NCBI GenBank assembly: GCA_016839365.1
Contig: JAEOUH010000039.1
Span: 1-31,469, forward strand
From: Candidatus Hermodarchaeota archaeon
Lineage (GTDB): Archaea; Asgardarchaeota; Hermodarchaeia; Hermodarchaeales; Hermodarchaeaceae
Reading direction: 5' to 3'
Length of the DNA: 31,469 nt
Shown here: one piece after another, positions 1 through 31,469 of the stretch
Layout of the letters: every line of letters begins with the position of its first letter
Position numbering within the stretch: the stretch's first letter is position 1
The notes under the pieces: generated by a model
The model's database searches: none
What the model saw: the letters and a program-made list of their open reading frames with translations, nothing else
What the model was told of the DNA's origin: nothing
Program-made: the position numbers and the translations under genes

Positions 1-525
1 ACCGCTGATGTTGAATGCCATGAAAACGACTTCACCAGGCCATGACTTTTCTTCCATTGGCCAGTAATATCTCCAACCGGCTAGCGGATCATAGTCTTCA
101 ACCAGTATGTAGCCTTTATTTGAGCTGATATTCCCAATCCGGGTGAAGTAGCTTTCATCATGATATAACATGCCCTTATTGATATGGACTGTGTAATCGG
201 AAATGTCATTTCGATTGTTGAATGACCGTGATATATTCCATGTTAATTGTGTAAGACGAGCTGAACCAGCCCCAGAATGACTGATCGGGATATCAGGGGT
301 TTCTACAGGATTGTCGGGAATTGAGGTAGCAGTTGGAGAAGTAAACTCAGGTGTATTCTTTGCGGTGTCTAAAGGGCTGTTGAATATTGAACCTGGAGAG
401 ATTCCGGTTCCCACATCCAGAGCGTTTGTGCGAGGCGATATTGCCTTATTAGAGGGGACAAGGGGAACGAGTGGGAACAGTAGGATTGAGATTACTAACA
501 ATAAGAAGAGCTGTTTTAGCCGCAT
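1..525 (-). CDS. Secreted/cell-surface protein, N-terminal part only (runs off the window start)
   Basis: Manually translated: ATG at 525, open for 175 codons to base 1 (MRLKQLFLLLVISILLFPLVPLVPSNKA...). It has a signal-peptide-like N-terminus, a Pro/Thr/Ser-rich linker and three N-I-S sequons. Not in the ORF track because it is truncated. Confidence 0.75.
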   Translation of the reverse strand, partial: MRLKQLFLLLVISILLFPLVPLVPSNKAISPRTNALDVGTGISPGSIFNSPLDTAKNTPEFTSPTATSIPDNPVETPDIPISHSGAGSARLTQLTWNISRSFNNRNDISDYTVHINKGMLYHDESYFTRIGNISSNKGYILVEDYDPLAGWRYYWPMEEKSWPGEVVFMAFNISG

Positions 526-586
526 GATATCCACCCTAAGATTGGAGGGTTGCCTTTGTAGCCGCATGTGTGCTAGACACAAACTC

Positions 587-610
587 TGAAGAGGGCTAGC
601 CACCTCTTCA
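587..610. promoter_or_regulatory. Inverted repeat TGAAGAGG-N8-CCTCTTCA in a divergent intergenic region
   Basis: Perfect 8-bp arms seen directly; function (operator or hairpin) is inferred. Confidence 0.3.
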
Positions 611-764
611 AAGTCTACCTAGTGCCCGCGAAATACGCGTTCTTAAGTATTTGTCTAGATGGCGGATGATAATAAACCCGTTAAGGAGTTAACAAACCGA
701 CTGAGCGTAGCCTATAAGGGATTGAAAGGCAAAGTGTACCCATTCCAATACTGTGGAGTGAATC

Positions 765-1385
765 TTGATGCAACAGTTTTACAAGTTCATTGCGAGCCGA
801 CGGAGCATTCGTGAATTGAAGGAAAAGCCCGTTGCTTTGGCTCAGCTTAACCGCGTTCTCAAAGCAGCCCTATGGGCACCTTCGGCGCATAATGCCCAGC
901 CTTGGCGGTTCTTCGTGTTACAATCTATGAAGATAAAGGCGAAACTAGCCGAAGCAATGGGAGATGTGTTGCGACAAGATTTGACAGCAGATGGAGAAGC
1001 ACTAATGAAGATAGATGAATTAGTAACCACCTCGATCACACGGTTTACAAGCGCTCCGGTTCTCATCATCGTGTGTCTTACGATGGAACCGATGGATGTT
1101 TATCCTGATAATAAACGTCAGCGTGCAGAATACACAATGGCAGTTCAAAGTGTTGCAGCCGCTATACAGACGCTTCTTCTTGCCGCGCACGCAGAAGGGT
1201 TAGCAGGATGTTGGTTTTGTGCCCCGTTATTTTGCCCAGATACCGTGCAACAAATACTAGGATTACCTGAGACCATCATTCCACAGGCCCTTGTTACTTT
1301 GGGATATGCTGATGAAACACCGGATCCATTATCAAGGCAACCTTTTGAGAAGCTTGTTTCTTTCGTCAAAGGAGAAGGAGATTGA
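765..1385 (+). CDS. Nitroreductase-family protein, FbiB C-terminal-domain/FbiE-like (candidate dehydro-F420-0 reductase)
   Basis: Motifs RRSIR, APSAHNAQPWRF, DLTADG, YPD..R..AEYTM, GLAGCW and LGYADE resemble the FbiB C-terminal domain. It lies immediately upstream of cofD. Confidence 0.75.
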   Translation: MMQQFYKFIASRRSIRELKEKPVALAQLNRVLKAALWAPSAHNAQPWRFFVLQSMKIKAKLAEAMGDVLRQDLTADGEALMKIDELVTTSITRFTSAPVLIIVCLTMEPMDVYPDNKRQRAEYTMAVQSVAAAIQTLLLAAHAEGLAGCWFCAPLFCPDTVQQILGLPETIIPQALVTLGYADETPDPLSRQPFEKLVSFVKGEGD

Positions 1386-1389
1386 GTTT

Positions 1390-2337
1390 ATGTCAGTGGT
1401 AGCGTTAGCGGGTGGCGTAGGTGCGGCACGCTTTCTAGAAGGACTTGTTCAGGTGGTACCTCCAGAAGAACTCACTGTTATCGTGAATACCGGCGATGAT
1501 ATGGCAAATTTCATGGGGTTGTATATTTCTCCCGATGTGGATATCGTCACATACACCCTTGCTGGTATTGTGGATCATAAGAAAGGCTGGGGAATAGAAG
1601 GGGATACATTTCATGCGTTACAGGCGCTTCAAAAGTTAGGATTTGATACCTGGTTTTCGCTAGGCGATCAAGATCTAGGCACCCATCTTGCGCGGACAGC
1701 GATGTTGCAGCAAGGGTGGTCGCTTTCAAAAGCAACTCAGGCAATTAGTGAATTGCTGGGAGTCCGTTGCCGTATTATCCCCATGACGGAGCAGTGGGTG
1801 CCAACGCGGATTGTGACAGATGTCGGGTTAATCCATTTCGAAGAGTACCTGGTGAAGCGAAAAGCACAAGATGCAGTTGAGGATGTGCTTTTCGATGGCA
1901 TCGATAGAACCGTACCAAGTCCTGGTGTTCTTGATGCACTAGAACAAGCTGAGACTATCGTTGTATGTCCTAGTAACCCCATTGTCAGTATTGGACCCAT
2001 ATTAGCCGTACCCCACATCAAGCCAGGAATCATGAAAGCTGATGCTGTCAAGGTTGCTGTTTCACCAATCATTGGGGGGAAACCGGTGAAAGGTCCGGCA
2101 GACAAATTGATGGAAGGTAAGGGTATCGAAGTGTCAGCTGTGGGAGTGGCACAAATCTACGAAGAGTTTCTCGATATTATGGTGATCGACAAGGAGGATC
2201 AACATCTAACACCCCGCATCGAGGAGTTAGGTATGAGAGTCGTAATTGAACAAACACACATGACATCCATGGCACGTAAAAAGAAGTTAGCGCAAACCGT
2301 TCTAGCGGCAGCAAGAGAGCAGAAACGGAAATCGTAA
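1390..2337 (+). CDS. cofD: 2-phospho-L-lactate (or PEP) transferase, F420 biosynthesis
   Basis: ALAGGVGAARF, VNTGDD, SPDVD, LGDQDLGTH, PSNPIVSIGPI, KGPADKLM. Start placed at ATG 1390 rather than the track's 1291. Confidence 0.95.
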   Translation: MSVVALAGGVGAARFLEGLVQVVPPEELTVIVNTGDDMANFMGLYISPDVDIVTYTLAGIVDHKKGWGIEGDTFHALQALQKLGFDTWFSLGDQDLGTHLARTAMLQQGWSLSKATQAISELLGVRCRIIPMTEQWVPTRIVTDVGLIHFEEYLVKRKAQDAVEDVLFDGIDRTVPSPGVLDALEQAETIVVCPSNPIVSIGPILAVPHIKPGIMKADAVKVAVSPIIGGKPVKGPADKLMEGKGIEVSAVGVAQIYEEFLDIMVIDKEDQHLTPRIEELGMRVVIEQTHMTSMARKKKLAQTVLAAAREQKRKS

Positions 2338-2386
2338 TAAAGTACTTTTATACCGGGGTGCACTGCTGATTCAGGTGGGAGACGCC

Positions 2387-3841
2387 ATGTTACAGGTATA
2401 TAATACGCTTTCACGGAAGAAGGAGCCTTTCAAACCCCTACATGAAGGTGAAGTTCGCATGTATGTCTGCGGGCCCACTGTATATGATTCAGCACATTTA
2501 GGCCATGCGCGCTCAATTGTGGCCTTTGATGTAATCAGGCGTTACCTGGAGTACAAGGGCTATGATATGCGCTTTATTCAAAACTTCACGGATATCGACG
2601 ATAAGATGATAAATCGTGCACAAGAGCAGAATACGACCACGACCAAATTAGCAGCGAAGTATATCCAAGAGTATTTTGAAGATTTTGATAAGCTACATGT
2701 GAAACGTGCCACAGCATACCCGAAGGCTACCGAGCACATCCAAGAGATGATTGCACACATCAACAAATTAATCACGAAAGGGTTTGCCTACGAGGCAAAT
2801 GGCAGCGTGTATTTCCGGGTGTCAAGGTTCAAGCAATATGGCCGCCTATCACGTCGGGACCAGGGGGAGGAGATGCCATTTGAGCAGGAAGATCAGGACG
2901 CTGGAGTGATTGAAGAGAAAGAGCACCCTGAGGATTTTGCGTTATGGAAGGTCATGAAGCCAGGTGAACCGAGTTGGGACTCTCCGTGGGGAAAAGGTCG
3001 CCCAGGCTGGCATATTGAATGTTCGGTTATGTCGACAAAGTATCTAGGCGACCCCATTGACGTTCATGGGGGTGGCCTTGATCTGGTGTTTCCCCATCAT
3101 GAAAACGAGATTGCCCAATCCGAGGCCTTATCGGGTCAACCCTTCGTTCGGTATTGGATGCATAATGGTTTTTTAACGGTGAACCGCGAGAAGATGTCCA
3201 AATCTTTGGGGAACTTTTTCACTATTCAAGAAATTACTGCGAAATATGATCCAGAGATTGTTCGCTTATTCCTCGTTTCATCGCACTATCGTAGCCCGAT
3301 TGATTTCAGTGATGCTCAGCTTGAGGAGGCAAAGGCTCGGTTGGCACGAATTCACAACTCAATCGACCTTATTCAGCGACGGCTGCGCGAAGCCCGGGTG
3401 GAGGAGGCAAAGAATCCGAGGAAGCCATCGGAGGCAGATACGAAGATGTGGGAGGCGCTATCCACTTTCGAACATGAATTTGAGTCAGCTATGGATGATG
3501 ATTTCAATACCCCTGAAGCCCTCGCTAGCCTGAATAAATTCCTGACTACACTGAATACCATGGTAGTAGGGAACCAATCAGTGACTGCCGGAACGTTAGA
3601 AAAAACCTTCATCAGCCTTGATGCTGTTGGCGAAGTCTTGGGGCTATACCGTGAACGGATGGCATCAGGTGCAGCCGATGACCGAACGGTCGACGGATTA
3701 GTGAAGATGCTAATTCGAATCCGGGATCAAGCCCGAAAACAAAAAGATTTCAAAACAGCGGACCAAGTCCGTAATCAACTCAAGGACTTGGGTATTATCT
3801 TAGAAGACGAAAAGACTGGAACTGTATGGAAGTGGGGATGA
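2387..3841 (+). CDS. cysS: Cysteine--tRNA ligase
   Basis: YVCGPTVY, HLGH (HIGH), DFALWK, GRPGWHIECS, HGGGLDLVFPHHENE, KMSKS. ATG at 2387. Confidence 0.97.
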   Translation: MLQVYNTLSRKKEPFKPLHEGEVRMYVCGPTVYDSAHLGHARSIVAFDVIRRYLEYKGYDMRFIQNFTDIDDKMINRAQEQNTTTTKLAAKYIQEYFEDFDKLHVKRATAYPKATEHIQEMIAHINKLITKGFAYEANGSVYFRVSRFKQYGRLSRRDQGEEMPFEQEDQDAGVIEEKEHPEDFALWKVMKPGEPSWDSPWGKGRPGWHIECSVMSTKYLGDPIDVHGGGLDLVFPHHENEIAQSEALSGQPFVRYWMHNGFLTVNREKMSKSLGNFFTIQEITAKYDPEIVRLFLVSSHYRSPIDFSDAQLEEAKARLARIHNSIDLIQRRLREARVEEAKNPRKPSEADTKMWEALSTFEHEFESAMDDDFNTPEALASLNKFLTTLNTMVVGNQSVTAGTLEKTFISLDAVGEVLGLYRERMASGAADDRTVDGLVKMLIRIRDQARKQKDFKTADQVRNQLKDLGIILEDEKTGTVWKWG

Positions 3842-5121
3842 GATTGAAGGCACTAATTCTCGCGGCGGGATATGGCACACGATTACATCCTTTAACTCAG
3901 CAGCGACCAAAGGCCATGATACCGCTCCTTGGTAAACCGATGCTGCACCATGTGATTGATACAGTCCGTGAAGCGGGTATGAAAGACATTGTGTTAGTTG
4001 TGGGTCATTTCCGTGAGCAGATTGAAGCGTATTTCGGTGAAGGAGAAGACCTCGGAATTACTATCAGCTACTCTGAGCAGGCTGAACCGAAAGGAGAATA
4101 CGACGCAGTTCTGGCCGCTGAAGATCGCCTAGCGGATGAGGACCGTTTCCTAATGACTGATTGTGACATCATCACAACAACTGAACGTTTCAAGGCGACA
4201 TTGAAAGCCGCCAAATCTAGTGATATGGCTTTATCGTTATTTGAGGTGCCAAATCCTTGGCAGTTTGGGGTTGTCGCTCTGGAAGGGACTGAAATCACAA
4301 CTATTGTTGAGAAACCCAAGAAAGGAACTGAGCCAAGTAATCTCGCTGTAGCAGGTGTCTACGTTTTCAACAATGCAATCTTTGACATGCTTCGAAAAAC
4401 TCAGGATTTAGAAGTGGGGATTCAGAAACTTATCGACGAAGGGCATACTGTCCATGGAAGCCATTCAAAGGATCCTTGGGTTGACGTTGGACGCACCTGG
4501 AATATCCTCGAAGCTTCTCCAATCCTCTTCGACCGATTGCACCAACAGAAAGGCGATCCCGTCCATCCAACAGCAACCGTTAGTGATTCTGCACATCTCA
4601 GTGGGGACGTGTGGATAGGTCCACAAGCCCGCGTGTTTCCAGGGGCAGCCTTAGTGGGACCCGTTTATATCGGTCCCAATGCCATTGTTGGCAATAACTG
4701 TCTAATTCGTGATCACGTTGTAATCGATCAAGGAGCAAGAGCCGGCTTTTCCTGTGAAGTTCGAAATACCGTTATGTTACCTGAAAGTAGAATTGGTCAC
4801 CTCGCCTTTGTTGGTGATAGCATCCTTGGATTTGATGTGGAGATTGGGGCGAGTGTTGTGTTGGCCAACTACCGATTCGATGGCTCAGAAGTTCAGGTAA
4901 TGCTAGGCGGGCAATTAGTTTCTACGCATACAGACAAATTTGGCGCCGTCATCGGGGACGCATCGAAAATCGGATGTGGTGTCGTTGTATTGCCAGGGCG
5001 AACTATTGGGTATAACTCATGGATTGACCCCTCGATTGTTGTCCAAAGGGATGTGCCCGACAATACGCATGTTAAGCTCAAGCAAACCACAACAGAAGAT
5101 CATCGCCACGCCCCTACCTAA
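3838..5121 (+). CDS. Bifunctional sugar-1-phosphate nucleotidylyltransferase/acetyltransferase (archaeal GlmU-like)
   Basis: LAAGYGTRLHPLT..RPK, VEKP, W.DVGR.W, and a C-terminal hexapeptide left-handed beta-helix. ATGA overlap with the cysS stop. Confidence 0.88.
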   Translation: MRLKALILAAGYGTRLHPLTQQRPKAMIPLLGKPMLHHVIDTVREAGMKDIVLVVGHFREQIEAYFGEGEDLGITISYSEQAEPKGEYDAVLAAEDRLADEDRFLMTDCDIITTTERFKATLKAAKSSDMALSLFEVPNPWQFGVVALEGTEITTIVEKPKKGTEPSNLAVAGVYVFNNAIFDMLRKTQDLEVGIQKLIDEGHTVHGSHSKDPWVDVGRTWNILEASPILFDRLHQQKGDPVHPTATVSDSAHLSGDVWIGPQARVFPGAALVGPVYIGPNAIVGNNCLIRDHVVIDQGARAGFSCEVRNTVMLPESRIGHLAFVGDSILGFDVEIGASVVLANYRFDGSEVQVMLGGQLVSTHTDKFGAVIGDASKIGCGVVVLPGRTIGYNSWIDPSIVVQRDVPDNTHVKLKQTTTEDHRHAPT

Positions 5122-6517
5122 TTTCCCGTTTTAATGTCTCTTGGGCATTTTTGAGAAGGCCCTTCGCCCTTTGCGCTGAAAATGCTTCAACTGTAATGCG
5201 GATGACCGGCTCTGTACCAGACGGCCTGATGAGCACCCAGCTAGAGTCATGGAAACTGGCACGAATACCATCAATTCGATTCACTTCTTCGATGTTCTTC
5301 CATTCTTCGAATACTGATTTGATTGCTTTCATCACAGCCTCTTTTTTCTCGTTAGGACAAGTCACAGATGCCCTTAGTAGATGGGTTGATGGTAGATCAT
5401 CTGCGAGTTGACTCAAGGAGCGGTTTGCCCATTCGAGGAGTTCAAGTATTTTACATGCTGCAAGTGGTCCATCGGGACAATAATGCACCTCTGGAAAGAT
5501 GAACGGCCCAGAGGGTTCGGCACCCATCACGGCTTTATGTTCTTTGACTAGATTGGAAACAAAAACGTCGCCAACTCGGGATCGCTCAACCCGTGCACCG
5601 TGCTGTTTTACAACCTGATCGACGACACTCGAACTTGACACGGTAGTGGCAATGACCTTACCTCCCCGGGTAGCAAGATAGTAATCTGCAACTAATGCCA
5701 AGAGGATATCCCCTGCTAGAACTCGTCCTTTATCATCGACTGCTAACACGCGGTCTGCGTCGCCATCATGGGCAATTCCGACATGCGCTTTGGTTGATGT
5801 GACGATTTCACTGAGATTATCAAGGTGTACGAAATGTTGCCATTCTGCAGCTGCGGCACTTTGTATCTTTGATGGAGGGCAATGCTGTGCATATTCCTGT
5901 CCATCAGGGGGAGTATTAAGAGGTTTGACGCTAGCGTGTAGTTGCTGAAGCGCTGAGGGGGTGACTAAGCTTCCAACACCGAGTGCGCCGTCCATAACAA
6001 CATTGTATGATCGGGTCACCTCGCATGCATTCACTATAGCATCGAGGTGATGCGGAATGGCTTCAAATGAGCTGAAATCAGTGAACTGTTTCCAATCTAC
6101 GGGCTCAGCTTTCATAATCCGCTTTTCGAGTTCTTCCTGTTGGATCGCTGTGAAGCCCGCCCCATCGGGATTGTGGAATTTGAAACCATTGTATTCGGGA
6201 GGATTGTGACTTGCAGTCACAATTATCGATGCGTGCATGCCCTCTTTTCCTGACGCATAGGCAATAGATGGTGTGGGTGCCATCTCGGTTCTTGTGACGG
6301 TAACTCCTCCCTCTAGTAGTCCGGCCATTAACGCTGAAGTCAACATTGGGCCAGTAGTCCGATGATCATGCCCCACCATTATCTGTGGATGCTTCACTAT
6401 AGCACTTAGATAGTCTGCAGTCGCCAGACCAATTCGGATAGCCAATGGACCAGTGATTAACTCATTGACTTTTCCCCGGATACCTGAGCTTCCAAACAAG
6501 GATCGTGTTGAATACAT
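5114..6517 (-). CDS. Alpha-D-phosphohexomutase (GlmM/PMM family), paralog 1
   Basis: FGSSGIRG, TASHNP, DGDADR, GAEPSG, RPSGTEP. Confidence 0.92.
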   Translation of the reverse strand: MYSTRSLFGSSGIRGKVNELITGPLAIRIGLATADYLSAIVKHPQIMVGHDHRTTGPMLTSALMAGLLEGGVTVTRTEMAPTPSIAYASGKEGMHASIIVTASHNPPEYNGFKFHNPDGAGFTAIQQEELEKRIMKAEPVDWKQFTDFSSFEAIPHHLDAIVNACEVTRSYNVVMDGALGVGSLVTPSALQQLHASVKPLNTPPDGQEYAQHCPPSKIQSAAAAEWQHFVHLDNLSEIVTSTKAHVGIAHDGDADRVLAVDDKGRVLAGDILLALVADYYLATRGGKVIATTVSSSSVVDQVVKQHGARVERSRVGDVFVSNLVKEHKAVMGAEPSGPFIFPEVHYCPDGPLAACKILELLEWANRSLSQLADDLPSTHLLRASVTCPNEKKEAVMKAIKSVFEEWKNIEEVNRIDGIRASFHDSSWVLIRPSGTEPVIRITVEAFSAQRAKGLLKNAQETLKREIR

Positions 6518-6544
6518 GATAATTCTCCATTTAATGTTGCTTTA

Positions 6545-7924
6545 TTATGAAGCAGCAGATTTGAGTACATCTTCAATCCAATCAAGCCCTAGTGTAAGGA
6601 GTTCCTGAGCTCGTTTTTCCTGACGCGATTCCGCAAAGCACCGAAAGACCGGTTCTGTACCGGATGGACGGAGAAGCAACCAGCCATCATCGAAAATGAC
6701 TTTGACTCCATCTGCGGTATTGACTTGTACATTGGGATAATCTTTTCTCACCATTTCTAGAGCATACAAGGTAACAGCTTCTTTGAGATTATTAGGGCAA
6801 TCAATTGCGCGTTTTAATTGGGTGTACTTGGGGAATGCATCAATAATCTCACTTAGCGTCTTTTCGGTACGTGCCAAATACTCCAACAAATAAGCGGTAC
6901 CAAGACCACTATCCGAAAGGTAGTTGAGACGAGGGTAGATTATTTTACCAGATTCTTCAAAAGCAAACAGTGCGTTGTGCTTTTTGATGGCAGCCACTAT
7001 CGCTGGTGGTCCAACGCGGCTATACACGATGCGCGCTTTAAATTGCCCAACGACATCTTCAACTAGGTTACTAGAATTGATTGGTGTGACGATGGTGCCT
7101 CCCCCCTCACGGATTAGCTCAATCTGAGCCAGCAGGGTGCCTGAAACATCACCCATGATTGCCCGTCCTTTATCGTCGACAAAGAACGCACGGTCAGCAT
7201 CACCATCAACAGCGACACCCAGATCTGCCCTTTGTTGTTTTACCAACTGAACCGCTTGATCCAAGAGGTTAACTCGTAAATTAGGAGATCGACCAGGAAA
7301 CGTAGGATCCCGTTCGGTGTTAAGCTCGATAACTGTACAACCCAGTTGTTTGATGGCATCTAGCAGCCAGGGGATAGCTGTGCCATTTGCAGCATCAACA
7401 ACTACACGAAAATTTCGTTTGGCAATAAGACCTGCATCCACTTGTGTTACGACCTTGTTTATCCAAAAGGAACCTACATCAGAAGCTTGTCGGAGGCGTC
7501 CATAATTCTGCCAATTCACAGGTGCGGCTTTTGAAATATTGAGCGCTTCGATTTGTTTTTCAACATCACGTGGGACTGGGGCACCATCATGGTCGAGTAC
7601 TTCAATCCCAGACATATGAGCGGGGATATGGCTGCCAGTGATTAAGATTGCCCCTCCCAAATCGCAATGGCGGGGATACAAGCTTACAGCTGGTGTGATG
7701 ACTTCGCCTCCATAATGAGCGTCAGAGCCTCCTGCCATTAATCCACTAACGACAGCGTTTGTCAGCATTGGGCTGCTTGTACGGTTATCGTGGCATACTA
7801 AAAGAGGTGCACCCTTGAAAACCGTGGCGACACTATAGCCGATTTGCCAAGCAACCTCTGGATGCAGTTCATCGGGGACAGAGCCACGAATACCACTAGT
7901 GCCAAAGCAGGGCGTCCATGTCAT
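6545..7924 (-). CDS. Alpha-D-phosphohexomutase family, paralog 2 (atypical phosphoserine loop)
   Basis: FGTSGIRG, TGSHIP, DGDADR, AFEESG, RPSGTEP. Confidence 0.9.
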   Translation of the reverse strand: MTWTPCFGTSGIRGSVPDELHPEVAWQIGYSVATVFKGAPLLVCHDNRTSSPMLTNAVVSGLMAGGSDAHYGGEVITPAVSLYPRHCDLGGAILITGSHIPAHMSGIEVLDHDGAPVPRDVEKQIEALNISKAAPVNWQNYGRLRQASDVGSFWINKVVTQVDAGLIAKRNFRVVVDAANGTAIPWLLDAIKQLGCTVIELNTERDPTFPGRSPNLRVNLLDQAVQLVKQQRADLGVAVDGDADRAFFVDDKGRAIMGDVSGTLLAQIELIREGGGTIVTPINSSNLVEDVVGQFKARIVYSRVGPPAIVAAIKKHNALFAFEESGKIIYPRLNYLSDSGLGTAYLLEYLARTEKTLSEIIDAFPKYTQLKRAIDCPNNLKEAVTLYALEMVRKDYPNVQVNTADGVKVIFDDGWLLLRPSGTEPVFRCFAESRQEKRAQELLTLGLDWIEDVLKSAAS

Positions 7925-8056
7925 TATGAAACCTCATTCAAGAGCTGCGTCTTACATCATATCGCTATGCTTAAAAAGCCCTTTTTATAGCGTGGTTTTT
8001 TCTACAATGCACAAAGCAAAGAAGTTAAATTCGCAGACTACTCTAAGCTTGTTAGG

Positions 8057-8767
8057 ATGCGGGTCGTTAAGTCTGCAGATTCCCTCGGGAATCCTCAATC
8101 AATGGATGAAGACCATCTTGCTGCGGTCATCCGTGAGTTCGGACGCTCAATGCGTGAGGTCACCGGAGGTCTGGATGATGCTATGAATCGGTGGGAATCA
8201 GCCCACCGCGGTTCACTTCGACCCATTCGAGTCATCCTTGGCTCATTATCTAAAATTAATTACCTTCGTAATATTGAGGATCTTGGAAAACTTACTTCTT
8301 TTGAGGGTATCGTCGATAGAGCTATCACAAAGAACATGGGACTCCTCGATAAAGTGCTCCCCAAGTTGTTAGCCCTAGCGTCCGATTTTGAAAGTTCGAT
8401 CAGAAAAATGCGGCTAATGGAAAAACGAGTCTCCGAATTGCAACGTCGTGGAGGCAATCTACTTAGTTCTGAGGGAAGCAACGAACCACGGATTTATCAA
8501 TTGGTTGAAAACGTCGACGCCCTTAGCCGGAAGCTTCGTGAAATAGTGTGCATGTACGAGGATGAATACCTATTTCGATTGAAAACAATCCGGAATATCG
8601 AAGAGCTGTTGGATCCAAAGGAGCTCTATACCGGACTGCTCTTATGGACCATGGAGCCATACCTGGAGGCGGATCGTATCGAAGTGATCCGTAAAGAAAT
8701 CGGAACTCACATTGAAGAGACTCGATCACTTGTGTCCCGCCAAAACATTTCCCCGAATATGTTTTAG
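8057..8767 (+). CDS. All-helical hypothetical protein, candidate C1orf109/CINP (CK2S-family) homolog
   Basis: 236-aa ORF filling the gap between two mutase genes, with an amphipathic helical pattern. By-eye similarity to eukaryotic C1orf109 (N-half) and CINP (C-terminal MY..E...DP......L..W...PY.E.D). The start could be the later Met (MDEDHL). Confidence 0.6.
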   Translation: MRVVKSADSLGNPQSMDEDHLAAVIREFGRSMREVTGGLDDAMNRWESAHRGSLRPIRVILGSLSKINYLRNIEDLGKLTSFEGIVDRAITKNMGLLDKVLPKLLALASDFESSIRKMRLMEKRVSELQRRGGNLLSSEGSNEPRIYQLVENVDALSRKLREIVCMYEDEYLFRLKTIRNIEELLDPKELYTGLLLWTMEPYLEADRIEVIRKEIGTHIEETRSLVSRQNISPNMF

Positions 8768-8845
8768 TTGGATATCGCGGGACTGAACTAGCCCACAGAT
8801 TAATACCTTCGCAGGTAGGTTTGATGATTACAAGAGGAGACTCCG

Positions 8846-10225
8846 TTGACCCGATTGTTTGGGACGCAAGGGTTCCGAGGCATTGTCAATAGAGAACTCA
8901 CGGCATCAGTGGCATATGATGTGGGCCGTGCATTAGCTGATTATCTTGAAGGACCGAAGACCATTGGTCTAGGATGGGATTCCCGCCAATCCAGTGAAAT
9001 GCTTGGATTTGCCTTTAGTGCGGGCTTGATGACTGGAGGTTGTAACGTTCATATTCTGGGTCTGGTTCCCACGCCTCTGTTATCTTATGCTATTCCTCAA
9101 CTCAAATTGGATGGGGGAGTAATGATTACAGCAAGTCATAACCCACCGGAATACAATGGCATTAAATTGTGGGGTCCAGATGGCGCATCTTTTACAATGG
9201 AAATGGGACGGGCAGTTGAGGACTGTTATTTTGTTGAAGACAGACCTTTACCTGAATGGCAGGCTTGTGGGCGTCTCGTTCCCTCTGAGGATTTCAGGTT
9301 GCAGTATATCGAAGCCCTGCTCGAGCAGGTTAATGGACAACGTCTCATGAAACGACAGTTCCAAGTTGCTGCTGATTGTGGTGGAGGCGCCGCGGCTATG
9401 GTTGTTCCGGCCCTGTTGAATGCAATAGAGGTACGGACCAAGCTTCTTTACTGCGAACCTGATGGTCTCTTTTCTAACCGGTTACCAGAACCTAAAGAGG
9501 CTAATCTCCAAAAATTAATTCAGACCGTTAAAAAGAATGAACTCGATGTAGGGATGGCCTGGGATGGTGACGCCGATCGAATTATCCTAATCACAAATCA
9601 AGGGCGATACCTTATGGGTGATCGTGTCTTCGCACTCGCAGCATATCATTCGCTTCGAGACCTCCAAGAGAAGCCAAAGCGTATCGTTACACAAGTGGCG
9701 ACCAGCGATGTCATCCACGAAGTTGCGCTCCTTGTTGATGCAGAGATAATCGAAACGCGGGTCGGTGAACCCTTCATAGTCCAGGCAATGAAATCTAAGA
9801 ATGCGGTGATTGGTGGTGAAGAAAATGGGGGAGTTATCTACCGCGGATGGTCTTGGACCCGAGAAGGGATGCTTACGGCATTGAAGATTCTTGAACTCAT
9901 GGAATTAGAAGACAAATCTCTAGAAGAGCTAGATAGCCAATTTTCCACCTATCATCAGGTTAAAGAGAGTGTTCACTGCGACCTTCAAGAGAAGGATACA
10001 CTCCTTGAGCTCATTAAAGAATATGCTCCCTCTGAGGTTGAGTGCAGCACCATCGATGGAATCAAAGTTCGATACTCTGATGGGTGGGTTCTTCTCCGCC
10101 CCTCTGGAACCGAACCCATCTTTCGCGTCTTTGCAGAGGCAAAAACTGAAACCCGAGCAAAAACATTAGTCAATCAAGGGCTCCAAATCGTATCTGATGC
10201 TCTTGGAGATATGAAAACAAATTAA
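8846..10225 (+). CDS. glmM: Phosphoglucosamine mutase / PMM-PGM, paralog 3 (most canonical archaeal type)
   Basis: LFGTQGFRG, TASHNP, DGDADR, GGEENGG, RPSGTEP. SD-like GAGGAG upstream of TTG. Substrate specificity is not certain. Confidence 0.8.
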   Translation: MTRLFGTQGFRGIVNRELTASVAYDVGRALADYLEGPKTIGLGWDSRQSSEMLGFAFSAGLMTGGCNVHILGLVPTPLLSYAIPQLKLDGGVMITASHNPPEYNGIKLWGPDGASFTMEMGRAVEDCYFVEDRPLPEWQACGRLVPSEDFRLQYIEALLEQVNGQRLMKRQFQVAADCGGGAAAMVVPALLNAIEVRTKLLYCEPDGLFSNRLPEPKEANLQKLIQTVKKNELDVGMAWDGDADRIILITNQGRYLMGDRVFALAAYHSLRDLQEKPKRIVTQVATSDVIHEVALLVDAEIIETRVGEPFIVQAMKSKNAVIGGEENGGVIYRGWSWTREGMLTALKILELMELEDKSLEELDSQFSTYHQVKESVHCDLQEKDTLLELIKEYAPSEVECSTIDGIKVRYSDGWVLLRPSGTEPIFRVFAEAKTETRAKTLVNQGLQIVSDALGDMKTN

Positions 10226-10242
10226 TAATATGGTGAAATGCG

Positions 10243-10665
10243 TTGCGTTTGTTGATTTTTCATGGGAATATAGCCTACAAGCCTACTGAAGCAGTAAGGA
10301 TCAGTATTCGTGATGAAGCCAAGGAGGATACCTGGCAAGAATTCGAAAACTGCTTAACTGTTTTTTGTGCCGTAGAAGCTTCTGATGAAGGGCGGTTATC
10401 CGAAATTGTGCAAAAGGCGACAGAAGAAATTCAGTTGGTGGCTAACAGAGTCAAGGTTGGGAACATTGTGTTATATCCACATGCACACATCTTTCCCCGG
10501 AAACTCGCCAAACCCAAGTTCGCTGTTAGGATATTGCAGAATTTACTGAAGGCCTTAGAAGATCAAGGCTTCGTGGTGCACCAAAGCCCATTCGGTTGGT
10601 ACAAAGCCTTTAAGCTCGAATGCTATGGCCACCCCCTAGCTGAAAGCGGAAGAAGTATAGATTAG
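10243..10665 (+). CDS. Free-standing archaeal threonyl-tRNA synthetase editing-domain protein
   Basis: VFCAVE..D, LYPHAH, SPFGWYKAF.L.CYGHPLAE.GR. Confidence 0.9.
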   Translation: MRLLIFHGNIAYKPTEAVRISIRDEAKEDTWQEFENCLTVFCAVEASDEGRLSEIVQKATEEIQLVANRVKVGNIVLYPHAHIFPRKLAKPKFAVRILQNLLKALEDQGFVVHQSPFGWYKAFKLECYGHPLAESGRSID

Positions 10666-10783
10666 ATGCGTGTGAGAGCACAAAGTTTTTCAATCAAGGA
10701 CACATGCTCCACTCAGGCGGTCATGGAATCAGCTTAAAGGAAGGCTGATTACACCCGCTGTGAATCTTCGAGATGATCATATA

Positions 10784-11059
10784 TTGCCATCTAAACGGAA
10801 AAGTGGCGGTCGCAGCAAAGGTGCGACTGGCCGTGGAGCCACAGTTCAGTGTACTAAATGCGGAAAAATAGTCCCTCGGGATAAAGCGAAAAAAAGAACA
10901 TCACGTACTTCTTTTGTCGACCCACAGATGGCGCGCGAACTACGACGTACAGGCACCTTTATTCCTGCGCGACAGACCACTAAGTGGTACTGTATCAGTT
11001 GCGCCGTGCATAGTGGAGTTGTAACCATCCGGAGTCGCAAAGACCGAAAAGGAAGGTAA
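10784..11059 (+). CDS. rps26e: 30S ribosomal protein S26e (eS26)
   Basis: PSKRKSGGRSK, VQCTKCG..VPRDKA, YCISCAVH..VV.IRS. Start placed at TTG 10784. Confidence 0.95.
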   Translation: MPSKRKSGGRSKGATGRGATVQCTKCGKIVPRDKAKKRTSRTSFVDPQMARELRRTGTFIPARQTTKWYCISCAVHSGVVTIRSRKDRKGR

Positions 11060-11115
11060 CCGGCACAAAACAGGTTCTCCATACAGCAGAGGGCTAGTCA
11101 CTGGAGGGGCAGAAT

Positions 11116-11730
11116 TTGGACCTGAACATCATTGTAGACGCACCACGGGTACGCACCTCAGACGATTTTCTGATACGGGATGTTCCAGGAACAAGTGGAC
11201 GACTGGATGTTATTTGCCGCATTCTCGTATCTGCGTATCGAACAGTTCCAGAGCTCTCACCCACCATTCAAGTTGACGCTATTTTTGAAGGGCCTCCCAA
11301 CCCACCACTTCGACTCCAAGTCACCAATGTAAACCCAAGAGATTTCCCTGAGAGTGAACTTGAATGTGCACTCATTTTGAAAGGCCTACTTTATCGGTAT
11401 CGATCCCAATCTGTTTCACAGGATCCACATTGGCCCCAATTTACAATCACACCTCAAGACTTTGAGCAAACCCTTGAGGATGTGATCCAGGATAGAAACC
11501 AAATCCTCTATTTGGTTGAAACCGGTCAACCACTAGAGCAAGTAAAGCTAGGGTTGGATGAGCCGATTGTTGTGATTTTGGGCGATGACCAGGGGCTTTC
11601 CTCAGCGCATGAAAAAAAGGTCAGAACGAAGGCAGTCCAAGAAATCAGCATTGGAACGAGAAGCCTTTTGGGAAGCCAAGTGATTAGTTTATTTCTACTC
11701 GAACTATTCCGACGAAAAGAAACACAATGA
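11116..11730 (+). CDS. trmY: tRNA (pseudouridine54-N1)-methyltransferase, SPOUT family
   Basis: DVPGTSGRLDVICR, GPPNPP, ILGDDQGL, ISIG..SL. Confidence 0.8.
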   Translation: MDLNIIVDAPRVRTSDDFLIRDVPGTSGRLDVICRILVSAYRTVPELSPTIQVDAIFEGPPNPPLRLQVTNVNPRDFPESELECALILKGLLYRYRSQSVSQDPHWPQFTITPQDFEQTLEDVIQDRNQILYLVETGQPLEQVKLGLDEPIVVILGDDQGLSSAHEKKVRTKAVQEISIGTRSLLGSQVISLFLLELFRRKETQ

Positions 11731-11740
11731 AACTATAGAC

Positions 11741-12130
11741 GTGGACCGCATGACTGATAATTCCGAGTTTGTTCATGCTCTGGACAAGTATTCGAAACAT
11801 CAGACGAAAGCTATGCGACGGTTAGTGTCTCGGACGACCAAAGACAATCTTTGGCTGTATGTCCTGACTCTATTGGAAGAGAGGGATTACTTCGGATACG
11901 AAGTGCAAGGAAGTGTTAAAGAGCGATTTGGAGTGGACATGGCTTCAGTGACAGCCTATGTGCTCTTACATAAACTCCAACGTGATGGAATAGTAGAACT
12001 CAGTGAAGAACGAAAAGAAGGTCGTCGACCACCTCGAAAATATTATCGGATTACCGACTTGGGCCGAGAAACCCTCAAGCAGGCTAGGCTGTTTCTCGAT
12101 TTGTTGGCTCAGACTCTGACTCCATCTTAG
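11741..12130 (+). CDS. PadR-family winged-helix transcription regulator
   Basis: LWLYVLTLL...FGYEV, Y.LL.KL..DG.V, GRRPPRKYYRITDLG. Confidence 0.9.
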   Translation: MDRMTDNSEFVHALDKYSKHQTKAMRRLVSRTTKDNLWLYVLTLLEERDYFGYEVQGSVKERFGVDMASVTAYVLLHKLQRDGIVELSEERKEGRRPPRKYYRITDLGRETLKQARLFLDLLAQTLTPS

Positions 12131-12761
12131 AAAGTGCACGGTAGGCATATATCGTGCGTTGAATCACTGTGACATGGGCAAGGATGGCAACAAGCACAAC
12201 GCCATAAGCTATCCAGTTGTCGAGACCGAAGAAAAGCGGTGGAATAAAGAGGACGCCAATTACGGTAAGATACTGTAAGAGGGTCACGACCATTAGAATG
12301 ATTAGGCGTTCAGGGCGTTCTGCAATTCCTATACCTAACTGGGTAATCCCTGCGGCTTCCGCGCGGGCTCGAACATAGCTGACAAGCAGGCTCCCCACAA
12401 TGGCAATGATACCCCAAAGGGTGGAGACCCAGCCACCAAGGATTATTCCAAAGAGAACGATGGCATCGCTATAGCGATCGCAGATGCTGTCTAGCACTCC
12501 GCCAAAAGCTGAGATCTTCCCCATCTCTCGAGCCACGGCACCATCAAGGGCATCCACAAAGCCTGAAAGCAATAAAAGTAGAAGCGCTAGCGCCAGTTGC
12601 TGTTGAATATACATCAATGCGGCAAAGGTGGCAACGACTGGCCCTAAGAGAGTGAGCGCATTGGGTGGGACGCGTGACCTGGCGATGACACGTGCAACTG
12701 GTGAAAAAGCACGTTTGAATTGTTCTTTGATACGTCCGACGACCACTGTGACCACTCTCAA
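12084..12761 (-). CDS. CDP-alcohol phosphatidyltransferase (archaetidylinositol-phosphate synthase-like)
   Basis: PNALT, D(ALD)GAVAR...GGVLDSICDRYSD signature, SYVRARAE, ERPER, several TM segments. Confidence 0.9.
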   Translation of the reverse strand: MRVVTVVVGRIKEQFKRAFSPVARVIARSRVPPNALTLLGPVVATFAALMYIQQQLALALLLLLLSGFVDALDGAVAREMGKISAFGGVLDSICDRYSDAIVLFGIILGGWVSTLWGIIAIVGSLLVSYVRARAEAAGITQLGIGIAERPERLIILMVVTLLQYLTVIGVLFIPPLFFGLDNWIAYGVVLVAILAHVTVIQRTIYAYRALSKMESESEPTNRETA

Positions 12762-12905
12762 GTTTGATTACATTCCTGTGGAGCTGTGCCTATTAAGTTT
12801 CTTCGCATCGTTGGATAACTCGAAAGACTGAAAAGCGTGTTTTCCGCAGATAAGGTATTAGAAGTATTGGATCTCCATTTTTTTCTGGGAGCCCGTGACA
12901 TCGTT

Positions 12906-13514
12906 ATGCAAGAGGAACTTCAAGAAGTCGAATATCAACCCATCCCAGTTCGTGACTTACTTGTGGAAATGAAAGACCTCAGTGAGTTAATGATTGACCT
13001 GGCTTACTCGGCAGTTATGTTCAATGACCGGGATTTAGCTGAAGAAGTCATGGATATGGAAGAACGCGTCGATTACCTCAGCTATTTACTACTCATGAAT
13101 GCATCTTTGGCTGTTCGTGATAAAAGAGACGCTGAACAAATCGTCAGTATAATGAAAACAGCTTCATCTGCGAATAAAATCAGTGATGCCGCCGCAGACA
13201 TCGCGGGACTTGTCCTGCATGATATTGGCATACCCGGGATACTATGGCTCGCCATGAGTCAAGCTGAAGAAATTGTTGGACGAGCAACTATTCTGAAAAA
13301 ATCGATGCTCGTGGAGAAGAGTCTAGCTGATATCAATCTCGAAGAGGAAATTGGTGCAGATATCATCGCGATTCAACGAAAAAGAAAATGGACCATCAAC
13401 CCACCTGAGATCTTTGAATTACAAAAAGGTGATCGAGTCATCGCTCGGGGTTCAGCTGATAGTATAATGAAATTACAGAGGTTAGCCGCTGGTGAGCTTG
13501 AAAAGATTGCTTAA
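12906..13514 (+). CDS. PhoU-like + TrkA-C (RCK_C) domain protein, copy 1
   Basis: LLVEMKDLSELMIDLAYSA...LAEEV; C-terminal IIAIQR..W.INP...L.KGD.VIARG. Start placed at ATG 12906. Confidence 0.85.
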   Translation: MQEELQEVEYQPIPVRDLLVEMKDLSELMIDLAYSAVMFNDRDLAEEVMDMEERVDYLSYLLLMNASLAVRDKRDAEQIVSIMKTASSANKISDAAADIAGLVLHDIGIPGILWLAMSQAEEIVGRATILKKSMLVEKSLADINLEEEIGADIIAIQRKRKWTINPPEIFELQKGDRVIARGSADSIMKLQRLAAGELEKIA

Positions 13515-14109
13515 AACACCTACTGGAGAGCAAACGACAGAAGAACGTATCCTGACAATGCTAATCCAATTGAAGGACACCTCTGAGCTTCTCATCAGCC
13601 TAGCTTATACTGCCTTGTTAACGAATAATAAAGACATAGCTGAAGACATCTTTGAATTAGAAGAAACCTTCGATGGCTTTCATACTGAATTTGAACTTGA
13701 AGTTTTACGTATGGAGCTCGAAGAAGGAGAAGAGAAACGCCGATTGGGTCTCATCAGGCTTGGCGTTGCTGCTGAAAACCTAGCAGATGCCGCCTCGCAA
13801 ATGGCGGAAATTGTGCTTCGTGGCGTCGACGTCCATCCTCTCATGCGTCTGGCATTGAAAGACGCTGAGGAAAGGGTTAGCCGTCAAGTTGTTGATGCTA
13901 ACTCGATCCTTGCCCACAAAACCTTAGGACAGCTCCGATTGGAAGATCATGGTACTCGCATCTTTGCCGTGAAGCGCAAAGACCAGTGGACCTATGATCC
14001 ACGAGGGCGATTCAAACTTCTTCCTGGCGACATCATCTATGCTGGTGGGTATAAAGAAGCGGTCGAAAAACTTGAAGAAGTTGCTCAAGGGAAGGTCCAA
14101 GAACTGTAA
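13492..14109 (+). CDS. PhoU-like + TrkA-C domain protein, copy 2
   Basis: LKDTSELLISLAYTALL, AAENLADAA, IFAVKR..W.YDP....L.PGD. Paralog of the upstream gene; the start may be TTG 13507. Confidence 0.85.
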   Translation: MSLKRLLKTPTGEQTTEERILTMLIQLKDTSELLISLAYTALLTNNKDIAEDIFELEETFDGFHTEFELEVLRMELEEGEEKRRLGLIRLGVAAENLADAASQMAEIVLRGVDVHPLMRLALKDAEERVSRQVVDANSILAHKTLGQLRLEDHGTRIFAVKRKDQWTYDPRGRFKLLPGDIIYAGGYKEAVEKLEEVAQGKVQEL

Positions 14110-14201
14110 CTGCTCTTTATTTTTCAAAGAACTTGATGTGCTAAGCCAAAATGTACATATAGCGGACAAACTGTGATGCCTGAGTTGAGGCGAATTAAGT
14201 A

Positions 14202-15125
14202 ATGGTAGAGAAGCGTGATCTCATAATTGTTGGGTGCGGACCTGCCGGTATGACCGCAGGCTTATACGCAGCACGAATGGGCTTGAATGCAGTAATTTTA
14301 GAAACAGGAATTTGTGGTGGCCGAATGATGAATGCCTGGGAAATTGAAAATTACCCTGGCTTTGAGAAAATCAGTGGAGGCGATTTGACCATGAAAATGA
14401 AAGCCCAAGCTGAAAACGCAGGAGTAGAAATCCGTGAGATGACTGCGGCAGAGGAGTTCCGATTTTCGAAACCAACGAAAGTGGTGGTCACTGCAGATGG
14501 AGATGAATTTCACGCCCCAGCTGTGGTTTTGGCGATGGGAGCCTGTGATGCGGAACTAGGGGTACCAGGTGAGACCGAATATCACGGACGCGGCATCAGT
14601 TATTGTGCCACCTGTGATGGCCCTCTGTATCGTGGAAAACGCGTGGTTGTCGTCGGCGGAGGGAATACTGCTGCAATGGATGCCCTCTTTTTAGCTAATA
14701 TCGTTGAAAAAGTGTATGTAGTGCACCGCCGAAATCAACTACGAGCAGAAAAAACCTATGCAGATCGGCTAAAGGCTATGTCTAATGTTGAAATCCTATG
14801 GGACACCATTCTGTTAGAAGTTTTAGGTGAAGAAGCGGTCACAGGTGTGAGATTGCGCAACAATAAAATTGACAAGGAATGGACCTTGGAATCCGATGGT
14901 GTGTTTATTGCCGTCGGTTGCACGCCTAACAGCTCGTTTTGTGAATCAGTAGGAGTGAATCTTGACGATGAAGGAAACATCATAGTTGATGCAAATCAGC
15001 AAACGAACATTAAGGGTGTCTATGCCGTAGGAGATATAACTGGTGAACCCCGACAGATTGTAAAAGCTTGTGGCGATGCAGTAAAAGCTGTTACCCATTG
15101 GCTTATGGTCAGACCCATCGAATAA
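14202..15125 (+). CDS. trxB: Thioredoxin reductase
   Basis: GCGPAGMTA, ENYPG, GISYCATCDG, GGGNTA, HRR, YAVGD. Confidence 0.93.
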   Translation: MVEKRDLIIVGCGPAGMTAGLYAARMGLNAVILETGICGGRMMNAWEIENYPGFEKISGGDLTMKMKAQAENAGVEIREMTAAEEFRFSKPTKVVVTADGDEFHAPAVVLAMGACDAELGVPGETEYHGRGISYCATCDGPLYRGKRVVVVGGGNTAAMDALFLANIVEKVYVVHRRNQLRAEKTYADRLKAMSNVEILWDTILLEVLGEEAVTGVRLRNNKIDKEWTLESDGVFIAVGCTPNSSFCESVGVNLDDEGNIIVDANQQTNIKGVYAVGDITGEPRQIVKACGDAVKAVTHWLMVRPIE

Positions 15126-15178
15126 TTGTCGCTGACCACAAGGTTTTAAGGTATATTTTGCCGTGAACGTCGGTACAC

Positions 15179-16387
15179 GTGAATTTGGAGGACCATTGCT
15201 TGCGTAGGTTCACTAACACCTTGATTCTCGGGCTTATTCTTATTGTATTGGCTAGCCCTTTGACTGCCTTGGCGGCGCCTTCTCGACAGGATGTTATCAT
15301 TCCCTTCTCCGTGACTTGTTTAGATAGCTCTGGTGGTGCAGTCTTGCGACCAGGTGAGTCACTTCCCCAAATATCTCATACCTTTGCCATAGCCAACGTC
15401 TTTGACACCCTTGATGCCTGGATTGCGGCGGACCTCCTCACCCCAGATCGGGGTTTAATTGAAAACATGACAACTTGGGTCACTGGACTTTTCGTCGATG
15501 AAATCGCTTCGGATCCAAGCTATGGGGGATTCCGACCCTATAATGGATTTCCGAACGCAACGCTCTCAGCAAGTGCCTTTGCAGCCCAAACCCTCGATCT
15601 CCTCAATCAAACAGATAGTATTGATTCCTCTATTCTCATTGATTTCACTATAAACCTACAGCACACCAATGCCACTTTGTATCCTGACACGATTGGTGGG
15701 TTCATGGATTGGGCTAACACCTCTGCTACAGTGTCTGCAACCTATTCTGCAATCCAAATCCTTAACGTGTACGACGCGATTTCACAAATGAACACCTCTT
15801 TAGCAATTGACTGGTTGAATTCCAGCCAACTCTTAACAGATTCACTCTCTCCCAGCTATGGAGGGTTTGCTAACGGGCGAAACTCTACAACAGCAGACTT
15901 GCAGACAACTTATATGGCCTTGCGTAGCCTCGAAATACTCGGAGCCCTATCAATAATCGATGAAGAAGCCGCGATTGATTACATTCTTCCCCATTATCGC
16001 GACGATGCAAATTATCCTCAACACCAAGGAGGCTTCAGTTATACGCCAGACAACCCCGTCGCTACCCATCTGGCAACTTTTTATGCAGTAGCTAGTTTAC
16101 AAATCCTTGGCGCAGAGAGCCAGCTAGTTACAGAGGATATCACCGCATGGATACTCAGCAAACAGACTCTTGACGGCGGCTTTAATGATATCAGCGGAAT
16201 CAATGGAACTGCCCCACAAACAAATTTCGCAGTTTCCACTCTAGCCTTACTTGACCAACTTGCCCTGCTTCATTTACCAGTGGGACCTGATCTCTTCGTC
16301 TTTCCATGGTGGATTGTCGCTGTTGTCGTAATTATCGTTTTGATCGTATTGTGCATTATTATCGCTCGACGGGCTGAAATATTCTAG
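15179..16387 (+). CDS. Membrane-anchored extracellular prenyltransferase/squalene-oxidase-repeat (alpha/alpha toroid) protein
   Basis: N-terminal signal peptide, five GGF......T..A...L..L repeats, C-terminal TM helix followed by RR. Confidence 0.75.
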   Translation: MNLEDHCLRRFTNTLILGLILIVLASPLTALAAPSRQDVIIPFSVTCLDSSGGAVLRPGESLPQISHTFAIANVFDTLDAWIAADLLTPDRGLIENMTTWVTGLFVDEIASDPSYGGFRPYNGFPNATLSASAFAAQTLDLLNQTDSIDSSILIDFTINLQHTNATLYPDTIGGFMDWANTSATVSATYSAIQILNVYDAISQMNTSLAIDWLNSSQLLTDSLSPSYGGFANGRNSTTADLQTTYMALRSLEILGALSIIDEEAAIDYILPHYRDDANYPQHQGGFSYTPDNPVATHLATFYAVASLQILGAESQLVTEDITAWILSKQTLDGGFNDISGINGTAPQTNFAVSTLALLDQLALLHLPVGPDLFVFPWWIVAVVVIIVLIVLCIIIARRAEIF

Positions 16388-16484
16388 AGCCCGAGTGACT
16401 TGAAGAAAAAACCAGCTAATGGGTTGAGAGTGGAGGGAAGGTTTTTTAATCGCAAAATAGTGAGTGCTCTCCGAGGAGAAGAAA

Positions 16485-17864
16485 TTGAGTGCTTGGTCTA
16501 TACTTACTGCTGTGCGTGAAAATCCCGAAATACTTCGAAGGTCTCAACGGCGTAGAGGGCTGGATCCTACCGTTGTTGATGAAGCCATCCAACTAGATGA
16601 AGCTTGGAGAAAAACGCGATCTGACCTTGCAGAGTTCCAACGCCAGCGAAATGAAGTGGCAAAAGAAATTGGGAAAACTAAAGACAAAACTAAACGAGAA
16701 GCCCTTATCAAAAAATCTAAACAACTCTCAAAGAAAGTCGAGGCAGGAGAGAAACAACTTGCTGATCTTGAGAAACAGCGGATGGACATGCTCTGGGGCA
16801 TTGCCAACATTGTACATGATTCTGTTCCGGATGGCATGGATGAAACCGCAGCGAAACCTATGAAATATGTTGGTAAGCCACGGGTTTGGACCAATCATGT
16901 AGACCAATTCCTTGCAGCGGCCCAGGGCTTAAAGACTGAATACCAAGTTCTTGAAGATGTACCAAAAAGCCACTATGTTATCTCAGAGGAAATTGGTTTA
17001 ATCGATACGACTCGTGCAGCCAAGGTTGCGGGATCTCGGTTCTACTATCTCATTGATGATATCGTCTGGCTCGATCTTGGATTGGCACTCTACGCTCTTG
17101 ATAACATTACAAAACAGGGATTTACTCCCCTCATTCCCCCACATTTACTCAACCATGCAGCTTACAGCGGAGTCACAGATATCACTGCCTTTGAGGACTC
17201 ATTATACAAGCTCGAAGATCAGGACCTCTATCTCATTGCTACCTCCGAACACCCGATTGCCGCCCAGTATATGAACGAAGTTCTCGAAATCGACGAACTC
17301 CCCCTCAAATTCGCCGGCTATAGCCCATGCTACCGGAAAGAAGCTGGAGCTCACGGGAAGGACACGAAAGGAATATTCCGCGTCCACCAGTTCTCCAAGG
17401 TCGAAATGTTCGTGTTTTGTCTCCCTGACGATTCCTGGGATTGGATTGAAAAGATGATTGCCATCGAAGAGGAAATCTGGACACCGCTAGGCATACCCTT
17501 TCGTATCGTGATTTTACCTAGTGGAGACTTCAGCCGGGTAGCCTCGAAAACCTATGATTTGGAACTCTGGATGCCTTCTCAAGGGCGATATCGAGAATTT
17601 GTATCCTGCAGCAACTGTACTGATTACCAAGCATATCGTCTCAACACCCGCTTCGCTGAAGCGCGTGGACACCCAACAAAGGGGTTCGTACACACCTTGA
17701 ACTCAACTGTGATTGCGACCACCCGATCCATAACCGCTGTGTTGGAGAACAACCTCCAACCAGACGGACGCATTCTGATCCCGAAACCCCTTCAAGCCTA
17801 TCTTAAGCCCATTGAAGCCGCTCCAGACAAATACATCACACCAGCCCATATGAAAAGCAAATAA
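16485..17864 (+). CDS. serS: Serine--tRNA ligase
   Basis: N-terminal coiled-coil arm, GSRFYYL, ATSEHP, YRKEAGAHGKDTKGIFRVHQF, SCSNCTDYQ, HTLNST. Start placed at TTG 16485 after GAGGAG. Confidence 0.97.
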   Translation: MSAWSILTAVRENPEILRRSQRRRGLDPTVVDEAIQLDEAWRKTRSDLAEFQRQRNEVAKEIGKTKDKTKREALIKKSKQLSKKVEAGEKQLADLEKQRMDMLWGIANIVHDSVPDGMDETAAKPMKYVGKPRVWTNHVDQFLAAAQGLKTEYQVLEDVPKSHYVISEEIGLIDTTRAAKVAGSRFYYLIDDIVWLDLGLALYALDNITKQGFTPLIPPHLLNHAAYSGVTDITAFEDSLYKLEDQDLYLIATSEHPIAAQYMNEVLEIDELPLKFAGYSPCYRKEAGAHGKDTKGIFRVHQFSKVEMFVFCLPDDSWDWIEKMIAIEEEIWTPLGIPFRIVILPSGDFSRVASKTYDLELWMPSQGRYREFVSCSNCTDYQAYRLNTRFAEARGHPTKGFVHTLNSTVIATTRSITAVLENNLQPDGRILIPKPLQAYLKPIEAAPDKYITPAHMKSK

Positions 17865-17994
17865 GCCAGCTAGTGGCATGATGTTTACCTTAAATTGGCA
17901 TATCCGTTAGGATTAATGACCACTAAATATTAGAGGTAAACTCTGCATTCCCAGAAAACAATTATTAACACATAGAAGTATGTAGTTCTGTCCG

Positions 17995-18858
17995 TTGGGG
18001 TTGGTGACCTGCGTGCCTAGAGAATTAGTGATGCTCCGCATTGTTGACACCGGTGAAACAGTTCAAATCACCGATGCAGCTCCAGCGAAGACCCACTTGA
18101 AAGACGATGAAGTCCTCATTGTCATCGACGATGAGGAACGGCTAATTTGGATATGGAAAGGTAATGATGCCCCTGTCCGAAGAAAGTTCATTGCAGCCCG
18201 TCGTGCATCTGGCATCCGAGACCAGCGAGGTCTTGTTTATAAGATTCTATCTGAGGACCAAGGTCAAGAGGGAGCGAAATTCCTGGAGTGTATGGGATTA
18301 CCACTCTCAACCAAGCCTGATGAGGCCATGAAAGCACCACCTTCCGCCCCACCCATGCCGAGGCAAGCCACGGAGCCGGTAGCTGAACCACCAAAACCAA
18401 CTCCAATCCAAGGAACGAAACCTGCGGACTATCGAGAAGCTGTGGTGACAGCGACTAGAACACCAGACCGTCAGACAGTACAGGTTCCGCATGTGCCATC
18501 TGAAATTATTGAACAGGTTGAAAAACTTGAACCAGTTCCAGGTTTTCGCCGAGAATTCGTGTTGATTGGGTTCGATGCCTTTGGCATCACCGAAGAAATT
18601 ACCAGTGTCTTAGGTAAAACAACGAAAACACGAAAATTACAGCGTATTGATTCGTTACCTGAAGGTACTGTCTTCGCCCAAGGATATACCCCACGGGTAG
18701 TGATTAAGGATGGACAAGTCTTGGCTATCGAATTCCTCAAACATCTAGAGGAAGAAGAATACGTGCACGAAAAAGAAGCTGTTAAGGAAGAGATGGCACG
18801 ACAGATTACTGAACTAATTGAAGCATCTCGAAGTGAAAAGAGCCGTCAAAAATCATAG
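17995..18858 (+). CDS. Asgard gelsolin-domain protein with C-terminal X domain (1DGelX-like actin regulator)
   Basis: Gelsolin domain (VLIVID....IWIWKG..A..RRKFIAARRA..I......DQGQE...F), a Pro-rich linker, then an X-like domain (EKLEP.PGFRREFVLIG...LPEG......PRVVI.DGQVLAIEFL). The true start is probably a few codons downstream. Confidence 0.8.
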   Translation: MGLVTCVPRELVMLRIVDTGETVQITDAAPAKTHLKDDEVLIVIDDEERLIWIWKGNDAPVRRKFIAARRASGIRDQRGLVYKILSEDQGQEGAKFLECMGLPLSTKPDEAMKAPPSAPPMPRQATEPVAEPPKPTPIQGTKPADYREAVVTATRTPDRQTVQVPHVPSEIIEQVEKLEPVPGFRREFVLIGFDAFGITEEITSVLGKTTKTRKLQRIDSLPEGTVFAQGYTPRVVIKDGQVLAIEFLKHLEEEEYVHEKEAVKEEMARQITELIEASRSEKSRQKS

Positions 18859-18875
18859 GATTACGAGGGGATAAA

Positions 18876-19271
18876 ATGCAACAGTTTGCGATGAGCGAAG
18901 AAGAAGCCAAACAACTAGCAATGTATCTGCGCGAAATCACGTTGTATACAGAACTTGAAACACTGGCAGTGGTCACAAAAGCGGGTCGACGGGTAGCATT
19001 CAGCTCAACGAAGGGTGTTAACATTGATCCAGATTTATTATCAGCGATTTCTGCGGTCTTGCTACAGACAGGTATCGAAGCGGTGGAGAAACTAGCTTTC
19101 GAACCATTGTTTGAACTCATCGTTCGCGGGGAAAAGGGTATTATTGTGGTCACAGACGCTGGACCTTTAGTGCTCATTGGGGCAGGAGTCAAGATTGAAT
19201 CATTGGGACATGTCGTATCTGTGTTCCGACACTTTGGGCGCGAAATCGCCTCGTTATTTTCCAAAAAGTGA
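18876..19271 (+). CDS. Roadblock/LC7 (LAMTOR/MglB-like) domain protein
   Basis: LAVVTKAG..VA, D.DLLSAISA.L, ELIVRGEKGIIVV..AG, LG.V; ~130 aa. Confidence 0.85.
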   Translation: MQQFAMSEEEAKQLAMYLREITLYTELETLAVVTKAGRRVAFSSTKGVNIDPDLLSAISAVLLQTGIEAVEKLAFEPLFELIVRGEKGIIVVTDAGPLVLIGAGVKIESLGHVVSVFRHFGREIASLFSKK

Positions 19272-19305
19272 GCCTTTTTTCAAGGACCAGCACTAAGTGT
19301 GAGAG

Positions 19306-19893
19306 ATGACACTATTCCAATTTCTCACCATTTGTGATAGCCTTAAGTGGATTCCCCGAACCGGTTGGCTGCTTCGAGGTGTCCCACTCTCGAGTGCAGA
19401 AAATGTTGCTGCGCATTCACACACCACAGCTTTGCTTGCCTATCTTTTCGCGCTCCAATCAGAAGAGCAAGTGGATATTCAACGGCTTCTTGTCATGGCA
19501 TTAATTCACGATCTCCCTGAAGCAGAAATCGGTGATATTCCGATGAGTGCTCAACGGGCAGATTCAGACTTTCGAAAAGCCAAGGAGAAGGCAGAGGATA
19601 ACGCAATGCGAAACATCCTTGCCCATCTTCCACCCAAACTTCAAGCACTTCTACTAGATACGTGGAAAGATTATCAGAAGGGTGCTTCCCTTGAAGCGCG
19701 GCTTGTCGAAACCGCGGACCGTTTGGCTACCGCCCTACATGCAGCGCAGTTAGTTAAAACAGGTTTTCCAGCTAAAACCTTTCAACCATTTTTAGATCAC
19801 GCTCAATTGACTGTGACAAAACTCCAAGTACCCCAGGCAATGGATTTCATCAAAGAGTTACAGCAGATATTTACCCCCAATTCCAAGAAATGA
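19306..19893 (+). CDS. HD-domain hydrolase (YfbR/HDDC2-like 5'-deoxynucleotidase)
   Basis: LK.IPRTGW, ENVAAHS, ALIHDLPEA.IGDI, EARLV..ADRL. Confidence 0.9.
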   Translation: MTLFQFLTICDSLKWIPRTGWLLRGVPLSSAENVAAHSHTTALLAYLFALQSEEQVDIQRLLVMALIHDLPEAEIGDIPMSAQRADSDFRKAKEKAEDNAMRNILAHLPPKLQALLLDTWKDYQKGASLEARLVETADRLATALHAAQLVKTGFPAKTFQPFLDHAQLTVTKLQVPQAMDFIKELQQIFTPNSKK

Positions 19894-19905
19894 ACGGAAG
19901 CTTGA

Positions 19906-19922
19906 GAAAGAAACGTTTAAGA
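19906..19922 (+). promoter_or_regulatory. Putative BRE/TATA promoter of aspS (GAAAGAAACGTTTAAGA)
   Basis: A purine-rich run followed by TTTAA about 35 bp upstream of the aspS ATG. Similar AA(G/C)GNTTTAA elements precede several other genes (near 15140, 16440, 24445, 27572). Confidence 0.4.
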
Positions 19923-19952
19923 CACGCATCAACCGAGAACCCGCAGGAGTAG

Positions 19953-21320
19953 ATGAAGATCACACTAAAACCAAAGTCACCGAACAAATCTAGCAACGGA
20001 ATGCTCCAACGAACCCACTATTCCAATGAGCTCAATCCGGAATTAGCGGGGGAGAATATTACAGTTGCTGGATGGGTGCAGCGTATTCGACGCTTAGGCA
20101 AGATTAGCTTTCTATTGGTTCGGGATCGAGAGGGAATTGTACAGTGTACACTTCCCCATGCTAAAACAGCTCCTGAACTCCTTGAGATGCTGGACAAACT
20201 GGATAACGAATATGCCGTTGTGGTAAAAGGGAAAGTCAAGGCAGAGAAGCAAGCAAAACGAGGTATTGAGCTCATCCCTGAACAGATTCTATTAGTAAAT
20301 TCTGCCCCTGCAACTCTGCCCTTAGATACATCAGGGAAGGTTGAAGCAGATATTGGCACACGATTCGATAATCGTGTCATGGATTTACGACGAATAGAAG
20401 CACAACAACTCTTCAAAATACAACATTTCACAGTTTCTCGAATGCGACACTTCCTCGAGGAGCACGGTTTTCGCGAAATTCACACACCAAAAATCGTTGC
20501 CACAGCCACAGAGGGTGGAGCTGACTTATTTGAAGTACAATACTTCGAACGGAAGGCGTTCTTGGCTCAGAGTCCCCAATTTTACAAGCAGCTCAGCCTT
20601 GTGGCAGGCTTCGACCGAGTCTATGAAGTTGCCCCAGTCTATCGCGCGGAGAAGCATAATACGCCGCGCCACCTGAATGAATACACGAGTTTCGATTATG
20701 AAATGGCCTGGATTCAAGACGAAGAAGAAGTAATGCGCCTTGAAGAGCATATGCTTGTAGATGCCTTCAAAGCTGTCAACAAAACCTGTGCAGAAGAACT
20801 CAAAGAACTCAATGCTGAGATCAAGGCACCCAGAATTCCGATTAAGCGGATTGAGGTTCGAGAAGCCCTTGATATGTTGCGTGATGAGGGGTTTGAGCTT
20901 CCTCCAGATTCTGACATTCCCGCTGAAGGGGAAGAAAAGCTCTACCACCGCATGAAAAAAGAAACAGGCGAGGAGTTCTTCTTTCTGACCCGATACCCTA
21001 CTGCCATTCGACCCTTCTATACAATGCCATTGGAAAGTGATCCAACGCTAACTCGTGGCTTCGATTTAATTTATCGGGGAATGGAAGTCACTACTGGAAG
21101 TCAACGGATTCACACATATGACCTGTTAGTCGAGAAACTTAAGGAAACAGGATTGAATCCCAAGACCTTCGCTTTCTATGTTGAGCCCTTTAAATTTGGA
21201 GCTCCACCTCATGGGGGGCTGGCAATTGGTGTGGAGAGGTTGACGATGCAAATGCTGGGTTACTCCAACATCCGTGAAGCAGTTCTTTTTCCACGGGACC
21301 GAACCCGACTTGTCCCCTAA
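19953..21320 (+). CDS. aspS: Aspartate--tRNA ligase, archaeal type
   Basis: OB-fold VAGWV..IR.LG, TEGGA.LF, LAQSPQFYKQ, YRAEKHNT.RHLNE, GSQRIH, GAPPHGG..IGVERL. Alternative start at ATG 20001. Confidence 0.96.
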   Translation: MKITLKPKSPNKSSNGMLQRTHYSNELNPELAGENITVAGWVQRIRRLGKISFLLVRDREGIVQCTLPHAKTAPELLEMLDKLDNEYAVVVKGKVKAEKQAKRGIELIPEQILLVNSAPATLPLDTSGKVEADIGTRFDNRVMDLRRIEAQQLFKIQHFTVSRMRHFLEEHGFREIHTPKIVATATEGGADLFEVQYFERKAFLAQSPQFYKQLSLVAGFDRVYEVAPVYRAEKHNTPRHLNEYTSFDYEMAWIQDEEEVMRLEEHMLVDAFKAVNKTCAEELKELNAEIKAPRIPIKRIEVREALDMLRDEGFELPPDSDIPAEGEEKLYHRMKKETGEEFFFLTRYPTAIRPFYTMPLESDPTLTRGFDLIYRGMEVTTGSQRIHTYDLLVEKLKETGLNPKTFAFYVEPFKFGAPPHGGLAIGVERLTMQMLGYSNIREAVLFPRDRTRLVP

Positions 21321-21382
21321 TGGTGTCTTGATACAGGTAAATTCAAGAGGATAACAGCATACAGGATAGATGGGTGTATTCG

Positions 21383-21583
21383 ATGTCAAAACCAAGTGAC
21401 CAAATGAGTGCCTATTTTCAAAAGAAGGGTGAAAACCTCGAAGAGCTAGCGGATCACCATGCAGCGATTGGTGAAGTACCCCAGGCCAAAGAGCTCTATG
21501 CTCAAGCTCGTTCGATGTTTGAACGATTAGGCAATGAGGAACTAATTTCTCGCATTGACGGAAAAGTAGGGAAGCTCAAGTAG
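21383..21583 (+). CDS. Small protein with a single TPR-like helical hairpin
   Basis: LEELA......GE..QA.ELY.QA..MFERLG pattern; ATG at 21383. Confidence 0.55.
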   Translation: MSKPSDQMSAYFQKKGENLEELADHHAAIGEVPQAKELYAQARSMFERLGNEELISRIDGKVGKLK

Positions 21584-21617
21584 TTCAGCGGAGTGGTTTT
21601 TCAGCGTCGTTTTCACT

Positions 21618-22766
21618 TTAGAAGATGGTAATAAACCGGGTTGCAGGCTCACTGCGAAGTCGTACAGCAACATGGTCATTATTAAGCTGGAGAAAATGCC
21701 GTTCATGTTCTGTTAGCTTTTGATCAAGGGGGGAAAGGACTGCATCGAGGCCATTTGTGAGAATGAAGTTACCAACCTGATTGACCATTGGATTTGATTG
21801 ATTGACCTTCGTTTCAAAAAAGACCAAGGGACTCTGTAAAGCCGCATAACGAGTACAGAGCCAATAAGCCAGCTTGGGGGAGAGCTCAGGTGGATTAACT
21901 AGGAAGAGGGGAGGAAGAGAATTTTCCTCGCGTGAAATAAGCTTCATGAGCAGTAGGTTCATTGCAAAAACGCTAGTTGGTGTATCAGTAACCGAGATTA
22001 TTGTTGGAAGATGCGTGATATGAGACAAGGCGACATTGTCATAATTTGGTTTGAGTAGGTCATGGGGGAGGGCATCAATTAAGCGGCGTATTTCAAAATA
22101 AGAAGCACCATGATGGTGATAAAATGATAGAGTATTTTGGAGGTACTCAATTGACGGTTGAGCAGCCGACAGAAGTATTTTCCAGATAATTACGTGAAGA
22201 AGATTCCGAGCTGTAGGAGAGAGAGGATAGAACTCTTCAAAGAGTCTTATAAGGATGCTAATCTGCTGCGAGGGATGCAGTCCACCGCCTAAGTTCAAGG
22301 CGTTGAAGGTGATTTCATCCTTTTCTAAGTCTAGATGCCACAGGGGACCTTCACAGACTTGTTGTTCGAGACCCTCTGAGGGCGCCCCTTTGATGACAAT
22401 GACTGGGATGCGGTGATCGTCATGAAGTTGTATGAGCAGATTGAAGTAGATGTCTTGAGCCCTGGGACCGACAACGAAGAGGTTGATGAGGTCTTGAAGT
22501 GTCAATGAAAAGGGGTGAGTTTGATGGTTCTGTATTAGGTATCCGATTTGAATCAACCCGGTCGTGTGGTGCGATTCGAAGTTAAAATGCGAACTTTCAT
22601 CCGACAAGCCGTTTCCCCACATTCCATGCGGGTTCCGCCTCTTTTTTAGGTATTCGTGATAGTCTGTTTTAATAGACAGACATACTGCAGAGAGGTCACT
22701 GAAAGTAATCGCTGACCTTACTCCACTATGCCGTTTCCTATTTAAGCGATAAGCGGTAATGCTCAT
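21618..22766 (-). CDS. Hypothetical protein, degenerate HerA/VirB4-like ATPase fold
   Basis: Order of elements matches HerA-type ATPases (IG......PF.L...DL.NLFVVGP..., IPVIVI, FNAL, PSI..L), but there is no GKT/S. The start may be Met at 22622. Confidence 0.5.
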   Translation of the reverse strand: MSITAYRLNRKRHSGVRSAITFSDLSAVCLSIKTDYHEYLKKRRNPHGMWGNGLSDESSHFNFESHHTTGLIQIGYLIQNHQTHPFSLTLQDLINLFVVGPRAQDIYFNLLIQLHDDHRIPVIVIKGAPSEGLEQQVCEGPLWHLDLEKDEITFNALNLGGGLHPSQQISILIRLFEEFYPLSPTARNLLHVIIWKILLSAAQPSIEYLQNTLSFYHHHGASYFEIRRLIDALPHDLLKPNYDNVALSHITHLPTIISVTDTPTSVFAMNLLLMKLISREENSLPPLFLVNPPELSPKLAYWLCTRYAALQSPLVFFETKVNQSNPMVNQVGNFILTNGLDAVLSPLDQKLTEHERHFLQLNNDHVAVRLRSEPATRFITIF

Positions 22767-22787
22767 TTCATCGATGAGGCGAAGCCT

Positions 22788-23702
22788 ATGAAAGTGAAAC
22801 CATTCATTGCGATAATGCGCCCCGCGAATCCATTATTTGGTAGCCTCACCGCCATAATCGGCATTCTTACCACAAACTACTTCATCATCACCAACTTTGG
22901 ATTAGTCCGCTGGACGATTCCGGAACTAATCATCGTTTTGATTCTAACAGCACTCACCTACATTTTTCTCGCTTCAGCAGGCAACGTAGTCAACGACATC
23001 TACGACATAGAGGTCGACAAGGTCAACCGTCCTGAACGGCCTCTTCCCAGTGGACAAATCACACTGCGCCAAGCTAGGGTGTGGACAGTAATACTTGTCC
23101 TCATCTCCCTATTCTTCTCAGCTCTAACCATTCCATACTCAGCGATTGGTTTTTGGACAGTTGCCATTGCGACCCTGTTTGCGCTTGTCGGATTAGCCTA
23201 TGCAGCTAAAGGAAAGGTTATGGGCATATGGGGGAACTTCACGGTCGCGATTAGCTTTGCTTTTGGACTCTTCTATGGATCTCTGGTAACCTTTTTGTTT
23301 ATTCCACCAGTCATCTTCATCTACTTCTTAACCGCGGCTAGTGTTCTTCAGGGACGAGAAATCATAAAAGGAATTGAAGATGTGGAAGGTGATGCGCTTC
23401 GTGATGTCCAAACAATTGCCCGAAAATACGGTGTCCGCAAAGCAGCTATTGCCGCAGCAATCTGTAACGTCATCGGTATTATCGGCTTTTGGATACCATG
23501 GATTGCCAATTTGCAAAGTTTTCAATGGACCGGAATTCTTTACATCGTGTTATTAATTCCAGGGTCCATCTGTGTAGCATTATCAACAATCATCATACTA
23601 GGAAACCCTGAGAAGAACGCATCTAGAGCTAGTTTCTTTGACAAACTGGGCGCCTATCTGGGCTTGTTAAACTACGTGCTTGGATCGATTTTTATTATAT
23701 GA
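22788..23702 (+). CDS. UbiA-family digeranylgeranylglyceryl phosphate (DGGGP) synthase
   Basis: MRP.N, NDIYDIEVDKVNRPERPLPSG, GN..VA, REIIKGIEDVEGD; multi-TM. Confidence 0.9.
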   Translation: MKVKPFIAIMRPANPLFGSLTAIIGILTTNYFIITNFGLVRWTIPELIIVLILTALTYIFLASAGNVVNDIYDIEVDKVNRPERPLPSGQITLRQARVWTVILVLISLFFSALTIPYSAIGFWTVAIATLFALVGLAYAAKGKVMGIWGNFTVAISFAFGLFYGSLVTFLFIPPVIFIYFLTAASVLQGREIIKGIEDVEGDALRDVQTIARKYGVRKAAIAAAICNVIGIIGFWIPWIANLQSFQWTGILYIVLLIPGSICVALSTIIILGNPEKNASRASFFDKLGAYLGLLNYVLGSIFII

Positions 23703-24406
23703 AAGGAGAGAAAACGAGGCTGCGAATTGCTGCCACAAGTGACATTCATTGGCCCCAATATCAGGGATTGTTCATCAAAGCTTTACGACAATTACCCAAG
23801 CCTGATCTTTTACTCCTCGCAGGTGACCTTGTCAATCGGGGAAACCCACACAGCATTACTCCGGTCATTGAAAAGCTGAAAGAAGCCAAATTAGAGTGCC
23901 CAATACTCGCTTGTTTTGGAAACGACGACTATGATTCCATTAAAGATACAATGCGCACGCAAGGACAAGACACTATACAATTTTTAGATGATGAACTCGT
24001 GACACTTCCCATTCAAGGAAAACAGGTTTCAATCGTGGGGAGCCGTGGCGTCCTTGACCAACCTACTTTTTGGCAGTCTCGAAACATCAAGGAAATAAAA
24101 GAAGTTTATACGAAAAGACTTGATGTTCTCGATTCCTTACTCGAGAAGGCAAAGGCACTGAGCCGATATTTGATTCTCCTCACTCACTACACCCCCACCT
24201 TTATGACGTTGAAAGGCGAAACTAAACGATCCCACGCCCAAATGGGCAGTCGACGGGTCGAAGAACTGCTCAAAAAACACTCGCCAATGCTTGCAGTTCA
24301 CGGACACGCACACAACGGATTGCCTAAAGCCAAGTTGAACAAGGTGCGAATCTACAACGTTGCCCTCCCCTTGAACCGTCGGATTGTCGTCATCAATCGA
24401 TTATAA
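23699..24406 (+). CDS. Calcineurin-like metallophosphoesterase
   Basis: SDIH, AGDL, FGNDD, THY.P, HGHAH. ATGA overlap with the upstream gene. Confidence 0.9.
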   Translation: MKGEKTRLRIAATSDIHWPQYQGLFIKALRQLPKPDLLLLAGDLVNRGNPHSITPVIEKLKEAKLECPILACFGNDDYDSIKDTMRTQGQDTIQFLDDELVTLPIQGKQVSIVGSRGVLDQPTFWQSRNIKEIKEVYTKRLDVLDSLLEKAKALSRYLILLTHYTPTFMTLKGETKRSHAQMGSRRVEELLKKHSPMLAVHGHAHNGLPKAKLNKVRIYNVALPLNRRIVVINRL

Positions 24407-24539
24407 TCGAATTCTTGTGAAGATGAGCTGCGCGCTATCGCAAGGATTTAAGTCGGACGGAAACTCGTTTCCAAGCCTGTTTGCGCCCGTTTTACTGAAT
24501 TAGGAAAAGTATATGTGGTTTCCAAGAAACGGAAGGCTC

Positions 24540-26024
24540 ATGTCCCAGCCAGCGGTGGATCCAAAAAACAGTGGTTTCTGTCCCTCCTGCCATATCAATA
24601 TGGCAGAACGTTACTGCAAAGAATGTGGACAAGTCTTTTGTCTCCCTTGTTCACGTCAGGATAACAGCGAATTCTACACCTGTGCCCGCTGCGGACCGGA
24701 CACCATCGAAGAACGGGAAGAGGGTGAATGGGTTTGCACCGAATGTGATGGACCCGCTCAGTTGGCGACCCGCCGAGTCCATCTTTGCCCAAATTGTGGC
24801 TCCGAGGGAATCGTCCCAATTCACAATATGCGACAAGAACTGGTTGGCCGCTATCGGACGACTTACTACAGGCTTAGAACAGGTCATGAACTGCTATCAG
24901 GATTTGCTGCCCGGTTGCGGATTTTACGATGGCGAATCCGAGAATTACGAACAGCGAGTTTTCTGCATGACCCAGATGTGGAAAAGGAACTCCTTGATCT
25001 GATTAAATCTGACTTGTCTAGCGTCCAAGAACGTATTCTCTTTCGTGCACGGAGTGTAGTCGAACGGCATCGAGCAAGCAAGATTCGCTTTTTGCACCCA
25101 GAACGTTGGACCATCACAGACTTTCCCTTGCTGGCTGGTCTAATCGAAGCGATCCAAGAAGACGTGGCAGACTACCAGGCCTATTGTCGTGATCTTGTCG
25201 GTGAGCTAGACGTAAAACTTGCTACCATCGAGGCCCGGCTAACCAAGATTGCCGAATGGCACAAACTCTTCGATGACCACATCGAATATCTTCCACTTAT
25301 TGAGAATGAACGACCCGTTGCTGCTATTCATCCTGTGAGCCTGAACAAAACCGACACGAATGAAAGGATGGGTAACGGAATCTTATTCATCACCAGCAAG
25401 CGTTTGATCTTTCTGGGGCGGAAAGGGTTCTTTACCAAAGAAACTAGGGTCATCCGTTCATTAGCCCTTGCGGAAATCACCGATGTTGAGCTTGAAGGAC
25501 GGATTCGCAAACGGCTACGAGTCGCAATTGAAAATGATGAGTTGAAACTTGGTGGCCCCTCAAGAGTATTGGAAGACATCCCGGATGCCATTAATTTAGC
25601 AACAAGCTTCTCGGAGCACAGCCTGGTCACTACCTCGGGTTCTCTGCGTATTCTAAATTTAAAGGTCGATGTGACTTCTCTGCGGGATGAATTGGATCAA
25701 CTCATTAATTACGCAATTTCTCCTGAGGACGGAGACCTATCTCGCCAACCTGAGGGGTCTCGCCCTTATCCATATCCCGATGGGTATTATCCTCGGTTTT
25801 CTTCACGATCTGATGGGTTAGAGCGAGATCCTGTCTTCCAGCTAGAGCAACAGCGGTTTAGCATCGAATCCACTATGGAGTTGCTCAAGAAGCAGTTCGA
25901 GGAAGGAAAGCTGTCTGATGAGAAATTCTTCAAACAGTACCGTTCCCTAACTCAAGAACTGTATCTTGTGGAAGCCCGGATACGAGACACACAATCTCGT
26001 AAGGGTTTCGAAGACAAACGATAA
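24540..26024 (+). CDS. Multi-Zn-finger / coiled-coil / PH-like / steadiness-box (Vps23/37-like) protein
   Basis: Six CxxC pairs; a long helical region; PH-fold motif GILFITSKRLIF...LAEI.DV; C-terminal QQRFSIESTMELLKKQFEEGKLSDEKFFKQYRSLTQELYL, resembling the ESCRT-I steadiness box. Start at 24513 or 24540. Confidence 0.7.
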   Translation: MSQPAVDPKNSGFCPSCHINMAERYCKECGQVFCLPCSRQDNSEFYTCARCGPDTIEEREEGEWVCTECDGPAQLATRRVHLCPNCGSEGIVPIHNMRQELVGRYRTTYYRLRTGHELLSGFAARLRILRWRIRELRTASFLHDPDVEKELLDLIKSDLSSVQERILFRARSVVERHRASKIRFLHPERWTITDFPLLAGLIEAIQEDVADYQAYCRDLVGELDVKLATIEARLTKIAEWHKLFDDHIEYLPLIENERPVAAIHPVSLNKTDTNERMGNGILFITSKRLIFLGRKGFFTKETRVIRSLALAEITDVELEGRIRKRLRVAIENDELKLGGPSRVLEDIPDAINLATSFSEHSLVTTSGSLRILNLKVDVTSLRDELDQLINYAISPEDGDLSRQPEGSRPYPYPDGYYPRFSSRSDGLERDPVFQLEQQRFSIESTMELLKKQFEEGKLSDEKFFKQYRSLTQELYLVEARIRDTQSRKGFEDKR

Positions 26025-26054
26025 ATCAAGCTAACATTTGAAGGCGTACGTAAG

Positions 26055-26687
26055 TTATTCTTTAACTTCCTTTTTCAGGCGTTCAAGTTCTCGCTTTGTT
26101 CGCTCGCGTCGTTCCTCTGAGGTTTCGAGGAGCTCTTCTTCGCCTTCAGGCACAGAAGGTAGTTGACCTGCTTCTTCGAGGGCGATCATGGTTTCGATGT
26201 CCTCAAGTTCGGCATCAACCTCAGCGTCCATTTCTTCGTCCTCAAGGCCGAGTCCCAGGATTTCTTCGGTGGCTTCAGCTTCCTCAATGAGGGCTTGTGT
26301 TTCAAGAATAACTTCACGTGCGACCTCTGGTGAAGCTGTCTCTCGTAGGTTCTCCAGTTCAGCACCGATGCCTTTGAGGGCACTGATAACTTCAGTTTCT
26401 CCACGAGCTTGATCGATGGCTTCAACGCCACGTTCCATCAAATCGATTTCTTGCTCAATCAGACGGGCTTTGCGCAGATAGCGTTGACGTCTACGAAGCT
26501 GTAACTTCGCCGCCTTTCGATCACCCCGACGAACATAACGGATAGCTTTAATCCTCGAGTCCTTGGCCTTCGTTTCATATTGACGACCACGGACTTCAAG
26601 TTTGTCTGTTACCCGATGAATCCGGGCAATCGTGTCTTCTTTAGGTTCAGGTTTTTTCGGAAAGAGTTTTTCCCAGAATTTAGCCAT
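26055..26687 (-). CDS. ESCRT-III subunit, Snf7 family, Vps20/32/60 class
   Basis: N-terminal amphipathic MAKFWEKLF, basic helical hairpin with G.RKAA...LRRR..Y, acidic C-half with EVDAELE, LPSVP (MIM2-like), and a terminal helix. Confidence 0.9.
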   Translation of the reverse strand: MAKFWEKLFPKKPEPKEDTIARIHRVTDKLEVRGRQYETKAKDSRIKAIRYVRRGDRKAAKLQLRRRQRYLRKARLIEQEIDLMERGVEAIDQARGETEVISALKGIGAELENLRETASPEVAREVILETQALIEEAEATEEILGLGLEDEEMDAEVDAELEDIETMIALEEAGQLPSVPEGEEELLETSEERRERTKRELERLKKEVKE

Positions 26688-26691
26688 TTGT

Positions 26692-27309
26692 CTAGCCCTC
26701 CTCCTTTAATCGTTCAATTTCTTTTTCTAATTCAGAGACGCGCTTTTCGGGTTCGGGGAGTGAGGTACCTGTTTCTACTTCGATTTCTGAATCGAGCTCC
26801 CGAAGTGCGTCTTTCACTTCGCCATCAGTGACCTCGGTGGAAACGGCCATCCGGTCCATTCCCGCTTCGGCGACTTCTTGGGTCATTTCGAAGTGACGAA
26901 GGTTGCCTTCGATCTGATCAACAAGTTGTGCAACCTCAGGAACCTTAACCTGGTTCTTCAGTCCGCCAAGGGCAGAGTTGAGCTGGCCTAGGATTTTAGC
27001 CACTTCACCCATGGCTTCACTTTGGCGTAGTTGGGTTTGTAATCCTTCAATACGGAGACGATAGGCATCTACGCTCAGAGCCCATTTTTGGAATCGCAGA
27101 TGATGTTGAAGGTACATCCGCGTGGCATCCATATTACCCGATAACCGGTACTTTTTGGCCCGTTCACGGCTTTTACTCGCTTCTTTTTCGAGCATCTTCC
27201 GTTGTAAATCGAGCTTCCGGCAGAAGACATCAAGACGGAAGATGAGCTTCTTCAGATCGGGTCCACCGCCCAGCCAATTCATAAATCGGCGAATAGCAGA
27301 CATTGTCAT
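26692..27309 (-). CDS. ESCRT-III subunit, Snf7 family, Vps2/24/46 (CHMP1-3) class
   Basis: LIFRL..F.RKL......LEKE......AKK....GNMD.TRMY as in CHMP1/Did2; C-terminal ELEKEIERLK (MIM1-like). Start at ATG 27309 or 27303. Confidence 0.9.
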   Translation of the reverse strand: MTMSAIRRFMNWLGGGPDLKKLIFRLDVFCRKLDLQRKMLEKEASKSRERAKKYRLSGNMDATRMYLQHHLRFQKWALSVDAYRLRIEGLQTQLRQSEAMGEVAKILGQLNSALGGLKNQVKVPEVAQLVDQIEGNLRHFEMTQEVAEAGMDRMAVSTEVTDGEVKDALRELDSEIEVETGTSLPEPEKRVSELEKEIERLKEEG

Positions 27310-27647
27310 TAACCTACCACTGACACCCTTCAAATCGGGACTATTATACTTTTGGTCTATTAGCCTTTAATTGCACGGTTCCATATATCGATTCGCAAAA
27401 CCCAAGAGGTTTAGAAGCCTTTTAATGGCGTAGGACTTTGCCATGGAACAGCTTATGAATTGATAATTGGTTTAGGTTCAAAGGATCTACAAGACCGTCT
27501 TTTGTAAAGGGTCTCAATTACTGGGTTCGCCATTACCATCACTGTCCAAGGACTGACATTATATGCATAAAAACGTTTAACATTCAATTGTAAAGAGATA
27601 CAGAGACCAACATACATCAAAATAGTAACAAGTTAGGTGGTGGAAAC

Positions 27648-28196
27648 TTGCAAATAAACTCCGGTTTGTTGATTGCGATAGCAGAAATCGCAGGTATCTT
27701 TGTAGGATTCGGTGCCCTCATCGGAATCACTCGCGAGAACAAGATTGCGATAGCCCAACTTGCACGGATTCGCGGTGTGGTCATAGTTGGACTAGGATTA
27801 ATAATCGCCGCCCTTATACCGGTCGGTCTTAGCCTTTACGGCCTCACTGATCACACCCTCTGGTTTATTTCTAGCCTCATCTTCTTTTCTCTCAACTGGA
27901 CCGGCATCATCTTGTCTATGCGAGATCCTTTGTATAGAGAACTTATGAAAACCGAGATGCAGACCAGCCCAGTTATCTACGTACTTTTTTGGCTCGGCCT
28001 AGAGCTCCCCCTTCAAGCACCATTGGTTCTAACCATGCTTGGCTTGTTTCCTAATCTAGAATCCGCCTTCTACATAACTGCGCTCTTGTTTAACCTCTTT
28101 CAGGCTGCGTTCGCACTGGTGCAACTAGTCCATTCGCAAGCAGACTTACAAGAGCCTGGTAGGTCCACTAAATCGCAAGACCAAATAGCTGACTGA
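27648..28196 (+). CDS. Integral membrane protein of unknown function (~5 TM)
   Basis: Hydrophobic segments; IAEIAGIFVGFGALI N-terminus; SD-like AGGTGG upstream of TTG. Confidence 0.7.
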   Translation: MQINSGLLIAIAEIAGIFVGFGALIGITRENKIAIAQLARIRGVVIVGLGLIIAALIPVGLSLYGLTDHTLWFISSLIFFSLNWTGIILSMRDPLYRELMKTEMQTSPVIYVLFWLGLELPLQAPLVLTMLGLFPNLESAFYITALLFNLFQAAFALVQLVHSQADLQEPGRSTKSQDQIAD

Positions 28197-28253
28197 TTAT
28201 CATATCGGTTTCAAAATATACTTTGTTATTATTTTTAGCTATTAGAGAATTAA

Positions 28254-28367
28254 CCTGCAAAATTTGCCATCCGCTAGTGCGTAGCCGCAAAGACTAAAGA
28301 AGGCGTTTCTGGGGGCGATAACTGCATGATGTTTCCAAGAGTTTTCTCGAGTGATAACTGAAAAAGT
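28254..28367. repeat. Imperfect direct repeat, copy 1 (114 bp)
   Basis: Aligns by hand with 30658-30772, with about 20 differences including one indel (~83% identity). Confidence 0.9.
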
Positions 28368-28538
28368 CAAAACCTTCTCATGCTATCATCGCATTACTAA
28401 AACAGCCAAAGCAAAATCCCGAAGATTAATTTAAAATTCTCTTCGACTGTTATCAGAAATTGCACTAGTCTTAAATATCGAATCACTCAACGCACATCAC
28501 GCTTCTAAATAGTATTTTGAATTTAGGAGGAAGTTACG

Positions 28539-30443
28539 ATATCTAAGCGTAAGGATGCGTCGAAATATACTGCTCAAGCCAACAAGAAAGTCCTCACTAA
28601 TCCGGTGTTGAAGTGGGATGACCGAGAAGACTGGGAAGCTGCACAACGTGGCTTTATTGCTAAACTGGAAGATCCCAATATTAGGAATGAGGAAGGCCGA
28701 TCAGTCTGGGACTTGAATGCCTTTGCATTTCTCGATGAAGAAAAAGCTCCTCCCACAGCAAATCCTAGCCTGTGGCGACAAGCCCGACTAAACATGCTAC
28801 ACGGTCTATTCAAAATCCATGACCGTATTTATCAGGTCCGTGGTTATGACTTATCAGTGATCAGTTTCATTGTAGGTGAGACTGGCTTCATTGTTATTGA
28901 CCCCCTGATTTCTGAAGAACCTGCAAAGGCCGCTCTCGAGTTGCTCTACAAGCATGTTGGTAAAAAACCCATCAAAGCGGTGATCTACACCCACAGTCAC
29001 ATTGACCACTGGGGTGGAGTGAAAGGTATCGTCTCCGAAGAAGATGTCAAATCAGGGAAGACAAAAATCATCGCATCAAAAGGTTTCATGCACTACGCTA
29101 TCAGCGAAAACATCCTGGCAGGCAACGCCATGAGTCGCCGCGTCACCTACATGTATGGCAGCCTCTTACCCAAAGATGAGAAGGGCGTCATCGACGCCGG
29201 CTTGGGCAAAACCGTGTCCACCGGTAAGACGGGGCTAATCGCTCCCACCGATATCATCATCGAAACAGGAACGAAAATGACCATTGATGGGGTCGATATC
29301 GTTTTCCAATTCACCCCTGGAACCGAAGCGCCTACGGAAATTAATTTCTACTTCCCGCAATTCAGGGCACTCTGCATGGCTGAAAATTGCTCCCATAACC
29401 TCCATAACCTCTACACGCTTCGGGGTGCTGAAGTGCGTGATGCCCTAGCCTGGGCACACTACATAGACGAAGCCATTGAGCTATTCGGTGATAAAAGTGA
29501 CCTCTGTTTCATGAGTCACCATTGGCCCGTATGGGGTAAGGATAAAATTTTGACCTTTCTCAAGCGCCAGCGGGATGTCTATAAATATATCCATGACGAA
29601 GTCCTACGCCTCGCCAATCATGGGTACACTATGCTCGAAATCGCCGAGATGCTTGTATTACCTAAGAGCCTTACTGAAGCCTGGTACAATCGTGGCTACT
29701 ATGGTAGCATAAACCATGATGCGAAAGCCGTCTATCAGAAGTACCTTGGATTCTTCGATGGAAACCCAGCAAACCTCCACAAACTGCCACCAGAAGAGGC
29801 AAGCATCCATTATGTGGAGTTCATGGGCGGTGCTGATGCCGTCCTGGAAAAAGCCCGTAAGTACTTCGAGAAAGGTGAATATCGCTGGGTCGCACAGGTT
29901 GTCAACCACGTGGTTTTCGCAGATCCCAAGAACCAAGAAGCTCGTGATTTCCTGGCTGATGCCCTCGAACAACTCGGCTACCAAGCTGAATCGAGCCTCT
30001 GGCGCAATTGCTACCTTGCCGGTGCTCAAGAGTTACGCCAGGGCGTTCAAGATCTCCCTGCGACGAGACTGTTGTCGCCGGATATTATCAAAGGCACACC
30101 CGTTGAACAGTTCTTCGATTTTCTAGCTGTACGATTGAACGGACCCAAAGCAGAAGGTCGGCATATCATCATCAACCTCGACTTCAGTGACCCCAAAGAA
30201 CAGTATGTCCTGATCCTGGAAAATGCTGTACTGAATTATCACAAGAACCGACAAGATCCGAATGCAGATGTCACGCTTACACTTACTCGAGCTGACCTCA
30301 ACCAAGTACTTCTCCAAGAAGCAACCATTGAAGACCTCATTGATGCCAAGAAGATAATGTTCAAAGGGAACCGCAACAAAATCACCGAATTCCTGTCGCT
30401 TCTCGATACCTTTGAATTCTGGTTTAACATTATCACACCTTGA
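28539..30443 (+). CDS. Alkyl/aryl sulfatase (SdsA1/BDS1 type): metallo-beta-lactamase + dimerisation + SCP2-like domains
   Basis: NPSLWRQA.LN, YQVRGYD, THSHIDHWGG, PGTEAP.E, HNLYTLRGA.VRD, HHWP, GYYG, WRN.YL. The frame is open from 28527; homologous-looking sequence starts at about 28539. Confidence 0.93.
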   Translation: MSKRKDASKYTAQANKKVLTNPVLKWDDREDWEAAQRGFIAKLEDPNIRNEEGRSVWDLNAFAFLDEEKAPPTANPSLWRQARLNMLHGLFKIHDRIYQVRGYDLSVISFIVGETGFIVIDPLISEEPAKAALELLYKHVGKKPIKAVIYTHSHIDHWGGVKGIVSEEDVKSGKTKIIASKGFMHYAISENILAGNAMSRRVTYMYGSLLPKDEKGVIDAGLGKTVSTGKTGLIAPTDIIIETGTKMTIDGVDIVFQFTPGTEAPTEINFYFPQFRALCMAENCSHNLHNLYTLRGAEVRDALAWAHYIDEAIELFGDKSDLCFMSHHWPVWGKDKILTFLKRQRDVYKYIHDEVLRLANHGYTMLEIAEMLVLPKSLTEAWYNRGYYGSINHDAKAVYQKYLGFFDGNPANLHKLPPEEASIHYVEFMGGADAVLEKARKYFEKGEYRWVAQVVNHVVFADPKNQEARDFLADALEQLGYQAESSLWRNCYLAGAQELRQGVQDLPATRLLSPDIIKGTPVEQFFDFLAVRLNGPKAEGRHIIINLDFSDPKEQYVLILENAVLNYHKNRQDPNADVTLTLTRADLNQVLLQEATIEDLIDAKKIMFKGNRNKITEFLSLLDTFEFWFNIITP

Positions 30444-30657
30444 ACTCCGGCTAAGAGAACACTCATGGAACGGTTTTGTGTTCAAGACCGTCCATTGGCT
30501 CGCTAACTAACAACCTTTATTCCGTTCTTCCAAGTATTTTTTGAGCTACAAGAGGAGTATAACGAAGCTGATTCCATTTCTCTATATAGAAGCTAGACAA
30601 TTGAACTTCATATTAGGTTAATGGAAAAATCTCTAAAAATTCTGATTAGAAGGTTTT

Positions 30658-30772
30658 CCTGAAAATTTTGCCATCCGCTAATGCGTACCCGTAAAGACTA
30701 AAGGAGGCGTTCTTGCGGGCGATAACGGATTTAATGTTTCCAGGAGTTTTTTCGTGTGTTAACCGGAAAAGT
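30658..30772. repeat. Imperfect direct repeat, copy 2 (115 bp)
   Basis: See copy 1. Confidence 0.9.
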
Positions 30773-30840
30773 AGACTCCTTTTATTGTCATCGCACCGGT
30801 AAAGCACTTGTTCAGCTGCATAGACACGGATTCGTTTCAT

Positions 30841-30959
30841 CTAAGTATGGTCTACGGTTAGGACTACATTGCCTTGTTGTGCCCTTTTTCGACATAGCAA
30901 TGAGCTTCGACAATCTGTTCCAACGGATAGCATCTATCTATGACCGATTTGGCCTCACC
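30841..30959 (-). pseudogene. 3' remnant of an NAD(P)-dependent medium-chain dehydrogenase/reductase (MDR) gene
   Basis: Manual translation gives [29 protein letters not shown], then after a 1-nt frameshift (G)NVVLTVDHT*. This is the typical MDR C-terminus; there is no upstream coding continuation. Confidence 0.8.
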
Positions 30960-31150
30960 CGGGTGATATCTTCAGAAGTAGCCCTATCTATGGTGTGACA
31001 TTCACTGTAACAGGTGTACTTCGCAGGATATAAGATTCTCTGGAAAATAGTTCTAGACTTCGTTAGAGTTCTCTTGTTTGAGTAAGACTTGCATGCACGC
31101 ATGATTTATATGTTTAAGTTATATTTGCTGTGAAAAAAAGGGAAGATGCG

Positions 31151-31469
31151 TTGAATATATTTTTACTAATTATAGCATCCATAGCAGGAGTCCTTTTTCT
31201 TCTCTACATCGGATTATTACTGTATAAGTACTATTTGAGAAAGTCGACTAGAATAGAGACAGCTAATGGTATTAGTTCATTGGAGGAGATTACACTTGGT
31301 GACTTAAAACAATGGATATTTATCAGAGGTACAGATCAAAAAAATCCAGTTTTGATATTTTTACATGGTGGCCCTGGTGCGCCATTGTTGGGGATGTCAA
31401 GTTCGCGTAAATATGATGCCGAGTTAATTAAACATTTCACGGTAGTTCATTGGGATCAACGCGGGGCTG
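31151..31469 (+). CDS. Alpha/beta hydrolase (proline iminopeptidase-like) with N-terminal TM helix, truncated by the window end
   Basis: Manual translation from TTG 31151: MNIFLLIIASIAGVLFLLYIGLLLY...KQWIFIRG...NPVLIFLHGGPG...FTVVHWDQRGA. Confidence 0.88.
   Translation, partial: MNIFLLIIASIAGVLFLLYIGLLLYKYYLRKSTRIETANGISSLEEITLGDLKQWIFIRGTDQKNPVLIFLHGGPGAPLLGMSSSRKYDAELIKHFTVVHWDQRGA

Follow-up and report, generated by a model that had tools for sequence, protein, structure and literature searches.

P0001, the 236-aa product of an open reading frame at positions 8057–8767 (+ strand) of the window, the 31 469-nt stretch of DNA analyzed here, is a Hermodarchaeial member of the Asgard CINP-like (CINPL) or CA109-like family and a full-length homolog of both eukaryotic CINP and C1orf109/AIRIM. 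Its homology to the two eukaryotic paralogs is shown by profile searches and by the predicted fold. As for function, we favor, with a probability of about 0.45, a reading in which P0001 would serve as a homo-oligomeric, non-catalytic cofactor of the Cdc48 N-domain, acting on substrates other than Rlp24. The eukaryotic AAA+ lid complex, 55LCC, is linked to human neurodevelopmental disease, and if P0001 does bind a Cdc48, it would provide a minimal two-gene model for the origin of this complex.

A conserved Asgard relative of CINP and C1orf109

The reading frame, with an ATG start and a TAG stop, is as described in the earlier note on this DNA, and the archaeal motifs quoted there are present in P0001. 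Among 10 orthologs compared over codons 16–236, pN is 0.076 against a saturated pS of 0.78, and dN/dS is about 0.03. A TATA-like box, TTAAATT, lies at positions 8025–8031 (+), about 26 nt 5′ of the ATG, and is kept in 11 Hermodarchaeia loci. Given the low dN/dS and the conserved TTAAAT before the ATG, this is a real gene under purifying selection, and the position of the box suggests a leaderless or short-leader transcript beginning near Met1. A scan for sigma-70 promoters and terminators, a method unsuited to archaea, was empty. Positions 8440–8780 are covered by two short contigs from the RNA libraries of one study, a match that does not demonstrate transcription.

Far from being the orphan that it had been taken for, P0001 has 32 close relatives, and a survey of Asgard genomes with the family profile, as the earlier note had suggested, gave matches in 118 of 301 sampled genomes, 115 of them with one copy. 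The gene is near-universal in 8 of the 30 sampled families (f1, 16/18; f6, 71/76; f21, 20/21; f15, 5/5; and four small families), and the same profile found no match in the others (for example, f4, 0/29; f9, 0/68). All named matches are Asgard (Hermod-, Thor-, Hod- and Asgardarchaeia), and none of the control genomes has a protein above the PF15011 cut-off. The family had been thought not to be a listed Asgard eukaryotic signature protein. It is in fact already known: CINP-like proteins of five Asgard clades have been published as an ‘isomorphic ESP’ (Köstlbacher et al., Nat Microbiol 2026, PMC12962969; bioRxiv 2024, 10.1101/2024.07.03.601958) that is absent from non-Asgard prokaryotes (PMC12962969), and P0001 adds a member. 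Like the published proteins it is homologous to CINP over the full length, and its named relatives come from several Asgard clades, Hodarchaeales and Thorarchaeota proteins included.

Searched alone, P0001 matches PF15011 over residues 33–182 (positions 8153–8602, +) with an E-value of 2.4e-4 and 21.5 bits, which falls short of the gathering score of 27 bits. Its relatives score 35–54 bits (maximum 54.5), above the gathering score, and the model matches all 34 aligned Asgard relatives (best E-value 1.6e-14). PF15011 is the Pfam family of human C1orf109/AIRIM, which, along with plant OPNR/OAP1/OAP2, is among the closest known systems. A profile of the Asgard proteins detects human CINP with an E-value of 1.9e-9, which improves to 6.1e-12 with 58 sequences, and the alignment covers nearly the full length of the family (profile positions ∼8–185). 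The match to human C1orf109 (E-value 0.15–0.19, positions 14–160) is not significant, and it ends near position 160, short of the C-terminal Trp motif. The signal becomes clear once distant Asgard relatives (18–30% identity) join the profile; a PDB search with the single P0001 sequence found neither CINP nor C1orf109, and neither was significant with a profile restricted to Hermodarchaeia. By language-model features in the Atlas, P0001 matches eukaryotic CA109-like clusters at 0.94.

These results bear out at the family level, beyond chance, the likeness to both human proteins that the earlier note proposed. They do not support its division of P0001 into a C1orf109-like N-half and a CINP-like C-terminus: CINP aligns along the whole of profile positions 8–185, and a profile of the N-half by itself matches neither human protein. 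The PF15011 region contains W46, the only invariant residue in the alignment of the Asgard family. The best-conserved C-terminal motif, residues 166–204 (M166, E168, E170, W197 and E200; positions 8552–8668, +), aligns to the C-terminal helices of human CINP, and both the N-terminal Trp of CINP and its C-terminal Tyr-Leu-x-x-Trp-x-x-x-Pro-Tyr motif lie within the profile match.

The protein had been described as all-helical, and its AlphaFold2 model (pLDDT 89.4, pTM 0.82) consists of five long helices with no strands, a five-helix fold in common with human CINP (PDB 8CIH, 8RHN, 9GWJ, 9LGO), at a structural identity of only ∼14%. When the model was compared with the PDB by Foldseek, a search proposed earlier with the 55LCC subunits in mind, the nine best matches were all CINP or C1orf109 chains (TMq up to 0.60, with the best TM to C1orf109). 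VIA-align ranked C1orf109 first (Z 15.0, 195 residues aligned at 3.9 Å) and CINP second (Z 14.8, 168 residues at 2.9 Å). Designed helical bundles come close behind (Z 14.2), so that little can be concluded about function from the fold by itself. A shape search of the Atlas with P0001 returned only generic bundles, with TM below 0.5.

A putative Cdc48 cofactor

The characterized relatives of P0001 in human (PMC12019325; PMC11055677) and plants (PMC12332008) are all adaptors of AAA+ N-domains. In humans, CINP pairs with C1orf109 in T-shaped heterodimers, which attach to the N-domains of SPATA5 and SPATA5L1, and CINP docks on residues 452–474 of GTPBP4 and on ES27A (PMC12019325). In contrast to the heterodimers and heterotrimers of eukaryotes, this genome has a single CINP-like gene, so that any dimer of family members in it would be a homodimer. 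Under the reading that we favor, P0001 would form a homodimer in place of the eukaryotic CINP–C1orf109 heterodimer, and this dimer would bind the N-domains of a Cdc48/VAT hexamer, guiding substrates into the pore. Rlp24, docked via GTPBP4 as in humans, is an unlikely substrate; an archaeal protein of ribosome assembly or replication would be more likely, as would general unfolding clients, with the 60S role a later eukaryotic addition.

Three Cdc48/VAT paralogs are encoded in the genome (G000), none of them on the contig that carries P0001. In best-hit scores, which are not a phylogeny, the AAA core of one of them, C27 (L082:319-2511 = G000:C27:20318-22510), is closer to human AFG2A/SPATA5 (662 bits) than to the p97 AAA core (651 bits), whereas the remaining two favor p97 (AFG2A 598 versus p97 638 bits, and 540 versus 592 bits). 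C27-like proteins, here termed group A, are the only Cdc48 type recovered alike in families f1, f5, f6, f10, f15, f21 and f26, in a grouping with a weakly resolved base in which f29 is not resolved. From these sequence comparisons, C27 appears to be the best candidate partner of P0001; naming a candidate partner is new here. Inspected by eye, the surroundings of the C27 gene include PCNA, primase, eIF2-alpha, L44e and a PIN-domain gene.

It is also quite possible, though in our estimate somewhat less so, that P0001 is a true homolog with an AAA-independent job, for example as a helical scaffold for ribosomes, RNA or DNA-replication proteins, and that the partnership with SPATA5 arose in eukaryotes only. 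Genomic linkage of the gene to Cdc48 is lacking: in 81 loci around CINP-like homologs (flanks of 1.5–5 kb) none of the ORFs is a Cdc48 gene, and the neighbors of the CINP-like gene vary between orders. No Cdc48 paralog co-occurs specifically with the gene among the sampled Asgard families; group A is present in gene-negative families too, and f4 and f9, without a single match, retain the same Cdc48 types. Yeast Drg1, moreover, functions without cofactors of the CINP/C1orf109 type (PMC12019325; bioRxiv 10.1101/2025.11.07.687187). Against an AAA-independent role stand the AFG2A-like Cdc48 in this genome and the fact that every characterized family member is an AAA+ cofactor.

The cofactor reading can be extended to an Asgard forerunner of 55LCC, in which a homo-oligomeric CINP-like lid would sit on an AFG2A-like group A Cdc48 and the CINP/C1orf109 and SPATA5/SPATA5L1 pairs would each have arisen by duplication; we regard this extension as tentative and rather unlikely in its entirety. 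A complete forerunner that already worked in large-subunit maturation, pulling an eL24-family protein or another placeholder from the archaeal pre-50S particle, is improbable. Such a role would fit the group A Cdc48 gene of this genome, which was seen by eye to lie amid translation and replication genes, as well as the same-strand genes after P0001, which encode a mutase, then a ThrRS editing domain, then eS26 and an RNA methyltransferase, and the long basic eL24 tail of this genus. The downstream gene run, however, is not preserved in other orders, and no separate Rlp24 was found in 36 genomes, each of which has one eL24-family gene. In the other gene-positive families eL24 is short, at 54–64 residues counted from the first Cys. 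Asgard Nog1 stops 160–217 residues past the P-loop and so lacks a counterpart of the GTPBP4 452–474 stretch bound by human CINP, and we found neither a Nog1 nor an eL24 tail that tracks the presence of the CINP-like gene. The Nog1 and eL24 evidence is therefore at odds with docking on pre-60S particles and RLP24 release of the 55LCC type; this apparent absence of the eukaryotic docking sites from Asgard proteins is new here.

The eL24 of this genus (L195:1495-1911 = G000:C78; L203:1267-1701) has a long Lys/Ala/Pro-rich C-terminal tail, giving 138–144 aa in all, compared with ∼55–80 residues from the first Cys elsewhere in Asgard. In this it resembles eukaryotic eL24, which also has a basic tail.

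Ancestry and duplication of the family

Plants carry counterparts of both CINP and C1orf109 (PMC12332008), which places the duplication that separated these paralogs before the animal–plant split. P0001 is also single-copy here, as the family is in nearly all positive genomes, and these two observations together make a pre-duplication status plausible: P0001 probably descends from the single gene that was duplicated into CINP and C1orf109 before animals and plants diverged. In the published tree, eukaryotes are monophyletic and sister to Hodarchaeales with UFBoot 99, inclusion of C1orf109 not being stated (PMC12962969). Because eukaryotes are placed with Hodarchaeales, P0001, from Hermodarchaeia, most likely represents a cousin of the ancestor rather than its closest proxy. 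The text of that study treats CINP only, with C1orf109 and SPATA5 appearing just in the reference list, and proposes no archaeal partner (PMC12962969). Plants with both cofactors and Asgard archaea with a single ancestor-type gene contrast with the description of 55LCC as eumetazoan-specific (bioRxiv 10.1101/2025.11.07.687187).

Two assemblies outside the 301-genome sample carry two CINP-like genes each: GCA_048938655.1 (L168:6001-6678 and L170:6001-6633) and GCA_048886025.1 (L174:3001-3678 and L176:3001-3633). The two types, P0042 and P0088, share 23% identity, lie on separate contigs of similar composition and adjoin Hodarchaeales-like clades in the Asgard gene tree. P0088 matches CINP with an E-value of 5e-4 and P0042 matches neither CINP nor C1orf109; their PF15011 scores are 37 and 45 bits, and both keep the C-terminal Trp motif. 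Tetranucleotide correlation between the contigs of the pair is 0.98, a value to be read against the 0.97 reached by other AT-rich Asgard loci, so that co-binning is possible. The pair could form an archaeal heterodimer, and in a stronger form of the forerunner model these deep paralogs would show that a heterodimer emerged earlier than eukaryotes or in parallel with them. The two-paralog lineage is new here.

The same paralogs, together with the patchy, family-by-family presence of the gene in Asgard and the uneven matches to the human proteins (6e-12 for CINP versus 0.19 for C1orf109), might instead indicate that P0001 is an ortholog of CINP only, from a duplication before the Asgard–eukaryote split followed by loss of C1orf109 in this lineage, or that it was transferred late from eukaryotes. 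We consider both very unlikely. Human C1orf109 may simply be the more derived protein, the Pfam model of the C1orf109 family matches all Asgard members, and the structure scores for the two are tied. Eukaryotes form one clade beside Hodarchaeales in the published tree, sequences in the Asgard-only gene tree cluster by family, and the GC content of the gene (0.466) is close to that of the genome (0.459). A generic helical bundle with a chance likeness would fit the single-sequence PDB search and the sub-threshold Pfam score of P0001 itself but is refuted by the profile match to CINP and the concordant Foldseek, VIA-align and Atlas matches, and eukaryotic contamination is likewise rejected by the GC content, by the intron-free gene amid archaeal neighbors and by orthologs in 16 Hermodarchaeia-type loci.

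Other genes in the window

The P0001 gene is flanked by divergent and tandem phosphohexomutase genes. Positions 3826–10225 hold three phosphohexomutase paralogs and a GlmU-like nucleotidyltransferase around it, and the same layout occurs in the sister genus (L045). A stand-alone archaeal ThrRS editing domain (PF08915) follows at 10243–10665, and then eS26 and the RNA methyltransferase. Positions 15179–16387 encode a prenyltransferase alpha-alpha toroid domain (PF00432) within a protein whose N-terminus is hydrophobic and whose C-terminus carries a hydrophobic anchor. Two ORFs are without a Pfam match, one of 382 aa at 21618–22766 (−) and one of 182 aa at 27648–28196 (+). The segment at 17995–19271 encodes a 287-aa protein, also without a Pfam match, and then a Roadblock/LC7 protein. 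At 24513–27333, two Snf7-family ESCRT-III genes converge on a gene for a 503-aa protein that contains Zn fingers and has weak matches to a PH domain and to the Vps23 core.
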